In this document: positions 1-64,000 of the stretch, one piece after another
Numbering within the stretch: the stretch's first letter is position 1
Layout: each line of letters begins with the position of its first letter
Assembly (NCBI GenBank): GCA_043771175.1
Contig: JAYVHO010000011.1
Coordinates: forward strand, 12,352-76,351
Direction of reading: 5' to 3'
DNA from: a bacterium
Lineage (GTDB): Bacteria; Patescibacteriota; Minisyncoccia; Phycocordibacterales; UBA1006
Length of the DNA stretch: 64,000 bases
The notes under the pieces: generated by a model
What the model was told of the DNA's origin: nothing
What the model saw: the letters and a program-made list of their open reading frames with translations, nothing else
Databases searched by the model: none
Made by a program: the position numbers and the translations under genes

Positions 1-5
1 TCCTA

Positions 6-1202
6 TTACGCAATGATTTTTGTAACAACTCCAGCTCCAACAGTTCGTCCTCCCTCACGGATGGTGAATCGTTGATTTTCTTCAATAACTACTGGTGCAA
101 CCAATTCTACGGTCAATTTAACGGTATCTCCAGGCATAACCATTTCTGTTCCCGCTGGAAGAGTAGTGGTTCCTGTTACGTCCGTTGTACGGATGTAGAA
201 CTGAGGTTTGTATCCAGCAAAGAATGGAGTATGACGTCCTCCTTCTTCTTTTTTAAGTACATATACTTCACACTCAAATTGAGTATAAGGTTTTACTGAT
301 TTTGGAGCAGCAAGAACTTGTCCACGATGGATATCTTCTTTCTTAACTCCACGAAGAAGAATTCCTGCGTTATCTCCTGCCATTCCTTGATCAAGTGACT
401 TGTTGAACATTTCAACTCCTGTTACGGTGGTTGATGCAGTGTCTTTAAGTCCTACGATTTCAATGGTTTCTCCAACTTTAACGATTCCTCGTTCAATACG
501 TCCGGTAACTACGGTTCCACGTCCTTCAATAGAGAAAATATCTTCTACTGGCATAAGGAATGGTTTTTCAATATCACGAACAGGTACTGGGAAGTATTCA
601 TCGCACGTATCGATCAATTTCTTAATCTTTTGTGCCCATGGATCTTCTGCAGTAGTAGATTCCAAAGCTCGTAACCCTGAACCAACAATGAAAGGAGTAG
701 TTTCTCCATCAAATCCATACTTGGTCAAAAGTTCTTTGATTTCCTCAATAACGAGTTCAATCATGTCAGTATCATCAACCATGTCTTCTTTGTTAATAAA
801 TACCATGAGTTTTGGAATACCAACTTGGCGAGCCAAAAGTACGTGTTCACGTGTTTGTGGCATCATTCCGTCAGTTGCAGCAACTACCAAGATCGCTCCA
901 TCCATTTGCGCAGCTCCCGTAATCATGTTTTTAATGTAGTCCTGGTGACCTGGTGCATCTACGTGAGCGTAGTGACGTCCTGGAGTCCAGTATTCAGAGT
1001 GGTGAAGAGCAATGGTAATACCACGTTCTCGTTCCTCTGGGGCGTTGTCAATTCCATCAACGTTTTCTACACGAGCTCCATATCCGTTTCCGAGCATATT
1101 AAGCACGTGAAGGATAGATGCTGTAGTAGTGGTTTTTCCATGATCGACGTGACCAATGGTACCAATATTTACGTGAGGTTTTGTTCTGTCAAAACTTGCC
1201 AT
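6..1202 (-). CDS. tuf: Elongation factor Tu
   Basis: [14 protein letters not shown] and NKED GTPase motifs, full-length EF-Tu collinearity; start moved to [10 protein letters not shown] (ATG 1202); TAA stop. Confidence 0.97.
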
Positions 1203-1290
1203 ATTGTTTGTGTTCCATATAGTAAATACTTGCTTGTGAATGAGAGTTTCCAGCGCATCCTGCGTCAACGTAAGAACAGTCCTACCCTGT

Positions 1291-1318
1291 CCGTCATCCC
1301 GCCATTAGCGGGATCCAG
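1291..1318 (-). repeat. Intergenic hairpin repeat, consensus copy
   Basis: CCGTCATCCCGC-CATTAG-CGGGATCCAG, reverse complement of CTGGATCCCG..CGGGATGACGG; 88 nt upstream of tuf ATG. Confidence 0.85.
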
Positions 1319-1387
1319 TTTGGGTTTTCCTGTCTTTGCTTGATGGATGTTAGACTTTCCTGCCAAACCAACCAATACTTTATATAT

Positions 1388-1412
1388 GGTGTGATTACCG
1401 TCAGGTAATCAA
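1388..1412 (+). repeat. Possible degenerate partner of hairpin repeat
   Basis: TGGTGTGATTACC-GTCA-GGTAATCAA keeps GAT..stem..AT frame with changed but complementary stem. Confidence 0.3.
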
Positions 1413-1462
1413 TTATTGTAATAACGCGCGCGTTTTGGAATTTCTCCCAAAAACGTATCCAC

Positions 1463-1490
1463 ATAATACCATATAATTATTATTTTTCAA
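1463..1490 (-). promoter_or_regulatory. Candidate promoter upstream of long tuf leader
   Basis: Minus strand TTGAAA-16 nt-TGGTATTAT (extended -10). Confidence 0.4.
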
Positions 1491-1491
1491 G

Positions 1492-1523
1492 GAAAAAGGA
1501 GCCATTCGCTGCGCGAATGACTC
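1492..1523 (-). terminator. Intrinsic terminator after 1526..2014
   Basis: GAGTCATTCGC-GCA-GCGAATGGCTC hairpin then CTTTTTCC on minus strand. Confidence 0.6.
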
Positions 1524-1525
1524 TC

Positions 1526-2014
1526 TTATTCCGGTATTTCTTTATATGGATCTATATATATGGCTGAATCAGGTATGACTACCTCTTTCTCCTCGGTTGA
1601 CTGCCCTTCTTTTGGTTTTATAGGAACAATAAGAATGTGAGTTTTTTCATTCTCAATTTCTTCTTGTTCAAGTTTTTTTAAATGAATATCTAGATTCTGT
1701 TCAAGAATTTCATATCCCTTTACAATTCTTTGAAGTAATCTTTTGTCTAAATCATTGCAAAAAACCCTAATACTTGTTTCTGATAATTTTGTACGTTCTT
1801 TGATTTGATTATAAAAATTTGGAACATCAGAAACGTCAAGTAATAAATACCCAACTTCACGCACAATTTCAAGTGCATCTTCTTCAGTAAAACCATGTTC
1901 TTGGCAAATAAGCAATATGGTTTCAATCCAATCTGTTTCTTCAATGACAGCAGTATCAAGTAAATTTTTTGCTAAAAGTTTTTCATTGATTTTAGAAATT
2001 TCATCAGCAATCAT
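1526..2014 (-). CDS. Hypothetical acidic protein (162 aa)
   Basis: Intact ORF with own -10 box; no recognisable domain. Confidence 0.55.
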   Translation of the reverse strand: MIADEISKINEKLLAKNLLDTAVIEETDWIETILLICQEHGFTEEDALEIVREVGYLLLDVSDVPNFYNQIKERTKLSETSIRVFCNDLDKRLLQRIVKGYEILEQNLDIHLKKLEQEEIENEKTHILIVPIKPKEGQSTEEKEVVIPDSAIYIDPYKEIPE

Positions 2015-2023
2015 AGTACATCA

Positions 2024-2032
2024 AGTATATCA
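2024..2032 (-). promoter_or_regulatory. Extended -10 box TGATATACT
   Basis: 9 nt before ATG 2014; its TGA is the stop codon of 2030..5608. Confidence 0.5.
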
Positions 2033-5000
2033 CTTCTTATCATCTTTCTTTTCATCTTTTTTATCCGGTGCTTCTGCTTTGATTTTAGTTTTATTAAAAC
2101 TTGATGCAACCCTATTTCCATCTTTATCAATTTCCATACCTTGTATTCTATCGGTGAATGCGATGTGCTTATCGCGATATGTAACATCTCTATTTAATTT
2201 ACTCTCCATAGAAACTGCTGCTTTTTGAACACCTTTTTGGACTATTGACCTTGCTCCATCTACAAATGCGCTTCCTGTTGGCACTGCATTTGCCAAGTTA
2301 TTTGACATATCTTTCAACTTCTTTTCTGCAAATGCTTTAGCATTATCAATTTCAAAACTGGCATCATTAAGTGCTTCTGCTGCCATTCTAAAGGTACCCA
2401 GTGTTGCCACTTCAGAAACTCTTCGTGAAATATTATTAATTTTTATCCTCTGATCTTGGGTATGTTTTTTAATATCTTTAAAATCACTCTTTGATTCCTC
2501 TCGTAATTGTTCTTCTTGCTTAGAAACGTTCATATTTTGTTTTTTATACTCAGTATTTTTTGATTCATATTCTTTAAGCTGAACTGCCATTTCATCTTTA
2601 TCTTTTCCAAATTGACGCTCAAGGAATTTATCATATTCTTCCTCTTTATCCTTTTTTTCGTTCATAATTATATTAAGTTTTTCATCAGCATTTTTAGTTT
2701 CTCTCTCTACTTTTTCTTTCAAGTTTTTAAGTCTTTCTTTTTCATCAACAGCGCGTTTCAGTGGAGCTGCATTTGCAGCAGCTGTAGCTTTTAGGGTTGT
2801 GATATCAGCATCAAATGTTGCAATTTTTGCATCATTGTCATTCATCTCAAGCCTATTTGCATCTATTTTAAGTTGTATTGCATCTTTTTCTGGTTGTGTT
2901 GGCGCAACCATTTTCATTTGCTGTAACTGAATATCTTTTTGTTCCAATGTATTCTTGCGGTTTAATAAATTATTTTTATCACCAAGATCTTTAATGCTTT
3001 TTTCAACAGTAATTCTTTGTGCATCCAGCAAATCAAATCTCGTACTTGCCGTATTAAAATCTGTTACTGCATTTGTAATCAAAGCACTTTTTGCAATTGC
3101 ATCATTTTGAGAATTAACAATTCTTTGCACTTGCTGTATTTTTTTTGTAATCGAACCACTATTTTGCTTAATTTCTTCTTCTCTTGTTCTTTTTTCAACT
3201 CCTTCAAACTTTTTTAACTTTTCAATTCTCTCATCCAGATACAGTGTTGGATCAGCTAAAATAGTATTAGCACCATGCGCTGTTTCAAGTGCAACCAATT
3301 TTGCTGCATCATCGCGCTTTGCTTTTTTTTCTTTTTTAATATCATCAGTATCTGTTACCAAATCTGCTACATTATATGTTTTATTTTCAGCAAAATCTTG
3401 AGTGAGTGATGCTTTTGCTTTTCCTATCATTTCTGCAAAGTCAATTTTTGATTGTCTATGCTCTCTCAGTTTTAATGCCTTTGCATTGCGTTCATCAGTT
3501 GTCACAGCAGGCATGTTATTAATTTCTGCTAATGCGAATTCAAACATTTTTCCTTGCGCAGTTTCAATATCAAGAATTCTCTTTATAACACTACTAAGCG
3601 GGTTTTTAATAGGATTTGCACGATAACCATCAACCGCATCTTTTATCCCATTGGTTGCAAAATCAAGTGTTGTATTATCTGAGTATCCTCCATCGATATT
3701 ACTGATTGAGTTTCTCATTTTTTGATTATTTTTATCAAATTCATTAAAGTTTTTTTCATTACCATTAAATGCAGTGTCAACGATATCTTTCTTTTCATCT
3801 TCCATATTCTTTTTTGCTTCATCTCGTTTTACACGTTTTTCTTTCATGGCAATATCAAACTCTTCTTGTTTATCTTTTTTAATTTCATCGGCAAGTTTTT
3901 GATAATATTCATCAACCTTATTACCATGTGCTATTAGCCCTCCTTCACGCCCTTCTTTTATGAACGAAGAAAGATTGTATCCATACCCAAGCGGAATTCT
4001 TCCAACATCCAAATAATCTTTTCCAAAGATTTTTGTACTTTCAAAATCAACACCAGTATCAAGTTTCATACCAACCTTTTCTCCATATTTTTTAAATCCA
4101 CCCAATTTTTTACCCAAATCACGTGCATCCCATGATCCTTCTTTCCCATATTTTTGCATGCTCTTCATAGTATTTCCGCGTAAAAGTTGAAGGCGATTTG
4201 AAATTGCATTTCCTTTACCCGTTGCCATATTCATACGAGCTTGTCGTGCAACAGCTGCACCTTGTCCAAGTGTTTTACTCCCTGCAAACGCTGCGCCAAG
4301 TGTTGACCGTGCTGCCAGTCCAGCCCCACCCATCACCAGTCCTCCCACTGCCCCCACCACGCTTTTAGCGCCAGATGCCAAAAATTCGCCAAATGATGTA
4401 GAAAACTTATCGGTAACTTTTTTTGTCATAATAACAATTCCAAAAACAATTATGAGTGGAATCATCCAAAAAATTAACTCTTTGAAAAGTACATCCGCTG
4501 AAGCCCCTGGAGCAATAGTTGCGCTTGAAGAGGTAAACACAATTAAGTTAATAGAAACCACAGTTAGATACATCATAAATAAAAACACCGCTGGCTGAAA
4601 TGCCATTTTTGCAAGATTTGAAGTATATGATTCAAATCCAATTTCTTTGAGTGCTGGTAGATCAAACATTTTTTTAAGCCACGGAATATTTACTGATGAT
4701 AAAAAAGCAAGCGGCGATGCAATCATTAAAAACCAAAGACCAAACGTTCGCGCAAAAAAATAAAATGCAATATTTAAAAACATGTATATCATAAAAATAT
4801 ACATAATACTTCCAATAATAAGATAACTATAAATTACTACCCAACTACTATTAAAAGCACTCAAAGTATTACTACTACCTCCAATGGCAGTAACCAACCT
4901 TAAGGCATTAGATTTATTGATAACAGCAGCAGTAATAGATCTGACTTTCAGTGGAAACCCTGCCCCATCAAATTTTGCAACGTTACCATCTACTGAAGGA

Positions 5001-5608
5001 ATATCGCTTTCTTGCAAATCCATCGCCCTATAAAAAACGCGCGCTGTAATGTTTCCTCCATCTATTACTACTTTCACAAAAAATAAACTAAAATTAATTA
5101 ACAGTGCAGCAATCGCGATACTAATTAACTGCTTTTTCCATGTATCTCCTCCTTTATTTACTATCATGTTCCCCGCAATAGTTAAAAGTATCATGATAAA
5201 AAAGATATTAATAAAGTCTCGTATCATCGCCCACCCCTGAGTAATCCACCCTTGCTGGTTATTATACGTTAAAGATTCCAATGTATATGCAATAATAATG
5301 TCCAATATCCAACCAGCAAATTTTACTAATGCTGCTGATGTTTGAAATATAATCCAAAAAATTCCAAATACGGTACACTGTACAATAGAAGTAAACACAC
5401 TAAATCCTTCACATTCAGTTGGCACCTGAGCATATGCAATGTTAACGTTGGTATTAATATGGAAACTCTTTGAAACCTTATTCTGAACTTCAATTTCTTT
5501 AATTTGAAGTGTCACCGGCGCCACCATAAACAGTGCCACACTTGCCATAAAAAATCCTGCCAACATTTTTGCAGAAATAATTTTTTTAAGCTTTGCAAAC
5601 ACGTTCAT
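2030..5608 (-). CDS. Large polytopic membrane protein with ~700-aa Lys/Glu-rich coiled-coil tail (possibly TrbL/VirB6-like)
   Basis: 1192-aa ORF; N-terminal signal-like segment, many hydrophobic helices in first ~440 aa, Gly/Ala-rich segment, then K/E/D/N-rich heptad-like sequence; TGA stop. Confidence 0.8.
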   Translation of the reverse strand: MNVFAKLKKIISAKMLAGFFMASVALFMVAPVTLQIKEIEVQNKVSKSFHINTNVNIAYAQVPTECEGFSVFTSIVQCTVFGIFWIIFQTSAALVKFAGWILDIIIAYTLESLTYNNQQGWITQGWAMIRDFINIFFIMILLTIAGNMIVNKGGDTWKKQLISIAIAALLINFSLFFVKVVIDGGNITARVFYRAMDLQESDIPSVDGNVAKFDGAGFPLKVRSITAAVINKSNALRLVTAIGGSSNTLSAFNSSWVVIYSYLIIGSIMYIFMIYMFLNIAFYFFARTFGLWFLMIASPLAFLSSVNIPWLKKMFDLPALKEIGFESYTSNLAKMAFQPAVFLFMMYLTVVSINLIVFTSSSATIAPGASADVLFKELIFWMIPLIIVFGIVIMTKKVTDKFSTSFGEFLASGAKSVVGAVGGLVMGGAGLAARSTLGAAFAGSKTLGQGAAVARQARMNMATGKGNAISNRLQLLRGNTMKSMQKYGKEGSWDARDLGKKLGGFKKYGEKVGMKLDTGVDFESTKIFGKDYLDVGRIPLGYGYNLSSFIKEGREGGLIAHGNKVDEYYQKLADEIKKDKQEEFDIAMKEKRVKRDEAKKNMEDEKKDIVDTAFNGNEKNFNEFDKNNQKMRNSISNIDGGYSDNTTLDFATNGIKDAVDGYRANPIKNPLSSVIKRILDIETAQGKMFEFALAEINNMPAVTTDERNAKALKLREHRQSKIDFAEMIGKAKASLTQDFAENKTYNVADLVTDTDDIKKEKKAKRDDAAKLVALETAHGANTILADPTLYLDERIEKLKKFEGVEKRTREEEIKQNSGSITKKIQQVQRIVNSQNDAIAKSALITNAVTDFNTASTRFDLLDAQRITVEKSIKDLGDKNNLLNRKNTLEQKDIQLQQMKMVAPTQPEKDAIQLKIDANRLEMNDNDAKIATFDADITTLKATAAANAAPLKRAVDEKERLKNLKEKVERETKNADEKLNIIMNEKKDKEEEYDKFLERQFGKDKDEMAVQLKEYESKNTEYKKQNMNVSKQEEQLREESKSDFKDIKKHTQDQRIKINNISRRVSEVATLGTFRMAAEALNDASFEIDNAKAFAEKKLKDMSNNLANAVPTGSAFVDGARSIVQKGVQKAAVSMESKLNRDVTYRDKHIAFTDRIQGMEIDKDGNRVASSFNKTKIKAEAPDKKDEKKDDKK

Positions 5609-5618
5609 ATATAGGTAC

Positions 5619-5627
5619 AGTATATCA
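5619..5627 (-). promoter_or_regulatory. Extended -10 box TGATATACT
   Basis: 10 nt before ATG 5608. Confidence 0.5.
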
Positions 5628-5817
5628 CTGTAAAATTATTAATTTGATTATATAATTTTGTTCTTTTACAAGATTTGCTTGCATACATACTTTTCCCCAT
5701 TTCTGTGGAAAACTTGACAAATCATCTTTTTTGGGCAATAATTAAACAACGACTATTTAAGTTAATTCTTAATTTGTTCTAAAAATTTTCAGGAAACCTA
5801 TAAAAAAATCATTAAAA

Positions 5818-6375
5818 ATGAAAAAATTACCTATAACTGTCCCCTCTGGTACAGATCTCGCTTTCGCCTTCTTTAAGAAGGCAACTACCGCATTGTTCAT
5901 GGTTATTTTTTTTGTTATTTTTGCTACTTCATGTAGTAAAAACGCCGACAATATAACCCCTATCACCGATTTAAATAACACAGTAAAAACTCAACCGTTA
6001 AAATTAGTTGAATCAAATTTTACATTTGATATACAAGCATATTTTATCGGAAAAAGAATTGATGATCAAACTATTGAGTACTTATATGATTTCAAAAGCA
6101 TGGGTGCGGCAAGTTGTACTGAAGAATTTACACTAATTACACGTTCATTGAGAATAAAAGTAAAACCAATTATTAAAACAACGACAAATATCGAAGGAAT
6201 ACCAATTCATATAGAATATTTTCCTGAAGAATTTGATGTATTTATTGATAATGCATTTTTTAATGAAGTATTTTATAAAAAAGCAAAATTTCTAATCATA
6301 ACTACAAAAAAAAGTAATATTGGTTCTAAATGCTTGCAAAGTTATTTTGTAAAAGACGGCATACCAATTTATTAA
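5818..6375 (+). CDS. Putative lipoprotein (185 aa)
   Basis: Hydrophobic N-terminus ending FATSC (lipobox-like Cys); opposite strand inside the envelope cluster. Confidence 0.55.
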   Translation: MKKLPITVPSGTDLAFAFFKKATTALFMVIFFVIFATSCSKNADNITPITDLNNTVKTQPLKLVESNFTFDIQAYFIGKRIDDQTIEYLYDFKSMGAASCTEEFTLITRSLRIKVKPIIKTTTNIEGIPIHIEYFPEEFDVFIDNAFFNEVFYKKAKFLIITTKKSNIGSKCLQSYFVKDGIPIY

Positions 6376-6431
6376 AAGTACTACGTCCTTTAAAAAACAG
6401 CAATTATTTGCTGTTTTTTAATGCACAATTT

Positions 6432-9400
6432 TTAATAAAATGAAACTTTAGATGGATCATAATCATTAATACTCTTACTAAAGTAGAAGGCGGAACAACT
6501 AAATCCTTTATATAATTCAGACACCTCTTTGGTAAATATACCTTTAATGGTGTTCCAATTCAGTACAGCGTTGAGAATAGGTATACCTGCAGCCCATGCA
6601 GATTTTGCACTCTTTTCAAGATCATCTTTACTAAGACCTTTGGAATCAAAATCTTTATCCCATTTTCTACCTAGAACCAAGCCTGTTTCTGCAGTTTGAT
6701 TATATGCAAGTGCACAATAGTATGCAATTTCACTATCCTTCATTTCAAGATCAAAATTTTGCGCGGATAAAGTATTTAATCTTTTTATTGCATCTTGCGT
6801 GTCTTTTTCATTTATTTTTGTTTGCACTGCATACTGTTCTGGAATATTGTATGTGATAGTTGTTGACTGTGAAGTACTACAACTATTAATTTGATCTTGT
6901 GTGGGAGTGCTACCTGGTGATAATTGATATTTACTTTGTAAGCATGATGTTAATGCTCCAAGATCTGAATAATTTATACCAGTTCCTGAGGTTGAAACGG
7001 AACCACTATTACCAAGTCCTGTCTTAACTAAAGTTATTGTTTGATTATTAAGTGTAAATTGTATGTCATTTCCCATTAATTCATCTCTTCCCTCGCCAGT
7101 TGAACCAAAATTTTGTTTCAAAAATTCTAAATCTTTGTTTTCATCAATATTATCCGTATTTATTGAATTATAGAAATTCATGACTATCGGTGAACCAGTA
7201 ATACTAAGAGGTAAATATTTTGATCTTTTACTTCCACAATCTTGAACAGATTTTTTTAATTGCTTATATAATGCAACTGTTTTTTTAGATTCGTAAGATG
7301 GGGAACCTTCATATCCAGTATCTGAAAAATATGGATAATATGAATAGATTTCGTTAATTAATGTAATTCTATCTTGTGCAGTTAATGCTTCACCTAACTC
7401 GTTCACCTCTGAGTCCCAAACTTCTTTGATTTTTTTAAGCCTTTCAAGGATAGTAAGCCTATTACTTAATGCCGAATTTAACGATTCCTTATTACTAAAC
7501 AAATTTTCGGACTGATTAACTAAACTTCTATATTTAAAATCATCTGCTGTTTTATAATATATATCTGTTGGTCGTATTTTTTGATTCATATAGTCAAGCA
7601 CCTTACCTGTACCTGAATCGAGTAAGCCTACAAAATTTTCTGCTTGATTAACTACTGTATCATCTTTATTGCTAAAAATTCTTGTCTGTACACGAGATCT
7701 TGCCCGTGTATATTTTGTAGTAAACCGTGCTTCCCATCCTTTATCCGGCCCTGGAACACATACATCTAACTTTCTAACAACATATATCGATTGTTCATTT
7801 AAGTTAATGATTGATTGAAATATGTTAATATCATTTTCAAGTTTTGTAATATTATTAAAACCACATTCCCCCATTGCACTCGACAGTTTTATTAGTTCTT
7901 CTGCATGTTCAACCATATCACCTTCAATTTGAGCTTTTTTCTTATCATCATTTGTTAATATTTTTTTTGGGTCTTCTATTCCTAACTTTTTCAAACATTC
8001 TATTGATTCTGGGGGTAAATCAGTAATCAACACTTGGCTTGCTTGTTCTCCTGTTATATATTGATCTTGATTAGTATCAGCATTTAATGCCTCAGGTGCT
8101 CTTTCTTGCAAATCAATCAAATCTTTATTCGAAATTACGTCAACTTTTTGTTTTATTGCGTCAATTGCTCCAGTTATTTTTTTCTTTGCCCATGCTTCGC
8201 CCAAAGGCACACCTTGCTTAATTACTTCATCTTTAAGTCTTGACACTGTATATGATAGCAAATCTTGCCATGTATCAACTTGTTGTGACTGTGTAATTGG
8301 GGTGTTAGTAACTTGTCTAAGCATTCCTTCGACAATAGTACCTGGTAGTGTGGTGGCATACACTGAGCACGTTTCTGCCAAATATTCTGGAGTGTATAAA
8401 CCTGGGTTAATACCATTTTGTTTAAATTCTACGGTTGGCAATTGAATAGGAGTAAATGTTTTTGGAGCAATTTGTCCTGGTGCCTGATATAAGTTTTCAT
8501 TAGAATAACCCCCATCACCATTTTGTGCATTAACCACAGTACTAAATGAAAGTTTTTCTTTCAAGAATTCTCCAAGATTATAGCCAAGTGTGCCCTTTAG
8601 TGTTGACTGCTGTGAAGCGTCGTCAGTTTTTGGAAGTGGGTCGGTTGCTTTTGGTGCACGTGGTTGCACCTTTGCTTTAAGTTTTAAACAAGTTTTTTGA
8701 GATTGAAAACCTTGATTGTTTGCAAGTTCTTGGGATAATTCTACCCTTTTTGCTAATAACTTTGTATAAATATCTTGTTGTGTATTAACATATTTACCAA
8801 GTAAATTATTATTCTCTTTTGTTGAAAGACTATATTTTGTCCAAAAATTTTTAAGGTTTTCTTTTCTAATTTTTATTTCATTTTCAGAGTTTCCATATCC
8901 TGCTCCATTTACAAAATATTTCCATTTGGTTTTATCTTTTAATATACTGCCTTCCAATGTATTAATTAGTTTTTGGTTTGGGTTTGTTGTAACGCCGGTA
9001 TAGTTTGAAACAAGACCCAAGACTACTTGCTTGGCGTAATATGAAGTTGGCTCTGCTATTTCTTTATTGATAAATGCATCCAACTCATCTCTAAACTGAG
9101 TTCGTTTAAGTTGCTCATAGGTGAGTTCTGTGTTTTGAACAAAAGATGGTTTCCCCTTAAAACCTGAGTACGCCCATGAAACTGTCTCTTGTATTGTTTT
9201 ATCTAGAAATGACTGTGCTAACTTAATAGCAATTGTTTTAAGAACTCCATTATTAAAGAATTCTTTTACTTCTATAACTTTTGATGTGGAACTGTTTGCA
9301 ACTTCAACCGGCTGCAATACTGCATTAAAAAAATCTTGGAATTGAGCTTCTGCCATTAAGTCTTTTTGAGTTCCCATAATACAAAAACTACAGACAATTA

Positions 9401-9473
9401 CAGATATAAACAGTGCTATAAATTTTTTCTTATATTCAGATGACATATATCTATTGCTTCTTAGCATATTCAA
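6432..9473 (-). CDS. Large secreted or surface protein (1013 aa), no recognised domain
   Basis: N-terminal KKKFIALFISVIVCSFCIMG signal/anchor; overlaps upstream gene by 23 nt. Confidence 0.8.
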   Translation of the reverse strand: MNMLRSNRYMSSEYKKKFIALFISVIVCSFCIMGTQKDLMAEAQFQDFFNAVLQPVEVANSSTSKVIEVKEFFNNGVLKTIAIKLAQSFLDKTIQETVSWAYSGFKGKPSFVQNTELTYEQLKRTQFRDELDAFINKEIAEPTSYYAKQVVLGLVSNYTGVTTNPNQKLINTLEGSILKDKTKWKYFVNGAGYGNSENEIKIRKENLKNFWTKYSLSTKENNNLLGKYVNTQQDIYTKLLAKRVELSQELANNQGFQSQKTCLKLKAKVQPRAPKATDPLPKTDDASQQSTLKGTLGYNLGEFLKEKLSFSTVVNAQNGDGGYSNENLYQAPGQIAPKTFTPIQLPTVEFKQNGINPGLYTPEYLAETCSVYATTLPGTIVEGMLRQVTNTPITQSQQVDTWQDLLSYTVSRLKDEVIKQGVPLGEAWAKKKITGAIDAIKQKVDVISNKDLIDLQERAPEALNADTNQDQYITGEQASQVLITDLPPESIECLKKLGIEDPKKILTNDDKKKAQIEGDMVEHAEELIKLSSAMGECGFNNITKLENDINIFQSIINLNEQSIYVVRKLDVCVPGPDKGWEARFTTKYTRARSRVQTRIFSNKDDTVVNQAENFVGLLDSGTGKVLDYMNQKIRPTDIYYKTADDFKYRSLVNQSENLFSNKESLNSALSNRLTILERLKKIKEVWDSEVNELGEALTAQDRITLINEIYSYYPYFSDTGYEGSPSYESKKTVALYKQLKKSVQDCGSKRSKYLPLSITGSPIVMNFYNSINTDNIDENKDLEFLKQNFGSTGEGRDELMGNDIQFTLNNQTITLVKTGLGNSGSVSTSGTGINYSDLGALTSCLQSKYQLSPGSTPTQDQINSCSTSQSTTITYNIPEQYAVQTKINEKDTQDAIKRLNTLSAQNFDLEMKDSEIAYYCALAYNQTAETGLVLGRKWDKDFDSKGLSKDDLEKSAKSAWAAGIPILNAVLNWNTIKGIFTKEVSELYKGFSCSAFYFSKSINDYDPSKVSFY

Positions 9474-10368
9474 TTATAACAGAAGTCAAAGCATGTAATG
9501 AGACGGAATACCTTACAAAACTTTTAGATAATGTAGTAATTGCTGCCATTCTTATTACCGTATCCGCTGATTCATCCAAAACAGCTCCGAGTTTTGAGCT
9601 CATTTCAAGGGAAGCATTAATTACTTCAGCATGATACCCAACCCAAGATTTTGGTGGCTTGGTATTAATAAGAACACTTTCAAAAACATCAATTTTACTT
9701 TTTATCTGCCTCATTAAAGCAATTTGATTTGTTTCGTCTGGGTCACCGTTTATTTGATCAATATCTGCTTCTGTAACTATATGAGTTTTAAAGTAGGGAA
9801 TTATTGTAAAAAGGTATTGATTATAATTTGGTTTATAGTCAGAGTTATATTTAATTTCATCTTCAGAATACTGCTTACCTACTTGAATATTTTTAATGCT
9901 ATCAATAACCCCATCACCTACATTTTGAAGATCTTCTTCAGAAGTTATATTCTTAGATAATTTATAAATATCTTGTGCAACTAATGCTGTTTTTGATTGC
10001 TCTAAATTAGAATATACAGACCCCTTTGATAAACTATCTGATTCAACATTCTCCACAAAAGCCTTATCACTCGTCCCCTCGCCATACGTCTGCGCAGAAG
10101 CGGGGTTTAATCCATAAATGTTTTCTTGCCAGTCAGGAACACCGTCTTTGTCGGTATCAAAGTTTTCAAAATCAATAGAATCAAGGGCTTTTTTAATTTC
10201 TGCATCCAGTTTGACATCTTCTTCTGAAGACACTACGTCAGGTGTTTGCACCGTTAATGCCAATTTTTCATTACGTTTTTGTACTACTAAAAAAATAGAA
10301 AGTGCAATAATAGCTGCGGTAATTCCCAATGTGATATATAAAAATTTACGCGCAGACTGTTTATCCAT
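9451..10368 (-). CDS. Membrane-anchored protein with thrombospondin-type-3-like Ca-binding motif
   Basis: N-terminal TM helix; DTDKDGVPDWQENIYGLNP matches DxDxDGxxDxxE repeat. Confidence 0.7.
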   Translation of the reverse strand: MDKQSARKFLYITLGITAAIIALSIFLVVQKRNEKLALTVQTPDVVSSEEDVKLDAEIKKALDSIDFENFDTDKDGVPDWQENIYGLNPASAQTYGEGTSDKAFVENVESDSLSKGSVYSNLEQSKTALVAQDIYKLSKNITSEEDLQNVGDGVIDSIKNIQVGKQYSEDEIKYNSDYKPNYNQYLFTIIPYFKTHIVTEADIDQINGDPDETNQIALMRQIKSKIDVFESVLINTKPPKSWVGYHAEVINASLEMSSKLGAVLDESADTVIRMAAITTLSKSFVRYSVSLHALTSVIIEYAKKQ

Positions 10369-10374
10369 GGTAAT

Positions 10375-10383
10375 AGTATATCA
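10375..10383 (-). promoter_or_regulatory. Extended -10 box TGATATACT, leaderless spacing
   Basis: 6 nt before ATG 10368. Confidence 0.55.
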
Positions 10384-10491
10384 CTGCAAAAATTGAAAAA
10401 TTAGACAAATAAAAAGGCTGCAGCAGGCATTTACACCTGAAACAACCTTTTCGTTGAGATATAAAAAGTATATATTTTTTTGTTGTCAAAT

Positions 10492-11256
10492 CTATATTCT
10501 TGTTACCACCTCATTCCCCTTTTCCGTAATAATCACCGTATGTTCAAAGTGAGCAGCTGGTTTTTTATCTTGTGTTATTACCGTATATTCATCATTTTGA
10601 AAAATAATATCCTCGGTTCCCAGAGTTAATTGTGGTTCAATAGCAATTACCATTCCAGGAACCAACATGATACCTCTCCCCCTGCGGCCATAATTGGGAA
10701 TAAATGGATCCTCGTGAATATATCGCCCCACACCGTGGCCTACCAACTCGCGAACAATTCCGGTACGCTTATTTACAAATTTTTCAATAGCACAGCCAAT
10801 ATCGCCAACGGTATTTCCTGGTAACGCTTGCATGATTCCTACTTCTAGAGCTTCTGCGGTGATGTTCACCAAATCCCTAACGTCTTTAGTTGATTTTCCC
10901 ACAATGATAGTTCTGGCGTGGTCGGTATAGGTGCTTTTCCACAACACGCCACAATCTATAGAAACAACGTCTCCTTCTTTGATAATTCTTTCACCAGGAA
11001 TTCCATGAACAATTTGTTCATTAATAGAAACACAGAGAGTTTTTGGATATGGTTTTGAAACACCTTCTGGGGTATAACCTTTAAATGCAGGAACGGCGCC
11101 ATGCTTTAAAATTTCTGCCTCCGCCAAGACATCTAGTTCATTGGTAGTCATACCAACTTTGGTATTATCTATAACATATTGCACCACGTGTGCCAAAATC
11201 TTGCCTCCTTCTCGTATAGCATCTAATTCTTCTTTTGTTTTTATGATAATTTTCAT
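10492..11256 (-). CDS. map: Methionine aminopeptidase type I
   Basis: MetAP fold motifs (VVSIDCG, GHGVG, IAIEP, FEHTV); start at MKIIIKTKEELD. Confidence 0.93.
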   Translation of the reverse strand: MKIIIKTKEELDAIREGGKILAHVVQYVIDNTKVGMTTNELDVLAEAEILKHGAVPAFKGYTPEGVSKPYPKTLCVSINEQIVHGIPGERIIKEGDVVSIDCGVLWKSTYTDHARTIIVGKSTKDVRDLVNITAEALEVGIMQALPGNTVGDIGCAIEKFVNKRTGIVRELVGHGVGRYIHEDPFIPNYGRRGRGIMLVPGMVIAIEPQLTLGTEDIIFQNDEYTVITQDKKPAAHFEHTVIITEKGNEVVTRI

Positions 11257-11315
11257 GTATGCACTGTACCAATAAAGTGGGTTTTTAGCAATTGGAATAA
11301 AAGAAACTATCATAT

Positions 11316-12260
11316 TTAGGTTTTTATAGTGGTTATGGGACGAGATTGAAGTATATATAGAATCTCATCTTTTATAGCCCATTCAACATCACATGCATAA
11401 CCGCTCATAATCTCTATATCTTTAACCGCTTTGGCAATTGAAGTAATATTTTCTTTACTAAGTACTCTAGAATTTGCTATATTATACGGCAATTCAATCC
11501 ATTCACTTCCGCCTCCATCTTTCGGATAAACACTCTTGTTTTTATGGTTTATAACTTCTTCTATAATTTGAAAGTTATCCTTTAACAAACCATAACTATC
11601 TGGAGTTACCATTCCAGAGACAACAGATTCTCCAAGCCCATAATTTGCTTCAATAAGCATCATGTTTTCATCTTCACTTATTGGGTGAACAGAAAATGCG
11701 ACACCTGCCTTTTCTGCAAAAATCATATTTTGAATAATAACAGCAACAGCGATGTCACTACCAAAACCGCTCCTTAACCCATAATGAATAGCTCGAGGAC
11801 CATAGAGTGAAGCCCAACATAACTTTAATTTATTTAGAATGTCCCATCTTTCAACATTTAAAAAGCTTTCAAGTTGACCTGCCCACGCATGATCGAGGCC
11901 ATCCTCTACTGTGGCCGAAGACCTAACTGCAACATTACCCAACCCTAGGTATGAAAATTGAGACATTATTGATTCAGCTATCTCGTTTGGGATTTTTGAA
12001 TCCATAATTAGTTTTTTTATATCAAGGGAGGCAGATTCAAGTGTATGTGGAATATTTAAGTTGATAGTGTTTAAGATTGACTTTATTTTTTGTTTCAGAT
12101 CTAGTGATATCATAAAGTCCTTAAACGCTTCTGTAGTAACCACAATACCATCAGGAACATTGAAGTTATGTCGACATAAGCAGCTTAATGACGCAGCTTT
12201 TCCTCCTACTTTCTTAGAATCTTCTAAAGATAAGTGTCTTAATGTTTTGGCATAGTACAT
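11316..12260 (-). CDS. Stand-alone PpsA/PPDK N-terminal ATP-grasp (nucleotide-binding) domain protein
   Basis: VGGKAASL, VAVRSSATVEDG, WASLYGPRAIHY, DVEWA..LQSRPIT collinear with PEP synthase N-domain. Confidence 0.85.
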   Translation of the reverse strand: MYYAKTLRHLSLEDSKKVGGKAASLSCLCRHNFNVPDGIVVTTEAFKDFMISLDLKQKIKSILNTINLNIPHTLESASLDIKKLIMDSKIPNEIAESIMSQFSYLGLGNVAVRSSATVEDGLDHAWAGQLESFLNVERWDILNKLKLCWASLYGPRAIHYGLRSGFGSDIAVAVIIQNMIFAEKAGVAFSVHPISEDENMMLIEANYGLGESVVSGMVTPDSYGLLKDNFQIIEEVINHKNKSVYPKDGGGSEWIELPYNIANSRVLSKENITSIAKAVKDIEIMSGYACDVEWAIKDEILYILQSRPITTIKT

Positions 12261-12268
12261 ATTTTCTT

Positions 12269-12967
12269 TTATTTTGTTTGAATATCGGGTCTTGATTGAA
12301 GTACTGGCTTGTTGTCAACATACGTACGAGAAATCATTGGGTGAGCTTCATCGGTCGGTCCATTTTCTGAATCTGGATGATATGTAACAACCACCAGACG
12401 TGTTTTTGAATAAAATGCATGATCAATATTTTCCTCCATAATTAAAAACCCTCCGGTCCTAAGCTCGTATGATTCTCCTCCCACATCACAGGATCCTTCA
12501 CCCTCAATTACAATCGCGCAACGAAGAGAAGGGTGTGTGTGACTATGTTGATTTATTCCTGCAGGGAAATACATAACATTTAAACAAGGCAAACCCATCT
12601 TTGGAGGATGAATTGCGATAGAGTCTTTGGCACCATCAATATATTTCAATCTACCGTCGCTTTCGATAGGGCCATTTATTTGAAAAGGTATGTCTTCCTC
12701 AGAAAGAATTACCCAGGACTGTGCCAGCGTTGTTGTGTTTATAATATTTAAAGGAATTACTGCTGTGGAGTTTTTTGCAATTGCATACAGTCCAAATAAT
12801 GTTTCCACTGAACCAGACTCCAGGCTAATAATATAAGCTGATTTCCATCTTGTTTTTTTATATTCAGAAAAATCAAAATTTTCAACAATACCTAATATTA
12901 ATACTGGATGAACATTTTCGACGATTAATGCTTCATGTTTGCAGAGTGAATTAAAAAACTTATACAT
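12269..12967 (-). CDS. Cupin-fold protein
   Basis: NQHSHTHPSLRCAIVIEGEG and GGFLIMEENIDHAF match the two cupin motifs. Confidence 0.7.
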   Translation of the reverse strand: MYKFFNSLCKHEALIVENVHPVLILGIVENFDFSEYKKTRWKSAYIISLESGSVETLFGLYAIAKNSTAVIPLNIINTTTLAQSWVILSEEDIPFQINGPIESDGRLKYIDGAKDSIAIHPPKMGLPCLNVMYFPAGINQHSHTHPSLRCAIVIEGEGSCDVGGESYELRTGGFLIMEENIDHAFYSKTRLVVVTYHPDSENGPTDEAHPMISRTYVDNKPVLQSRPDIQTK

Positions 12968-12976
12968 ATCTTTACT

Positions 12977-13510
12977 TTAATTTAAAACGTATTGCCATTC
13001 TTGTTGCCACATCCATGGCTCAACAACTACTTCTTCAAGTGGCTTATTATTACAAATACATTCAAGTCCATATTGTGTTGCACGATGGCCCACAATTACG
13101 ATTGTGAGATTATCATATCGTTCTTTTAATCCAGCAAGAAAATCAGACATTCGATTCAAGCAATCGGTATAACTTTCACCGTGTGGGTATGGTGCGAGAA
13201 CTGACTCAAGACGTTTGTCTTCCATTTCTTTCTTGCTACATCCATTCATATCTCCATAATTACATTCTCGTAGTCGCCAATCCATAATAATAGGTACATG
13301 ATGTTCTTCGAAGGCTAAAAGACCGGTCATATACGATCGCTGATGGTCTGAACAAAATACTATATCAAATTTTCTTTCACTAAAATAGTGTTTAGTTTCT
13401 TGTGCTTGTGTAAGACCAAGATCTGATAGTGGCACATTATTCCAACCGGAAGCTATCTTGTTTTCGTTATCAAGGGTTGTTTTATGGGAAATAAAAGTAA
13501 TGTTTATCAT
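12977..13510 (-). CDS. Histidine phosphatase (PGAM) superfamily protein
   Basis: FISHKTT..SGW..PLS..G..QA, SDHQRS, ECNYGDMNG, GHRATQ; RHG motif reads SHK. Confidence 0.75.
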   Translation of the reverse strand: MINITFISHKTTLDNENKIASGWNNVPLSDLGLTQAQETKHYFSERKFDIVFCSDHQRSYMTGLLAFEEHHVPIIMDWRLRECNYGDMNGCSKKEMEDKRLESVLAPYPHGESYTDCLNRMSDFLAGLKERYDNLTIVIVGHRATQYGLECICNNKPLEEVVVEPWMWQQEWQYVLN

Positions 13511-13524
13511 AATAATAAAGGTAA

Positions 13525-13692
13525 TTAATTTATAATTATATGGCCGTTTGTAGCATCTAAGGTGATACGAACACCATCTGGAATGACTTTAGTTGCATGC
13601 AAAGTAGCAATCCCACATGGAATTCCAAACTCCCTACAAACAACTGAGGCATGACTTAGCATACCACCTTCTTCAGTAATTACACCCGCTGA
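13525..13692 (-). other. In-frame continuation after TGA encoding the phosphohistidine motif of the PEP-utiliser swivel domain
   Basis: Same frame as 13693..14940: SAGVITEEGGMLSHASVVCREFGIPCGIATLHATKVIPDGVRITLDATNGHIIIN, TAA at 13525. Confidence 0.8.
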
Positions 13693-14940
13693 TCACTGAA
13701 TTGCATCCATCAAATCAAAATCTGTACCTATTGCAATCATAATATCTCCATTCAAAACCCTTTTTGCGTCTTCTTTTGAAAGTACTATTCTTGCCAAACC
13801 AGAAACAACGCCCTTTGACGCACATGTTGTCTTGATGGTTGTGCGATGCTCATATTTTTGCATAGTTGGAAGCAATGTCTCCTGTATGCATAAATATTCT
13901 GATCTAATAAATACAATCCCTTGTTGTTTACGTTCATAAATTATTTGATGGGAAACAAAATTTTTATCAATCAATAATGTAAGTAGCTCTGAAAGTAAGT
14001 AAAAATTTAAATCTTCTCTTTTAATGTTTAATCTTTGTGAAATCGCATCAAATATTGTAAATTTTATTGCAACAATCTTTCCTAAACGTGCCTTATTGTA
14101 GTCACGAAATGTACCAACTTCTCTCATCAATATAATTAACTCTTTAAGTTTTTCGTCTAAAATTAAATCTATCGTATTGCTATCTTTTAATATATCTTGC
14201 TTTTCTAGACTTACATTACTCAATGACCTTTCCATTTTTTCTTTATAATAATCAAGACTATATGGGGATTCTCCATATGCACAATGCATCCCAGAATACT
14301 TTTTATAATGAGCATTCAAAAGAATACTATATTCATCAATGAGCATACCTTCTTTTATTTTTTTTATTATTACTTCAAAATCTTCTTCCTCCTTTTGAAA
14401 CTCGGTTTTTTCATCAGTTGTTATTAGTTGAGATAGTAAAGACTCGCCATACTTTTCATAATAACCTTCTTCCTTTAGTTTTTGATCAATTGCAGTATAC
14501 AGCGCTCGCTCTATTTGCACTAAATTAACTTGATAAAGTTCACCTAATACTTTATCTTGGATATCAATTAGGGTATTTACTAACTTTATGATTTCACATT
14601 CAAAAAAATTAATTTCATGAAAATCATCTTCAAGTTTGTTAATATGAGTTCTATCAACTTTCATCATTTCTCTTGTCTGTTCAATAATATATGGATCGCC
14701 CATTTTATATCTCTGTGCAACAAGTGTTTCTAAAAATTCCCACTCCGACTTTGGTGCGTACGATAAAACTATTCCATCTTTCCACTCCACCCTTGTATTT
14801 CTAAAGCGAATTGAATTTATTCTAGGTAAGTGTCGATTATAAAGATTGTGTATAAATTCTGCACCTAAAAGATGCTCGACTTTTCGCATATTTATTAACT
14901 TCCATTCATCTTGTTCAAGATTTTGCTTATCACGAATCAT
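13693..14940 (-). CDS. Unknown N-domain plus first half of PEP-utilising enzyme mobile (swivel) domain, interrupted by in-frame TGA
   Basis: C-terminus ASKGVVSGLARIV..GDIMIAIGTDFDLMDAIQ then TGA; domain continues in frame. Confidence 0.8.
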   Translation of the reverse strand: MIRDKQNLEQDEWKLINMRKVEHLLGAEFIHNLYNRHLPRINSIRFRNTRVEWKDGIVLSYAPKSEWEFLETLVAQRYKMGDPYIIEQTREMMKVDRTHINKLEDDFHEINFFECEIIKLVNTLIDIQDKVLGELYQVNLVQIERALYTAIDQKLKEEGYYEKYGESLLSQLITTDEKTEFQKEEEDFEVIIKKIKEGMLIDEYSILLNAHYKKYSGMHCAYGESPYSLDYYKEKMERSLSNVSLEKQDILKDSNTIDLILDEKLKELIILMREVGTFRDYNKARLGKIVAIKFTIFDAISQRLNIKREDLNFYLLSELLTLLIDKNFVSHQIIYERKQQGIVFIRSEYLCIQETLLPTMQKYEHRTTIKTTCASKGVVSGLARIVLSKEDAKRVLNGDIMIAIGTDFDLMDAIQ

Positions 14941-15046
14941 AACAGTTTCTAATTACTTACAAATATATACTACATCTATTGAATATTCTTACATATTGAC
15001 ATTTATCAATAAATATATATTATTATATTAAACAAATATTAAAATT

Positions 15047-15484
15047 ATGGAAACACTGAAAATCAGAAAACAAAAAAAGCTAAATAAGGACGCAATTCTA
15101 ACGAAGGTTGCAAAGTTTGTTAAGATAAATAGGCTCGTATTTCACAAAAAATTTGATTTCCCGAAAGTCGCCGATTGCGAAGCTTATATTGAGATTCTCG
15201 AATATTCAACTCGAACCTCAACAAATCAGGTACTTGCAGACATACATCGAAAAAAAATGATTCGACCTCAAATTTCGGATGTTTTTTTCTTTTTGCTTGA
15301 CTGTTGTGAAATATTAAACCCAGGAAGACGAATTGTCTTTTTACATGAATATTTCCCTTGGTCCGGCTTCATGTTTTATGCTGTTGTTTCAACAACAGAA
15401 AAAGAGACACGACTGGACTTGGTTTCTCCAGGAGAATATTGGACCGAAGATTTTACGTTCGCCGCTATTAAACAAAGTGTTTAA
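15047..15484 (+). CDS. Hypothetical protein (145 aa)
   Basis: Intact ORF 18 nt upstream of the nucleotidyltransferase gene; no domain recognised. Confidence 0.5.
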   Translation: METLKIRKQKKLNKDAILTKVAKFVKINRLVFHKKFDFPKVADCEAYIEILEYSTRTSTNQVLADIHRKKMIRPQISDVFFFLLDCCEILNPGRRIVFLHEYFPWSGFMFYAVVSTTEKETRLDLVSPGEYWTEDFTFAAIKQSV

Positions 15485-15502
15485 CTAAAAAACCTTAAAC
15501 AA

Positions 15503-16216
15503 ATGAAAAAAATACATATCGTTGCAGGAGGGAAAGGCGAAAGAATTGCAGATTATTGTGATGTAGTTGGAGTAAAGGTTAAACATTTACTCCCAGTAGC
15601 AAATACTAATCTTCTCCTTAATAATTGTCAGCAAGCACTCTCTTCTTTTAAACATATCGTTGTTTCTGCTAGTTCTCAAAACGTAGGTTATTTTGAAAAT
15701 TTTTTTTATACAGAAAAAAGATTTCATAAGCAAGTAAGTCTTAGTATAGATTATCAATTAACTGGTCCACTTGGTCCAATTGCAAGAGAAATGTTTCGAT
15801 CAAAAAGTAAAACATTATTTCTAGCAACTGGTGACGCATATGCAGATTTTGAATGGGAAAGTTTAATTAAGTTTCATCAGAAAGTAAAAACACCAGTCAC
15901 CTTACTAGCCGCTGCTTCTGTGTCTGTTCCAAACGGTGCCGTGTTTACAGTTAGAAATGACGGTCTAATAACTGACTGGGAAAGAAAACTGATAACCAAC
16001 GAAACAGATTTAATAAATATTGGTTATTATTGCATTAATAACGATAAAGAAGTTAAGCAAATATTTAAGAAAATGACCCAACACAAAGAGGACGACTTTT
16101 TTAAAGAACTTATTTCAAAAGAATTAGTTTCGGCATATGTAATTCCTAATGCATTTAACGTAAATACACTCGAAGCATACCGTGCGTTACAAGAGTATAT
16201 CCTTATGAAAAAATAA
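15503..16216 (+). CDS. Nucleotidyltransferase (NTP_transferase family)
   Basis: N-terminal IVAGGKGERI resembles the sugar-phosphate nucleotidyltransferase G-x-G-x-R loop. Confidence 0.7.
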   Translation: MKKIHIVAGGKGERIADYCDVVGVKVKHLLPVANTNLLLNNCQQALSSFKHIVVSASSQNVGYFENFFYTEKRFHKQVSLSIDYQLTGPLGPIAREMFRSKSKTLFLATGDAYADFEWESLIKFHQKVKTPVTLLAAASVSVPNGAVFTVRNDGLITDWERKLITNETDLINIGYYCINNDKEVKQIFKKMTQHKEDDFFKELISKELVSAYVIPNAFNVNTLEAYRALQEYILMKK

Positions 16217-16231
16217 TCCGTTTAATGTTTT

Positions 16232-16258
16232 AAAAAGCCTAATATTATTAGGCTTTTT
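16232..16258. terminator. Bidirectional intrinsic terminator
   Basis: AAAAAGCCTAAT-ATT-ATTAGGCTTTTT between convergent genes. Confidence 0.7.
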
Positions 16259-16261
16259 AAA

Positions 16262-16855
16262 TTAAAACAACGCTTCACAGATACTCGCAAATACCTCTTC
16301 AACCGATCCATTGCCATCTATTTCATGAAAATGGTATTTTCTATAATCTTTGAGCAGTGAAAGTGCTGGCATGGTGTTAGTGTCAAACCATTCCAATCTA
16401 TTTTTAATGTATTCATCGCTATCGTCACTACGTCCACGAGATTTCATTCTTTTAAAACATTCTTCTTTTGAAGAATTAATATACACTACATGAATATTAA
16501 ACCTCTCAAAAAACTGTAAGGCTTGCTCTGCCACTAACACCTCTTCGCTTCTTCTACAAAACCCATCCATAATTAAATCTGAATCCTTTTTACAATCCGT
16601 CATAAGCCGGTGAGTCCATGACCAAATTGGTAAACACGCCGGCATGAGTCTCCCCTTTTCGATATTAAACTTTACAAGGTGCCCACCATAGGTGTCCATT
16701 TTTGCAGCTTCGCGAAGTAGTTCACCAGTTTCTATGGTTACCACATGACGTGCACGTTTTTGTAAAAAATGTTTCATTAAAAGAGATTGAGTTCCCTTTC
16801 CTGAACCTGATCGTCCAAAAAGTAAAATAGTAAATGGCTCTTGTGGTGCATGCAT
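16262..16855 (-). CDS. adk: Adenylate kinase family protein
   Basis: P-loop GRSGSGKGTQ, position after secY; start at ATG 16855 behind TGCTATACT. Confidence 0.85.
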   Translation of the reverse strand: MHAPQEPFTILLFGRSGSGKGTQSLLMKHFLQKRARHVVTIETGELLREAAKMDTYGGHLVKFNIEKGRLMPACLPIWSWTHRLMTDCKKDSDLIMDGFCRRSEEVLVAEQALQFFERFNIHVVYINSSKEECFKRMKSRGRSDDSDEYIKNRLEWFDTNTMPALSLLKDYRKYHFHEIDGNGSVEEVFASICEALF

Positions 16856-16866
16856 ATATTGAATTA

Positions 16867-16875
16867 AGTATAGCA
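16867..16875 (-). promoter_or_regulatory. Extended -10 box TGCTATACT
   Basis: 11 nt before adk ATG, right after the secY terminator. Confidence 0.45.
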
Positions 16876-16905
16876 AACAAAAAACACCATTTAGGTGTTT
16901 TTTGT
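16874..16905 (-). terminator. Intrinsic terminator after secY
   Basis: AAACACC-TAAAT-GGTGTTT hairpin then TTTTGTTTG on minus strand. Confidence 0.6.
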
Positions 16906-16935
16906 TTTAGCTGGATCTCCGCTTGCGGCGAATGA

Positions 16936-18210
16936 CTATAGATTTCCAAGCTCCAAATATGCATCAACTTTCTTGATAACATCAGTGATTACGTTAACCG
17001 CAATCAAAACTGATGTTCCTCCAATTGCAAAGAGGGCCATATTGGTAGCGTTTTGTACAATAACGGGAAGTACTGCAATGATCCCCAAGAATACGGCACC
17101 GAATACCGTAATTCGAGTAAGCACCTTTCCAATATATTCTGCCGTGTCTTCTCCTGGGCGAACGCCTGGGATAAACGCACCATTCTTTTGAAGATTTTCT
17201 GACATCGCTTCTACATCAACGGTAACCGCCGTGTAAAAAAATGTAAAGATTACTACTAAAAGAAAATATACTACCGGATACCAAATTTCTGTTTGAGAAA
17301 AATTAGTAAACGCTGTTGAAATTTTATACAGTGTTCCTGTGGTTGAAGATCCAACAATTAATTTAAGAATAAATTGTGGGAACAACAATATTGCTGGAGC
17401 AAAGATAATAGGCATTACTCCTGTCATGTTGATACGAAGAGGAATGTAACTGGCAACTCCTCCAAACATGGTTCCACTGCGCACTGCTTTGGCGTACGTT
17501 ATAGGAATGGGACGTTCTGCTTCTGTTACATAGGTAATACCTGCAATAATAACAAGAAGGAGAAGGGTAATTCCAATATAAAGTGGTAACATTTCTGGAG
17601 AATAGGTTTGAACTGCTTGAGAAACAACTCGTGGAAGTGATGCAACAATACCGGCAAATACCAACATTGATGTTCCATTTCCAATTCCGTATTCGTTCAA
17701 GAGTTCTCCTATCCACATAATAAGCATTGAACCAGCTGCCACAATAAGCATGTTGGTCATCATTACCATGGGTGTTAAGTTTGGAATTACTCCTTGTTTT
17801 GAAAGAAGAAGTAATAATGCCAAACCTTGAAGTAGTGCAATAGGAACGGTTGCAAGACGAGTAAAACTATTGAATTTCTTTCGTCCAATACTTCCTTCTT
17901 CGTGATACATCTTTTTAAGTGATGGAATCATCACCGTCATAAGTTGTAAAATAATTGAAGCGGTAATATATGGCCCAACTCCAATCATTCCAAGAGAAAG
18001 GGTTGAAAGACCTCCTCCTGAAAAGATATTAAGAAGTCCGAGGAATTGATTCGCGTTCAAGAAGTTTTGAATTTGCGTGGTGTCAATTCCAGGAATTGGG
18101 ATATTTGAAAGAAACCGAAGAGCAAAGAAACCAATCAAAATAGCCAAGAGTTTTAAGAGAATCCTTCTATCTTGAAACATTGCGGTAATTTTTGCTATGG
18201 CTGTATTCAT
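16936..18210 (-). CDS. secY: Preprotein translocase subunit SecY
   Basis: 424 aa, 10-TM SecY pattern, position after rplO. Confidence 0.96.
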   Translation of the reverse strand: MNTAIAKITAMFQDRRILLKLLAILIGFFALRFLSNIPIPGIDTTQIQNFLNANQFLGLLNIFSGGGLSTLSLGMIGVGPYITASIILQLMTVMIPSLKKMYHEEGSIGRKKFNSFTRLATVPIALLQGLALLLLLSKQGVIPNLTPMVMMTNMLIVAAGSMLIMWIGELLNEYGIGNGTSMLVFAGIVASLPRVVSQAVQTYSPEMLPLYIGITLLLLVIIAGITYVTEAERPIPITYAKAVRSGTMFGGVASYIPLRINMTGVMPIIFAPAILLFPQFILKLIVGSSTTGTLYKISTAFTNFSQTEIWYPVVYFLLVVIFTFFYTAVTVDVEAMSENLQKNGAFIPGVRPGEDTAEYIGKVLTRITVFGAVFLGIIAVLPVIVQNATNMALFAIGGTSVLIAVNVITDVIKKVDAYLELGNL

Positions 18211-18222
18211 ATAATTTCTTAC

Positions 18223-18672
18223 TTATTCTGTAATAATACCAGAAGCAGCAATAATTGCATCATGTGCAGCTTTTGAGATTTCAATATCCTCAAACGTAAG
18301 TTTTTTGGTTATTGTTCCATATGAAAGGAGTTTTATAGACTTCGTACGAAGTTCTTTAAAACTAATGATTCCTTTTTCATACAAAGTGATTGGATTTACG
18401 GTTTCTCCGGCGTTGTAGAATCTTTCTACTGAAGAAAGGTTAACCGCATGAGGACGTGCACGGTAGGCGCTTTGACTTGAACGTCCATTGGTACTTTGAC
18501 CACGGAGCTTAGGCAATCGTTTAATAATGTCACGCATTTCTGGACGCATTTTTGCTCCAGCTCGGGCAGTTTGTCCTTTTCCTCCTCGTCCTGAAGTTTT
18601 ACCGCGCTTTCCTCCTCGTCCTACGCGTTTAGCGTCGATTTGGTTGGTTGATCGTTTAATGGTGTTTAACAT
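18223..18672 (-). CDS. rplO: 50S ribosomal protein L15
   Basis: GRGGKRGKTSGRGGKGQ motif; operon position. Confidence 0.94.
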   Translation of the reverse strand: MLNTIKRSTNQIDAKRVGRGGKRGKTSGRGGKGQTARAGAKMRPEMRDIIKRLPKLRGQSTNGRSSQSAYRARPHAVNLSSVERFYNAGETVNPITLYEKGIISFKELRTKSIKLLSYGTITKKLTFEDIEISKAAHDAIIAASGIITE

Positions 18673-18680
18673 ACATTGAC

Positions 18681-19430
18681 TTATCGGTTAGGGGAACGAC
18701 TGTCGCGCATTTGACGTCCTTTTGCTTCTTCATCTCCTTCTGTGTACGCGGTCATTTTTGGTGCTCCGCGACTGATAATGAAAGGCTCCAGAGCTTTAAT
18801 AGTTGCGCGAGCAATGTTAAGACTGTTCTTTGATGGTGAAATTACTTTTCCGGTAAGATCTTGGATTCCTGCGAATTCCATAACCGTACGAAGTGATGAT
18901 CCCGCCACTAGTCCACGTCCATAGTTTGGACGAAGCTCAATTCGTGCTGAGTTTGACTTAGCAGAAACTGAGTGTTCAATAGAATGTTCATTGGTAAGCT
19001 TAAGAGTAACCATGTTCTTTCGAGCATCGTTATACGCTTTATCAATAGCTAAAGCAGTATCTTGTCCTTTTCCAACTCCAACTCCCACTGATCCTTTTTT
19101 GTTTCCAATAATTAAGGTAATTGAGAAACTAAATCGGCGTCCTCCTTTTACTACACGAGTAACACGACGAGCTGAGATCATTTTTTGATCAAATTCAGGC
19201 TTAACTTTTTCACGAGTCATTTTGCCTTTTGCTCCTCTTTTATCGCCATCTTTAGAAATACGAGCGCGTCCTGCACCTGCTGATCCACGTGGACCACCTG
19301 ATTGTGGACGGCGGCCACCTGGTGCTTGCGCGCGAGGTGCTGAAGATTGTGCAGGGGCAGCTGATGTAACAGGAGCAACTGGTGCTGCCGCTACAACTTC
19401 TGCATTGTTTGTTGTTTGTGATTCTTCCAT
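18681..19430 (-). CDS. rpsE: 30S ribosomal protein S5 with long Ala/Pro/Gly/Arg-rich N-terminal extension
   Basis: RVTRVVKGGRRFSF core; start ATG 19430 one nt after rplR stop; only 8 nt to rplO, so no rpmD. Confidence 0.93.
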   Translation of the reverse strand: MEESQTTNNAEVVAAAPVAPVTSAAPAQSSAPRAQAPGGRRPQSGGPRGSAGAGRARISKDGDKRGAKGKMTREKVKPEFDQKMISARRVTRVVKGGRRFSFSITLIIGNKKGSVGVGVGKGQDTALAIDKAYNDARKNMVTLKLTNEHSIEHSVSAKSNSARIELRPNYGRGLVAGSSLRTVMEFAGIQDLTGKVISPSKNSLNIARATIKALEPFIISRGAPKMTAYTEGDEEAKGRQMRDSRSPNR

Positions 19431-19431
19431 A

Positions 19432-19785
19432 TTAGAATGCAAGTCCGTTTTCACGAGCTTTGTCTGCAAGGGTTGCTATTCGACCGGTGTATTTAAATCC
19501 ACCTCTGTCAAATGAAACAGAAGTAATGTTGGCTTTCTTTGCATTTTCAGCAATTAACTTTCCAACCAATTCTGCTCGTTGTAACTTGGTGAGTTTTTCA
19601 GTAATATTCATATCATTTGCTGCAGCCAAGGTAATATTTTTACTATCATCAATGATTTGCGCATAGATAAATTTGTTTGAACGGTAAACGCTCAGACGTG
19701 GGCGAGCAGGAGTTCCAATTACTTGTGAACGAATGCGGCCATGGCGACGAATACGCTTCTCGTTTTTTGTACTTTTTTGTGTCAT
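19432..19785 (-). CDS. rplR: 50S ribosomal protein L18
   Basis: RRHGRIR..RLSVYRSNK..YAQIIDD pattern. Confidence 0.94.
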   Translation of the reverse strand: MTQKSTKNEKRIRRHGRIRSQVIGTPARPRLSVYRSNKFIYAQIIDDSKNITLAAANDMNITEKLTKLQRAELVGKLIAENAKKANITSVSFDRGGFKYTGRIATLADKARENGLAF

Positions 19786-19802
19786 ATAAATTTACGAGAA
19801 GA

Positions 19803-20339
19803 CTAAACGTTCTTCTTACCTTGTTTACGTCTGATAATTTCTCCGTCGTAGTGAAATCCTTTACCTTTATATGGTTCTGGTTTCTTCAAAGAACGAATCA
19901 TTGCAGCAAATTGCCCAACGTGTTCTTTATTGATTCCGGTAACCGTTAAGGTATTTTTTTCATTAGAAGCAGTGATCCCTGCAGGAATTGGTACAGAAAC
20001 TGGGTGTGAAAACCCAAGTGCCATATCAACATTTTTTCCTACAACATTTACCTTATATCCAATTCCATCAAGGATAAGCTTTTTGGTATAACCCTTTGCA
20101 ACTCCTTCGATCATATTTCGAACCAAAGCGGCGTAAGTTCCCAACAAAGCGCGTCCAAATACGGTTTCTTTTACGAGGGTAAATACTACTCCTTCTTCAG
20201 TAATAGTAACAGCAACTTCTTTGTGAACAAATGCTTGCGCGAGTTCACCCAAAGCTCCTTTTACGGTGATGGTATTTCCATCAATTTTTGCAGTTACTCC
20301 AGCTGGAATAACCATAGGTTTTTTAGCAAGACGTGACAT
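19803..20339 (-). CDS. rplF: 50S ribosomal protein L6
   Basis: MSRLAKKPMVIPAGV start; KGKGFHYDGE motif. Confidence 0.94.
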   Translation of the reverse strand: MSRLAKKPMVIPAGVTAKIDGNTITVKGALGELAQAFVHKEVAVTITEEGVVFTLVKETVFGRALLGTYAALVRNMIEGVAKGYTKKLILDGIGYKVNVVGKNVDMALGFSHPVSVPIPAGITASNEKNTLTVTGINKEHVGQFAAMIRSLKKPEPYKGKGFHYDGEIIRRKQGKKNV

Positions 20340-20343
20340 ATAA

Positions 20344-20736
20344 TTACCAAATTTGGAATAATACTTCTCCTCCAACATGTTCTGCCCGTGCTTGTTCGCC
20401 GGTCATAATACCTTTTGGAGTAGAGAGGATCACACGACCATATCCTTCTTTTATTTTAACGATTTCTTTCACACCCGTATATAAACGGCGAGAAAGTTTT
20501 GACATACGAAGAACATCGTGAATCTTGTGATTCCCTCGTTCATCATATGATAGTGTTACCTCAAGAATATCTCCGCCTTTTTTACGACTTTTCTTGTCGT
20601 ATGCGCTTATGTATTGCGCATCAAGGAGGGCCTTCATGATATTTTTCATGTATAAGGTGTACGGGATTTGCACAGTTTCTTTCTTTGCAATTCCTCCATT
20701 CTTGAGTGTGATGATTGCGTTGGCAATTTTATCCAT
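20344..20736 (-). CDS. rpsH: 30S ribosomal protein S8
   Basis: DKIANAIITLKNG..GGEVL pattern. Confidence 0.95.
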   Translation of the reverse strand: MDKIANAIITLKNGGIAKKETVQIPYTLYMKNIMKALLDAQYISAYDKKSRKKGGDILEVTLSYDERGNHKIHDVLRMSKLSRRLYTGVKEIVKIKEGYGRVILSTPKGIMTGEQARAEHVGGEVLFQIW

Positions 20737-20759
20737 ACTCTAATTATTGGTCAAGGTGA

Positions 20760-20945
20760 TTACCAAGATGACTTTCTAACCCCAGGCAGCATTCCTTCGT
20801 TTGCGAGTTCGCGGAAACAAATGCGGCAAAGGTCAAAATCACGTAGGTATCCTCTTCCACGTCCACAACGGAAACATCGATTTTTCTCACGAGAAGAAAA
20901 CTTTTGTTTCTTGAGGGAACGTGCAACTACTGACGTTTTTGACAT
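20760..20945 (-). CDS. rpsZ: 30S ribosomal protein S14, zinc-type (type Z)
   Basis: 61 aa, CFRCGR..CRICFR Cys pairs. Confidence 0.93.
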
Positions 20946-20963
20946 ATTTATATGTGGAAAATA

Positions 20964-21185
20964 CTACCATTCCGTCATCCCGTTGTATAACGGGATCCAA
21001 GTTTTATAGCATTTTCTGTAAGCGACCGAGTCGTAGCGCAGCTGCGACTCATTTAAATTTATAACGAAGACGATATCTTCATGATGAATAATATATTGGC
21101 ATATGGCACAAAGGTTACCCTTTGAAAACTTGGTACATTCCAAGCATCTTTGTGAGATTCCGCATGTAAAGATATGAAGCTCCAT
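20964..21185 (-). CDS. Possible small Cys-rich (CxxC..CxxC) protein or leader ORF
   Basis: MELHIFTCGISQRCLECTKFSKGNLCAICQ..; consensus promoter upstream; last 12 codons lie in the hairpin repeat. Confidence 0.3.
   Translation of the reverse strand: MELHIFTCGISQRCLECTKFSKGNLCAICQYIIHHEDIVFVINLNESQLRYDSVAYRKCYKTWIPLYNGMTEW
20972..21001 (-). repeat. Intergenic hairpin repeat, consensus copy
   Basis: CCGTCATCCCGTT-GTAT-AACGGGATCCAAG; 26 nt upstream of rpsZ ATG. Confidence 0.85.
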
Positions 21186-21204
21186 GGATCCTTCTTCGTT
21201 TGTA

Positions 21205-21233
21205 ATAGTAACAAATATAAAGGTTTTTGTCAA
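21205..21233 (-). promoter_or_regulatory. Sigma70-type promoter for small ORF and rpsZ sub-operon
   Basis: Minus strand TTGACA-17 nt-TACTAT. Confidence 0.6.
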
Positions 21234-21381
21234 AACACCCTCAATTATTACCTGTGTTGGTATATATATTAAAATGACATACACCAAATTTCGGGAAGTA
21301 AGAAGAAGATAATCAGTGACGATATTTATAGCATATAAAAAAGCAAACGTGCTGTTTTACTTTTTTGTTACCTTATGAATA

Positions 21382-21390
21382 TGTTAAAAT
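21382..21390 (+). promoter_or_regulatory. Extended -10 box TGTTAAAAT
   Basis: 6 nt before ATG 21397. Confidence 0.45.
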
Positions 21391-21396
21391 AATTCT

Positions 21397-22128
21397 ATGA
21401 AACCTCACCATAAAGAAAACACTATTTATACACTACTTCTGGTTGTAGTGCTGGGAATTATTGCGATATTTGCGGTCAATGCTGCCAAAGGACTTGATAG
21501 TATGCAACCACAAACACCAAAAGTATCTATCTCAACAACGTATCCTGAAATTATATCCAGCCCTCTTGCTGCACTCAATATTAACGAGTCAGACCTTACT
21601 GCTTGTACATCTGATCCTGCCACTTCAGATATTATTGACACTGACATATCAGAAGCTGGAGCCACGGGAACTCCACTGTTTTATATTTATTCTGACAAAA
21701 TTGCGTACAAAATTGTAGGAGCTATTCCAGCAGAAATGTTTACGGGCCTATTATCTGCAATTGAACAAGGACAAGACCTTCCCATTCCAGAAGATTCAAA
21801 AGACAACTTCCAAAAAGTTACATTTGATGACACTAATACATTTATTAAACAAAATGAAACTGACACACCACTACGAGTTGATTTAAAAACTCCAACAGTT
21901 ACTATTGTTGAATATGGTGATTTATCTTGCCCTGCGTGTAAGTATGCTCACTCAGAGCTTAAAAAAACATTAACTGACTCACCCAAAACACAATTTATAT
22001 TCCGCCATCATCCACTAACCAGTCTTCATGAATTTGCATACGATCAAGCAAAAGTTGCGATATGTTTGCAAAAAATCGCTGGACCAAAAATCTATTGGGA
22101 CTTTGTTGATCTTTCTTATAGAGAATAA
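21397..22128 (+). CDS. Membrane-anchored DsbA/thioredoxin-like protein, apparently permuted
   Basis: TM anchor; VEYGDLSCPACKY CxxC segment lies after a GATGTPLFYI..GAIPAEMF segment that normally ends the domain. Confidence 0.8.
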   Translation: MKPHHKENTIYTLLLVVVLGIIAIFAVNAAKGLDSMQPQTPKVSISTTYPEIISSPLAALNINESDLTACTSDPATSDIIDTDISEAGATGTPLFYIYSDKIAYKIVGAIPAEMFTGLLSAIEQGQDLPIPEDSKDNFQKVTFDDTNTFIKQNETDTPLRVDLKTPTVTIVEYGDLSCPACKYAHSELKKTLTDSPKTQFIFRHHPLTSLHEFAYDQAKVAICLQKIAGPKIYWDFVDLSYRE

Positions 22129-22143
22129 GTTTGCATTTATTTT

Positions 22144-22168
22144 AAAAACACCCTTTCGGGTGTTTTTA
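22144..22168. terminator. Bidirectional intrinsic terminator
   Basis: AAAAACACCC-TTTC-GGGTGTTTTTA. Confidence 0.7.
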
Positions 22169-22174
22169 AATTCG

Positions 22175-22207
22175 CCTGGATCCTGTTATTCAACAGGATG
22201 ACGGGCA
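22175..22207 (+). repeat. Intergenic hairpin repeat
   Basis: CCTGGATCCTGTT-ATTC-AACAGGATGACGGGCA (stem C>T with compensating G>A). Confidence 0.85.
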
Positions 22208-22221
22208 AGCAAGAAATCGAA

Positions 22222-22794
22222 TTACTTCTTTTTCTTGGTTGTTTCTTCTTCTTTCTTGAACGGGAATCCAAGATAGGTAAAGAATGCGATTGCTTCTGCT
22301 TTATTTTTTGCTGATGAAACAATGGTGATTGACATACCAAAGATATTAACAAGATCTTCTTCAGAACATTCTGGGAACACATTGTTTTCTTTGAGTCCTA
22401 CCGTCATGTTCCCCATTTTATCTACCGTAGAGGTTGAAATCCCACGGAAATCTTTTGTTCGAGGGAAAGAAATGTGAACAAGTTTATCAAAAAACGAATT
22501 CATTGATTCTCCACGAAGGGTTACTGCATAACCAACTGCATCACCTTGACGAAGTTTAAACCCAGCGATTGATTTTTTAGCAAGACGCTTGGTTGGCTTT
22601 TGTCCAGTAATTTTTGCAAGTCGATCATCTACAATGGTGTGAATTTGTGGATAGGTTCTTCCACGTCGTCCAGTTCCTACATTGATTACAATCTTTTCAA
22701 GCTTTGGGGCTTGCATAACATTTTTGTAACCTTGTGTATCTTTTAAAGCAACAAATGCTTCTTTAACTCTTTGTTTTGTTTGTGTGATTGCCAT
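22222..22794 (-). CDS. rplE: 50S ribosomal protein L5
   Basis: L5 core with Lys/Glu C-terminal tail; operon position. Confidence 0.95.
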   Translation of the reverse strand: MAITQTKQRVKEAFVALKDTQGYKNVMQAPKLEKIVINVGTGRRGRTYPQIHTIVDDRLAKITGQKPTKRLAKKSIAGFKLRQGDAVGYAVTLRGESMNSFFDKLVHISFPRTKDFRGISTSTVDKMGNMTVGLKENNVFPECSEEDLVNIFGMSITIVSSAKNKAEAIAFFTYLGFPFKKEEETTKKKK

Positions 22795-22799
22795 ACAGA

Positions 22800-23108
22800 T
22801 TATTTAAGAGCTGATCCAGAAGCTTTAGTAACACGAACTTTTTTTCCGTCTTGTACGGCGTAAGAAATTCTTGTTGGCTTATCTGTTTTTGGATCTTTGA
22901 TCATTACATTTGATATGTGAAGAGAACCTTCAACCTTGCGGAGTTCTCCTTTTTCTCCTTCTGCTTTTCCTTTAAAAGCTTTTGTTTTGAGATTTAATCC
23001 TCCAACAATAACTCTTGAATCAGCAATGAGTACCTTAGTCACAATTCCGCTTTTTCCTTTTTCTGATCCAGTAGTTACAACTACTGAATCTCCTTTTTTG
23101 ATCTTCAT
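22800..23108 (-). CDS. rplX: 50S ribosomal protein L24
   Basis: MKIKKGDSVVVTTGSEKGKSG KOW motif. Confidence 0.94.
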   Translation of the reverse strand: MKIKKGDSVVVTTGSEKGKSGIVTKVLIADSRVIVGGLNLKTKAFKGKAEGEKGELRKVEGSLHISNVMIKDPKTDKPTRISYAVQDGKKVRVTKASGSALK

Positions 23109-23123
23109 ATAATTATATTAAGA

Positions 23124-23492
23124 TTAGAGTACTTCAGGGGCCAAAGACGCGATCTTTTGAAAACCACGTTCTTGTATTTCCCTTGGAATTGGACCGAAGA
23201 TACGACCACCTATCGGTTCATTCTTTTTATCGATAATTACCACAGCGTTTTCATCAAAACGGATGTATGAACCATCTGCTCTGCGGTATGCATTTTTAAT
23301 GCGAACAATTACTCCACGAGTAACTTGCTTTTTCTTTACGGTCTTTCGAGGTTCTGCTGACTTAATAGAAAGTACAACAATGTCTCCAAGTGATGCGTAT
23401 CGTCTTTTTGATCCTCCAAGAACTTTAAAAACTTTTCCAAGCTTTGCTCCTGAGTTATCTGCGATCATTACGTTTGTTCCAGCTTGAATCAT
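23124..23492 (-). CDS. rplN: 50S ribosomal protein L14
   Basis: [17 protein letters not shown] start, 122 aa. Confidence 0.96.
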
Positions 23493-23494
23493 AA

Positions 23495-23740
23495 TTACAC
23501 TTTTCCAATTACCACAAATGACTTATCTTTTGAAATTGGGCGAGATTCTTGAATAGAAACTTTATCTCCAACTTCGTAAGTATTTGCTTCATCGTGAGCT
23601 TTAAACTTTTTCGACTTTTTAAAGTATTTTTTATACTTTTCATGTTTTACGAATCGCTCAACTAAAACTACTACAGTTTTGTCCATCTTGTCAGAAACTA
23701 CAGTGCCTTTGAGGACTCGCTTTCCGAGTGAAGTGTCCAT
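23495..23740 (-). CDS. rpsQ: 30S ribosomal protein S17
   Basis: [23 protein letters not shown]; start ATG 23740. Confidence 0.93.
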
Positions 23741-23741
23741 A

Positions 23742-23903
23742 TTATTTATTGAGCAAAGTAAAATGTTGCGCAATAGATTTCTTCAAAACTCGCGTTTGCT
23801 TGGCTTTTGTTAAAGCGTCTGCAAATGATGTGCGAATTTTTGCAAGTTCAATCTTTTTTGCGTTAAATTCTTCTTTGGTTAGGGTTACAATTTCTTTTTT
23901 CAT
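23742..23903 (-). CDS. rpmC: 50S ribosomal protein L29
   Basis: 53-aa ORF missing from the track ([24 protein letters not shown]..) between rplP and rpsQ. Confidence 0.85.
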
Positions 23904-23907
23904 AAAA

Positions 23908-24333
23908 TTACATATCAGTAGATGACACGATTTTGACAGTTACTGGTAGTTTTGTTCCGGCTTTACGAAGAGCTTCTTTGGCGATTGCTGGAGTAACATT
24001 AGCTACTTCAAACAAAATTCGTCCTGGAAGTACTTCAAAACAATATCCTTCTGGGTTTCCTTTTCCTTTACCCATACCTACTTGGTCTGCTTTTTTGGTA
24101 ACAGGACGGTCTGGGAACACGCGGATCCAATAACGTCCAGTTTTTCCAATGGTTCGAGAAACTACTTTACGTGCAGACTCTATCTGGTTAGACATAATTC
24201 TTGCAGATGAAGTAGCTTTCAACCCAAAGTCTCCAAATTGTAGATCAATACCTCTGGTATCTACTACTTCTTTGTTAGCATTTCTTCTACTAACTTGCCA
24301 TCTTCGGTGTTTTACTTTTTTTGGAAATAACAT
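23908..24333 (-). CDS. rplP: 50S ribosomal protein L16
   Basis: MLFPKKVKHRR start; GKGNPEGY motif. Confidence 0.95.
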   Translation of the reverse strand: MLFPKKVKHRRWQVSRRNANKEVVDTRGIDLQFGDFGLKATSSARIMSNQIESARKVVSRTIGKTGRYWIRVFPDRPVTKKADQVGMGKGKGNPEGYCFEVLPGRILFEVANVTPAIAKEALRKAGTKLPVTVKIVSSTDM

Positions 24334-24338
24334 ACAAA

Positions 24339-25034
24339 TTAAGCGTTTTTATTGTTAGCAGGAGCAGCTGAGATAGTGTTTACTAAAGAATCTCCTTTAT
24401 AAATCCATACCTTAATTCCAATTACACCGTAGCTAAGATTTGCTCTTTCTCTTGAAAAATCAATATCAGCGCGGATAAACTGAAGCGGAATAGATCCTTT
24501 GTGAATTTCTTCAACACGGGCCATATCAGAACCACCAAGTCGACCTGATAATACAATACGAACTCCCTTAACTCCACGTGCCTGCATAACTTTTTCAGTC
24601 ATTTGCTTCATAACACGACGGAAGGTCATTCTCTTTTCAAGCATTTCTGCAATTGTTTGTCCAACAATAGCAGCATCTGCTTCAGGGTTTCCAACTTCAA
24701 GAATATCTAAAACGATCTCTTGTGGTTGTGGAAGCTTTTTTTTGCGGATGAATGTAGCAATGTCCTGACGGAGCTTTGTTACACCATCGCCTGATCGTCC
24801 AATTACCATTCCAGGTCTACCAGTTCTAATGATAAGTTTGGTTTGTTTTTGTGAACGTTCAAATTCAAGTGATGAAACTTGCATACCTTTCATTCTCTTT
24901 TGGAGAAATTCACGTACCAATACATCAATTTTAAGGAGTCTTGTGTACTCTTTTCTATCTTGTCCAAACCATCGTGATTTCCAATCGCGAAGTTCAACAA
25001 GTCGGTGAGCGTAGGGGTGAACAGAATGTGACAT
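24339..25034 (-). CDS. rpsC: 30S ribosomal protein S3
   Basis: HPYAHRL..KH domain..GRLGG pattern. Confidence 0.95.
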   Translation of the reverse strand: MSHSVHPYAHRLVELRDWKSRWFGQDRKEYTRLLKIDVLVREFLQKRMKGMQVSSLEFERSQKQTKLIIRTGRPGMVIGRSGDGVTKLRQDIATFIRKKKLPQPQEIVLDILEVGNPEADAAIVGQTIAEMLEKRMTFRRVMKQMTEKVMQARGVKGVRIVLSGRLGGSDMARVEEIHKGSIPLQFIRADIDFSRERANLSYGVIGIKVWIYKGDSLVNTISAAPANNKNA

Positions 25035-25039
25035 ACAAA

Positions 25040-25369
25040 TTATGCTTTAATTCCCAACTCAATCGCAATTTGAGAGGTTCTCTTGTTAATGCGTGAACCA
25101 CGACCAAACGCGCGTGCGCGCATTCGTTTAAGGGTAGGACCCTTATCTACGGTGATAGTTTTTACCACCAATTGATCAGCAGATACTTTGAAGTTATTCA
25201 GAGCGTTTGCTACAGCAGAATCAAGAAGTTTTTCAAGTGGCAATGCCGCTCGTTTAATTACTTGACGAAGTACAATTTTTGCTTGTTCCGTACTTTTACC
25301 TCTGATGGCATCGGCTACGAGGCGCACCTTACGAGGAGATTGACGGTAATTTGTGAGATAAGCTTTCAT
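25040..25369 (-). CDS. rplV: 50S ribosomal protein L22
   Basis: SPRKVRLVADAIRGK motif. Confidence 0.94.
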   Translation of the reverse strand: MKAYLTNYRQSPRKVRLVADAIRGKSTEQAKIVLRQVIKRAALPLEKLLDSAVANALNNFKVSADQLVVKTITVDKGPTLKRMRARAFGRGSRINKRTSQIAIELGIKA

Positions 25370-25371
25370 AC

Positions 25372-25728
25372 TTATTTCTTAGCGGGAGCCTTTGCAGGTC
25401 CTGCTGAAGCCTTAGCTGCTTTTGCTGCAGAAATTTCTGCTTCCTTTCTCTTTTGATCAAGTTCCTTTTGCATTTTTCCTCCGTGACGATGGAACGTTCG
25501 AGTTGGAGAAAATTCTCCAAGACGGTGTCCAATCATATCTTCAGAAACAAGCACAGAAATGTGCTTCTTTCCGTTGTGAACGGCAAAGGTGAACCCAACC
25601 ATCTCAGGAGAAATCTGAGAGGCGCGCGCCCACGTTTTGATGGGTGCGGTGTCCGCTGGCTTACGTCCTACAATCTTTTTGATGAGGCGTTCGTCAACGT
25701 ATGGACCTTTCTTTGTTGATCGTGACAT
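25372..25728 (-). CDS. rpsS: 30S ribosomal protein S19 with Ala/Lys-rich C-terminal tail
   Basis: [28 protein letters not shown]. Confidence 0.95.
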
Positions 25729-25737
25729 ATGTTGTGT

Positions 25738-25781
25738 GGTTTGTTGTGTAATAGGATGTAAAAGATGCCTTACAACAAACC
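25738..25781 (-). promoter_or_regulatory. Leader hairpin 9 nt upstream of rpsS start
   Basis: GGTTTGTTGT..22-nt loop..ACAACAAACC (10 bp perfect plus extension). Confidence 0.4.
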
Positions 25782-25855
25782 GGTAAAATCTAATTTATAA
25801 TTTGCCAAGAGACACATTGTGCAACCTTACAGGAGTAGGGTTTACTGGCTTATGA

Positions 25856-25884
25856 ATGATACCTAAAAATTCCCGTAAAGTCAA
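25856..25884 (-). promoter_or_regulatory. Sigma70-type promoter of the rpsS operon
   Basis: Minus strand TTGACT-17 nt-TATCAT, about 125 nt before rpsS ATG. Confidence 0.6.
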
Positions 25885-25922
25885 TAAAAAAGCCCCCATT
25901 CGTAATTTGAATGGGGGCTTTT
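25884..25922. terminator. Bidirectional intrinsic terminator
   Basis: AAAAAAGCCCCCATT-9 nt-AATGGGGGCTTTT. Confidence 0.8.
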
Positions 25923-25941
25923 GGGGTTCATTTTGGCGAGG

Positions 25942-26535
25942 TTAGAGTTTTTGAAGCTCTATCTGCAATTTAGGCACCTGAATCATCAAGTTATCCATGT
26001 GACCTTTTACAAAAGATTCACACTGATAATTATTAATGCAGTACCAAACAGAGATAAACTCAAGACCCGATGCTTCTGTTGGGATCGCACCACTACCCTG
26101 GTTTTTCATCTCTTCTTCTCTTGCAAGCCAAAAACTTGCTTTGTTGGTCCAAATGCCGAAAACGTCACCTAAATAAATTTTATCAAGGGTGACCTCTTCA
26201 CCTTTTTTGGTACGGTTGTAGCCATGTTCACAACGACCAGCGTTGTTGAGCGTATTACTCATTAAATTAAGAAGTTTCAAAATATTTTCATATTTTTTAA
26301 TGTCCTTTTTTGTTTTGAAATACGTAATCGCTTCAGGTATCATGTTTATGTCCTGCCACTTACTGGTGAACTTAAACAAATACCAAATGGCGTAAATGTG
26401 ATTCTTTGCAGACGCAACATCTACAAAAAGTGTTTCAGCTTCTTTTGCAAAATTTCTAAGTTTGTCAGCATACATGCTGTTGAAGTTTTTTGTAAAAAAA
26501 AAGTCACTCACACCTGCAAAAGTTAAGTTTTTCAT
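25942..26535 (-). CDS. Hypothetical protein (197 aa)
   Basis: Intact ORF with consensus promoter and terminator; no domain recognised. Confidence 0.6.
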   Translation of the reverse strand: MKNLTFAGVSDFFFTKNFNSMYADKLRNFAKEAETLFVDVASAKNHIYAIWYLFKFTSKWQDINMIPEAITYFKTKKDIKKYENILKLLNLMSNTLNNAGRCEHGYNRTKKGEEVTLDKIYLGDVFGIWTNKASFWLAREEEMKNQGSGAIPTEASGLEFISVWYCINNYQCESFVKGHMDNLMIQVPKLQIELQKL

Positions 26536-26585
26536 TTTTTAAAGTGCCTTTTACAGCACGTCTAAATTGTTAAGTTATTATATAT

Positions 26586-26613
26586 ATTATAGCATATTTA
26601 ATAAATATGTCAA
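26586..26613 (-). promoter_or_regulatory. Near-consensus promoter for 25942..26535
   Basis: Minus strand TTGACA-16 nt-TGCTATAAT. Confidence 0.65.
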
Positions 26614-26614
26614 T

Positions 26615-28273
26615 TTAACCCAATTCTTTATAGTTTTGTGCTAAATCTAATAATTCTTCTGGTATTTTTGAGGTTACCAGAACATGTTCCCCTGTTTGAA
26701 TAAACAAATCTATATTTTGGGTTACTGGGGTGTGGTGACTTTGGGTTAAAATTTGTGCATCCTTAATTTTTTTTGAGAAAGAAATAATATCATCGTACCC
26801 AAGAGATGGCATGAGTTTTTCATATTCCTTAATTGTTGCTTGAATACTTTCAATATTTTTGTTGGTTTGAACTAAATTATTGTATTCAGATTCCAATAGC
26901 CCCTTCAATCTTAGATCTTCTATGTCTTTATCTTCTGATGTAAATCCACTCCACGCCCATTTGCTTACCGTTTGCTTTTGTGAATTTACTGAAATACTAT
27001 TTTGAAGCTCTTCTATTGTTAGAGTAACACGCTGCAAATCTTGTCGCTTTGTTTGCAGTTGTGAATTTACTGAATCAAATATAATGTATGGCTCACCTGA
27101 CCCCATGTGTATATATCCCGTGATTTCATTATTGATGCTTGGCTTTCGTGCCTCATATGAAGTTTTGAAAAATTCTAATGCTTTACTATCTTTATTCCAT
27201 GTTTCTTGGTGCCGCAGTATATCAAGTGGATTGCGTGGAATTCTTTGGACACCGTGTTCTGTTATATATTCATTTATTTTTCTTCTTATTTTTTGTTTGT
27301 TTTGTTCTTTTTCAAACTGATTGATTAAAAAGTTTTGTTTTGCTTCATTATTTTTGTCTGAATACTCATTATTCAAATTTTCTGCACCATCTATCTTTTT
27401 ATAGTAATCTGAAATCATAATCTTTACACTATTTTGTAGTGCTTGAGTTAATGCTTTATCTGCAATTTCTTTACCATAAGTATTGGTAATTTCATTAAAA
27501 TTACTTGGAATTAAATTAACCTGCTGAATATTTTCAATATTCCCATTCTTGATGTCATACCACATATTACCAATCATGATTTTTTCTCGTTCTGCTTTTT
27601 GATGATTATATCTTCCCACATTTTGTTCTAGAGTTTCTGGTGAATAATGCATTACGGGCAAAGCATTTTGAAACTGAATAGTGAGAGCCTCAAGAAGTTC
27701 TTCATGTTCATTTTTCTGAGTTATTTCTTCTATAATCTTCGGAATTTCAAGATGTATATTACCTGTAGTAAGATGATCAATCTCAATTTTAAGTGCGGTT
27801 ATTTCTTGATCAAGCATGAGAACTTCCTGTTCAAGTGTTTCAATTTCAGTATTTTTACGTCCTGATTCTTGGTTGAGCTTTTCAATTTCTTCAAAAATTT
27901 CAATAAAGTCTGTGCTGTTTTGAATATCTTGATTGGTTATGGTGGTATCTTTTATTTTTATTTGTTTAATATCACCTTGTATTTCTAAATGTATTTGATT
28001 AAGCATTTCGTCTATGGTTGTTTTTTCCTCTTGCAAGACTTCTCTTTCTTTATTTTTTTGTTCAATACTTGCTTGTTTTTCTACTACCGCACGATTTTTA
28101 TCTTCAATTTTTTTTATGATATCTTTTACTTTCGTTTGATTTTCTGCCGATTCCTTTTGAATTCTTTCTTGTACGTTTGCATCAACTTTTTGGTGTGCTT
28201 CTTTTCGTAATCGTTGAATTTTTTCAAATGAAGTTTCAGCAATATTATTTTCCTGAGCATTGTGTTGATCCAT
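26615..28273 (-). CDS. Hypothetical coiled-coil protein (552 aa)
   Basis: N-terminal ~190 aa K/E/Q-rich heptad-like, then globular C-terminal part; no domain recognised. Confidence 0.65.
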   Translation of the reverse strand: MDQHNAQENNIAETSFEKIQRLRKEAHQKVDANVQERIQKESAENQTKVKDIIKKIEDKNRAVVEKQASIEQKNKEREVLQEEKTTIDEMLNQIHLEIQGDIKQIKIKDTTITNQDIQNSTDFIEIFEEIEKLNQESGRKNTEIETLEQEVLMLDQEITALKIEIDHLTTGNIHLEIPKIIEEITQKNEHEELLEALTIQFQNALPVMHYSPETLEQNVGRYNHQKAEREKIMIGNMWYDIKNGNIENIQQVNLIPSNFNEITNTYGKEIADKALTQALQNSVKIMISDYYKKIDGAENLNNEYSDKNNEAKQNFLINQFEKEQNKQKIRRKINEYITEHGVQRIPRNPLDILRHQETWNKDSKALEFFKTSYEARKPSINNEITGYIHMGSGEPYIIFDSVNSQLQTKRQDLQRVTLTIEELQNSISVNSQKQTVSKWAWSGFTSEDKDIEDLRLKGLLESEYNNLVQTNKNIESIQATIKEYEKLMPSLGYDDIISFSKKIKDAQILTQSHHTPVTQNIDLFIQTGEHVLVTSKIPEELLDLAQNYKELG

Positions 28274-28281
28274 ATTTTATC

Positions 28282-28287
28282 ATTATA
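28282..28287 (-). promoter_or_regulatory. -10 box TATAAT, leaderless spacing
   Basis: 8 nt before ATG 28273. Confidence 0.45.
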
Positions 28288-28329
28288 TCTTATTTTGTAG
28301 TATAAAAAAATCCACCTCTTAAGGTAGAT

Positions 28330-29079
28330 TTATTTTGTTAAATATTTTTTAACCCAATTTTTCTCTTCTTCTTCTGTGGTTACTTTTTTGAAAAATGCTT
28401 TTTTACCTTTTACGCGAGCTTCGCATGCCGCCCATGTGGTGTGTTTTTCATATACGCCATCTAAGATTGAAAGATACCATCCATTTTTTGAAGAGGATTT
28501 TGTTTTGTGAGCATGGCTGGACTGCGCTAGCGGCGCAGTGACGGATAAAAATAATTGTTCAATGGTGATTGAATATTTTGAAAGTGAACCTTCGAATAAT
28601 TTCACATTATCTTTTTTTGAAAATCCCTGAGCAATATCATTCACGCGTTCATTCCCCACTACGCCAACATGTCCGTCAACGTGAATATAATCTATCTGAA
28701 CTTTTTTAAAAAGTTCAAGTTCTTCAGAAAGTGAAGTCCACAATTCTTTATTTTTTACTTCACTTCCGGTACTGGTAACCCAACCTTTTTGCTTCCAACC
28801 TTTCATCCATTTGGTTACACCATTGCGCACATATTCAGAATCTAAATATACATATATATGTATATCTTTAGAAAGTGAAAGTTCAGATAGTTTTCTAATT
28901 CCTTCGAGCAGCGCCAAAAGTTCTGTTTCGTTGTTGGTGGTGTGACGTAAATGTTCACCCATCTCAAAAACTTTTGAAGATTTTGTATCTACTAAAAGTG
29001 TTCCCCATCCACCAGCACCTGGATTTCCTGAACATGCGCCGTCCGTATAGATAATAATATTTTGGATTTCTTTATTCAT
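28330..29079 (-). CDS. rnhA: Ribonuclease HI with C-terminal hybrid-binding (Cauli_VI-like) domain
   Basis: IYTDGACSGNPG..TNNETELLAL..DSEY..HVDGH..N RNase H motifs; C-terminal WYLSILDGVYEKHTTWAACEARVKGKKAFFKKV. Confidence 0.88.
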   Translation of the reverse strand: MNKEIQNIIIYTDGACSGNPGAGGWGTLLVDTKSSKVFEMGEHLRHTTNNETELLALLEGIRKLSELSLSKDIHIYVYLDSEYVRNGVTKWMKGWKQKGWVTSTGSEVKNKELWTSLSEELELFKKVQIDYIHVDGHVGVVGNERVNDIAQGFSKKDNVKLFEGSLSKYSITIEQLFLSVTAPLAQSSHAHKTKSSSKNGWYLSILDGVYEKHTTWAACEARVKGKKAFFKKVTTEEEEKNWVKKYLTK

Positions 29080-30730
29080 TATATTCAATAATATCACGAA
29101 CAAACAAAACGTACTCGTTTCTAAAATTATCATACTCTGCACTTCCAATCATTCTCATATTTTTTTTTGTTTCTATTTTTTTCTCATCACCATAAAACCA
29201 TACGCCTCGTATTTTATCAGTAGCAGTTTCTATAAAAATTTCATAGTGAGTACTGTCACCTCCAAATGTTTTATACTGAATTATTTTTGCTGGAATGGTG
29301 GATACCAGTGGAGCTTTAAAATCTTGTCCGCATGGTTCTATAATTTTCATAATGTCTACGACTTTTTTTATATGAGATTTTTTTGAAATAATAAAATCAA
29401 TCTCTTCAATAATTTCTGCAACTTTTTTTTCAGTTAAAAAGTTTTCTACATCAGTAATCCATGTTATAAGATTTTCTTTTGAAAGTGCAAACCCTGCCGC
29501 CATGTGATGCCCTCCAAAAGAAATTAAATGCTGCGAAGTTGATTCTAGAATTTCTACTACAGAAATTCCGGGAACACTTCTACATGATCCGCGCACCACA
29601 CCTTCTTCATCAACCGCCCACACAAATACCGGCACTTCAAACATGTCGACAATTTTCCCCGCAATAATTCCCACCACTCCCAAATGCCATTTTTTATCTC
29701 CCACCACAATAATATTTTTTTTACTTAAAATATCTTTTTTCTTTTCTATCGACTTTACCACCTTTGCAGTTTCTAACTTTCTGGCTTGATTCAGAGCTAC
29801 AATTTTTCTGGCCAACACATCAGCCTCGTCGGGGTTTTGAGATAAAAATAATTGTATCGCCACATGAGCATGTTCCATACGTGATGCACTATTGATAAGG
29901 GGAACCAAAGAAAATGAAATGTCAGAAAATGATAGATTTTTAATTTTTGAGTAATATAAAAGTGACGTCAAACCAATCAGTTTGGTTTTTTGCAAAACCT
30001 TAAAACCATACATAGCAAAAATTCTATTTTGATTTTTCAGTGGCACTTGATCACCAATTGTTGCAATACACACCAAATCCAAAAACCATTTTTCTGCACC
30101 TTCTTTAATTTCAGTATTGCCAGATTCTCTCATGGCGTCATACATTGCGCGCCCCAACTGCCATGCAACAGATGCACCACATAACATGGTGTCACCGGTT
30201 CCCAGTTTTGGATTTACCACGGCGTATGCAGATGGAAGAGGAAGCACAGAACTTGCCTCGTGGTGATCCGTAACAATTACATCAATTCCAAAAGTTTTTG
30301 CGTACTCAATAGTCTCATGACATTTAATTCCCACATCCACGGTAATAATTAAACTGACCCCTTTGGCGTGGGCTTCATCTACTGCGTAATTATGAAACCC
30401 ATACCCTTGGGTATGTCTATTTGGAATGGCAACATCCACATCAATATTGATAGATTTAAAATAACGCCACAGGGTAATAGTCGAGCAGATTCCGTCGCAG
30501 TCATAATCTCCGGCAATCATGATTCGTTCTTTATGTTTCACGGCTTCGAGAATTCGATGAATTGCTTTTTCTACACCACCCATTTTGTATGGACTTTCAA
30601 TATCTTCAAATGTTAAATCTAAGTGTTTTTCAGATGTTTCAATACCACGAGACTTCAATATAAATTCTATTGCTTCTAAATTTCCTGGGTTTTCAAGATA
30701 GTCTTTTTCTGGCATTACGTAACGTTTCAT
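29072..30730 (-). CDS. recJ: Single-stranded-DNA-specific exonuclease RecJ
   Basis: DHH (AGDYDCDGI, DHH) and DHHA1 (GGHHMAAGF) motifs; start set to ATG 30730 behind TATACT; ORF extension to 30832 starts inside a repeat. Confidence 0.9.
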   Translation of the reverse strand: MKRYVMPEKDYLENPGNLEAIEFILKSRGIETSEKHLDLTFEDIESPYKMGGVEKAIHRILEAVKHKERIMIAGDYDCDGICSTITLWRYFKSINIDVDVAIPNRHTQGYGFHNYAVDEAHAKGVSLIITVDVGIKCHETIEYAKTFGIDVIVTDHHEASSVLPLPSAYAVVNPKLGTGDTMLCGASVAWQLGRAMYDAMRESGNTEIKEGAEKWFLDLVCIATIGDQVPLKNQNRIFAMYGFKVLQKTKLIGLTSLLYYSKIKNLSFSDISFSLVPLINSASRMEHAHVAIQLFLSQNPDEADVLARKIVALNQARKLETAKVVKSIEKKKDILSKKNIIVVGDKKWHLGVVGIIAGKIVDMFEVPVFVWAVDEEGVVRGSCRSVPGISVVEILESTSQHLISFGGHHMAAGFALSKENLITWITDVENFLTEKKVAEIIEEIDFIISKKSHIKKVVDIMKIIEPCGQDFKAPLVSTIPAKIIQYKTFGGDSTHYEIFIETATDKIRGVWFYGDEKKIETKKNMRMIGSAEYDNFRNEYVLFVRDIIEYNE

Positions 30731-30736
30731 AGGTGA

Positions 30737-30742
30737 AGTATA
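30737..30742 (-). promoter_or_regulatory. -10 box TATACT, leaderless spacing
   Basis: 6 nt before recJ ATG 30730. Confidence 0.45.
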
Positions 30743-30825
30743 CGCCCACACGCCTGCACTTTGCAAACGGGTGGTGGAGTTTTCCAAATCATATAAGTCA
30801 TCCAATTCTAGATAATAATTTCTTT

Positions 30826-30903
30826 CCGTCATACCATTGTATAACGGTATCCAGTTTTCTTTTATTCCGCCTGGATCCCGTTATTCAACGGGATGACGAA
30901 CAG
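30826..30903. repeat. Inverted doublet of the hairpin repeat
   Basis: CCGTCATACCATTGTATAACGGTATCCAG, 12-nt spacer, CCGCCTGGATCCCGTTATTCAACGGGATGACGAACAG. Confidence 0.85.
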
Positions 30904-30947
30904 AATCAGCGACACAACAAGTAGAGTAGCAGGAGGTGACGCAAATG

Positions 30948-32096
30948 TTATAGAGCGAGATGACGGTCAATTGTAGAAATTCCAACCAGTGTTCCTTCTG
31001 CAAGATAATCCAACAGTGCCCCACCACCTGTTGAAACAAAAATATTTTTCTTAGCAACTATTTCCTCTGGCAACATATCCAGAGTGTCACCTCCTCCAAT
31101 CACCATTGGAATTTCTAAGTTCATGATTTCTTGTACAAGCTGTATCGTACCTTTTGTAAATCCCTCTGGAGTGTTTCCCAGTGGTCCATTCCAGAAAATT
31201 TTTGAGACATTACCAAAATGTTCTTTTGCAAAATCTTCTACAAATTTTGGTGAAACATCATATATTGAATCAGTAGAGCCAACTTCTTTTATTTGCGTTT
31301 CTTGATGTGGTAAGTTTTTGGTGATTACCAAAGCAGGAACAATAATTCTGTCATCGGTTGGAATTTGATCAGTGGTCAAGTTTCTGTCGGTCAGAGAATT
31401 TCCAATATTGATTCCTCGTGCTTCATAGACAGGGTGTGCTAAAGCACCTCCTAGCAAAACATATGAAACATCTGAATCACTTAAAAATCTTTTAAGAAGT
31501 GGCAGCTTGGTTGATAATTTATTGCCTCCCAAAACTACACCAATATTTCCAACTACATTTTTGAAATCTGAAATCTTTGAAATTTCCAAAGAAAGTCCTT
31601 CTCCCATGAATGACGGACGAAGCTCGGCCACGCCAACTACACTGGCGTGGTTTCTGTGAGAAACAGAAAATGCATCGTTAACAAACACCTCACACAGCGA
31701 TGCAAAAAATTCTGCTGCCTCTGCGGAATTTTCTGTTTCACCTGGAAGCGACCGCGTGTTTTGAATCAGAAGAATTTCTCCTTCCTCCATGTCATCAATC
31801 ACCTCATATAAACCAGTACTGAGTTTTTTGAAAAACCCAACATATACCTCATAGAGTTCAAAAATTGGAATTAACTCTTCTGTGCTTCTTTGTCCATCAT
31901 CACCCAAATGGGTTGCCAAAATAACTTTGGCTCCGTGGGCGGAAAGTTTTCTGATGGTTTCAATACATCGCTCAATACGCAACATTGCAATTCCCTTTTC
32001 ATTTTTTTCAAGAGTTTCATGACTGATATTCCCGTCAAATCTCACGAGCACTTTTTTTCCTTTACAAGTTTGATAGAGTTCTTTAATGGTATTCAT
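30948..32096 (-). CDS. pgk: Phosphoglycerate kinase
   Basis: KVLVRFDGN.., ATHLG, GGGDT and TGGGAL motifs; start ATG 32096. Confidence 0.92.
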   Translation of the reverse strand: MNTIKELYQTCKGKKVLVRFDGNISHETLEKNEKGIAMLRIERCIETIRKLSAHGAKVILATHLGDDGQRSTEELIPIFELYEVYVGFFKKLSTGLYEVIDDMEEGEILLIQNTRSLPGETENSAEAAEFFASLCEVFVNDAFSVSHRNHASVVGVAELRPSFMGEGLSLEISKISDFKNVVGNIGVVLGGNKLSTKLPLLKRFLSDSDVSYVLLGGALAHPVYEARGINIGNSLTDRNLTTDQIPTDDRIIVPALVITKNLPHQETQIKEVGSTDSIYDVSPKFVEDFAKEHFGNVSKIFWNGPLGNTPEGFTKGTIQLVQEIMNLEIPMVIGGGDTLDMLPEEIVAKKNIFVSTGGGALLDYLAEGTLVGISTIDRHLAL

Positions 32097-32100
32097 ATAA

Positions 32101-32823
32101 TTAGATAAGTGAGTTAATAAATTTTCCAAGCTCAACTGGCTTGGTAGAAAGTGATCCAATCAAAAAACCTTCAACATCAAATTGATGAAGTTCTTGGGGT
32201 GAAAATTCTGACACAGAGCCTCCATACAAAATCCTGTTCGTGCTGGTAATTTCTTTAATTTTTAAAATCGTTGCCGTGCAGTGTCTAACTGCATCTGCAT
32301 GAGAAATTAAACTTTGCTCATCTTTGTTGGTAGAAATTAACCACTGAGGTTCATACGTAACATATGTCACAAAGTTTTTGGTTACAATTTTACTTGCAAT
32401 TTTCTCAACTTCACGGTAGAAAATATCCATTGCTTTTAAAGAAGGATCTGTTTCTCCAACACAAATTAAAACAGTTACATTATCTGGAACACAATCAAGT
32501 GTTTGAAGCATAGTTTCTAAAGTCATTCCAGATCTTCGCTCATCGCTGTGACCAATCAATCCACAATTAATTTGAAAATCTTTCATGTGCCGTGGATCCA
32601 CAGAACCAGTTCCCCCACCTTGAGTGATTTTAAGACCTTGAATTCCACAATGAAATCCGTTATTTTTTTCTTTACTTTCTGCGACTACTGTGGATAAAAA
32701 AAGTGGTGAGACAAACATGGTTGCCCCCATAACTGCGTTATTTACGATGATGGACATGACGTCAATGTACTCACTACTGTTACTAAACGAGTTCTTGGGA
32801 TTGAGAAATATTTTATATGACAT
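32101..32823 (-). CDS. tpiA: Triosephosphate isomerase (divergent)
   Basis: LNPKN, GHSDERR, YEPQW, GGSV motifs collinear with TIM; adjacent to pgk. Confidence 0.78.
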   Translation of the reverse strand: MSYKIFLNPKNSFSNSSEYIDVMSIIVNNAVMGATMFVSPLFLSTVVAESKEKNNGFHCGIQGLKITQGGGTGSVDPRHMKDFQINCGLIGHSDERRSGMTLETMLQTLDCVPDNVTVLICVGETDPSLKAMDIFYREVEKIASKIVTKNFVTYVTYEPQWLISTNKDEQSLISHADAVRHCTATILKIKEITSTNRILYGGSVSEFSPQELHQFDVEGFLIGSLSTKPVELGKFINSLI

Positions 32824-32829
32824 ATATAT

Positions 32830-32835
32830 AGTATA
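32830..32835 (-). promoter_or_regulatory. -10 box TATACT, leaderless spacing
   Basis: 6 nt before tpiA ATG 32823. Confidence 0.45.
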
Positions 32836-32970
32836 TTCTCCAAAAAATAAGTGGCAAGAAAACTCAGATATGATATTATATTTCTAAGTCATGGTTGTCA
32901 GCCGTGATCATTACAACAAAATTTTACAGAGTATGTGTTATCTCAACAATGTGCATATTCTCAACTTAAT

Positions 32971-34197
32971 ATGATTGACCTCAAAGCATTAAAAGCTACT
33001 CTTGAGCTTCTTGAAACCGAGAAGAGCATCCCAAGAGAAAAAGTTATCGAAGCCATTGAATACGCTTTGGCTGCCGCTTATAAAAAAGATTACGGAAAAA
33101 AAGGACAAGTAATACGATGTACCTTCAACCAAGAAAATGGAGAAATGGAATTTGTTCAGGTAAAAACAGTTGTTGATGAAACTACCGTTCGCCCAGAACT
33201 TACCGCCGAAGACTTGGAATCTATCAAAGAAGGAACATTTGATGAAGCACTCGATGAGGAAGACGAGAGACCTCGTTTTGATCAAGAAAAGCACATCCTT
33301 ATCAATGACGCAAAAAAGATAAAAGGAGCCGCGGCTCTAGAAGATGAAATTATATTTCCTCTTGAAACACCCGAAACGAGTTTTGGAAGAATCGCAGCAC
33401 AAACTGCCAAGCAAGTAATCATCTCAAGAATTAAAGATGCCGAACGAGAAACCGTGGCAATTGAATACCATGACAAGATTGGAAATATTTTACACGGTGT
33501 TATTACCAAATATGACCGAGGTACCGTATATATTGAATTTCCTCGAGCACTGGGAGTTTTGGCCCGCGATGAACAAATCCCAGGAGAATTTTATAAACCG
33601 GGACAACGCATCAAAGCATATTTGCAAGATGTAGAAAATAGTTACAAAGGAGTTCTTCTTAAACTCTCACGCTCACATCCACTGTTTGTTGAAGCACTCT
33701 TTACCCTAGAATCTCCAGAAGTTTCTGCGGGGATTGTTGAAATAAAATCAATTGCCCGAGAACCAGGTTCACGTAGCAAAATTGCGGTTTCATCAAATGA
33801 CACAGCTATTGATCCGGTTGGATCATGTATTGGTCAACGCGGTAGCCGCGTGAGTTCTATCACCACAGAACTCAACGGAGAAAAAATTGATATTATTCCA
33901 TGGTCAGAAGAAGCCACAGAATTTATTGCAAATGCTCTGGCTCCAGCTTCTGTTCTTTCCGTTACGATAGATGAAGAAAACCACACAGCTCATATTGATG
34001 TTGTGGAAGATCAACTTTCACTGGCAATTGGAAAAGGAGGACAAAATGTTCGTCTTGCGGTGAAGCTCACTGGTTGGAGAATTGATATCAATGGAATTAC
34101 GCCAGATGATAATTCAATCAATGAACTTGTTGATTCTCTCATTCCCGAAGAAGCAGAAGATGAAGCAACAGATTTAGAAAATAACTCAACTAACTAA
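32971..34197 (+). CDS. nusA: Transcription termination/antitermination factor NusA
   Basis: N-terminal domain, S1 and two KH motifs (GSCIGQRGSRV, LAIGKGGQNVRLA). Confidence 0.94.
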   Translation: MIDLKALKATLELLETEKSIPREKVIEAIEYALAAAYKKDYGKKGQVIRCTFNQENGEMEFVQVKTVVDETTVRPELTAEDLESIKEGTFDEALDEEDERPRFDQEKHILINDAKKIKGAAALEDEIIFPLETPETSFGRIAAQTAKQVIISRIKDAERETVAIEYHDKIGNILHGVITKYDRGTVYIEFPRALGVLARDEQIPGEFYKPGQRIKAYLQDVENSYKGVLLKLSRSHPLFVEALFTLESPEVSAGIVEIKSIAREPGSRSKIAVSSNDTAIDPVGSCIGQRGSRVSSITTELNGEKIDIIPWSEEATEFIANALAPASVLSVTIDEENHTAHIDVVEDQLSLAIGKGGQNVRLAVKLTGWRIDINGITPDDNSINELVDSLIPEEAEDEATDLENNSTN

Positions 34198-34200
34198 TAT

Positions 34201-34740
34201 ATGAATCTTTGGCATGACATCTCACGAGGAGAAAATATCCCACAAGAAATCAATGTCATCATTGAGATTGGAAAGGGTTCTCCTAATAAATATGAAATAG
34301 ACAAGGAGACCGGTCTTATCAAACTTGACCGCGCAAATTATTCTAGTGCCCCTTATCCATTTGATTACGGATTTGTTCCGCAAACATTATGGGAAGATGG
34401 AGATGCGCTGGATGTAATACTTCTTACTACATTCCCTTTAGTTACGGGAATATTAGTAAATGCACGACCAGTTGCTGTTATGAATATGATTGATGGAGGT
34501 GAGTCAGATTATAAAATAATTGCAGTACCAGTTGACGACAAGCGCTGGGATGATGTACACGACCTTGCTGATATCAACAAACACAACCTCAAAGAATTTA
34601 CTCACTTTTTTGAAACTTACAAAGAACTCAAAAAAGGAGAAAAAGGAACGGTGGTGATTGAAGGAATTTTTGGAAAAACTCAAGCTCTTGAGGCAATCCA
34701 AAAATCTGTTGAGCTGTACAATGAAAAATTCAAAAAATAA
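34201..34740 (+). CDS. ppa: Inorganic pyrophosphatase
   Basis: EIGKGSPNKYEIDKETG..LDR..YPFDYGF..DGDALD family I PPase motifs. Confidence 0.95.
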   Translation: MNLWHDISRGENIPQEINVIIEIGKGSPNKYEIDKETGLIKLDRANYSSAPYPFDYGFVPQTLWEDGDALDVILLTTFPLVTGILVNARPVAVMNMIDGGESDYKIIAVPVDDKRWDDVHDLADINKHNLKEFTHFFETYKELKKGEKGTVVIEGIFGKTQALEAIQKSVELYNEKFKK

Positions 34741-34773
34741 AAAAAACCCAGAAGCTCAGCTTCTGGGTTTTTT
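34741..34773. terminator. Bidirectional intrinsic terminator
   Basis: AAAAAACCCAGAAGC-TCA-GCTTCTGGGTTTTTT. Confidence 0.85.
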
Positions 34774-34788
34774 GATATCAAATTGGTC

Positions 34789-35175
34789 TTACAATATGTA
34801 AAACAATGCAGCACCAACAACATAGAACGAAATCGATGCCGTTAGTATTACAGCAAGTTTAATTAACTTATCATAATATTTTTGCATCATTTCCATGTCA
34901 CAGTAATGATGTGAAATAATCTTACGGCTGAAATTCATCGCAATGTATATTCCAACGAGACCGATAATTTGAATAATAACACCAAACCATGCATCATAGG
35001 GAATATTAGGTGAACGCATACCAATTGATGTTAGTATCCACGGCATAAAGAATACTATCGTTGCAACGAGTGCAACTGCTGTCAAAAAACCAGACAATTT
35101 ATTTGCGAAATAATTATCGCTAAAAAATTGTGGGTGTTTACTATCACCTTCTGTGTGTAAAATGAAATTTTTCAT
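34789..35175 (-). CDS. Hypothetical membrane protein (128 aa)
   Basis: Three hydrophobic helices; no domain recognised. Confidence 0.5.
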   Translation of the reverse strand: MKNFILHTEGDSKHPQFFSDNYFANKLSGFLTAVALVATIVFFMPWILTSIGMRSPNIPYDAWFGVIIQIIGLVGIYIAMNFSRKIISHHYCDMEMMQKYYDKLIKLAVILTASISFYVVGAALFYIL

Positions 35176-35263
35176 TGATTGAGCTCAAGGAAGAGCCATC
35201 TTTTATTTATGTAAATAACAATTAAATATATAATATCACACATATTTGTATTTGTCAATAATA

Positions 35264-35288
35264 CAAAAACTCCCTTGCGGGAGTTTTT
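35264..35288 (-). terminator. Intrinsic terminator
   Basis: AAAAACTCCC-GCAA-GGGAGTTTTT on minus strand. Confidence 0.7.
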
Positions 35289-35330
35289 ACGATGTGCGAT
35301 ATAATTGTGCGCGCACTGAACCGTTTGAGA

Positions 35331-35609
35331 CTATTGTTTAGCTGGAGTTGCTGCTGGTGCTGCAACTGTTGCGTCTACTGCTGCAGCTGGAGCCATAGCG
35401 CCATCTACTGGTGCTGATGTATCTGCTGGAGCCATAGTTCCGTCAACTGGAGCCATAGTTCCATCTACTGGAGTAGTGGTGGTTTCAGTTACTGGAGTTT
35501 CTGGAGTCTCAGTTCCTTTCTTTGATGAGCGAATTACGAACACAAGAATTACCACGATTGCAATCACGATAATTACTGCTAGTACTGCGCTTCCTTTTAC
35601 TGCTTTCAT
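35331..35609 (-). CDS. Small membrane-anchored protein with Ala/Pro/Thr-rich repeats
   Basis: N-terminal TM helix, then TPETPVTETTTTPVDGTMAPVDGTMAP.. Confidence 0.5.
   Translation of the reverse strand: MKAVKGSAVLAVIIVIAIVVILVFVIRSSKKGTETPETPVTETTTTPVDGTMAPVDGTMAPADTSAPVDGAMAPAAAVDATVAAPAATPAKQ
35389..35469. repeat. Tandem 21-bp repeats (MAPVDGT units) inside CDS
   Basis: GGAGCCATAG(C/T)(G/T)CC(A/G)TC(T/A)ACT three times plus one diverged unit. Confidence 0.8.
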
Positions 35610-35813
35610 AATATTTTTTAGAATTAGTGTACAAAGAGAACCGATGTTCTTATATAATTACACATCGACCGTGTACCATACCAGTATACAATATAAGAAA
35701 ATTGGGTCAATCATCTATCCCCATAACACCATATAAAATAAAAAAATAAAGAAAAATGGTCTTTACAAGTTGGCATTTTATCGCTACACTTGCTGGGCAA
35801 TTAATTATATATT

Positions 35814-36896
35814 ATGTCTATGAAATTTACTTCAACTAATAAAGAAAACAAAGAACTCTGTTCTTCACTTTTGAGTGTTTCAATTGATTGGTCAGAAATT
35901 GAACCTCTCAAAAAACCAGCAATTACCAACATTGGAAAACATATTTCAATGGATGGTTTCCGTGCTGGTCATGTCCCAGAAGCCATGCTTCTTAAAAAAA
36001 TACCAACATCACACCTATTATCTGAAATGGCAGATATGGCGATTCAATCAATTTACGTTGACTTGATTAAGGAGCACAACATTACTCCTATTGGAAAACC
36101 AGTTATTACGCTTAAGAAACTTGTTGAAGGAAACACTTTTGAATTTACTATTGAAAGCGATACGTTACCAGTGGTTACCCTTCCCAAAACTCTTGAAAAA
36201 GATGCCAAGAAATTCCTTAGTCCAAAAATTAGTAATCGTGTTCTTAAAAAAGACATAGAAGATGCACTTATTGAACTTCAAAAAATGAGAATCCAACATG
36301 AAACAAAAGAAATTCCAGAAGTATTACCTCCACTGGATGATGAGTTTGCAAAAGGACTTGGAAAGTTCACTACATTAGATGAAGTACGCGCCGCTTTAAA
36401 AGAAAATATTGAACATGAAAAAATTCATCATGAAATTGATAAACGTCATGGAGAGTTTTATGATCATTTGGTAGAATCTTGTAACTTTGCCATTCCACAA
36501 AGTATGATCAATTTTGAAATCGATAAACGTATTGCTCAACTTGAACATGATACGTCTATGGCTGGTCACACGCTTGAAGATTATCTGTTAAGCATTCAAA
36601 AAACTAAAGAACAAATTATTGAAGATATTCGTCCAAATGCAGAAAAATCTGCAAAACTTGAACTTATCTTTAATGAAATTGCTACCATAAACAATATTGT
36701 TCCTGATCAAAAAAATGTAGACTTGGAAGTTCAAGCATCAGCAAACAGATATAAAGATTCAAAAGACTTTGATATTGACCGTGCTCGTGATTATTTCTTT
36801 ACCGTTCACAAGAATCGTGCTGTTATTGCATTCTTGGATAAACTAGGAGATTTACCACATATTCACGCTGAGGAACACACTGAAGTAGAAGAATAA
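35814..36896 (+). CDS. tig: Trigger factor (short form)
   Basis: MDGFRAGHVP signature, C-terminal arm-like region, upstream of clpP. Confidence 0.8.
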   Translation: MSMKFTSTNKENKELCSSLLSVSIDWSEIEPLKKPAITNIGKHISMDGFRAGHVPEAMLLKKIPTSHLLSEMADMAIQSIYVDLIKEHNITPIGKPVITLKKLVEGNTFEFTIESDTLPVVTLPKTLEKDAKKFLSPKISNRVLKKDIEDALIELQKMRIQHETKEIPEVLPPLDDEFAKGLGKFTTLDEVRAALKENIEHEKIHHEIDKRHGEFYDHLVESCNFAIPQSMINFEIDKRIAQLEHDTSMAGHTLEDYLLSIQKTKEQIIEDIRPNAEKSAKLELIFNEIATINNIVPDQKNVDLEVQASANRYKDSKDFDIDRARDYFFTVHKNRAVIAFLDKLGDLPHIHAEEHTEVEE

Positions 36897-36903
36897 TCTA
36901 ATT

Positions 36904-36931
36904 AAAAATCACAGTTAAAGCTGTGGTTTTT
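36904..36931 (+). terminator. Intrinsic terminator after tig
   Basis: ATCACAG-TTAAAG-CTGTGGTTTTT. Confidence 0.55.
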
Positions 36932-36946
36932 AATTGGAAAAGTCCT

Positions 36947-37057
36947 CCCGTACGTCATCTCGTTATATAACGAGAATCAGGCTATTTATTTCTGTTAATA
37001 TGCCCGGCATACCCTTTTGCAAAGTTGGATCCCGCCACTGGCGGGATGACAGACAGG
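36947..37057. repeat. Inverted doublet of the hairpin repeat
   Basis: CCCGTACGTCATCTCGTTATATAACGAGAATCAGG, 42-nt spacer, GTTGGATCCCGCCACTGGCGGGATGACAGACAGG. Confidence 0.8.
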
Positions 37058-37086
37058 TCCCCCTTTTCAAATTCATGTTATCAACG

Positions 37087-37092
37087 TATGAT
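37087..37092 (+). promoter_or_regulatory. -10 box TATGAT
   Basis: 8 nt before clpP ATG; TTTTCA 17 nt upstream. Confidence 0.45.
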
Positions 37093-37100
37093 ACATATAT

Positions 37101-37682
37101 ATGTTAATACCAACCGTACTAGAAAAAACCGTGAATGGTGAACGTTCCTACGACATTTACTCACGATTACTCCGTGATCGAATTTTATTTCTTGGAGATG
37201 AAATCAATGAACACACTACCAGTCTTATTATTGCTCAACTACTATTCCTAGAAGCTGAAGATCCTAAAAAAGATATTCATCTTTATATTAACAGTCCAGG
37301 AGGGATTGTTTCGGGAACCCTTGCTATTATTGACACTATGAACCATATCAAACCAGATGTTTCAACCATTTGTATGGGAATGGCGGCGTCAGGTGGTGCA
37401 TGGATATTATGTTCTGGTGCTAAAGGAAAAAGATACGCACTTCCTCATGCACAAATAATGTTCCATCAACCTTTAGGTGGTGCACAAGGTCAAGCGTCTG
37501 ATATTGAAATCACCGCTCGGCTTATCATGAGACAAAAAGAACTTCTCACTAAAATGCTGGCAAAAAATACTGGAAAATCAGTTGAAACAGTAAGAAAAGA
37601 TATTGACCGAGATTACTGGATGGATTCTGAAGAAGCTAAAAAATACGGAGCGATTGATGAAATTTTCAAAGCTAAAAAATAA
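37101..37682 (+). CDS. clpP: ATP-dependent Clp protease proteolytic subunit
   Basis: [10 protein letters not shown].., catalytic MGMAAS and HQP motifs. Confidence 0.96.
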
Positions 37683-37687
37683 ATCCT

Positions 37688-37813
37688 CATTCGTCTTACT
37701 GTTGCATAACAGTATCCAGTATTAAAAGAGCACAAGCAATTGTGTTCTTTTTTCTATCGTACGAAATTAGGAATTTGCTGGATCCCGTGATTCAACGGGA
37801 TGACGGGCAGTGG
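37688..37813. repeat. Inverted doublet of the hairpin repeat flanking the clpP terminator
   Basis: CATTCGTCTTACTGTTGCATAACAGTATCCAG, 56 nt, TGCTGGATCCCGTGATTCAACGGGATGACGGGCAGTGG. Confidence 0.8.
37727..37753 (+). terminator. Intrinsic terminator after clpP
   Basis: AGAGCACAA-GCAA-TTGTGTTCTTTTTT. Confidence 0.75.
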
Positions 37814-37936
37814 AGCAGTAAGATTCACTCTCAGATAATTGCTGACTTCCCTTTTTACTGTTATTATCATGAAGAGAACTTCCAGAAATTAACCGCTTCT
37901 CATTTATTACCGGATACCAAATACATTTATTTATTT

Positions 37937-39454
37937 ATGAATTTACTTCTCATCTTAGGAGGAGTGATTACCGGAGGAATTATTGGTTATTTTATATGGT
38001 TCGTACGATATACAACCCTTTCAAAAAATACCGATATCGATATTCAAACAAAATCACTCAGAGCCAAACAAGAAATACAAAATTTGCTTGATGAAGCAAA
38101 AGAAAAAGCCGAAAAAATTATAGAAGACGCTCGCGAAAAGCAAGAAAAACGAGAGCAAGAACTCATTTCTATTCAAGAAAAATACCTTCAAAAAGAAGAA
38201 GTTTTAGAAAACAGAAGAGTAGAAATTGACACCTTTGAAAAATCCCTTAAAGAAAAAGTTGAAGAGATTGAATCGCTTAAAGTTGAGGCTCGCGAAAAGA
38301 TCAATGAACGAAAAGAAAAAATTGAAGAGATTTCAAAAATGTCATCTGAAAAAGCCCTTGAACTCCTCAAAACGGAAGTTTCTAAAAACAATGAAGAAGA
38401 TCTTGCAAAATTGCATGCAACCTTTGAATTGAATAAAAAAGATGAACTTCAAAAGCGCGCTCAAGATATTTTAGTTTCTACTATTCATCGCCTAGCATCT
38501 TCAACAGCATCAGAAATCACCATCACAACCGTACAAATTCCCAATGATGAAATTAAAGGAAAAATTATAGGACGTGAAGGAAGAAATATCAGAACCTTTG
38601 AACGAACTCTTGGTGTGGAATTACTAGTTGATGACACCCCTGGCGCTATCATAATCTCTTCATTTGACCCGATTCGTCGCCAAATTGCACGCGTAGCACT
38701 GGAAAATCTCATTCATGATGGCCGGATTCAACCTGCAAAAATTGAAGAATTTGCAGAAAAAGCAAAGGAAGAAATTCACACTATTATTAAACAAAAAGGC
38801 GAAGAAGCATGCTTAGAACTGGGAATTTATAATTTTGACCCACGACTGGTAGCTATTATTGGAAGACTCTTTTTTAGAACGAGTTACGGACAAAATGTAC
38901 TTAATCACAGCATAGAAATGGCGCACTTGGCGGGAATGTTGGCAGAAGAACTAGGAGCTGATGTATACATTTGTAAAGCAGCGGCTCTGGTTCATGATAT
39001 TGGAAAAGCGCTTGACCATGAATTTCAAGGTTCACATATTGAAATTGGAATTAAAGTATTACGCAAATTTGGTGCTGATGAACGAATCATTACTGCCATG
39101 AAGTCTCATCATGATGATTATCCTCACGAAACCATAGAAGCGGTAATTATTCACACCTGTGACATGATCTCTGGATCTCGCCCTGGGGCACGCAGAGATA
39201 CCGTAGAAAACTATATTAAACGCCTTACTGACTTAGAAAATATTGCACATAATACTCCGGGTATTGATAAAGCTTACGCATTGTCTGCGGGGCGTGAAAT
39301 CCGCGTGTTTGTAAATCCTGTTGAGGTTTCTGACTTGGATAGTTTCCATATTGCACGCAATTTGGCCAAGGCTATTGAGTCAAACCTTAATTACCCTGGT
39401 GAAATTAAAATCACTTTGATACGAGAAAACAGAATTATTGAATACGCTCGGTAA
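37937..39454 (+). CDS. rny: Ribonuclease Y
   Basis: N-terminal TM, coiled coil, KH (GKIIGREGRNIR), HD (HSIEMA..LVHDIGK); start ATG 37937. Confidence 0.94.
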   Translation: MNLLLILGGVITGGIIGYFIWFVRYTTLSKNTDIDIQTKSLRAKQEIQNLLDEAKEKAEKIIEDAREKQEKREQELISIQEKYLQKEEVLENRRVEIDTFEKSLKEKVEEIESLKVEAREKINERKEKIEEISKMSSEKALELLKTEVSKNNEEDLAKLHATFELNKKDELQKRAQDILVSTIHRLASSTASEITITTVQIPNDEIKGKIIGREGRNIRTFERTLGVELLVDDTPGAIIISSFDPIRRQIARVALENLIHDGRIQPAKIEEFAEKAKEEIHTIIKQKGEEACLELGIYNFDPRLVAIIGRLFFRTSYGQNVLNHSIEMAHLAGMLAEELGADVYICKAAALVHDIGKALDHEFQGSHIEIGIKVLRKFGADERIITAMKSHHDDYPHETIEAVIIHTCDMISGSRPGARRDTVENYIKRLTDLENIAHNTPGIDKAYALSAGREIRVFVNPVEVSDLDSFHIARNLAKAIESNLNYPGEIKITLIRENRIIEYAR

Positions 39455-39567
39455 ATAATAAAAAGTATATTTATCCACTCGTCAATAGCACCTTTTTAAA
39501 ACCCTTAGTTTATAATGTATATAAGCACGTGTCGATGTGCATGAGAATTAATCAAAGTCTACACATT

Positions 39568-39840
39568 ATGAAAAAACAAGATATCATCAACATGTTCGCA
39601 GAAATGCTCGATATAACCAAAGTTAAATCAACTGAAGTTGTTGAAACTCTTTTTGACACAATTTCTAAGGAAATGAAAAAAGGAGGAAGCGTTGATATCG
39701 CAGGATTTGGAAGTTTCACCGCAGCTGAAGTAAATGCTTCAGTTAAGAGAAATCCAAAGACCGGAGCAGCTGTTAACGTTCCTGCTCACAAGAAGCCTAA
39801 GTTCCGCCCTGCTAAGGCTCTTAAAGAACTCGTGTACTAA
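39568..39840 (+). CDS. hup: DNA-binding protein HU
   Basis: GFGSF..RNPKTG..V..A..P.F.P..ALK pattern, 90 aa. Confidence 0.93.
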   Translation: MKKQDIINMFAEMLDITKVKSTEVVETLFDTISKEMKKGGSVDIAGFGSFTAAEVNASVKRNPKTGAAVNVPAHKKPKFRPAKALKELVY

Positions 39841-39866
39841 TCTACACCAGTCAACTTTTAATTATG

Positions 39867-39901
39867 AAAAGGACGGTCGCCATAGGCGACCGTCCTTTTC
39901 T
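39867..39901 (+). terminator. Intrinsic terminator after hup
   Basis: AAAAGGACGGTCGCC-ATA-GGCGACCGTCCTTTTC. Confidence 0.85.
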
Positions 39902-40125
39902 ATTACACAAATTTTTATATCTTTTGACTGATTTCAATCTCAATACGTCCATCTTCTTGTTTAGTTAGTCTAGAAACACATTCGTGTTGATCACGATTTT
40001 TTAAAATTACTGCATCAAAGATTATTCGTCTGTATGACCGTTTTTGGAAACCATAAATAGAAATTCCTTGACAACTTCTTTAGTTTTTTCATTACGTAAA
40101 AAACCTCCATTACTGGAAGTTTTTT

Positions 40126-40199
40126 TGGTGCGGGCAGAGAGAATCGAACTCTCCTCCCCTGCTTGGAAGGCAGGTATTCTACCACTAAACCATGCCCGC
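40126..40199 (-). tRNA. tRNA-Gly (anticodon TCC), CCA encoded
   Basis: Manual cloverleaf: GCGGGCA acceptor, anticodon loop CTTCCAA, T-arm GAGAG-TTCGATT-CTCTC, 3' ACCA. Confidence 0.9.
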
Positions 40200-40263
40200 A
40201 TGTTTTGTGTGAAACCAGTATAGCAAAATTTGGCAAAAAGAAAAGGGCCATCTTGGCCCTTTC

Positions 40264-40866
40264 TTAAAAATCAATGGGATCTAACCCAAACTCTTCTTTA
40301 ATAATTTCTACAATTTGTTGATAAAGTTCTTTTTTTGTAGTCGACAAATTGTTTACAACAATGTAATCCGCTGCTTTTTCACCATCAATGGTTTCTGTTA
40401 CAGCCTTTTTTAACCTTTCATTCATGGATTCTTCGCTGGTGTCTCCTCTTGTTTCAAGCCTCTTCTTAAGAGTATTGATCAAATTATCCTTCGCAGTGAT
40501 AAAAACAAGAATAAGGTCTCTTTTCATATTTTCCTTTAATTCTATAGCTCCTTGAATATCCACATCAAGAAGTAAAATCTTACCTTCTGATTGGACACGA
40601 TGAACTTCAGATTTTGATGTTCCATAAAATTGACCTCGATATACTTCTTGATACTCAAGCATGTCTCCATCCTGAACCCTACTAAAAAACTGATTATGGT
40701 CAAGGTAATAATATGCATCATGTTTATCTCCAGCCCTATGTAATCGAGTTGTACACGAAACAGAAAATCCAAATTTACCAGGATAATGTGTTTCAATAAA
40801 AGTAACCAGTGTACTTTTCCCACCACCAGAAGGTGCCGTTACTGCGAGGGTTTTTTTATGATTCAT
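40264..40866 (-). CDS. gmk: Guanylate kinase
   Basis: P-loop APSGGGKST, TTR, YYY..F and E..YG motifs; start ATG 40866. Confidence 0.92.
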   Translation of the reverse strand: MNHKKTLAVTAPSGGGKSTLVTFIETHYPGKFGFSVSCTTRLHRAGDKHDAYYYLDHNQFFSRVQDGDMLEYQEVYRGQFYGTSKSEVHRVQSEGKILLLDVDIQGAIELKENMKRDLILVFITAKDNLINTLKKRLETRGDTSEESMNERLKKAVTETIDGEKAADYIVVNNLSTTKKELYQQIVEIIKEEFGLDPIDF

Positions 40867-40960
40867 TTCTTGCAATTTTTAGTTTAAAAAATATTTGAAT
40901 AACTATACCATATACCGCCAAAAACACCACATTTCTGTAGTGTTTATGGTGAAACAGTTT

Positions 40961-41314
40961 TTATTTCTTTGCATCAAGTTTATCCAAACCAAGTCCTTTA
41001 AAGAGAAAATATATTACGGCTGCAATGATAGCAAAATCAACTATCGCACTGACAAAACTTCCCCATCGTATTGCCGTTGTCCCAATCGAGATAATATGAG
41101 AAGAAAGGTCAGATGCACCTCCAAGAATAAGTCCTATCAGTGGATTAATCACATCATCCACTAATGATGAAACAGTCTTAGAAACAGCACCACCTAATAT
41201 AAACCCAACAGCAAGTCCCACTACCCCTTGTTCTTTAATAAAAGTCATAAAACCAGCCATTTTTGACTTTGCTTTTGCAGCATGCCCACCAATCATTTCT
41301 TCCATATGTTTCAC
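40961..41314 (-). CDS. mscL: Large-conductance mechanosensitive channel
   Basis: FIKEQGVVGLAVGFILGGA..INPLIG MscL pattern; true start may be ATG 41260. Confidence 0.85.
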   Translation of the reverse strand: MKHMEEMIGGHAAKAKSKMAGFMTFIKEQGVVGLAVGFILGGAVSKTVSSLVDDVINPLIGLILGGASDLSSHIISIGTTAIRWGSFVSAIVDFAIIAAVIYFLFKGLGLDKLDAKK

Positions 41315-41406
41315 ATATTACTTATATATTTGTATTATATCTCAAAGTCTTTGTTCGATTACCCTTTTCTTTAGTCTGTATATATGTTAGTATGAAAACA
41401 CAATTT

Positions 41407-41479
41407 CGGGGTGTGGTGTAACGGCTAACATGCTGGTTTTGGGTACCAGTGACTCCGGGTTCGAATCCCGGCACCCCGA
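41407..41479 (+). tRNA. tRNA-Pro (anticodon TGG), no encoded CCA
   Basis: Manual cloverleaf: CGGGGTG acceptor, anticodon loop TTTGGGT, T-arm CCGGG-TTCGAAT-CCCGG. Confidence 0.9.
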
Positions 41480-41488
41480 CTAATTAAC

Positions 41489-41845
41489 TTAAATCACTTC
41501 CACAAAAGTGATTTTTGTTTTGTGTTTAAAAATAAGCACCCTGACCCCGTATATTTTAATTGAAAATGAACAATATGTTTTCCATAATTTTTCTTTAAAG
41601 ACAGACTTGATTCTTTGGATCTTATTCTTGTCTATGGCACCAAGTGGGTCAACATGATCCTCAAGGTCATTATGAACAATCAGGGACTTTACTTCATATA
41701 TATACAAAGTTTTGTCCTTAATAGAAACAATATCTATCTCCCCTTTTTGACCATAAACATTTCTCTCAACAATAATGTGTCCTTTAAAAATCAGTGCGTC
41801 TGCAACCATATCTTCTGCCTTGTTTCCTTTATCACGTGTATGCAT
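41489..41845 (-). CDS. yraN: YraN family (UPF0102) endonuclease-like protein
   Basis: KGNKAEDMVADAL..ERNV..KGEIDIV..YIYEVK pattern. Confidence 0.8.
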   Translation of the reverse strand: MHTRDKGNKAEDMVADALIFKGHIIVERNVYGQKGEIDIVSIKDKTLYIYEVKSLIVHNDLEDHVDPLGAIDKNKIQRIKSVFKEKLWKTYCSFSIKIYGVRVLIFKHKTKITFVEVI

Positions 41846-41851
41846 TTCTTA

Positions 41852-41857
41852 ATTATA
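41852..41857 (-). promoter_or_regulatory. -10 box TATAAT, leaderless spacing
   Basis: 6 nt before ATG 41845. Confidence 0.5.
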
Positions 41858-41862
41858 CTTTT

Positions 41863-42111
41863 TGTCCATTATTGTTACTATTAATTTCTAACAGACTTAC
41901 TTGTTATTTTATTATGGACAAAAAGACATTTTACTATTGGACATTATAAAGGACATAAAAAAGTTATCCACATTTTATGGGTTTATACACCCACTTATCC
42001 ACAGTGATTTTTATAAACTGTTCAAAACTGTGGATAAACCTGTTTATAACCCATTTTCAAATGGACATATGTCCTTTATCTTAGCTCATTATGTCCAATA
42101 TATTATGGACA
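41863..42111. repeat. Array of TGGACA/TGTCCA iterons including palindrome GGACATATGTCC
   Basis: Sites at 41863, 41915, 41938, 41951, 42062, 42069, 42092 and 42106; palindrome 42063..42074. Confidence 0.75.
41964..42037. promoter_or_regulatory. Cluster of three perfect DnaA boxes (TTATCCACA)
   Basis: 41964..41972 (+), 41995..42003 (+), 42029..42037 (-); weaker TTATAAAC-type sites flank box 3. Confidence 0.8.
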
Positions 42112-42155
42112 TAACGGTCATAATATTCTCCACTTTCTTTTTTATATTTATACGC

Positions 42156-42161
42156 TATACT
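42156..42161 (+). promoter_or_regulatory. -10 box TATACT for the tRNA operon
   Basis: 11 nt before tRNA-Gly 5' end. Confidence 0.45.
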
Positions 42162-42172
42162 GTTTTTACTCA

Positions 42173-42243
42173 GCGGGTATGGTTTAGTGGTAGAATGCGT
42201 CCTTGCCAAGGACGAGACAGGAGTTCGATTCTCCTTACCCGCA
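42173..42243 (+). tRNA. tRNA-Gly (anticodon GCC), no encoded CCA
   Basis: Manual cloverleaf: GCGGGTA acceptor, anticodon loop TTGCCAA, T-arm AGGAG-TTCGATT-CTCCT. Confidence 0.9.
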
Positions 42244-42266
42244 CATTGAAGCACTAGCTTCAATAG

Positions 42267-42338
42267 GCACCTGTAGTGGAATGGATATCACGACTGACTT
42301 CGGATCAGTTATTCTAGGTTCGAATCCTAGCAGGTGCA
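42267..42338 (+). tRNA. tRNA-Arg (anticodon TCG), no encoded CCA
   Basis: Manual cloverleaf: GCACCTG acceptor, anticodon loop CTTCGGA, T-arm CTAGG-TTCGAAT-CCTAG. Confidence 0.88.
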
Positions 42339-42355
42339 CTACGATACTCATTAAT

Positions 42356-43828
42356 ATGTTTAATCTCCCTCTTAAAGTTAAAGAACTTGCTCTTTTATTT
42401 CATTCTCATAACTATGAGCTTTTTTTAGTTGGCGGCTCTGTGCGAGATCTACTAATGGATAAAGAACCAAAAGATTACGACTTTACCACCAATGTTTCAC
42501 CAGAAACCATTATCGAGTTAGCGGAAGAAGTTGGGATCAAAGCGGTGTACACCAACACATTTGGCACCGTAACATATGTATTTGAAGAAGAGCCTCTCTT
42601 GTCCCCTCTTCGTGAGTTTCAAATCACTCCTTACAGAAGCGAATCTGTTTATTCTGATGGACGTCATCCAGATACTATTACATGGGCAAATACTGTAGAA
42701 GAAGATCTCAGTAGGAGAGATTTTACTATCAACGCAATTGGTTATAATATGGCAACTGACACACTGATTGACCCTTTTAATGGACAATCTGATATTCTAT
42801 CACGGACACTTTCTGCGGTTGGTGACCCAGATACACGATTCAAAGAAGACTATTTACGTATTTTACGACTTATTCGGTTTACTGCTTCCCTTGATTTTGT
42901 AATTTCACGTGAAACACATGCTGCAGTATTGCCTCTTGTGGCTTTTTTAAAGGACTTATCGGGAGAACGCATACGTGATGAGTTTTTTAAAATGATTGAA
43001 AGCAATAACCCTGAAAATGCTATGAATGTACTTTGTGAAACAGGAGCTTTAGAAGTTCTATTTCCAGAAATTTTTGAAGGGGTTGGGTGCGATCAATCAC
43101 GTAGTCATATATATGATGTGTTTACTCATTGTGTTAAAGCACTTCAAAATGCTGCGGACAACCACTTTCCGTTACATGTGCGACTGGCAGCATTACTTCA
43201 TGATGTGGGAAAACCACGAACAAAGCGCTACGATCCAGCACAGAAACTGTACACTTTTTACGGACACGAAGTAGTTGGTGCAAAAATGTCCGATAAAATC
43301 CTTAAGCGACTTAAAGCTCCACTGGAAACACACGAAAAAGTTGTTACACTGGTCCGTTATCACATGTTTTTATCGGACACAGAAAAAGTAACTCACAGCG
43401 CAGCACGCAGGCTTGTCCGTAATGTAGGCATAGAACTTATTTGGGATCTTATCAATATTAGGAAATGTGACCGAAAGGGGATGGGGAAGACAGAGGAACC
43501 TATTCGACTGCGACAGTTTGAGGTTATGATTGAAGAGGTAATACGTGACCCAGTGTCCGTAAAGCAACTGGCCATTAACGGACATCATCTTATGAACACT
43601 CTTAGTATAAAGCCAGGACCACGCATTGGGTGGACACTACTTGCACTCCTTGAGGAGGTGATTGAAGATCCTTCAAAAAACACCTTGGAATATCTTCTTG
43701 AAAGAGCAGGGGGGTTGGCACGTGAAACTGATCAAAATCTCAGAAAGCTTGGTGAAGAGGGCAGGGAAGCAAAAGACCAAAAAGACGAAGAAGAACGCAA
43801 TATTATCAAAAAAGAGTATCATGTGTAA
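42356..43828 (+). CDS. cca: CCA-adding enzyme / tRNA nucleotidyltransferase with HD domain
   Basis: LVGGSVRDLLM..DYDF, RRDFTINA, ED.LRILR, HDVGK motifs; start ATG 42356. Confidence 0.9.
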   Translation: MFNLPLKVKELALLFHSHNYELFLVGGSVRDLLMDKEPKDYDFTTNVSPETIIELAEEVGIKAVYTNTFGTVTYVFEEEPLLSPLREFQITPYRSESVYSDGRHPDTITWANTVEEDLSRRDFTINAIGYNMATDTLIDPFNGQSDILSRTLSAVGDPDTRFKEDYLRILRLIRFTASLDFVISRETHAAVLPLVAFLKDLSGERIRDEFFKMIESNNPENAMNVLCETGALEVLFPEIFEGVGCDQSRSHIYDVFTHCVKALQNAADNHFPLHVRLAALLHDVGKPRTKRYDPAQKLYTFYGHEVVGAKMSDKILKRLKAPLETHEKVVTLVRYHMFLSDTEKVTHSAARRLVRNVGIELIWDLINIRKCDRKGMGKTEEPIRLRQFEVMIEEVIRDPVSVKQLAINGHHLMNTLSIKPGPRIGWTLLALLEEVIEDPSKNTLEYLLERAGGLARETDQNLRKLGEEGREAKDQKDEEERNIIKKEYHV

Positions 43829-43842
43829 CAAAAAAACAAATG

Positions 43843-43878
43843 AAAGAGCCGGACGCGCAAAGCGCGTCCGGCTCTTTC
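43843..43878. terminator. Bidirectional intrinsic terminator
   Basis: AGAGCCGGACGCG-CAAAG-CGCGTCCGGCTCT. Confidence 0.8.
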
Positions 43879-44663
43879 TATATCTCAATAATGAGTTGAA
43901 CCGGGCAGTGATCAGAACCTAAAATAGTTGTGAGATGCTCGCAAGAAACGACATGTTCAAAGAGGGGATTACTTGTCAGTGCGTAATCAATTCTCCATCC
44001 AACATTTCGGTCTCGTGCACGAGTTTTTTGATCCCAATAGGTATATGAATCAAGTTGTGTCTTGTGTAACTCTCTAAAGGTATCTTTATATCCTAACGCA
44101 AGCAGTTCATCTATTTTTACACGTTCTTGTGGTAAAAACCCAACGTTTTTCTCATTTTCTTTTGGACGAGCCAGATCTATTGCGGTATGAGCGATATTTA
44201 AATCACCCAATATCATGGTTTTTGGGTGATCCACCAGAAACTTTTTCTGCCAATCTAACAGTGCGTCATAAAACGCTAGTTTATATACCAATTTCTCTGG
44301 TTCACCCCCACCATTAGGAAAGTATCCATTTATTAGTGAAAAACCATCAAAATGAATAGTTATAAGTCGTCCTTGCTCATCAAGATTTTGATATGGCGCA
44401 GGAAAGGATGTTTCACAAGACACCAATGGCAGTTTTGAATATGCAGCGGTGCCGCTGTAACCCTTTTTGAAAAGTGGACTATGAAACAAAGCCACGTAAC
44501 CATTTTTATTTAAAATAATATCATCTAGTTGTTCTTTATGAGCTTTAGTTTCTTGAATTAAAAGAATATCTGGGTTATGAGAAAAAATCTCATCTAATGC
44601 ACCTTTTGTTTGTGATGCGCGTATTCCGTTTACATTCCAAGAAATAATTTTTATCTGTTTCAT
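43878..44663 (-). CDS. xth: Exodeoxyribonuclease III
   Basis: ISWNVNGIRA, LIQETK, GDLNIAH, SDHCPV motifs. Confidence 0.95.
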   Translation of the reverse strand: MKQIKIISWNVNGIRASQTKGALDEIFSHNPDILLIQETKAHKEQLDDIILNKNGYVALFHSPLFKKGYSGTAAYSKLPLVSCETSFPAPYQNLDEQGRLITIHFDGFSLINGYFPNGGGEPEKLVYKLAFYDALLDWQKKFLVDHPKTMILGDLNIAHTAIDLARPKENEKNVGFLPQERVKIDELLALGYKDTFRELHKTQLDSYTYWDQKTRARDRNVGWRIDYALTSNPLFEHVVSCEHLTTILGSDHCPVQLIIEI

Positions 44664-44669
44664 ATAATA

Positions 44670-44675
44670 ATTCTA
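44670..44675 (-). promoter_or_regulatory. -10 box TAGAAT, leaderless spacing
   Basis: 6 nt before xth ATG. Confidence 0.45.
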
Positions 44676-44708
44676 ACGCAAAATCAAAAAATTGCACTTA
44701 GTAGTCTT

Positions 44709-44790
44709 CCTTGTCCATCATATCGCTTGAAACGGTATCCAGATTTTTTTCAATTTCGTCAGGATCCCACTTTTTCAGTGGGATGACAAA
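44709..44790. repeat. Inverted doublet of the hairpin repeat
   Basis: CCTTGTCCATCATATCGCTTGAAACGGTATCCAG, 14 nt, CGTCAGGATCCCACTTTTTCAGTGGGATGACAAA. Confidence 0.75.
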
Positions 44791-44801
44791 AAAGTAAAAA
44801 C

Positions 44802-45464
44802 TTATTTCTTCTGAAACCCTGTTAATGAAATAACCAATTCTTCTCCTGGATCAGTGCGCGAGTCAAATGTATGTTCCTCATGAAACATTTCATTAAAGTT
44901 TCTCAAATATCTATTTTTAAGATATTTTTCTGGGTATATACGATGAGAAATACCAAATTTTGTAAATTCTTGAACAAATAAATCTTCTTTATTTGGTGCG
45001 TATCCATAAATTTTACTGGTCTTTGTGGAATATGAAACATGTAAATAATATCCATCGGGCTTTAATACTCGCTCAATTTCTTTAAAAATATTTACCATTT
45101 CGGTATCTTGAGCATAAGTAAGAATGCCACCATCACACACCAAATCAAAAGAAGCATCTACAAATGGAATTTGATCGGCGTTTGCAACCATGACTCCTAT
45201 ATTTTTTATTCTATGATTTTTAATATCTTCTTTTAATTCTTTAATCACTTGCATATTGGTATCTATACCAAATAATTTATGACGAGTATTTTTAAGCGCA
45301 AGCAGTGAAAGCCCATGACCAACACCAAGCTCTAAAGTATACGGATTATTTATACTAAGACTTTCTATCACCCGTGTAATTTCTTTATGATAGGGAATAT
45401 GACTCCAAATATCAGATCCCGTTCTATACGCGTTATCAAAATAAATATCAGTAGCGTCATTCAT
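44802..45464 (-). CDS. Class I SAM-dependent methyltransferase
   Basis: LELGVGHGLS motif I, FDLVCDGG; start ATG 45464. Confidence 0.8.
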   Translation of the reverse strand: MNDATDIYFDNAYRTGSDIWSHIPYHKEITRVIESLSINNPYTLELGVGHGLSLLALKNTRHKLFGIDTNMQVIKELKEDIKNHRIKNIGVMVANADQIPFVDASFDLVCDGGILTYAQDTEMVNIFKEIERVLKPDGYYLHVSYSTKTSKIYGYAPNKEDLFVQEFTKFGISHRIYPEKYLKNRYLRNFNEMFHEEHTFDSRTDPGEELVISLTGFQKK

Positions 45465-45473
45465 GTTACATAC

Positions 45474-45482
45474 ATTATGCCA
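45474..45482 (-). promoter_or_regulatory. Extended -10 box TGGCATAAT
   Basis: 9 nt before ATG 45464. Confidence 0.45.
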
Positions 45483-45494
45483 CACCAAAAAGCC

Positions 45495-46409
45495 TTATCT
45501 TTTGTGGAACTTTTTGTGAATGTCTAAAAGATGCTTGTCCGTTACGTGAGTATAAATTTGTGTAGTTCCTATGTGTGCATGACCCAACATAGCTTGAACA
45601 CTGCGTAAATCTGCGCCATTTTCAAGGAGATTAGTAGCAAAGGAGTGTCTGAATACATGAGGCGTTACTCGTTTTGAAATACCAGCTTTTATGGCATAAA
45701 ATGCTACGACGCGCTCAACAGAGCGAGGCGTTAATCTTCCTGGTGATGTTTTATGTAATGTTCGTTGTGAAACATCTCTGAACATCGGTTCCGCCATATC
45801 TTTTCTCTGTTTTAAATATGCCACCAAAGAATCTTTTGCCTCGGGAGAAATAAATACCACGCGAACTTTTTCTCCTTTACCCCGAATAGAAAATTCAGAG
45901 CGCGTTAAATCAAGATCTCGGTTTAATGAACAGAGTTCAGAGACACGTAATCCTGTTGAATATAATAGTTCAAGCATTGCCTTATCCCGCAAACCTTTTT
46001 CTGTATCTTTTTCTGGAGCTTCTAAAATTCTTTGAAGCTCATCAAACGTGAGAAAATCAATATCGCGCTCGCCAACTTTTGCCAGCTCTATCATTTCTGG
46101 ACGCGCTGATGCAATACCGCGTTTCATAAGAAACTTCAAAAGCATACGCAGAGCAATTAAATAATAATTCTGTGTTTTCTTTTTCATAGTATCTTGCGTT
46201 TGTCCTTTACGCGCAGCGCCTTTTTTTCTGTTTAACAAGCTTCTAAATGATCTGATTGATTCTTCGGTAATATCTACAGCATGTTTAACATTCATAGTGG
46301 TGATGTATTCTTTTAAATATCTCTCATAATTTTCAAGTGTTTTTAAACTTCTCCCTTTTTCTATTTCAAGATATTCCAAAAAACTTCGAAGTGCTGTATA
46401 TATTTCCAT
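45495..46409 (-). CDS. xerC: Tyrosine recombinase XerC/XerD family
   Basis: R..HVFRHSFATNLLENGADLRSVQAMLGH..TTQIYTHV catalytic motifs. Confidence 0.93.
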   Translation of the reverse strand: MEIYTALRSFLEYLEIEKGRSLKTLENYERYLKEYITTMNVKHAVDITEESIRSFRSLLNRKKGAARKGQTQDTMKKKTQNYYLIALRMLLKFLMKRGIASARPEMIELAKVGERDIDFLTFDELQRILEAPEKDTEKGLRDKAMLELLYSTGLRVSELCSLNRDLDLTRSEFSIRGKGEKVRVVFISPEAKDSLVAYLKQRKDMAEPMFRDVSQRTLHKTSPGRLTPRSVERVVAFYAIKAGISKRVTPHVFRHSFATNLLENGADLRSVQAMLGHAHIGTTQIYTHVTDKHLLDIHKKFHKR

Positions 46410-46416
46410 GTTTCAC

Positions 46417-46425
46417 ATTTTACCA
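46417..46425 (-). promoter_or_regulatory. Extended -10 box TGGTAAAAT, leaderless spacing
   Basis: 7 nt before ATG 46409. Confidence 0.5.
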
Positions 46426-46504
46426 TATTGTGCGACGTATTGACTTTCATACAAAAAAATGTTTTATTAAAGAAAACTTTTTAAAACATTTAAAACATTA
46501 GAAC

Positions 46505-47014
46505 ATGAAAAATTTGTTTTCTACTATGGTAATCATATTTTTATTTTTTCATTTTGTCTTTGGTCAATCAAGTTATTTGGTGAATACCAAATCAGAAAAC
46601 ATGCTGCGTTTCAAAAAAACTCAGTATGACATTAAGAAAGTTGGAGAAGAATTAAGCTTTCAGCCACTTATGGTAAATGGCTGCAAGCTTCAAGAAAGCG
46701 CCTCAGGGCCTTCTAAAACTGAAGTTCGTAGCTTCACCAAAGAAGTAGAACTTACTACGATAACCAATAATACTGAGGACTTTCAAAATAGGGGTTTTGA
46801 AATCTCAGAAGCCATTGTAATTATGGGAGTTCTTTCAAAAACTCAGGAAATCTATAAAAAAGAACGATACGTTTTGATTCCCATTCAGTATAGCCTTTGT
46901 TTTGAAAAACGATATTTGGTCATGTATTGTTTTGGTAAGAAAACTCGGGCAGTTTTCATGCCAACATATCCAACCATTATGAGAGAAGGCGACTATATTA
47001 TCCTTAAAAAATAA
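46505..47014 (+). CDS. Hypothetical secreted protein (169 aa)
   Basis: N-terminal signal-like MKNLFSTMVIIFLFFHFVFG; no domain recognised. Confidence 0.5.
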   Translation: MKNLFSTMVIIFLFFHFVFGQSSYLVNTKSENMLRFKKTQYDIKKVGEELSFQPLMVNGCKLQESASGPSKTEVRSFTKEVELTTITNNTEDFQNRGFEISEAIVIMGVLSKTQEIYKKERYVLIPIQYSLCFEKRYLVMYCFGKKTRAVFMPTYPTIMREGDYIILKK

Positions 47015-47070
47015 GGATAGTAATTAAGAAAAAGCAAGTACAAATATTACTTGCTTTTTTTATATATCCA

Positions 47071-47079
47071 TGGTATCGT
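47071..47079 (+). promoter_or_regulatory. Extended -10-like box TGGTATCGT
   Basis: 7 nt before rpsO ATG. Confidence 0.4.
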
Positions 47080-47086
47080 ATCTCAT

Positions 47087-47353
47087 ATGTTAACCAAGCG
47101 GGTAAAACAAACAGTAATCAAGAAGTTCCAAGTAAGTCCAGAAGATACTGGGTCTGCAGAAGCTCAAATTGGGCTCCTCAGCCGCAGAATTGATGAACTT
47201 GCTCTTCACCTCAAGAAGCATACTAAAGATATTCACTCACGAAAGGGATTGATTGGTTTAGTTGCAGACAGAAGAAGACACCTCAAATATCTTGAAAGAA
47301 CTGATAAAAAAAGTTTTGTAGCAATTAATAAAGCTATCGGACTTAAAAAATAA
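47087..47353 (+). CDS. rpsO: 30S ribosomal protein S15
   Basis: TGSAEAQIGLLSRRI..L..HLK.H.KD.HS.RGL pattern. Confidence 0.93.
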   Translation: MLTKRVKQTVIKKFQVSPEDTGSAEAQIGLLSRRIDELALHLKKHTKDIHSRKGLIGLVADRRRHLKYLERTDKKSFVAINKAIGLKK

Positions 47354-47355
47354 TA

Positions 47356-47381
47356 AAACCCCGCATTTTTGCGGGTTTTTA
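47356..47381 (+). terminator. Intrinsic terminator after rpsO
   Basis: AAAACCCCGC-ATTTTT-GCGGGTTTTT. Confidence 0.8.
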
Positions 47382-47392
47382 TTATATATTTA

Positions 47393-47424
47393 CTTCGTCA
47401 TCCTGTTGTATAGAAGGATCCAGG
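47393..47424 (-). repeat. Intergenic hairpin repeat (partly degenerate)
   Basis: CTTCGTCATCCTGTTGTATAGAAGGATCCAGG; possible second degenerate copy near 47443..47492. Confidence 0.7.
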
Positions 47425-47536
47425 TTCTCATATGTTATTATTATCATATCTCGCATTATTTATTTTTATTATCGCGAGAATTTTACAGACTACGCCCATA
47501 TTTTTTACACTATATTTCGTAGTTTCATAACTTTTT

Positions 47537-48271
47537 ATGTTACAAACACATGAACGTGTTGTATTTTTAATTGATGCACAAAACTGCTATCATACAACAC
47601 AAAACCTTTTCCATAGAAACCCAAACTTTCTGGGAATTATTAAAGAAGTACTTGGCGACAGGGCACTTCTGCGCGCACTTGCCTATGTTATTTCAACAGA
47701 AGCAGGGGACGAAAATGCATTCTTTGATGCACTTACTTCAAATGGAGTCGAGCTTCGTAAAAAAGACTTACAGGTTTTTTACGATGGAGCTAAAAAGGGT
47801 GACTGGGATGTTGGTATGGCGATTGATGCGGTAATCCTTGCACAGAAAGCAGATACTATTATTTTAGTAACGGGTGACGGTGACTTTGTTCCACTGGTTG
47901 ATTATTTACGTCATCAAGGGGTGCGTGTTGAGATTGCATCTTTTATTCAAAGAACTTCACAAAAACTCGTTGATGTTTCTCATCAATTTCATAATCTTTC
48001 TGAAAATCCTTCTAAATTTGTTATTGGGTACGCTAATAACAAAAACCAAAATGGATTCAAAAAGAAACCTCAAGTGAATCAGCAGCCTGCCGTACAAAAC
48101 ACTCAACCTGTTTCACAACCCACACCCGCTAAAAAACATATTCAGCAACCACCTCAGGCTTCAGTATCAGAAAATATCAAAAAAGAAGTTTCTGATACCG
48201 TAGTAACCAAAATGGTAATCACACAGCCAAAAAAACAATATAAACACAAGCAAAAACAAAACCCGCAGTAA
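47537..48271 (+). CDS. NYN/LabA-like domain protein with Gln/Pro-rich tail
   Basis: VFLIDAQN.., GDWDVGMAIDA, LVTGDGDFVPLV motifs. Confidence 0.8.
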   Translation: MLQTHERVVFLIDAQNCYHTTQNLFHRNPNFLGIIKEVLGDRALLRALAYVISTEAGDENAFFDALTSNGVELRKKDLQVFYDGAKKGDWDVGMAIDAVILAQKADTIILVTGDGDFVPLVDYLRHQGVRVEIASFIQRTSQKLVDVSHQFHNLSENPSKFVIGYANNKNQNGFKKKPQVNQQPAVQNTQPVSQPTPAKKHIQQPPQASVSENIKKEVSDTVVTKMVITQPKKQYKHKQKQNPQ

Positions 48272-48283
48272 TGCGGGTTTTTA
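48257..48283. terminator. Bidirectional intrinsic terminator
   Basis: AAAACCCGCA-GTAA-TGCGGGTTTTT; loop contains the TAA stop. Confidence 0.8.
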
Positions 48284-49246
48284 TATTTCCCGTATCACAT
48301 CAAACCCATTCATGCTCCCCGTAATTGCAAGTCCATGACATTCTTGTGCAATGTGTTGTGATTTTATTTTTCCCGCAAGCACATTAAGCGTGGCGCCTGA
48401 GCCTGCAAAATCGTCTATGAGTAAAATTTTTTGATATTGTGTGTCTTTATAATACTTTGGAATAATCATAGTATTTTGAGCGTTTAAGATACGATCATTG
48501 ATGTCTTTAAGAGATTTTTGCTGCACCATGATAGGTGTTTTTATTTTCTCAATTTCTATAATTGGAAGTGTGAGATTTAAAACATTCTTGAGAACATCCA
48601 TTGCTTGGACTTCTCGCTTTAGTGTTGGTGGAATAAACGCCACAGCATCAATAGCATTATTTGAAATATAGGTAATTACGTCTTGCTTAATATAATTGAA
48701 AACCTCAACTAATATTTCCCTATTTTGTGTTTGTTTTCCATGAAACAACATTTGTGAAAGTTTTGTTTTACCAAATACAGGAATACTATACGGTTGCAAA
48801 TACACCAAAGAATCCAATTGCACATTGCCAGGAAATGAAGCTTTTATTTTTTGAGTTGCATTAATAATGTTACCAGTACTATATTTTTTATATTCTTGCT
48901 CATATTCATGAGCTTTCTCTGGCACATTAAACCCTCGTTTTTCACACCACATAACAAATGCAGATATTCCTTCTTGTTTTTGCCCATCGGGAGTAATCAT
49001 GTAAAAATTTGAAACTAGATCAGGCAAATCATTGTATTCTTTGCTTATTCTAGCGATGCTATGTTTTTGAATACGATAATACACTTTTGGAGCACTTCCA
49101 ATTTTTTCTACCACGCCTTCTTGGGTAAGTTTTTTAAGAACCCTGTGTACCATTACCAAACCAACACCAATTTTCTGGCTTAATATGCCGGGTTTTTCTT
49201 GGGGAACCATTGAAAGATATTCAATTATTTTCTCTTCCGTGTTCAT
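48281..49246 (-). CDS. Winged-helix plus phosphoribosyltransferase-fold protein (PurR-like or ComF-like)
   Basis: N-terminal wHTH (GILSQKIGVGLVMVHRVLKKL), C-terminal PRT motif ILLIDDFAGSGATL; start ATG 49246. Confidence 0.7.
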   Translation of the reverse strand: MNTEEKIIEYLSMVPQEKPGILSQKIGVGLVMVHRVLKKLTQEGVVEKIGSAPKVYYRIQKHSIARISKEYNDLPDLVSNFYMITPDGQKQEGISAFVMWCEKRGFNVPEKAHEYEQEYKKYSTGNIINATQKIKASFPGNVQLDSLVYLQPYSIPVFGKTKLSQMLFHGKQTQNREILVEVFNYIKQDVITYISNNAIDAVAFIPPTLKREVQAMDVLKNVLNLTLPIIEIEKIKTPIMVQQKSLKDINDRILNAQNTMIIPKYYKDTQYQKILLIDDFAGSGATLNVLAGKIKSQHIAQECHGLAITGSMNGFDVIREI

Positions 49247-49253
49247 GGTACAT

Positions 49254-49259
49254 AGTATA
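49254..49259 (-). promoter_or_regulatory. -10 box TATACT, leaderless spacing
   Basis: 7 nt before ATG 49246. Confidence 0.45.
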
Positions 49260-49494
49260 TAGTGAATTATATACCATGTCAAATCACTAGCTATAAATTA
49301 AATGATTTCTCGCGATAGAGATTACAAAAGAATAGTTAGTTACTTGCCTATAAAGAAATCAATTTATAAACATATTGTTTCTTAACAAAAGATACTCTTT
49401 TTTATAAACAAATTTTATACGCTGTCAAATATGCTATAGTAATTTCATACTAATAATTATTGTCTTTTCACGAGATTGCTTTGGTTTAGGTCAT

Positions 49495-49525
49495 CGCTGG
49501 ATCCCGCTAGGGCGGGATGACGTGG
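49495..49525 (+). repeat. Intergenic hairpin repeat, consensus copy
   Basis: CGCTGGATCCCGC-TAGG-GCGGGATGACGTGG; 41 nt upstream of pnp ATG. Confidence 0.85.
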
Positions 49526-49566
49526 TCAATAACCCCGAGTGCATACGTGAGAAGATAATAACAAAT

Positions 49567-51711
49567 ATGAAACAAGAAACCTATGAATTCAAGCATTCAC
49601 TATTGGGGGATAAACCTGTAGTGGTAACGCTTTCTGATTTATCTGATCAGGCGGATTCAAGCCTTATGATTTCTCATAACGACACCGTATTACACGTGTC
49701 AGTGTGCATGGGAAATGATGCAGAGAAAAACCCTGGGTATTTAAATTTAACCGTTGAATATCAAGAACGATATTATGCAACGGGAAGAATTTTAGGAGCT
49801 CGCTATACGCGTCGCGAAGGTGCTCCATCAATCAGATCAACTATTGTGGCGCGTATTATTGACCGCACTATTCGTCCCTTGATTCCACAAACTATAAAAA
49901 ATAGCATGCAAGTTGCGGTGACCACCATGTCTATGGGAGACAGCGACCCAAGTGTTTTGGCGGTACTTGGAGCTTCAATTGCACTGACGCGCAGCAGTAT
50001 TCCATTTAGCGGACCGGTTTCTGCACTTTCAATGATTCAAGAAACAACAGATTCAACAAAGCATTATTTTGTTCGCAAACCAGAAACAGAAGAAGCCACT
50101 TATATTGACGCAATTATCTGTGGAAACAAAGATGGTATTGATATGATCGAAGCTTCATTTAAAGAAATTCCAGAGTCTCTTGTTGCGGGAATTATAAAAG
50201 AATCAGAAGAATTCACCGCGGCTTTAAATGCTTGGCAAACAAGTATTCCGTCAGGAAAATCAAAAATGGTGTTGCCTGAAGCTATTATTGATGAACGTAT
50301 CACCGAATTTTTTATAGGAGCTGGGCATAGTATTATTTTAAATAATTTGTTTACTAATTTTGAAATGAATACAAAAGACAGACTTTCAAATCTTACCTCA
50401 GAAATATTGAAAGTATTTGAAGAGTTAATTGGTATTGAAGAGTTTCCACCTCTCAAGCGCCAACTTCTGGATATCCTCGACACAGAGATAGACAACCATA
50501 TTCACACACAAGGAATAGAAAAGAAAACACGCTGTGATGGACGCAATATGAATCAAGTTCGCGCATTGTATGCACAAGCTGGAGCAGGATTACCTCGAGT
50601 GCATGGATCGGGAATTTTTTACCGAGGAGAAACACACGTGCTGGCAACGGCAACCCTTGCTGGACCTGAAGGATATTTATTTGAAGAAAATATGGAACGC
50701 CAAGGCGACAAACGATTTTTCCTTCATTACAACTTTCCACCATATTCAGTAGGAGAAACCGGACGTTTTGGTGGCGCAAATAGAAGAAGTATTGGTCATG
50801 GAATGTTGGCAGAAAAAGCACTCCTTGCCGTAATTCCAAAAGAGATTGATTTTCCTTACACTATCAGAATTGTGAGTGAATGTATGGCATCAAATGGATC
50901 AACATCTCAAGGAACTATTTGTGCAGGAACCTTGGCACTTATGGATGCAGGAGTTCCCATTTCTGCACCCGTAGTAGGAATTTCTGTAGGACTTTTATAC
51001 CAAGATGAAAAAAATTATGCACTTTTAACTGATATCCAAGGACCAGAGGATCACTATGGTGATATGGACTTCAAAATTGCGGGAACTAAAAATGGTATTA
51101 CCGCCATTCAGCTTGATATTAAACTCTCGGGTGTTTCATCAAAAATATTACTCGAAGGTGTCAAGGAATCACGTGTAGCACATGAAACATTATTGAAATC
51201 AATTACCGATATTATCTCAGAGCCTCGTAAAGAACTTTCACAATATGCACCACGCATAGAAGTGATTATGGTTCCCGAAGAAAAAATTGGAAAAGTTATT
51301 GGACCAAAAGGTGAAACCATTCAAGGACTTCAAAAAGAAACCGGAACCATTATTACCGTCAAAGATGATGGAACGGTTATTATTTCAGGTTCACAAGATG
51401 GCGCCAAAGCTGCCCGAGCATTTATTGAAACACTTACCAAAGAATGGAAAATTGGCGACAAAACAGAAGGTGTTATTGTTAAAATCTTAGATGAAATAGG
51501 AGCTATTGTTGAATTTGCCAAGGGAATTGACGGCATGGTTCATATTTCTGAGATTGGAAACTTCCGTGTTCGCGCGGTATCTGATGTCCTCAAAGAAGGA
51601 ATGATTGTGCCTGTTACGATTATCAACATTGACTATCAACGAGGGAAAATTTCGCTTTCAATTAAAAAAGACAATCCTGACTTTATTAAACTTGAAGAAG
51701 TTAAGAAGTAA
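49567..51711 (+). CDS. pnp: Polyribonucleotide nucleotidyltransferase (PNPase)
   Basis: Two RNase PH domains, KH (GKVIGPKGETI) and S1 (GEGVIVKILD..GAIVEF) domains. Confidence 0.96.
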   Translation: MKQETYEFKHSLLGDKPVVVTLSDLSDQADSSLMISHNDTVLHVSVCMGNDAEKNPGYLNLTVEYQERYYATGRILGARYTRREGAPSIRSTIVARIIDRTIRPLIPQTIKNSMQVAVTTMSMGDSDPSVLAVLGASIALTRSSIPFSGPVSALSMIQETTDSTKHYFVRKPETEEATYIDAIICGNKDGIDMIEASFKEIPESLVAGIIKESEEFTAALNAWQTSIPSGKSKMVLPEAIIDERITEFFIGAGHSIILNNLFTNFEMNTKDRLSNLTSEILKVFEELIGIEEFPPLKRQLLDILDTEIDNHIHTQGIEKKTRCDGRNMNQVRALYAQAGAGLPRVHGSGIFYRGETHVLATATLAGPEGYLFEENMERQGDKRFFLHYNFPPYSVGETGRFGGANRRSIGHGMLAEKALLAVIPKEIDFPYTIRIVSECMASNGSTSQGTICAGTLALMDAGVPISAPVVGISVGLLYQDEKNYALLTDIQGPEDHYGDMDFKIAGTKNGITAIQLDIKLSGVSSKILLEGVKESRVAHETLLKSITDIISEPRKELSQYAPRIEVIMVPEEKIGKVIGPKGETIQGLQKETGTIITVKDDGTVIISGSQDGAKAARAFIETLTKEWKIGDKTEGVIVKILDEIGAIVEFAKGIDGMVHISEIGNFRVRAVSDVLKEGMIVPVTIINIDYQRGKISLSIKKDNPDFIKLEEVKK

Positions 51712-51713
51712 TA

Positions 51714-51741
51714 TAAAAAAATCCCTCATGGGATTTTTTTA
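51714..51741. terminator. Bidirectional intrinsic terminator
   Basis: AAAAAAATCCC-TCAT-GGGATTTTTTT. Confidence 0.75.
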
Positions 51742-53076
51742 TATCTCTTGCTCTTTTAGTGTAGTTAAAAAATTCTTATCATAAGATATTCCACATTGCG
51801 TTTTTGAAATACACACTGAATAGAGTGTTTTTGTTTCATCAATTTTGTATTCAAATACTTGTTCATCAATCAAGAGGGTTGCGGTAATTTTTTGATTTGC
51901 TGGTAAACGCAAAAATTCAGCCATGATTTGATTTTGATATGTTAAATATGAACTTGCATCAGTGACGGTAAATAATATTCCACGAGGCTGTTTTGGAGCT
52001 TGAATGATATATAAATCTTCTATACCAGCTGCCACACGTGTTGATTCTTGTATTCCTTGATTATTAAGATAAATTTTTCGAAGAAGCAATTCTGCTTCTC
52101 CTGCAGATGGTTCAAACATCACTATTTTATTTGAGTTTTTTACCAGTTCAAGCACGGGAGCCTTTAAATAAATTCCTGACTGCACTGTAACGGGCTTTGG
52201 GTTTATCAGGGAAACAGTATCAGTTAAAAACAACACCATAATGGCAACAATCCCAAAAAATACAATAAGTATAGAAAGTTGTTTATCTATTTTATCTTTT
52301 TTTGATTGCTCAAATAATGTGTAAAATTTTTCTTTTTCTCGTGCTTCACGCAGAAGCAGCGCAATTTTACCAGGACTACTTTCTCCTGTTATATAAGAAA
52401 GCTCTTTGGTTAATGTTTCAATTTCAAGAGCTGGTGTGATGTGAAGTGGATTATTTGAAAGTTCTTTTTTAAACGCGACAAACTGTTCATTTTCCTTTGC
52501 GTAGCCTCGCTGCACCATGATGCGTAAAATTTCTGCTGTAAGATCAGGGATATCATTATTATGTGAACCTGACATAGCGGCGTGGCCATCATATGGAACA
52601 TTGTGAAAGTGAAGTGTTCGCAGTGATCCTGCTTCTTTGTGAGAGATTTTTTCAATAGACGGGTCATTACTGAGTTCAATTAAAAATGTATCGGTGAATT
52701 TCTCAAGCATATCCCATGCAAATGCCTCAATACCAAACATGCTATTTTTTTCCTCATAAGTATGGTCAGAGCTGTGATACAAATACGGTGCAATCATGAT
52801 GTGAGGCACTTTAGTGAGCACATGAGACTGTATCACCATAGCAGAACCAACACCATGAGAAATGATAAGAAATGGGTCACGAAGCGATCTGGTAATGAGT
52901 TCAAATTCAAGTTTTTGAGCATCAAACGCCTCTTTGGTAGCAACTTCCGTCAAGTCAATCAAAAATGATTTTACATCAAAAATCTCCTGTAATTTCTGAG
53001 CAACATCTTGATACCAAAGCTTTTGTGCAGGCTCACAGTTTGCCTCTGTCACAATAAATACTTGATTGATCATCAT
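51739..53076 (-). CDS. Bipartite membrane protein: possible alpha/beta-hydrolase-like N-domain, one TM, extracytoplasmic C-domain
   Basis: IISHGVGSA and later DGH weakly resemble a hydrolase triad; TM LSILIVFFGIVAIMVLFL; start ATG 53076 behind TATACT. Confidence 0.6.
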   Translation of the reverse strand: MMINQVFIVTEANCEPAQKLWYQDVAQKLQEIFDVKSFLIDLTEVATKEAFDAQKLEFELITRSLRDPFLIISHGVGSAMVIQSHVLTKVPHIMIAPYLYHSSDHTYEEKNSMFGIEAFAWDMLEKFTDTFLIELSNDPSIEKISHKEAGSLRTLHFHNVPYDGHAAMSGSHNNDIPDLTAEILRIMVQRGYAKENEQFVAFKKELSNNPLHITPALEIETLTKELSYITGESSPGKIALLLREAREKEKFYTLFEQSKKDKIDKQLSILIVFFGIVAIMVLFLTDTVSLINPKPVTVQSGIYLKAPVLELVKNSNKIVMFEPSAGEAELLLRKIYLNNQGIQESTRVAAGIEDLYIIQAPKQPRGILFTVTDASSYLTYQNQIMAEFLRLPANQKITATLLIDEQVFEYKIDETKTLYSVCISKTQCGISYDKNFLTTLKEQEI

Positions 53077-53082
53077 GGTCAT

Positions 53083-53088
53083 AGTATA
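53083..53088 (-). promoter_or_regulatory. -10 box TATACT, leaderless spacing
   Basis: 6 nt before ATG 53076. Confidence 0.45.
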
Positions 53089-53234
53089 TCGTATTTTTGA
53101 CAAAAATTTCTAATATCTCTTTAAAACGTTTTTAAAAAATGTAAAGACTTGCACCAAAATGAAGTGTGATACCATTTGTTCACGAGTCAGAAATTTCCGC
53201 ATGACCACCACTCCCGCATTCTGAAACGCTAAAG

Positions 53235-54341
53235 GTGTACGTGACACACATTCTTTATTTACGGCTTATTTTTTTTAAACCACACACAATTAAAAGAATT
53301 TTTAGTGACCTTATAAAAAAACCTTACCCCATAAGACTCGTTCTTGGGTTGGGGTGTATATTATCTGCTGGAACCATTATTTTAATACATTCTACCCAAG
53401 CGCAAGCAGATGACATCTCTGTTAATAATGATGTTAAGCTAATTTCAAAAGATAGCTTACTCATGGATCCATCTATGACCCCCGTAGAATTGCCCCTAAT
53501 TTTAAGTTCTCGTGATTTTGAATCTATTTCTGAGGATGGAATCATTGATCCTGATGATGAAGAATATGGAGATATTACTACTTATATAGTAGCGACAGGA
53601 GATACACTTTCTCGTCTTTCACAAAAATTTGATGTCACCGTAAATACTATTCGCTGGCAAAATGGACTTACCAAAACTGCGTCACTTTCTGTGGGGCAAG
53701 AGCTTTTAATTCTTCCCGTAGATGGAATTACTCACACCGTAAAAAGCGGTGAAACGGTATCAAAAATTGCACAGTTATATAAAGCAGACGAAGGAGAAAT
53801 TAGAGATTTTAACAATCTAGAAATTGATGCAGGTATACAAGTTGGGGAAAAAATTATTATTCCTGGAGCAGAACCGTTACTTGCACCCCTAATTAAAAAA
53901 ATCACCAAGAAAAAAATTCTTGAGAAAGTTGCTAAAAAACAAATAAAATCTTCTGAAAACAAAAACTCTTCATATCGTCATCCACTGGCTGGACGCGGCG
54001 TAAAAACCCAAGGATATCATGGACGATTCCGCGCTATTGATATTGGTGCACCTATTGGAACCCCAGTAGTAGCGTCAATGAGTGGAACGGTCATTATCTC
54101 ATCATCTGGAGGATGGGGAGGAGGATATGGAAATTATGTTGTAATGGAACACCCAAACGGATCACAAACACTATATGCTCATAATTCACGACTGTATGTT
54201 CGTGTTGGTGAATATGTTTCCGCTGGGTCAGTAATTGCTGATTCTGGAAATTCTGGACGCTCAACCGGACCACACCTTCACTTTGAAATCCGTAATGGCC
54301 CCGCAATTCCATGTGTTTCATTTGGAATGCCATCTTGTTAA
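53235..54341 (+). CDS. LysM-domain M23 family metallopeptidase
   Basis: Two LysM repeats (YIVATGDTLSRLS.., HTVKSGETVSKIA..), M23 motifs HxxxD-like and GPHLHFEI; GTG start uncertain. Confidence 0.88.
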   Translation: MYVTHILYLRLIFFKPHTIKRIFSDLIKKPYPIRLVLGLGCILSAGTIILIHSTQAQADDISVNNDVKLISKDSLLMDPSMTPVELPLILSSRDFESISEDGIIDPDDEEYGDITTYIVATGDTLSRLSQKFDVTVNTIRWQNGLTKTASLSVGQELLILPVDGITHTVKSGETVSKIAQLYKADEGEIRDFNNLEIDAGIQVGEKIIIPGAEPLLAPLIKKITKKKILEKVAKKQIKSSENKNSSYRHPLAGRGVKTQGYHGRFRAIDIGAPIGTPVVASMSGTVIISSSGGWGGGYGNYVVMEHPNGSQTLYAHNSRLYVRVGEYVSAGSVIADSGNSGRSTGPHLHFEIRNGPAIPCVSFGMPSC

Positions 54342-54351
54342 AAACCACCTC

Positions 54352-55884
54352 TTATAAATGAGGTGGTTTTCTTTGTTGGAGAGCTTCAAGAATATGATGT
54401 TTTTCTATGATTTCTGATCCTTCAATATCAGATATAGTGAGAGCCAATTTATATATTTTTAAGAATACTCTTGGAGAAAGTTCGAGTTTTTCACAAGAAG
54501 AAATAAGGAGTGATTTTGCGTCAGGATTGATTGATATTTCTTGAAGGTGTTTTAGTGAAAGTTCACTATTGGGAATATATTTTTTAAATAATTCAAAAGA
54601 ACGTTTGTTTATTTTTTCTCGAGCCTGAGTAACTTTATCACGATATTCTTTAGTAAGTTTTTTGCTAGCATTGTCATCAATAGTACGAAGTGGAATATGT
54701 AACACTGGTATCCACATATCAATACGATCCATAATAGGTCCTGATAGCTTCTTTCTATATTTCAAAAGCTGCATTTGCGTACAGGTGCATGCTTTGTGTT
54801 CAGAGAATCTAAATCCACACGGGCATGGATTCATAGCACAGACCAGTAAAAACCGTGCTGGCAATTGAATACTTTGTTTGGCTCGTGAAATGGTAATATA
54901 TTTATCTTCCAGTGGTTGGCGAAGTGATTCAAGAACTCTCGTTTCAAATTCAGGAAACTCATCCATAAATAACATGCCATTATGTGCCAAAGAAATCTCA
55001 CCAGGGCGCACCAGTGTTCCACCACCTAACATGGCAACATAGCTGGATGTATGATGTGGAGCACGCAATGGTGCGCGAGTCATGAGTGTTTCTGGGTTTT
55101 CACTGCTATATGAGTGCATTTCATAGGTTTCTAGTGCTTGTGTTTGGGTAAGGGGTGGCAACAAATCATATAAAGCACGTGCCAACATGGTTTTTCCGGT
55201 TCCTGGTGGCCCGTAAAAACTGCAGTTGTGCTGTCCAATCACCGCAATTAAAGAACTTCGCAGTGCATGATCCTGACCTACAATATCGCCAATTTCAAAA
55301 TTAATAGGCATATCATGGTCGTTTGCCAAGATACTTTCTGAAACTAATACCATTTCTTCTTCTTTAATATGTGCAATCAGTTGCGTAATATGAGAAAATC
55401 CATAAATTTTAAGTTCAGAAAAAACACTCAAAACGTGAACGTGTGATTGTGGAACATATAATGTTGTTTTTCCTTCTTTTATGGAGGTATAGGCAAATGA
55501 AAGAATTCCCTTTATTGGTAAGATTTCACCAGAAAGATTTAGCTCGCCACACATAACAATGTGTTCATCAACCATAAATCCTTCCAGTGCGCTTAAAAAT
55601 GCCACCGCAATGGGTACGTCATAATGTGAACCTACTTTTTTAATATCACTGGGTGATAGTGATATCGTTGTTTTTAAATCACCCTGTTTGGGTGTTTTGA
55701 GATTATTATTTTTGAGTGCTCCATGAATTCGTTCACTGGATTCTTTAACATTGGTGTCGGCCAAACCAACTACCGAATAACTAAACAAATTTTTAGAAAC
55801 GTCTGCTTCTACGCAAACTAAATTACCTCCACAAATACTCGGCTGTATAGTAAACACACGAGCGTATGAGATTTTTTTTGACAT
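54352..55884 (-). CDS. comM: Mg-chelatase-like AAA+ protein YifB/ComM
   Basis: Lon-like N-domain, Walker A GPPGTGKT, LFMDEFPEF, C-terminal ChlI-like region. Confidence 0.93.
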   Translation of the reverse strand: MSKKISYARVFTIQPSICGGNLVCVEADVSKNLFSYSVVGLADTNVKESSERIHGALKNNNLKTPKQGDLKTTISLSPSDIKKVGSHYDVPIAVAFLSALEGFMVDEHIVMCGELNLSGEILPIKGILSFAYTSIKEGKTTLYVPQSHVHVLSVFSELKIYGFSHITQLIAHIKEEEMVLVSESILANDHDMPINFEIGDIVGQDHALRSSLIAVIGQHNCSFYGPPGTGKTMLARALYDLLPPLTQTQALETYEMHSYSSENPETLMTRAPLRAPHHTSSYVAMLGGGTLVRPGEISLAHNGMLFMDEFPEFETRVLESLRQPLEDKYITISRAKQSIQLPARFLLVCAMNPCPCGFRFSEHKACTCTQMQLLKYRKKLSGPIMDRIDMWIPVLHIPLRTIDDNASKKLTKEYRDKVTQAREKINKRSFELFKKYIPNSELSLKHLQEISINPDAKSLLISSCEKLELSPRVFLKIYKLALTISDIEGSEIIEKHHILEALQQRKPPHL

Positions 55885-55887
55885 TTA

Positions 55888-56148
55888 TTATTTAACGGAT
55901 GATTCAAGCTCCTTGATTTTCGCTTTAACTTGCATAAGGCGCTCCTCAAGAGAAGTCACAATAGCAACACTGCGTCCTTCTGCTTCAAAACGATCCGCTT
56001 GAACGGTTTCATCTTCTTCGTTATCGTCATAATCAGGCGCGGTTGCTATCCAGTCTTCTCCATCAAGCTTTCGTCCATATTTTGAAAGAAGAGTTTCAAT
56101 TTCTTGTTGTTCTTCATATAATCGTGTCAAAAATTCTTTGATATCCAT
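55888..56148 (-). CDS. Small acidic hypothetical protein (86 aa)
   Basis: Intact ORF with strong promoter, 3 nt upstream of comM. Confidence 0.55.
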   Translation of the reverse strand: MDIKEFLTRLYEEQQEIETLLSKYGRKLDGEDWIATAPDYDDNEEDETVQADRFEAEGRSVAIVTSLEERLMQVKAKIKELESSVK

Positions 56149-56155
56149 AAGGGTG

Positions 56156-56183
56156 ATTGTACCAATCTACCGTATACTGTCAA
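56156..56183 (-). promoter_or_regulatory. Near-consensus promoter, leaderless spacing
   Basis: Minus strand TTGACA-16 nt-TGGTACAAT, 7 nt before ATG 56148. Confidence 0.65.
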
Positions 56184-56290
56184 GCGATTTCAAAATCTGG
56201 GTAAAAACCTGATTCCGCAGAAAGTTTAAAATATTTTATAAAAAAAAGTAAGAGAAAAAGTAACAAGTTTTTTTGTTACTCCTTGTCTGT

Positions 56291-56296
56291 TATGAT
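56291..56296 (+). promoter_or_regulatory. -10 box TATGAT, leaderless spacing
   Basis: 6 nt before pcrA ATG 56303. Confidence 0.45.
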
Positions 56297-56302
56297 AATA
56301 CG

Positions 56303-58243
56303 ATGAGTAAATTTCTTGAATCACTGAACGATGAACAAAAAGAAGCCGTTATACATACAGAAGGAGCTCTTTTGATTGTTGCAGGAGCTGGGACCGGTAA
56401 AACCAAAACGTTAACCTCTCGTATTGCATATTTGATTGAGCAAGGGGTTAATCCTCAATCAATCTTGGCTGTTACCTTTACCAACAAAGCAGCAAAAGAA
56501 ATGAGAGAGAGGATTAATCACATTACAAATACACCCTATTCAAATTCGCCACTTCTTATGACGTTTCACTCGTTAGGTGTGTATATCTTGCGAAACTTTG
56601 GACAACAATTTGGAATTCCCAAAAATTTCAGAATTATTGATATTGATGACACTGAGTCATTATTAAAAGAAGCAGTATTAAAGCTTGATTTGAATCCAAA
56701 ACAATATGATCCACGAACCCTTCAAAAATATATTTCAAAACTTCGCAATGAAAACAAAGATCCTAACGATTTAGAAGATATTAGATACGGCGGAAAACCG
56801 CTTGATGGGATTATTAAAAAAGTATACCCAATCTATCAAGATCTTAAGAAGCGTGATAAAGCTTACGATTTTGATGACTTAATTGTGGTAACGCGGGATC
56901 TTATTAAAAAAAATCCAGAACTTCAAAAAATATTAAATGACCGCTGGAAATATGTTCATATTGACGAGTATCAAGACACTAATGAAATGCAGTATGAATT
57001 GGCAGATTTGTTAGTAAAATCTCATGGAAATATTTGTGTAGTAGGAGATGGAGATCAAACTATTTATTCATGGCGTGGCGCAACCATTAGAAATATTCTT
57101 AAGTTTTCAGAAGATTTTCCTGGGGCCAAGCAAGTAATTTTAAAAAATAATTATCGTTCAACAAAACATATTTTAGATGCAGCACAGGCGGTAGTTTCCA
57201 AAAACGTTGCTAGAATCGACAAAGAACTTATTTCAACTAAAGAAGATGGTAAAAAAATTAATCTTGCAATGTATAGGAACGACAAAGAAGAAGCAGAATC
57301 AGTAGTAAAAACTATCAAAGAATTATTGGGACGAGGAATTTCTGAAAAAGATATTGCGGTATTATACAGAACCAACGCTCAATCTCGCGCTATGGAAGAG
57401 GCAGCTATTCATGGCGGTATTAATTACAGCATTACGGGAATTAGATTCTTTGATAGAAAAGAAATTAAAGATATTGTTTCATATTTGAGACTGTTAATTG
57501 AGCCAGGAAATTTAATTGATATTAAACGGGTGGTTAATACTCCAACACGTGGTATAGGCCCTGCGGCGCTGGCTAAAATAATTTCTGGAGATTTAAATGG
57601 ACTTTCCCCTAAGGCTCGCGTTGGGTATGAAGATTTTAACGCGGTTATTTTACACTGTAAAAAATATCTGCAGTCTCATCCACTCCATGAAACCTTGTTT
57701 GAACTTCTTAAAAAATCAAAGTTTTTGGAACAATACCATGAATCAAATCCTGAAGATTTGGAACGACTTCAAAATATCGATGAACTCGTCAACTACGCAT
57801 CACAATTTTCTGACCTACCCGCAGAAGAAGCACTTGTATTAATGCTTGATGAAGTTATGTTAATGTCAGGAACAGAACAATCTCGTGGCAAGAAAGATGA
57901 AAAAGTAGATATGAATAGTGTTAGTTTTATGACCATTCACAGCGCAAAAGGTCTTGAGTTTACTGCGGTATTTATTGTGGGGCTGGAAGATGGAATTTTC
58001 CCAAGTGCTCGGGTTGAAACAAAAGAATTAGAAGAAGAACGCAGACTGATGTATGTTGCTATTACACGTGCTAAAGAAGAATTATATCTTTCATATTGTT
58101 CAATGCGTCGTATATACGGACAGATGACATTCTCAATGCCATCTCAATTTATTTCAGAGATACCGAAGGATTTACTTGAATCAACGATTATTAAAAAAAG
58201 TTATGATTCCAGTATGCCTACTATTTATTTTGATGATTTTTAA
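56303..58243 (+). CDS. pcrA: ATP-dependent DNA helicase PcrA/UvrD family
   Basis: LNDEQKEAV, AGAGTGKTKT, DEYQDTN, VGDGDQTIYSWRGA, TIHSAKGLEF motifs. Confidence 0.95.
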   Translation: MSKFLESLNDEQKEAVIHTEGALLIVAGAGTGKTKTLTSRIAYLIEQGVNPQSILAVTFTNKAAKEMRERINHITNTPYSNSPLLMTFHSLGVYILRNFGQQFGIPKNFRIIDIDDTESLLKEAVLKLDLNPKQYDPRTLQKYISKLRNENKDPNDLEDIRYGGKPLDGIIKKVYPIYQDLKKRDKAYDFDDLIVVTRDLIKKNPELQKILNDRWKYVHIDEYQDTNEMQYELADLLVKSHGNICVVGDGDQTIYSWRGATIRNILKFSEDFPGAKQVILKNNYRSTKHILDAAQAVVSKNVARIDKELISTKEDGKKINLAMYRNDKEEAESVVKTIKELLGRGISEKDIAVLYRTNAQSRAMEEAAIHGGINYSITGIRFFDRKEIKDIVSYLRLLIEPGNLIDIKRVVNTPTRGIGPAALAKIISGDLNGLSPKARVGYEDFNAVILHCKKYLQSHPLHETLFELLKKSKFLEQYHESNPEDLERLQNIDELVNYASQFSDLPAEEALVLMLDEVMLMSGTEQSRGKKDEKVDMNSVSFMTIHSAKGLEFTAVFIVGLEDGIFPSARVETKELEEERRLMYVAITRAKEELYLSYCSMRRIYGQMTFSMPSQFISEIPKDLLESTIIKKSYDSSMPTIYFDDF

Positions 58244-58250
58244 CAAACAA

Positions 58251-58279
58251 AAAAGGCACTCAATGCGAGCGCCTTTTTA
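58251..58279 (+). terminator. Intrinsic terminator after pcrA
   Basis: AAAAAGGCACTC-AATG-CGAGCGCCTTTTT (imperfect stem). Confidence 0.6.
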
Positions 58280-58458
58280 ATGCAACAAAACCCTAACCAC
58301 TCACCCTTCTCCATAAGAGAGGATTTACTCATTTTATATTTCCTGAAAATTTAGCGAAACTAATAATTTCTCATGAGTTCGTAAATTTCTTACAATATAC
58401 CAAAGTATGTTTTTTTGTCAATCATTTGCATTTTTTAAAACTGAATATGACTATGCGT

Positions 58459-58464
58459 TATACT
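58459..58464 (+). promoter_or_regulatory. -10 box TATACT, leaderless spacing
   Basis: 7 nt before pilB ATG 58472. Confidence 0.5.
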
Positions 58465-58471
58465 GTATGAT

Positions 58472-60616
58472 ATGGCTGATACGAACAATACAATTTCATA
58501 TCAATTACCCAGAAGAAGCACGCTAGTTGATGAACAATCTGATCTTCGCAAACTTCAAGAAGAGGATTTATTAAAATCCCAAGCACCACTGCTTGGGATG
58601 ACCTATATTAATTTAAAAGCAACTCCGCTGACCAATGATGCACTGGGTTCTATTTCAGAAGAAACCGCACGCGCTGCACATTGCGCTGGTTTCAAATTAC
58701 TTAATAAAGAATTTTATGTGGCTCTGCGATTTCCAGAAAACACCACCTGGAAAGAACTTGAGCAAGAGCTTTTAAAAAAATATACCCTTCACATATTTTT
58801 AACATCAGAAGAAAGTCTTAATTTTGCATGGAACCATTACGCAGATATCAGCAAAGCAACTCGCTCAAGAGAATCACTTATTGACCTTTCGGAAGAAAGT
58901 ATTGCAGATATTGAAGCAAAAATCTCAACCAACAGTGATATACTTTCACTTTTTTCTACCATTTCAGAACAAGATCCACAAAGAATTTCTCGCATGATAG
59001 AAATTTTAATGGGAAGCGCAATCGCTACAAAATCTTCTGATATTCATGCAGAACCTACGGAAGATCATGTACGTATACGATATCGCCAAGATGGTGTATT
59101 GCAAGATGTATTAACCCTGTCACGTGAAACATATAAACAAATTATTTCTCGCATCAAAGTATTATCTGGATTAAAAATTACCAGAACCAACGAAGCACAA
59201 GACGGACGCTTTTCTATAAAATCTCATGAGAAAGATGTTGAAGTGCGTGTTTCAACCGTGCCCAGCGCCTATGGGGAAAGTCTAGTCATGCGTGTTTTGG
59301 ATCCTGAAGGTTTGCAGGTTGATTTAACATCACTCGGTTTTAACCAATCACTATTACCGCATCTTTTAAAAGAAATTATTCGCCCTGACGGACTGATTCT
59401 TACCTGTGGACCAACGGGTTCAGGTAAAACCACCACACTGTATTCTTTTTTAAAACATATTTATAGTCCAGATTCAAAAATTATCACCATTGAAGATCCT
59501 ATTGAGTATCATCTTGATGGTATTGAGCAAACCCAAGTTGAAACAGAAAAAGGATACACTTTTTTGTTGGGGCTTCGCTCTGCGCTTCGCCAAGACCCTG
59601 ATATTATCATGGTAGGAGAAATTCGTGATGGAGAAACAGCACAAACGGCAATTAATGCGTCACTGGCCGGCCACATGGTATTTTCAACACTCCACACCAA
59701 TTCCGCAGCGGGTGCTATTCCTCGTCTTCTTGATTTAAAAGTTTCTGGTGGAACACTTCGCTCGGCTCTTCACACCGTACTTGCGCAACGTCTTGTCAGA
59801 AAACTCTGTGAACATTGTAAAGCTCCATACACCACTTCGCCTGACGAAACAGAAACTATTCAAAGAATTATTGATAATGCCAGTGAATCAAAAGAATTAC
59901 TATCATATTTACCAGAAAAATTTACTCACGAGGGTGGTTCATTTACGTTCTTTAAACATGTTGGATGTCCACAGTGTGATGGTACTGGCTATAAAGGAAG
60001 AATTGGTATTTATGAAGGAATTTTAATGACTAAAAAAATAGAAGATTTACTGGAAAATAATAATATCCCCAGCGAACGTGATGTATGGGAAGCCGCAAAA
60101 GATCAAAGTATTTTAACGATGGGTGAAGATGCTGTCATAAAACTTCTTGGCGGAATAACGTCATACGAAGAAGCCGAGCGTGTAGTAGATTTAACCGGAT
60201 ATGGTCATATTTATGCAGAAAAAGAAATTATATCGTCACAAACATTTGCGCAAATAGAACATGAGGTTGAACATCATACAGAATCAAAAAATACAGAAAC
60301 ATACAAAGAGTCAGCAACACCTTTTGAACTTCTCATGAGCTATCTTGAACTACTCATTACCCAACAAATACAAAACCCACAAACAAACATTGTTCGACAA
60401 ATTGAATTAGTAAAACATGCTCTTAAAGAACTTGCGGATCACAACACAGAAGTTACTCTTCAAGCGCGCCACAACGACAACTCAGTGAATCATGAAGTTG
60501 ATACTCTTTTAAATTTTTTAGATGCATTATCTCTGCACCAACAAAAAAATCCGCACATAGGTGCGCAGCAAGAATTGAGTAATGTACAGTTGCATTTATC
60601 TGACTTACAAAAGTAA
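58472..60616 (+). CDS. pilB: Type IV pilus / type II secretion assembly ATPase (PilB/GspE family) with ~130-aa C-terminal extension
   Basis: Walker A GPTGSGKTTT, Asp/His boxes, CEHCK..CPQCDGTGYKGR tetracysteine motif. Confidence 0.9.
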   Translation: MADTNNTISYQLPRRSTLVDEQSDLRKLQEEDLLKSQAPLLGMTYINLKATPLTNDALGSISEETARAAHCAGFKLLNKEFYVALRFPENTTWKELEQELLKKYTLHIFLTSEESLNFAWNHYADISKATRSRESLIDLSEESIADIEAKISTNSDILSLFSTISEQDPQRISRMIEILMGSAIATKSSDIHAEPTEDHVRIRYRQDGVLQDVLTLSRETYKQIISRIKVLSGLKITRTNEAQDGRFSIKSHEKDVEVRVSTVPSAYGESLVMRVLDPEGLQVDLTSLGFNQSLLPHLLKEIIRPDGLILTCGPTGSGKTTTLYSFLKHIYSPDSKIITIEDPIEYHLDGIEQTQVETEKGYTFLLGLRSALRQDPDIIMVGEIRDGETAQTAINASLAGHMVFSTLHTNSAAGAIPRLLDLKVSGGTLRSALHTVLAQRLVRKLCEHCKAPYTTSPDETETIQRIIDNASESKELLSYLPEKFTHEGGSFTFFKHVGCPQCDGTGYKGRIGIYEGILMTKKIEDLLENNNIPSERDVWEAAKDQSILTMGEDAVIKLLGGITSYEEAERVVDLTGYGHIYAEKEIISSQTFAQIEHEVEHHTESKNTETYKESATPFELLMSYLELLITQQIQNPQTNIVRQIELVKHALKELADHNTEVTLQARHNDNSVNHEVDTLLNFLDALSLHQQKNPHIGAQQELSNVQLHLSDLQK

Positions 60617-60645
60617 TACTCGACAAGACTATCATTTCAATTATC

Positions 60646-60654
60646 TGGTATAAT
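60646..60654 (+). promoter_or_regulatory. Perfect extended -10 promoter TGGTATAAT
   Basis: 30 nt after pilB stop; no ORF of meaningful size follows. Confidence 0.6.
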
Positions 60655-60660
60655 AATGAA

Positions 60661-60871
60661 GTACACAGAAATGTATATTAAAAACCTACACATGAGTTTC
60701 TTAGCCATCCCATCCTCTAACAGATGCTTTGATAGTAGATGAGGATAAACACAGCCGAGGCCACATTGTCCTTTCTAATGTCTCAGACTTTCGCCGATGA
60801 CTAAGAAACTCACACATAGGTTATATGTATGTTCACCAGAAATTCCTCTTTATTTCAATAAAGGGGTTTTT
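60661..60871 (+). ncRNA. Candidate ~210-nt structured small RNA, unclassified
   Basis: Bounded by TGGTATAAT promoter and terminator; 12-bp perfect long-range helix 60693..60704 / 60801..60812 plus ACCT/AGGT extension. Confidence 0.4.
60845..60871 (+). terminator. Intrinsic terminator of candidate sRNA
   Basis: CCTCTTTA-TTTCAA-TAAAGGGG then TTTTT. Confidence 0.7.
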
Positions 60872-60942
60872 CTGTCACAATTAAGTTATATAAGATTGAA
60901 TATATCCTAGCATGGATTGTTTTATTTGTCAACTAAACAGTC

Positions 60943-60951
60943 TGCTATACT
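60943..60951 (+). promoter_or_regulatory. Extended -10 box TGCTATACT
   Basis: 13 nt before ruvB ATG. Confidence 0.5.
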
Positions 60952-60964
60952 TTACTAATTATAT

Positions 60965-61933
60965 ATGGCAAATCAAAAAGATGTTTCAAAAATTTCAGAT
61001 CATGACCTACGCCCTACATCATGGACTGACTATATTGGTCAAGACATGATTAAAAAAAATCTTTTAATTTTACTAGAAGCTGCCAGCTCACGCAGTGTTT
61101 CGCCTGATCATATTTTATTGTATGGACAACCAGGACTTGGTAAAACAACTCTGGCAAATTTGATTGCAAAACATTTAGGCACTAATTTAATTCAAACCAC
61201 GGGACCAGTAATTGAAAAGGCAAGTGATTTGACCAGTACATTGTCATCATTATCAGCTGGTGATGTGCTATTTATTGATGAAATTCACCGCTTACCAAAA
61301 AGCGTAGAAGAAATTTTATATCCTGCAATGGAATCTGGCACACTGGACATTATGGTTGGAAAAGGTCCATCAGCACGTACCGTACATATTGAACTGCAGC
61401 CATTCACCTTAATTGGCGCAACCACACGACTATCAGAACTCTCTTCACCACTAAGAAGTCGCTTCTCGGGGGGAATTTTTAAGCTTGAGCCGTATACTAC
61501 TGACGAATTAAGTCAGATCCTTATGCGCACAGCACAAATGTTACAACTACCCCACGACCATGAGGTGTTACAACATATTGCCAAGCGCTCACGCAGAACC
61601 CCAAGAACCGCAAATTATTATCTGCGTCGCGTTGGAGACTTGGCTCATATTCGTGGGATTAACATTACAGAAGATATTATCAATGAAGCGTTAACCATGT
61701 TAGGGATTTCTGAAGAAGGATTGACATTAGTTGATCAAGAATATATCCGCGCAGTACGTGATAAGTTTTCTGGTGGTCCGGTTGGAGTAAAAACTATTGC
61801 AGCGTCAATTGGTGAAGAATCCAGAACCGTTGAAGATGTTATTGAACCGTACCTGTTGTATGAAGGAATTATTGAAAAAACTTCATCAGGAAGAAAACTT
61901 ACCACACGTGGGTATGGGTTTAATATAAAGTAA
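60965..61933 (+). CDS. ruvB: Holliday junction branch migration helicase RuvB
   Basis: GQPGLGKTTLA Walker A, LFIDEIHRL, TTR sensor motifs. Confidence 0.96.
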   Translation: MANQKDVSKISDHDLRPTSWTDYIGQDMIKKNLLILLEAASSRSVSPDHILLYGQPGLGKTTLANLIAKHLGTNLIQTTGPVIEKASDLTSTLSSLSAGDVLFIDEIHRLPKSVEEILYPAMESGTLDIMVGKGPSARTVHIELQPFTLIGATTRLSELSSPLRSRFSGGIFKLEPYTTDELSQILMRTAQMLQLPHDHEVLQHIAKRSRRTPRTANYYLRRVGDLAHIRGINITEDIINEALTMLGISEEGLTLVDQEYIRAVRDKFSGGPVGVKTIAASIGEESRTVEDVIEPYLLYEGIIEKTSSGRKLTTRGYGFNIK

Positions 61934-61946
61934 TATTACCCACATG

Positions 61947-62243
61947 CCCGTCGTCCCGCTATATAACGAGTGACGTCATTTTTAGATGGATACAACTTTG
62001 TATTTCTCTTTTAATATAACCATCTCCACCAAATAAACATTTCTTTCCAAACTTCATCCTAAACGGCAAGCGAGATTAAAGAGAAATGCAGATGATAAAT
62101 CTAAGCATTTCTCTTAATAATCGAGTCCGAGCCTAGGGCGGTAGACCCACTGGTTATGGAAGTGATTTGTGGAGGTTAAGGCTTTAATGGGTAAGTACAA
62201 AAATAAATAGCCTGGATCCCGTTCTTCAACGGGATGACGGACA
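61947..62243. repeat. Widest inverted doublet of the hairpin repeat, enclosing a 234-nt structured spacer
   Basis: Degenerate CCCGTCGTCCCGCTATATAACGAGTGACG at 61947..61975; consensus GCCTGGATCCCGTTCTTCAACGGGATGACGGACA at 62210..62243. Confidence 0.7.
61982..62209 (+). other. Structured non-coding spacer (possible sRNA or MITE interior)
   Basis: GAGAAATGC-15 nt-GCATTTCTC hairpin with extension; outer CTCCAC(C)AAAT / ATTTGTGGAG pairing; only ORFs of 16 aa or fewer. Confidence 0.3.
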
Positions 62244-62269
62244 AAAGGCACGCGGAAAAAATTTTATTC

Positions 62270-62278
62270 TGTTATAAT
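62270..62278 (+). promoter_or_regulatory. Extended -10 box TGTTATAAT, leaderless spacing
   Basis: 6 nt before yebC ATG 62285. Confidence 0.5.
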
Positions 62279-62284
62279 TTTTAC

Positions 62285-62821
62285 ATGTCAGGACATAATA
62301 AATGGTCACAAATTAAAAATGCCAAAGCCAAAACAGATGGTGCGCGCTCAAAAGTGTTTGCTAAAATGGTAAAACTGTTATCTGTTGAGTCAAAAAAGGC
62401 GGGAGGTGATGTAAATTCACCTGGGCTTCGTAATGCTATTGAAAAAGCACGCAAAGTAAATATGCCTATGGATAATATTGACCGAGCTGTTAAAAAGGGA
62501 ACGGATGGTAGTGAATCACTTGAAAAAGTTATCTATGAGATTTATGGGCCAGAAGGTTCACAGATTATTGTAACAGCACTTACTGATAGTACTAACAGAA
62601 CCAATCAAGAGATTAAACATCTCGTTTCAAAAAATGGAGCATCTATGGGCGGAGCAGGTTCTGTGATGTGGAATTTTACCTTTGATGTACAAACCAGTGA
62701 ATACACCCCTCAAACCAGTATGGAAATTTCTGATTCTGCAGAAGAAACACTCAATAATCTTCTTTCATTACTTGATGATCATGATGACGTTGAAGATATT
62801 TTCACAAATATTTCAGAATAA
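62285..62821 (+). CDS. yebC: YebC/PmpR family protein (short, 178 aa)
   Basis: MSGHNKWSQIKNAKAKTDGARSKVFAK.. signature N-terminus; between ruvB and ruvC. Confidence 0.9.
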   Translation: MSGHNKWSQIKNAKAKTDGARSKVFAKMVKLLSVESKKAGGDVNSPGLRNAIEKARKVNMPMDNIDRAVKKGTDGSESLEKVIYEIYGPEGSQIIVTALTDSTNRTNQEIKHLVSKNGASMGGAGSVMWNFTFDVQTSEYTPQTSMEISDSAEETLNNLLSLLDDHDDVEDIFTNISE

Positions 62822-62823
62822 TT

Positions 62824-63303
62824 ATGAAAATTATTGGAATTGACCCCGGATACGAGCGTCTTGGTATTGCACTCATAGAATCTACATCACGTATTTCTTC
62901 TATATATATCAATTCACAGTGTTTTAAAACCAAAAAAGAGCTTGATTTTAACCAAAGACTCTCAGAAATTGTTTCACATGTTACAGAACTTATTTTACAA
63001 GAACAACCAGAAGCCTTAGTTATTGAGCTTTTATTTTTTAATACTAATCAAAAAACCGCATTATTTGTTTCAGAAGTACGTGGCGCATTAAAAGGAATTG
63101 CTATTTTATATAAGGTAAAAATATTTGAATTAACCCCTTTACAAATCAAAAGTGCAATAACTGGGCATGGTCAAGCGTCTAAAGATTCTGTAGCGTTTAT
63201 GATTCCAAAACTCATTAAATTACCTGACAAAAAAATGATTGATGATGAGATGGACGCGATTGCTATTGCACTTGCGGGGATTGCTCATTTTTCGTTATAT
63301 TAA
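62824..63303 (+). CDS. ruvC: Crossover junction endodeoxyribonuclease RuvC
   Basis: MKIIGIDPGYERLG.., E..F.., DEMDAIAIAL catalytic acidic residues. Confidence 0.92.
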   Translation: MKIIGIDPGYERLGIALIESTSRISSIYINSQCFKTKKELDFNQRLSEIVSHVTELILQEQPEALVIELLFFNTNQKTALFVSEVRGALKGIAILYKVKIFELTPLQIKSAITGHGQASKDSVAFMIPKLIKLPDKKMIDDEMDAIAIALAGIAHFSLY

Positions 63304-63379
63304 CTATTTACACATAATAAATTATATGTTTTTGCCATATTTTTGTGGTAAAATTATACAAACAATAAAACACTTTTTT

Positions 63380-64000
63380 ATGATAGAACACCTCAAAAAA
63401 CACAAAAAACTGGTTTTTAGAAAATGGTCAGACAACCCAATTGTTCGCTTTTTTGAATCCATGATTATTATCAGCGTTTCTGGTATTTTTCTATTAGTAG
63501 GAATGCTTTTTTTATGGGTATCACTATTACAAGTTCCACCGCTTGAAGGGTTTCATGAACGTATTGTTTCAAATTCAACAAAAATATATGATCGCACCGG
63601 AAAAGTTGTTTTATATGACATTTTTGAAAACGCACAAAGAACCATTGTTCCTCTGGATAAAATCTCTCCACTTATACTCAAAGCGGTTATTTCAACGGAA
63701 GATAGAAATTTCTATACTCACCACGGAATTGATATAAAATCTACCGCTCGCGCTATTACTTATACTGCACTCAACAAATTAGGAATCAATAAAAATCTTG
63801 CCGTACAAGGTGGATCAACCATCACTCAACAAGTTTTAAAAAACACCGTATTAACCACCGACAGAACCGTGACGAGAAAAATTAAGGAATGGTTTTTGGC
63901 GGTACGTCTGGAACAAAAACTTTCAAAAAATGAAATCATTGAACATTATTTAAATGAAATTCCGTTTGGAGGATCATTATATGGAATAGAAGAAGCTGCA
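63380..64000 (+). CDS. Class A penicillin-binding protein, N-terminal glycosyltransferase (GT51) part, truncated by window end
   Basis: Open frame to window edge: TM anchor, STEDRNFYTHHGID, GGSTITQQ, RKIKEW motifs; absent from ORF track (no stop). Confidence 0.9.
   Translation, partial: MIEHLKKHKKLVFRKWSDNPIVRFFESMIIISVSGIFLLVGMLFLWVSLLQVPPLEGFHERIVSNSTKIYDRTGKVVLYDIFENAQRTIVPLDKISPLILKAVISTEDRNFYTHHGIDIKSTARAITYTALNKLGINKNLAVQGGSTITQQVLKNTVLTTDRTVTRKIKEWFLAVRLEQKLSKNEIIEHYLNEIPFGGSLYGIEEAA

Follow-up and report, generated by a model that had tools for sequence, protein, structure and literature searches.

To our knowledge, the way in which DnaA-binding sites away from oriC control replication initiation has been established only in Escherichia coli (datA and DARS) and in Bacillus subtilis (DnaA-box clusters, DBCs), and we know of no such control in the Candidate Phyla Radiation (CPR), whose tiny genomes lack many known regulators. 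E. coli datA lies ~470 kb from oriC, and the glyVXY genes of this species are tRNA-Gly genes with a GCC anticodon. The glyVXY tRNA-Gly operon lies immediately upstream of datA, and transcription reading through from the operon controls the locus (PMC10950094); in datA and in DARS2, DnaA boxes are combined with IHF/Fis sites (PMC5742627). Six DBCs, most of them close to oriC, are found outside the origin in B. subtilis; they restrain initiation and interact genetically with Spo0J/Soj (PMC3245932). The genes beside the DBCs vary from one Bacillus species to another (Okumura et al. 2012, PMC3245932).

Here we analyse a 64-kb stretch of DNA (the window) from an uncultivated member of the Patescibacteria, a metagenome-assembled lineage. 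Its 327-nt spacer at 41846-42172, between yraN (minus strand) and tRNA-Gly(GCC), had been put forward in the initial annotation as a candidate oriC away from dnaA or, as a fallback, as a locus of DnaA titration or regulation or an array of operators. We think it probable that the spacer holds a conserved secondary cluster of DnaA boxes near oriC, comparable to the B. subtilis DBCs or to E. coli datA and DARS, and that the ordinary origin is the dnaA-linked one 26 kb away, just beyond the window.

Anatomy of the yraN/tRNA-Gly spacer

The three perfect TTATCCACA boxes of the spacer fall within 74 bp and, together with two weaker ones, give five boxes in 86 bp (41964-42049; Table 1). Elsewhere in the 64 kb there is a single perfect box, at 32689, inside a coding ORF (TIM). 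In 300 first-order Markov sequences modelled on the window, perfect boxes averaged 0.87 per 64 kb, and none of the sequences had three within 100 bp (0/300). The 25-nt AT-rich spacer between the two groups of boxes is accompanied by an inverted repeat (I1) with 26-nt arms that are 77% complementary, and the inverted weak-box pair TTATAAAC/GTTTATAA is found at 42011-18 / 42042-49, as the initial annotation had described. Box 2 has four NTN trio-like triplets on its 3′ side, in a run that the inverted box ends 25 nt on. The least stable 40-mer of the spacer (41875-41915, 99.3rd percentile) lies 5′ of boxes 1 and 2, bracketed by a 15-nt inverted repeat in the left array (CTTTTTGTCCATTAT / ATTATGGACAAAAAG).

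Table 1. Features of the yraN-CCA locus in window coordinates (L004 is a relative)
Feature	Position	Strand	Remarks
yraN/UPF0102 gene	41489-41845	-	Pfam match; left neighbour; two GGACA sites (41713, 41778)
Left GGACA array	41858..41958		sites 41863(-), 41916(+), 41939(+), 41951(+)
DnaA box 1, perfect TTATCCACA	41964..41972	+	L004 has orthologous box TTATCCCCA at same relative position
Weak DnaA box 1.5, TTATACACC	41984..41992	+	fits relaxed consensus TTATNCAC; read from sequence
DnaA box 2, perfect, then G (TTATCCACAG)	41995..42003	+	most conserved element of the module
AT-rich spacer, 25 nt	42004..42028		boxes 1, 1.5, 2 and boxes 3, 4 converge on it
DnaA box 3, perfect, inverted	42029..42037	-	L004 has AGTGGATAA at same position
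Degenerate DnaA box 4, TTATAAACA (minus strand), 2 mismatches	42041..42049	-	L004 ortholog is a good box, CTATCCACA
Right GGACA array	42057..42123		palindrome, inverted pair, weak copy ACGGTCATAA
tRNA-Gly(GCC)	42173-42244	+	right neighbour of box cluster; pair with tRNA-Arg(TCG) spans 42173..42339
tRNA-Arg(TCG)	42267-42339	+	right of tRNA-Gly(GCC)
CCA-adding enzyme gene	42356-43828	+	11 more GGACA sites (8 CGGACA); two parS-like sites
parS-like sites, degenerate, in CCA gene	42494-42507, 42902-42915

Two rightward boxes, or three with box 1.5, thus face two leftward ones, whereas the essential boxes of datA share one orientation. The DARS core has three boxes at fixed spacing, one of them opposite to the other two (PMC5742627), and the perfect boxes (+, +, -) resemble it in orientation, the feature compared. 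Like DARS2, whose flanks carry IHF and Fis sites (PMC5742627), and like datA, the non-coding cluster is accompanied by sites for a putative accessory protein. The partner in datA is IHF, for which the spacer shows no consensus WATCAANNNNTTR by inspection.

These sites share the motif GGACA/TGTCC, which occurs eight times in the spacer: the left array holds four copies, and four more start at 42063, 42070, 42092 and 42107. Eight TGGACA/TGTCCA sites had been counted initially; the number stands for the shorter motif, six sites being TGGACA and two AGGACA, and the exact string ATTATGGACA, said to surround most of them, occurs only twice. The right array includes the palindrome GGACATATGTCC (42063-42074), as first described, and the inverted pair TTATGTCCA-N8-TGGACATAA (42089-42114). 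An unbiased k-mer test ranked GGACA as the top 5-mer of the spacer (8 vs 0.3 expected, p = 1e-9) and GGACAT/ATGTCC as the top 6-mer (6 vs 0.07 expected); the maximum in 250 bp of the simulated sequences was 6. The motif is not common in other regions; over the whole window TGGACA is not enriched (29 vs 30.6 expected), with 6/29 copies in the spacer. Tested separately, the CCA gene again gave GGACA as its top-ranked k-mer, with CGGACA at 8 vs 0.17 expected (p = 2e-11), and yraN, the spacer and the CCA gene together hold 21 GGACA sites in 1.9 kb.

As to what might bind the motif, a TrmB-like 333-aa protein (48281-49282) and HU (39529-39840) may be considered. The sites could also belong to DnaA itself, as weak sites of another class, TTGTCCAWW being 2-4 mismatches from a DnaA box. 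The likeness of the palindrome to LexA boxes (Cheo-box-like, GAAC-N4-GTTC) did not hold up, as GGAC-N4-GTCC occurs once in 73 kb and is absent upstream of uvrD, ruvB, ruvC and recJ. WhiA was rejected since its core (GAYACRCY/GACAC; PMC11701221, PMC3781837) has only 5-mer matches, and these in the CCA gene only. Similarity to the tRNA-Gly anticodon arm (AAGGAC/GTCCTT) is limited to 6-8 nt, and a reading of GGACA as the -35 element of a promoter array was also discarded, because the spacings to -10-like hexamers misfit and the matches equal the shuffle expectation. Rfam matches on the locus were the tRNAs alone, with no known RNA element, and no terminator hairpin was predicted in the window spacer.

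A divergent promoter region surrounds the boxes, with minus-strand consensus-type promoter matches overlapping boxes 1 and 2, and the palindromic GGACA arrangements look operator-like. Several B. subtilis DBCs regulate their neighbours (PMC3245932). These features would suit a transcriptional operator at which DnaA, as a transcription factor, and a GGACA repressor or activator act on yraN and tRNA-Gly/tRNA-Arg/cca, with no role in replication. We regard this as rather unlikely, since promoter-like matches are not more frequent in the spacer than in shuffled sequences (4 vs 3.1) and the GGACA sites, unlike an operator, run 1.5 kb into the CCA coding sequence. Moreover, the boxes stay by tRNA-Gly(GCC) while the gene geometry around them varies among relatives, both in tRNA direction and in the absence of yraN from the box neighbourhood in L009, and therefore no single promoter is the conserved target.

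The combination of DnaA boxes, short repeats and an AT-rich stretch also resembles iteron plasmid origins, tRNA genes adjoin the spacer, a tyrosine recombinase (Xer-like) gene lies 3.4 kb from the cluster and the TTATGTCCA-N8-TGGACATAA pair is shaped like a recombinase core site. Nevertheless, a relic of a plasmid or phage iteron origin, or an attachment site beside the tRNA gene, is scarcely credible. The repeats are 9-14 nt long, in both orientations and irregularly spaced (9 to 156 nt), rather than the regular direct repeats of ~17-22 bp of an iteron origin, and no rep gene is present within 10 kb on either side. Synteny of the locus, Xer-like recombinase included, extends to relatives with as little as 50% protein identity. 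A dif/Xer site or att core was rejected as well: inspection gave no fit to a dif-like 11 + 6 + 11 nt arrangement, and the Xer-like gene is a syntenic housekeeping gene.

The dnaA-linked origin and strand skew

As noted initially, the window contains neither dnaA nor dnaN. Both are on the same 99.8-kb contig, where the jag-yidC-yidD-rnpA-rpmH / dnaA-dnaN block (window-equivalent ~65.9-71.3 kb) lies 26.4 kb to the right of the cluster, and dnaA starts ~4.5 kb past the right end of the window. Two perfect and at least three one-mismatch boxes are found upstream of dnaA, and one perfect and three one-mismatch boxes in the dnaA-dnaN spacer, so the contig carries three separate DnaA-box clusters, one between yraN and tRNA-Gly and two flanking dnaA. 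The GGACA motif is missing from the latter two. The dnaA-dnaN boxes are followed by an AT-rich, DnaA-trio-like stretch of low duplex stability (99th percentile) that is conserved in L014, with four consecutive triplets as computed and 11/12 NTN by eye. For comparison, the BUS rule asks for at least three NAN trios within 16 bp of a DnaA box (PMC8287927); read leniently, the four triplets after box 2 and the four of the dnaA-dnaN spacer would both suffice.

Whole-strand GC skew could not discriminate between the sites, its cumulative minimum being a plateau from 49 to 71 kb, and we therefore used the GC skew of third codon positions corrected for gene orientation, which entered as a covariate (GC3 skew). 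On the contig extended to 73 kb, the best change-point was at 69,872, the end of dnaA, where the offset b rises from -0.12 to +0.22 and the RSS falls from 109 to 88, with 3.2 kb (three genes) alone to the right of dnaA in this test. The GC3 skew is negative on either side of the cluster, at -0.21 (32.9-41.85 kb) and -0.08 (42.2-69.9 kb), and +0.22 past dnaA. In the close relative L014/L015, whose DnaA is 89% identical, the sign likewise flips at the end of dnaA, from -0.17 to +0.17 (RSS 55 to 14), and the flip holds in both gene orientations. In the L008/L013 genome no skew switch was detectable at dnaA.

The strand pattern of the genes had suggested an origin between about 33 and 42 kb. It is correct that all genes up to 32.8 kb are on the minus strand. 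At this sharpest strand switch, however, the 32689 box lies inside the TIM ORF, the spacer there has no box cluster and a GC3 change-point gives no better fit (RSS 107.8 vs 109.4), so that an origin at 32.8 kb was rejected.

Does replication start at the cluster itself, as the true oriC or as another initiation site alongside the dnaA-dnaN origin? Besides the three perfect boxes, the easily melted 40-mer and the trio-like triplets next to box 2, the genes diverge in orientation at 41.85/42.17 kb, with most genes from 42 to 66 kb pointing away from the spacer, and parS sites abut the cluster in relatives. In addition, the GC3 skew steps toward zero at the cluster in L012, in L009 and, weakly, in the window, with its sign unchanged; a pure titration site does not explain this step. 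Even so, we consider such an origin very improbable. The sign change of the GC3 skew on the window contig and in L014/L015 is at the dnaA-dnaN spacer, with none at the cluster. The AT-rich region lies 5′ of boxes 1 and 2, and the trio-like run is cut short by the inverted box. Finally, a canonical, bipartite-looking origin with a conserved unwinding-type stretch flanks dnaA 26 kb away, and a 6-kb dnaA block is inverted between two close relatives, possibly as an origin-centred inversion.

Compared with a canonical dnaA-linked oriC (PMC8287927), the cluster thus has boxes, nearby AT-rich DNA and a few NTN triplets, but it lacks the skew sign change and the dnaA/dnaN linkage, its box/AT geometry is wrong, and a better candidate with all oriC features is present on the same contig. 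A point against the favoured reading is that, between the cluster and dnaA, most genes are oriented head-on to forks from dnaA. For the prediction of origins in metagenome-assembled genomes the locus is a warning, as the origin is marked here neither by the densest run of perfect DnaA boxes nor by locally diverging genes.

Conservation of the box cluster

A capped scan of GTDB genomes with the CCA protein gave one locus (L003), which is non-syntenic, and a metagenome scan gave mostly distant loci and eight syntenic ones. DnaA boxes are located less than 300 bp from tRNA-Gly(GCC) in 11 of the 12 relatives with tRNA-Gly(GCC)/tRNA-Arg/CCA synteny, the exception being L016, which has no box in the ~700 bp of upstream sequence at hand. 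No boxes were found beside tRNA-Gly(GCC) at the non-syntenic distant loci. The tRNA-Gly(GCC)/tRNA-Arg pair is beside the boxes in all syntenic relatives, with tRNA-Gly(GCC) directed toward them in 7/12 and away in three.

The box core is 73% identical to that of L004, compared with 49% and 35% for the flanks. Box 1.5 is identical in L004, inside the conserved block GGTTATACACCCACTTATCCACAGTG; a TTATACACA-type 'box a' is present also in L007, L020 and L023, and TTATCCACAG is found in L004, L008, L009, L012 and L034. The left-array sites 41863 and 41939 are kept in L004 as well. GGAC/GTCC motifs accompany the boxes clade-wide and, in the lineage of the window, reach into the CCA gene. The composite GTC[CT]-N-TTATNNNC[AC] occurs 12 times in 270 kb, nine of them inside ~4 kb of cluster regions, and RGACA/TGTCC directly adjoins the DnaA box in relatives. 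The RGACA counts of L009, L012 and L030 are inflated, since some of their AGACA...TGTCT pairs resemble tRNA terminators. The distance from cluster to dnaA is also similar in the L008/L013 genome (~24 kb); in the window it corresponds to a few percent of the chromosome, a contig of a close relative being 668 kb long. Judged from its sequence, the box cluster is under selection and looks functional, and its conservation in position and sequence, together with the strong enrichment of GGACA, is why the fallback readings, a site of DnaA titration or regulation or an array of operators, fit better than an origin.

A candidate DnaA-control site in the parS zone

The favoured reading of a secondary DnaA-box cluster suggests the following arrangement. 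DnaA would bind the three high-affinity and the two weaker predicted boxes in two convergent arrays around the AT-rich spacer (1, 1.5 and 2 rightward, 3 and 4 leftward), while a putative sequence-specific accessory protein would occupy the flanking GGACA/TGTCC sites. The resulting nucleoprotein complex, ~26 kb from the dnaA-dnaN oriC in the parS (centromere) zone of the chromosome, could modulate the amount of active DnaA that reaches oriC, either through titration in the manner of the B. subtilis DBCs or, in the manner of E. coli datA and DARS, through ATP hydrolysis or nucleotide exchange. Altered transcription of the adjacent yraN and tRNA-Gly/tRNA-Arg/cca may be a side effect. The sequences show the anatomy of the cluster, its departure from chance, its conservation, its placement with respect to dnaA and parS and the site of the skew switch; the occupancy by DnaA, the GGACA-binding protein and the direction of any regulatory effect we infer.

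Like the B. subtilis DBCs, the cluster consists of intergenic consensus boxes outside but near oriC (26.4 kb), shares an origin-proximal domain with parS sites, possibly lies in a divergent promoter region and, by analogy, would be expected to sequester DnaA and so restrain initiation. Unlike the DBCs, it stays by tRNA-Gly(GCC) over deep divergence, is compact and has a second repeated motif, GGACA/TGTCC, that is not described for them. With datA it shares the adjacency to tRNA-Gly, transcribed toward the boxes in more than half of the relatives, as given above; in the window, however, the tRNA genes point away, and the origin is far closer than at datA. We found no evidence of homology to datA, and the common tRNA-Gly adjacency may be a coincidence. 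DARS1 and DARS2 differ in that they are mid-replichore, and their ADP-release mechanism is known only in proteobacteria.

In the relatives, 5-15 parS sites (at most 2 mismatches) are spread across yraN-CCA, with none at dnaA, so that the boxes lie inside a dense parS array. The window spacer has nothing within 2 mismatches of the 14-mer core of parS (TGTTNCACGTGAAACA), and the window and L004 have just two parS-like sites at the locus. Given this setting, the DnaA module and its GGACA/TGTCC sites, within the parS centromere by tRNA-Gly(GCC) and ~25 kb from oriC, might form a dedicated hub coupling ParABS segregation to DnaA control, an independently evolved datA/DARS-like switch in a clade of Paceibacteria-like CPR bacteria or, more radically, an alternative initiation site, which would explain why the skew falls toward zero between the cluster and dnaA in several genomes. 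We hold this extended reading to be distinctly unlikely. As a secondary DnaA-box cluster, the locus is a compact, positionally conserved element with a partner motif in the parS zone, and hence a testable candidate for tying initiation to segregation.

The same distribution of parS sites could mean that the GGACA array serves a partition or condensation protein as its centromere-like nucleation zone, in this lineage partly replacing parS, with the DnaA boxes separate from it: where parS-like sites are few, in the window and L004, GGACA is enriched over the same interval, and five GGACA sites within the CCA gene are positionally conserved between the two and use rare codons (rarity judged by eye). 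This is quite improbable, as the RGACA/TGTCC sites abutting DnaA boxes in relatives argue for a functional link to DnaA, and neither ParB nor another candidate GGACA binder was found on the 85 kb examined. Derivation of GGACA from mutated parS was rejected because the positions of the two do not coincide in the codon alignment. Of the degenerate parS-like sites in the CCA gene, the one at 42902 lies on a codon stretch for VSRET, a stretch conserved in 5/6 relatives.

The DnaA-box cluster and its conservation

The spacer at 41846-42172 (327 nt) is bounded on the left by a minus-strand UPF0102/YraN gene and on the right by plus-strand genes for tRNA-Gly(GCC), tRNA-Arg(TCG) and the CCA-adding enzyme (the CCA gene). 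We confirmed the three perfect DnaA boxes that the initial annotation had reported in this spacer. Together with two weaker boxes they form a symmetric arrangement in which boxes 1, 1.5 and 2 point rightward and boxes 3 and 4 leftward, with a 25-nt AT-rich spacer between the two groups. One further perfect box is present in the whole window, at 32689 within a coding ORF. Perfect boxes are expected at 0.87 per 64 kb, and three within 100 bp never arose in first-order Markov simulations.

Coordinates of DnaA boxes, parS-like sites and ORFs without a Pfam match
Feature	Locus	Position	Direction	Detail
Box 1	window	41964	+	perfect TTATCCACA
Box 1.5	window	41984	rightward	weaker, TTATACACC
Box 2	window	41995	+	perfect TTATCCACA
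Box 3	window	42029	-	perfect TTATCCACA
Box 4	window	42041	inverted	weaker, TTATAAACA
parS-like sites	L008	7977-11467		15
parS-like sites	L007	9022-10972		10
parS-like sites	L012	9071-12667		9, five perfect
parS-like sites	L030	4019-7039		9
parS-like sites	L009			5
parS-like sites	L013 (dnaA locus)			0
parS-like sites	L014 (dnaA locus)			1
Pfam-less ORF	window	2030-5608		1192 aa
Pfam-less ORF	window	6432-9473		1013 aa
Pfam-less ORF	window	26615-28273		552 aa
Pfam-less ORF	window	51739-53103		454 aa

In the fully syntenic relative L004 (CCA enzyme 72% identical) the spacer is 35-49% identical outside the box core and 73% identical within it, including a near-perfect 50-nt block, AAAAGTTATCC(A/C)CA...GGTTATACACCCACTTATCCACAGTG. 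In four further relatives (L007, L008, L009 and L012; CCA identity 50-57%) tRNA-Gly(GCC) also has a perfect box next to it, accompanied by weaker ones. Boxes also lie beside the tRNA in seven of the eight metagenome loci with tRNA-Gly(GCC)/tRNA-Arg(TCG)/CCA synteny (L017, L019, L020, L023, L028, L030 and L034); no box was found in the eighth, L016, which has just about 700 bp of upstream sequence, and the distant, non-syntenic metagenome loci have no DnaA boxes at the tRNA position. The tRNA-Gly gene is transcribed away from the boxes in three genomes and towards them in seven, and yraN can be missing from the neighbourhood. This varying gene geometry argues that the element is probably retained for its chromosomal position rather than for any one promoter. 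The distance from cluster to dnaA is about 24 kb in the sole other genome with both loci on one contig (L008, with its dnaA locus L013).

Separately, the region upstream of the CCA gene in L017 contains four perfect tandem repeats of 88 bp (3341-3691). Each includes a DnaA-box-like TGTGGATAT and ends in a sequence resembling a tRNA T-arm; these may be a real tRNA-fragment array or an assembly artefact.

Location of the replication origin

The window belongs to a 99.8-kb metagenomic scaffold. A 10-kb extension past the right end of the window (in locus L010) reveals the classic gene order jag-yidC-yidD-rnpA on the minus strand, followed by dnaA and dnaN on the plus strand. dnaA lies at window-equivalent 68.47-69.87 kb, 26.4 kb right of the cluster and 4.5 kb outside the window, and the closest named kin of its product are from 'Candidatus Paceibacterota/Pacebacteria' MAGs, which places the genome among the CPR/Patescibacteria. 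Dense DnaA-box clusters occupy either flank of the gene: a stretch of about 90 bp upstream carries TCATCCACA, TTATCCACA, TAATCCACA, TTATGCACA and TTATCCACA (the last inverted), and the dnaA-dnaN spacer carries TTATCCACA, TTATCCCCA, ATATCCACA and TCATCCACA. The last of the spacer boxes is followed by CCC and then by triplets of which 11 of 12, counted by eye, have a central T, the top-strand form of the DnaA-trio rule 3'-NAN-5' (PMC8287927). The run passes into an AT-rich stretch, GCTATTACTTTTATTTATTT...AGTAATATAC, which is conserved in L014 (the dnaA locus of a close relative) and whose duplex instability ranks at the 99th percentile.

Because plain cumulative GC skew tracks gene orientation, it showed no more than a plateau (about 49-71 kb). 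The analysis was therefore based on G/C at third codon positions (GC3), with gene orientation as a covariate. On the 73-kb extended contig the best single change-point fell at 69,872, the end of dnaA, where the replication term moves from -0.12 to +0.22 (RSS 109 to 88) with only 3.2 kb of sequence right of dnaA; a change-point placed at the cluster is negative on both sides. In the close relative (L014/L015, DnaA 89% identical, 10 kb per side) an unambiguous flip, -0.17 to +0.17 in genes of either orientation (RSS 55 to 14), occurs at the same place. The interpretation of the cluster as oriC, put forward as a candidate in the initial annotation, is thus not supported: dnaA-linked boxes and a skew flip elsewhere refute it on the annotation's own terms.

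Three observations leave a small probability that the cluster is an alternative or ancestral initiation site. First, the cluster coincides exactly with a step in GC3 skew, from about -0.15 to about 0 with its sign unchanged, in L012 (about 9364; best change-point, RSS 41.5 to 26.5) and L009 (about 9831; RSS 64.7 to 51.1), and in the window (about 41846) the step is the best second change-point, a weak one that lowers RSS by about 6. Second, forks from the dnaA-dnaN origin would meet most of the 26 kb between cluster and dnaA head-on, with roughly two-thirds of its coding sequence (window 42356-64000 and L010 to 13085) on the plus strand, including the genes for CCA, PNPase, UvrD, a T2SS-type ATPase, RuvB, YebC, RuvC and a PBP. 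Third, no skew switch was detected at dnaA in the L008/L013 genome.

The genes right of dnaN are likewise head-on, so that genes on both sides point towards the dnaA block. This block of ~6 kb (jag-yidC-yidD-rnpA-rpmH-dnaA-dnaN) is inverted between L010 (13150-18434, window-equivalent 65.9-71.3 kb) and L014 (7748-13194), with unmoved flanks, an 83-aa ORF and PBP on one side and a 517-aa ORF on the other (DnaA 89% identical); an origin-centred inversion would be one possible reading. Type IV secretion genes (PrgI, TraC-like, TraG/VirB4-like) lie less than 10 kb from dnaA in L013 (1350-4240) and L014 (1-2657), in agreement with their reported clustering near dnaA in Patescibacteria (PMC12102498).

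The GGACA motif and candidate binding proteins

The box core is flanked by eight GGACA/TGTCC sites, among them GGACATATGTCC and TTATGTCCA-N8-TGGACATAA. The array of eight noted initially therefore stands, while the frequency of the longer string ATTATGGACA as its usual context was overstated. In an unbiased k-mer test against the rest of the contig, GGACA was the top-enriched 5-mer of the spacer (8 versus 0.3 expected, p = 1e-9) and GGACAT the top 6-mer; elsewhere in the window the motif is at background frequency. It ranks top again in the CCA gene (11 versus 1.3 expected; CGGACA, 8 versus 0.17, p = 2e-11), where the sites occupy all three frames and both strands and five keep their positions in L004. 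With two more sites in yraN, the array extends over about 1.9 kb.

In more distant relatives the first box has a GGAC/GTCC or AGACA/TGTCT element immediately beside it, as in aaGGACAtatttTTGTCCtTTATCCACA of L017, with similar elements in L028, L007, L030, L023 and L020. For the composite GTC[CT]-N-TTATNNNC[AC], 270 kb of sequence gave 12 hits versus 2.7 expected, nine of them inside cluster regions, and the GGACA motif is absent from both dnaA-flanking box clusters. The form TTGTCCAWW is similar to TTGTCCACA, a DnaA box of the high-GC type that occurs as a box in L017, but lacks the CACA end. The GGACA sites could thus be weak DnaA sites of a distinct class; more likely, given how sharp their own consensus is, they are targets of a separate protein.

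For such a protein we have only leads. A 333-aa protein encoded at 48281-49282 (-), with a sub-threshold TrmB wHTH match (E = 0.0036), is a possible local DNA-binding candidate, and TrmB-family genes also occur near the CCA gene or locus in L008 and L012. HU, whose gene is 2 kb away, is another lead, as is WhiA, whose core motif agrees only as the 5-mer GACAC. Elsewhere in the window, four large ORFs had no Pfam match at E <= 0.001.

parS context and a proposed role for the cluster

When parS-like sites are defined as matches to GTTTCACGTGAAAC with at most 2 mismatches, the yraN-spacer-CCA locus of relatives is a dense parS array (5-15 sites) and dnaA loci have almost none. Many of the sites fall within yraN and CCA coding sequences, and one, on a VSRET codon stretch in the CCA gene, is kept in five of six genomes. 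In L008 (8424-8475) two DnaA-box-like TTTTCCACA sites, inverted relative to each other, stand symmetrically on either side of a perfect GTTTCACGTGAAAC, and the whole forms a 50-nt palindrome that adjoins yraN. The window has 26 matches to the parS 16-mer with up to 3 mismatches versus 3.2 expected, most at 40.9-63.6 kb; in its lineage just two degenerate parS-like sites are left, at 42494 and 42902 in the CCA gene, at the same positions in L004.

The locus combines high-affinity DnaA boxes, compactly arranged and conserved, with a partner motif, and lies in a parS zone some 25 kb from the origin linked to dnaA. The alternative offered in the initial annotation, a DnaA titration or regulatory site or an operator array for another regulator, is supported, and the element belongs with the DnaA-box clusters outside oriC. 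Its strictly conserved position beside tRNA-Gly(GCC), its partner motif and its embedding in a parS array are unusual features.

We propose that DnaA and an accessory protein would assemble at the cluster, and that the complex would tune how much DnaA is available to oriC, or in which nucleotide state. It might do so by titration, as at B. subtilis DBCs, which interact genetically with Spo0J/Soj (PMC3245932), or by datA/DARS-type catalysis, which in E. coli requires accessory proteins bound beside the boxes (PMC5742627). Changes in yraN and tRNA/cca transcription would probably be by-products. Two likenesses may be functional or coincidental: the DARS core also has three boxes, one inverted, in the same orientation pattern, and in most relatives tRNA-Gly, as in the E. 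coli glyVXY-datA arrangement (PMC10950094), adjoins the boxes with its transcription directed towards them.

Follow-up and report, generated by a model that had tools for sequence, protein, structure and literature searches.

Several described RNAs bear comparison with the RNA presented here, which lies between pilB and ruvB in a 64,000-nt stretch of bacterial DNA (the window). 6S RNA (ssrS; RF00013 and related families) is universal within a lineage and about 150–270 nt in length, with a long closing stem formed from both ends, an irregular central region and a terminal stem, and its structure is conserved over sequence. All of these characteristics recur in the new RNA, where the corresponding stems are the closing helix P1 (27 bp), which some lineages supplement with a further helix P0, and the P3 arm as the terminal stem. 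The two RNAs differ in that the new RNA has no covariance-model similarity to 6S (E > 10), its centre is a closed multi-helix junction in place of the large open bubble of 6S, and its 27-bp closing stem is uninterrupted while 6S stems are characterized by bulges. We know of no 6S counterpart to the invariant AGGAC/UAUCCU loop of P3.

SRP (4.5S) RNA is a rod with a covarying helix in which a handful of internal-loop nucleotides close to the apex are invariant, and P3 has the same character. A pattern of this kind is expected of a protein-binding site. Unlike SRP RNA, the new RNA has no helix 8 capped by a GNRA loop and containing symmetric and asymmetric loops; hairpins branch off at its junction, its apex is variable in length and sequence, and it matches no Rfam SRP model. 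The Y RNA YrlA, the tmRNA–smpB pair and the OLE–oapA pair resemble it in combining a terminal stem made from both ends with a branched module in a fixed neighbourhood; it differs from them in having no nearby rsr/Ro gene, no tRNA-like module and no Rfam match. Such RNAs are encoded beside their protein partner, whereas a partnership with PilB or RuvB here would be conjecture.

CopA, FinP and RNAI are highly structured RNAs transcribed from a strong promoter firing against the 5′ region of a neighbour, and many loci of the new RNA have an opposing promoter. In contrast to these antisense RNAs, the new RNA overlaps the ruvB transcript barely or not at all in several lineages, the window included, its loops show no conservation as kissing loops, and the conserved features are internal. 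Lastly, raiA, OLE and GOLLD/ROOL were likewise recognized through covariation and conserved context, with function unknown at discovery. The new RNA differs from them in sequence and fold, none of these Rfam models match, and it has so far been found only in CPR/Paceibacteria-type genomes.

The absence of a match to known RNA families, already noted in a first-pass annotation of the window, is upheld by the database scans. Rfam 15 contains no match for the RNA at E ≤ 10. Scans were performed at gathering thresholds on the whole window and on 17 loci, at E ≤ 1 on six loci, and at E ≤ 10 on three narrow slices (the window, L006 and L081), and returned just tRNAs elsewhere in the window together with chance-level matches. 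ARAGORN found no tRNA or tmRNA in 60400–61100. The RNA is also undescribed in the literature searched, on CPR structured RNAs, 6S RNA, ruvB/RuvA, the TM7x sRNA and the Breaker-laboratory surveys. The RNA family is thus previously uncatalogued. CPR/Patescibacteria account for much of bacterial diversity, and to our knowledge essentially nothing is known of their non-coding RNAs besides rRNA, tRNA, RNase P, SRP and tmRNA.

Strand of the conserved fold

The pilB ORF occupies 58472–60616, and ruvB begins with the ATG at 60965. The first-pass annotation placed in the interval a structured plus-strand sRNA of ~210 nt, running from the extended −10 element TGGTATAAT, which begins 30 nt past the pilB stop, to a terminator at 60845–60871. 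Each sequence feature that it listed is present, including a perfect 12-bp pairing (60693–60704 with 60801–60812) extended by ACCT/AGGT, and a terminator hairpin at 60845–60866 followed by TTTTT, seen both directly and in a scan. An inverted-repeat scan extends the arms of the long helix to 60683–60709 and 60796–60822. Folded as the plus strand, the flagged stretch has an energy of −64.8 kcal/mol (z = −6.95), equalled by none of 200 shuffles.

The two strands were compared using the window, its closest relative (L161) and about 20 distant CPR loci. Relatives were collected by means of RuvB: genome and metagenome scans gave sequences of ≤58% identity, and the protein database a single cluster at 84% (L161). 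For the window and L161 the alifold energy is −63.95 kcal/mol on the minus strand versus −47.4 kcal/mol on the plus strand. On the minus strand 51 pairs are kept and none is broken, with eight compensatory and six one-sided changes, all of which preserve pairing. Ten to 11 G·U pairs of the window's minus strand become A·C mismatches when read as the plus strand, and across 16 sequences the ratio G·U:A·C is 80:16. On the minus strand, consecutive G·U pairs take the place of the CACA/CACA internal loop of the plus strand, so that P1 is uninterrupted at 27 bp. A covariance model whose only sequences are the window and L161 (R1) scores the minus strand at 184 bits and the plus strand at 36 bits; for a second model (R2) the scores are 145 and 26 bits, the window being itself one of the six sequences in that model. 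From these comparisons we conclude that the conserved fold is that of the minus strand, opposite to the earlier proposal.

The first-pass annotation was therefore right in its principal claim, a discrete gene for a structured non-coding RNA in the pilB–ruvB interval, for which the homology and covariation analysis that it had suggested reveals a conserved fold covarying in relatives. Its choice of strand fails on the alifold energies, the G·U:A·C ratio, the model scores and the minus-strand consensus promoter of 17 of 18 loci; the promoter, terminator and inner hairpins that it assigned fall together with the strand. The hairpin ACATT-9 nt-AATGT does exist on the plus strand at 60763–60781, yet neither ACATT/AATGT nor ATCCTC/GAGGAT is kept in L161, and the covarying inner helices are different ones. 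A functional structured RNA on the plus strand, as first proposed, is very unlikely. It would account for the promoter and terminator, the z-score, and an extended −10 that is retained in L161 (as TGATATACT) and found ≤75 nt before the base of P1, as TGnTAnnnT, in 11 of 18 loci (shuffle mean 2.1, maximum 6). Against it are the G·U to A·C conversions, model scores five to six times lower than those of the minus strand, a terminator that is absent from L161, seven of 18 loci with no promoter at that position, and required inner hairpins that do not covary. As judged from the sequences, the plus strand is not under structural selection. The locus provides a warning for annotation, since reading one strand from promoter to terminator selected the wrong one.

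Could the repeat act as DNA, as an inverted repeat, a MITE-like insertion or a bidirectional pilB terminator, and have no function as RNA? An inverted repeat of 27 nt does lie directly past pilB, and many loci have a genuine bidirectional terminator between pilB and the RNA. The probability is nevertheless tiny. The element is single copy in 64 kb (the 12-mer of the long helix has no second copy in the window, so it is not a dispersed repeat), its repeat is 81% complementary as DNA versus 100% as minus-strand RNA, G·U is favoured over A·C, the inner helices covary around an invariant loop, and there is a dedicated consensus promoter. Nor is it the intrinsic terminator of pilB, as the A/T-run of the plus strand precedes P1 and does not follow it; at other loci a true terminator stands apart from P1, between pilB and the RNA.

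A small protein or type I toxin can be discounted almost entirely. The first-pass annotation had found only ORFs of 21–23 codons; in fact longer ones, of 28, 37 and 38 codons, overlap it, none of them conserved. The 38-codon ORF on the minus strand (60701–60817) has its frame open in L161 as well, but there the start position is ACG and no start codon is present. Among homologues the longest open stretches change strand and frame, the spacing of the invariant blocks varies by non-multiples of three, and the predicted peptide is not hydrophobic.

Architecture of the RNA

The features of the RNA and of the flanking signals are collected in Table 1. The covarying core runs from 60822 to 60683 on the minus strand. 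P1 closes a junction that carries the small hairpins P2 and P4 and the arm P3; the centre is a three- or four-way junction with P2, P1b and P4, in which few nucleotides are unpaired. In Kaiserbacteria-type members the gap between P1 and P3 is only about 9 nt on the 5′ side. In three loci (L081, L082 and L167) P1 is extended by P0, formed between the 5′ and 3′ ends.

Table 1. Positions of the RNA helices and of transcription signals in the window
Feature	Position	Strand	Evidence or remark
P1, 5′ strand of 27-bp closing helix	60796..60822	−	all 27 pairs kept in window and L161
P1, 3′ strand	60683..60709	−	same pairing as P1 5′ strand
P2, mini-hairpin GGC-GAAA-GUC, GNRA loop (GCAA in L161)	60786..60795	−	window–L161 pairing
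P3, long arm	60736..60777	−	invariant loop and covarying outer pairs
P4, hairpin CAUCU-GUUAGA-GGAUG	60711..60726	−	two compensatory changes, window versus L161
−35 hexamer TTGACA	60927..60932	−	signal scan; kept in L161 amid diverged sequence
Extended −10 TGCTAGGAT (TGCTAAGAT in L161)	60904..60912	−	scan and conservation
Predicted 5′ leader, holding a hairpin	60823..60897	−	weak sequence conservation
Leader hairpin (arms 60837–60854 and 60857–60874)	60837..60874	both	not conserved in L161 sequence
U-run at P1 foot, predicted 3′ end	60678..60682	−	AAAAACC (plus strand) kept in L161
Extended −10 TGGTATAAT, promoter of the first-pass annotation	60646..60654	+	possible start of transcript antisense to the RNA
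ruvB extended −10 TGCTATACT	60943..60951	+	13 nt before ATG 60965; back-to-back with RNA promoter

Five of the 27 pairs of P1 are maintained by compensatory change between the window and L161. Across 16 sequences double changes are found in 24 of its 27 pairs, and 92% of cells are paired. For the whole fold the values are 33 of 42 pairs and 91% of cells; none of 500 shuffles was as good, slid controls gave 40–47%, and the result was reproduced on a structure-blind MAFFT alignment. RuvB is only about 55% identical among the lineages across which the fold covaries. A hairpin at the position of P2 is present in most lineages, though not all, and one at the position of P4 in all of them, where the alignment is poor.

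The internal loop of P3 does not vary in sequence. Invariant AGGAC (60768–60772) pairs with invariant UAUCCU (60742–60747), leaving a 1 × 2 internal loop (C / UA). The AGGA/UCCU pairs are conserved in 16 of 16 sequences at three positions and in 15 of 16 at the fourth. Beyond the internal loop is an 8-bp helix with conserved U·G, G·U and G–C steps, so that a tandem G·U lies adjacent to the invariant loop; G87–C121 is found in all 16 sequences and G86·U122 in 13. Five of the eight outer pairs of P3 covary. The arm ends in a CUCG loop in the window, and elsewhere in CUCG or CUAG, or in an extension of variable length and sequence.

A promoter, covariation, an invariant loop and a fixed address are hallmarks of an important RNA–protein complex or regulator. 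The best overall explanation, which we favour modestly, is a new family of stable RNA that is probably protein binding. That such an RNA acts in trans has, on our analysis, slightly less than an even chance: a stable, strongly transcribed protein-binding RNA would serve as a scaffold or decoy, with the invariant loop and the junction as its recognition surface. P1, extended by P0 in some lineages, would be a stem for stability or processing, and is as long as the substrates of RNase III.

One form of the trans-acting role, already raised in the first-pass annotation, would be the 6S equivalent of the lineage, a rod-shaped RNA that mimics a promoter, occupies the RNA polymerase holoenzyme and is freed by synthesis of a product RNA. 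In its favour the RNA is lineage-universal with a strong promoter, its length falls within 150–270 nt, and it has paired ends forming a long closing stem, a branched centre and a terminal stem; the absence of a canonical 6S from the CPR sequence scanned (about 200 kb) is weak evidence in the same direction. We consider such a polymerase decoy quite unlikely, as permissive filters and a cut-off of E ≤ 10 revealed no Rfam 6S similarity in three representatives, the centre is closed into a three- or four-way junction, and P1 has none of the bulges typical of 6S stems. The short central helices could melt on binding polymerase, so the argument from the closed centre is not decisive. Were this the missing 6S-type regulator, it would show how transcription is shut down in minimal cells.

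Resemblances to other RNAs were examined and rejected. GAAAGUCUGAG could be paired with CUCGGCU in the register of P4 of RNase P, with a bulged U, but the motif is not conserved in the family; a CR-I-like GAAAGUC is found in the window and L161 only, there is no Rfam match, and RNase P RNA is usually more than twice as long. The occurrence of rnpA in L173 leads one to expect a normal RNase P RNA elsewhere. A resemblance to SRP RNA (CAGCCGAGGC) fails since there is no GNRA-capped helix and the motif is on the wrong strand. Hammerhead-like CUGAUGA strings have a mismatched core, and an S15-like G·U/G–C motif beside the junction is too small to carry weight and has no rpsO context.

Distribution and gene neighbourhood

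The R1 model recovers five distant loci, and R2 recovers the RNA in 22 distinct loci, in each case upstream of ruvB and on the minus strand (E-values of these home-made models being rough). R2 gave no match in about 140 non-CPR ruvB loci. The RNA is present in essentially all the Paceibacteria/Parcubacteria-type CPR loci examined; taxon labels of the metagenome-assembled genomes are unreliable, so the breadth beyond Paceibacteria-type lineages is uncertain. Members of the family share the 27-bp covarying P1, the AGGAC...UAUCCU loop with a UGG/CUG step, a minus-strand consensus promoter and the position between pilB and ruvB, and all of these are found in the window. A further member is present in the public assembly GCA_036405175.1 (contig DASWYC010000002.1, about 588068–588226).

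The recurring gene order is pilB (T2SSE)–RNA–ruvB–[yebC]–ruvC. In every locus found the RNA gene is antisense to its neighbours, between pilB and ruvB–ruvC, and it is single copy in each locus examined (about 7–21 kb) as well as in the 64-kb window. Along the minus strand the next gene beyond the RNA is pilB, in the opposite orientation. The structured strand thus faces pilB the wrong way for a riboswitch or other cis leader, and the 27-bp P1 allows no plausible switch. Our reading of the sequences is that the locus is an independent minus-strand gene for a structured non-coding RNA, and we hold the gene, its strand, its fold and its family, taken jointly, with high confidence.

In about 95 non-CPR loci the corresponding slot beside ruvB is filled by ruvA. 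A tblastn search for ruvA covered the window and the fetched loci; ruvA is not adjacent to ruvB in these genomes, and may be missing. The branched RNA, with its long duplex arm, might be a partner of the Holliday-junction machinery that regulates, recruits or titrates RuvB/RuvC, for which we see a very slim chance; if true, it would be an RNA acting on or mimicking a branched-DNA recombination intermediate. These organisms depend on taking up DNA, by way of type IV pili. With a covariance model now available the RNA is a concrete and easily testable target. Minisyncoccus archaeiphilus is a cultured Paceibacteria-type bacterium (PMC12281837).

Transcription signals and the ruvB promoter

The minus-strand promoter of the window has the form TTGACA-17-TGcTAGGAT, matching the consensus, and places a predicted transcription start near 60897. 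On the minus strand, 17 of 18 loci have TTGACN-N13-15-TGnTAnnnT upstream of the RNA, compared with a shuffle mean of 0.02. The region is AT-rich, and neither promoter-like sites (17 found, 23 expected) nor terminator-like sites (six found, 3.4 expected) are judged to be enriched, so that the promoter and terminator count as evidence solely through their conservation. The transcription unit is predicted at both ends to extend from ~60897 to ~60678, about 220 nt. Leaders at other loci are 15–110 nt in length and usually contain a hairpin. The stable hairpin in the leader of the window, which on the plus strand is the terminator of the first-pass annotation, is not followed by a U-run on the minus strand.

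According to the window–L161 pairing, the run of five U at the foot of P1 comprises the final two U of P1 and UUU. In eight of 18 loci a U-run follows P1 directly, and in the remainder there is a separate terminator hairpin 20–60 nt further on. Only a short U-run follows P1, and terminators are not typically built from a 27-bp stem around about 90 nt.

The ruvB gene of the window has its own promoter, as the first-pass annotation had stated, and the RNA is not a ruvB leader. The −35 of the RNA overlaps the ruvB ATG (ATGTCAA) in six loci, and in L001, L004, L083 and L088 the ruvB promoter is located within the RNA leader. The fixed position of the gene may result from this interlocking of signals, where the RNA −35 abuts or overlaps the start or promoter of ruvB, and may be locked further where the RNA terminator is, as often, the bidirectional pilB terminator. 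Such an arrangement makes mutual transcriptional interference with ruvB likely.

The RNA might therefore be primarily a cis module that throttles ruvB(–ruvC), by transcriptional interference from its strong antisense promoter or by RNase III cleavage of a duplex between the RNA and an overlapping ruvB 5′ UTR or read-through transcript. An invariant position across deep divergence agrees with this, as do the interlocked promoters and the plus-strand promoters past the 3′ end of the RNA (11 of 18 loci), which would give a ruvB leader or antisense RNA fully complementary to it. We regard it as rather unlikely. In the window and L161 the ruvB promoter lies downstream of the RNA promoter, so the ruvB mRNA does not overlap the RNA, and no more than about 13 nt overlap in L001-type loci; moreover, interference or simple antisense pairing needs no invariant loop, no conserved junction and no selection for a G·U-containing helix on one strand. 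A tie to ruvB would add a new layer of control over recombination. The conserved position and the read-through plus-strand promoters are just as compatible with a cis or antisense role.

On its plus strand the window carries a promoter as well as a terminator, and the opposing extended −10, which might mark a cis-antisense pair, recurs in 11 of 18 loci and is lacking in seven. An antisense RNA or a long leader of ruvB may be made from the plus strand, a suggestion that we put forward tentatively, and the unit of the first-pass annotation would be at most the antisense partner of the minus-strand RNA. In L161 and L170 a hairpin with a U-run lies between the minus-strand promoter and P1, and could cause premature termination ahead of the RNA.

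Strand and fold of the RNA

The intergenic region between pilB and ruvB encodes a candidate structured RNA, the elements of which are collected in the table. The first-pass annotation had placed a small RNA of ~210 nt on the plus strand here, as a promoter-to-terminator unit spanning 60646–60871. Its signals exist in the sequence: the extended −10 TGGTATAAT (60646–60654), a terminator hairpin (60845–60866) followed by T5, a ruvB promoter TGCTATACT (60943–60951) and a perfect 12 bp long-range helix (60693–60704 with 60801–60812) flanked by ACCT/AGGT. The scan found no enrichment of generic promoter or terminator matches in the region, so these carry weight only if conserved. Conservation of the plus-strand terminator was sought in the nearest relative and not found, and the proposed inner hairpins ACATT/AATGT and ATCCTC/GAGGAT are not kept there either. 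The open reading frames overlapping this stretch include some of 28, 37 and 38 codons, longer than the 21–23 codons reported. The 12-mer of the long-range helix occurs once within 64 kb, and thus the region is not a repeat family.

Both strands fold with stabilities well beyond those of shuffled sequence (plus, −64.8 kcal/mol, z = −6.95; minus, −67.6 kcal/mol, z = −5.17). The close relatives of this RuvB form one cluster at 84% identity, a member of which is labelled Candidatus Paceibacterota; everything outside it is ≤61% identical. The contigs of the relative (loci L161–L163, together with L173 from NCBI GCA_036405175.1) have the same order of pilB, gap, ruvB and ruvC, and the intergenic alignment is good exactly across the proposed RNA. 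Folding both strands of this two-sequence alignment is decisive for the predicted strand, giving −63.95 kcal/mol for minus versus −47.4 kcal/mol for plus. None of the 51 pairs predicted on the minus strand is broken in either sequence; in eight of them both partners differ between the two sequences, and in six a single partner does, by way of G·U intermediates. The CACA/CACA 'internal loop' of the plus strand becomes UGUG/UGUG on the minus strand, so that the closing helix runs for 27 uninterrupted bp. In the window sequence the structure contains 11 G·U pairs whose plus-strand equivalents are A·C mismatches, and in a 16-sequence alignment the ratio of G·U to A·C is 80:16. A covariance model of the RNA (R2, below) scores the minus strand at 145 bits and the plus strand at 26 bits. 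The homology and covariation check therefore reveals a conserved, covarying RNA in distinct related loci, but with its fold on the minus strand; alignment folding, G·U pairs and model scores all argue against the strand originally assigned.

Features of the pilB–ruvB locus and of the minus-strand RNA in the window
Feature	Coordinates	Strand	Remarks
pilB-like ORF	58472–60616		Pfam T2SSE
ruvB	60965–61933		
−35	60932–60927	−	TTGACA; 17-nt spacer to −10
Extended −10	60912–60904	−	TGCTAGGAT
Predicted transcription start	near 60897	−	
Leader hairpin	60874–60837	−	within 75-nt leader
P1	60822–60796 with 60709–60683	−	
P2	60795–60786	−	GGC-GAAA-GUC; GNRA loop (GCAA in relative)
P1b	60785–60783 with 60732–60730	−	possible short helix, UGA with UCA
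P3 arm	60777–60736	−	includes AGGAC (60772–60768), UAUCCU (60747–60742)
P4	60726–60711	−	
U-run	60682–60678	−	foot of P1

The leader hairpin, read on the plus strand, is the terminator of the first-pass annotation. Within the P3 arm the AGGAC and UAUCCU segments form four pairs that flank an internal loop of C opposite UA. In the AGGA/UCCU pairs only one of 64 cells departs from invariance, and together with the three loop nucleotides these pairs are virtually constant amid covarying surroundings. Beyond the internal loop P3 continues as an 8 bp helix in which U·G, G·U and G-C steps are conserved. Lineages differ in the presence of P2, the length of the P3 apex, the leader (15 to 110 nt) and the presence of a further helix, P0. 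In L081, L082 and L167 (3655–4000) P0 is formed by the predicted 5′ end GAUUCGAUAG pairing with CUAUCGAAU of the 3′ tail. The tail can alternatively fold alone as a small hairpin, CUAUC-GAA-GAUAG, a possible competing pairing.

Family and covariation

A covariance model built from the window and its near relative alone (R1) was run against 166 genomic and metagenomic ruvB loci. Matches came from five distant CPR loci (E between 2.5e-10 and 6e-3, values that are rough for a home-made model), all immediately upstream of ruvB on the opposite strand. A structure-blind MAFFT alignment of six members recovers P1 and P3, with compensatory change in 26 of 42 pairs. The second model, R2, places the RNA in 22 distinct loci: the window and L161, L001–L006, L008, L081–L083, L085–L088, L091 and L103, a copy truncated by a contig end (L084), one found with filters off (L007) and two newly fetched contigs (L167 and L171). 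Folding places variant rods in the same slot in L170 and L062, and the sample of the family is about 24 loci. In the 16-sequence alignment 91% of cells are paired and 33/42 pairs carry double changes; in P1 alone 24/27 pairs covary. None of 500 column shuffles equals any of five covariation measures, and sliding partners by ±1–3 columns reduces pairing to 40–47%.

With R2 no credible match was obtained among ~140 non-CPR ruvB loci, nor was the RNA found in L073, which has the classical ruvA–ruvB arrangement. Paceibacteria/Parcubacteria-type CPR is the most fitting description of the family, judging by the names attached to its RuvB proteins. The RuvB neighbours of L006 bear the name Kaiserbacteria, making the 'Candidatus Saccharibacteria' labels on some genomes doubtful; RuvB of L002–L006, so labelled, shares 84–88% identity with proteins that bear Kaiserbacteria or Parcubacteria names. 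Long rod-like minus-strand RNAs occupy the slot in L062 (2682–2896), L007 (2693–2863) and L170 (3744–4000), with the AGGAC/UAUCCU loop missing or variant (for example GAGGAU...AUCCUC in L170). They represent either divergent subfamilies or replacements.

Transcription signals and the ruvB promoter

In 17 of 18 loci the minus strand carries TTGACN-N13–15-TGnTAnnnT ahead of the RNA (shuffle mean 0.02, maximum 1). In eight loci a U-run directly follows P1; the remainder have a separate hairpin terminator 20–60 nt further on, often bidirectional and serving pilB too. In the window CTGCGCACCTATGTGCGG forms a hairpin that, with ATTTTTTT after it, resembles a terminator; it lies ~110 nt past P1 (60551–60568, minus), within the 3′ end of pilB, with no apparent conservation in L161. 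Between promoter and P1, L161 (~2666–2700) and L170 (~3905–3935) have a hairpin and U-run on the minus strand, which in L170 is a GC-rich 6 bp stem with U5 that resembles a bidirectional terminator. These elements may attenuate synthesis of the RNA, or stabilize its 5′ end.

The −35 of the RNA (TTGACA, minus) overlaps the ruvB start codon (ATGTCAA, plus) in six loci (L001 ~2950, L004, L083, L088, L003 and L085), and in four of these (L001, L004, L083 and L088) the leader of the RNA contains a plus-strand TGnTATAAT that is presumably the promoter of ruvB. The two units are thus interlocked head to head; in the window their promoters are back-to-back. Transcriptional interference with ruvB is likely in such an arrangement, and the interlocked signals, with a promoter over the ruvB start and a terminator common to pilB, would give the RNA its fixed address. 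That the RNA acts primarily in cis on ruvB is rather unlikely. A plus-strand extended −10 like TGGTATAAT occurs ≤75 nt before the base of P1 in 11/18 loci (2.1 expected, maximum 6 in 1000 shuffles), so in many lineages the RNA gene could plausibly be crossed by antisense transcription or by a long leader of ruvB.

Identity and possible function

The lack of a known family noted in the first-pass annotation held up. Rfam 15 identifies only four tRNA genes in the window, away from the RNA (40129–42338); over 60550–61000, with permissive filters, the best E is 6.5, and no family matched the comparison loci. ARAGORN finds no tRNA or tmRNA in the region. RNase P, SRP, tmRNA and tRNA are rejected on the covariance models, on ARAGORN and on comparison with the motifs of these families. 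A coding gene is rejected since the longest open stretches shift strand and frame among members, the spacing of invariant blocks varies by non-multiples of three and the relative has no start codon for the 38-codon frame. Neither a DNA repeat nor a plain terminator fits a single-copy element with a dedicated promoter, whose arms are 81% complementary as DNA versus 100% as minus-strand RNA. A riboswitch is dismissed as no gene lies downstream on the minus strand. The searchable literature, including two Breaker-lab genome surveys (which cover no CPR genomes), provided no description of the RNA. It is rated a new RNA family, absent from Rfam 15.

The consensus promoter, paired termini, long covarying stem, invariant AGGA/UCCU and three loop nucleotides suggest a stable, abundant RNA that a protein would bind through the invariant loop and the junction. 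P1 and P0, of a length fitting an RNase III substrate, could protect the RNA or serve for its processing. By analogy, action in trans through protein binding is a tentative reading, somewhat short of probable. The best-known analogue is 6S RNA; however, the closed junction, the bulge-free 27 bp stem and the absence of any covariance-model similarity speak against membership, and a 6S-like function is distinctly unlikely.

Nearly all non-CPR loci, about 95, have ruvA directly upstream of ruvB; in the RNA-bearing CPR loci (L001–L008, L081–L091, L103 and L161) and the 64-kb window there is none (tblastn, one RuvA query, E<1e-3), so the RNA gene (60683–60932) takes ruvA's usual slot. That a branched RNA should act with RuvB or RuvC is very improbable. 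The gene yebC separates ruvB from ruvC in the window, L167 and L171. The locus is within a few kb of dnaN, dnaA, rpmH, rnpA, yidD and yidC (L173, 14505–19574; window, 62234–64000), near the presumed replication origin. PilB has 714 aa in the window and 711 aa in L161, compared with ~555–631 aa at other CPR loci; the surplus of ~140 residues is a low-complexity, Q/E/H-rich C-terminal tail.
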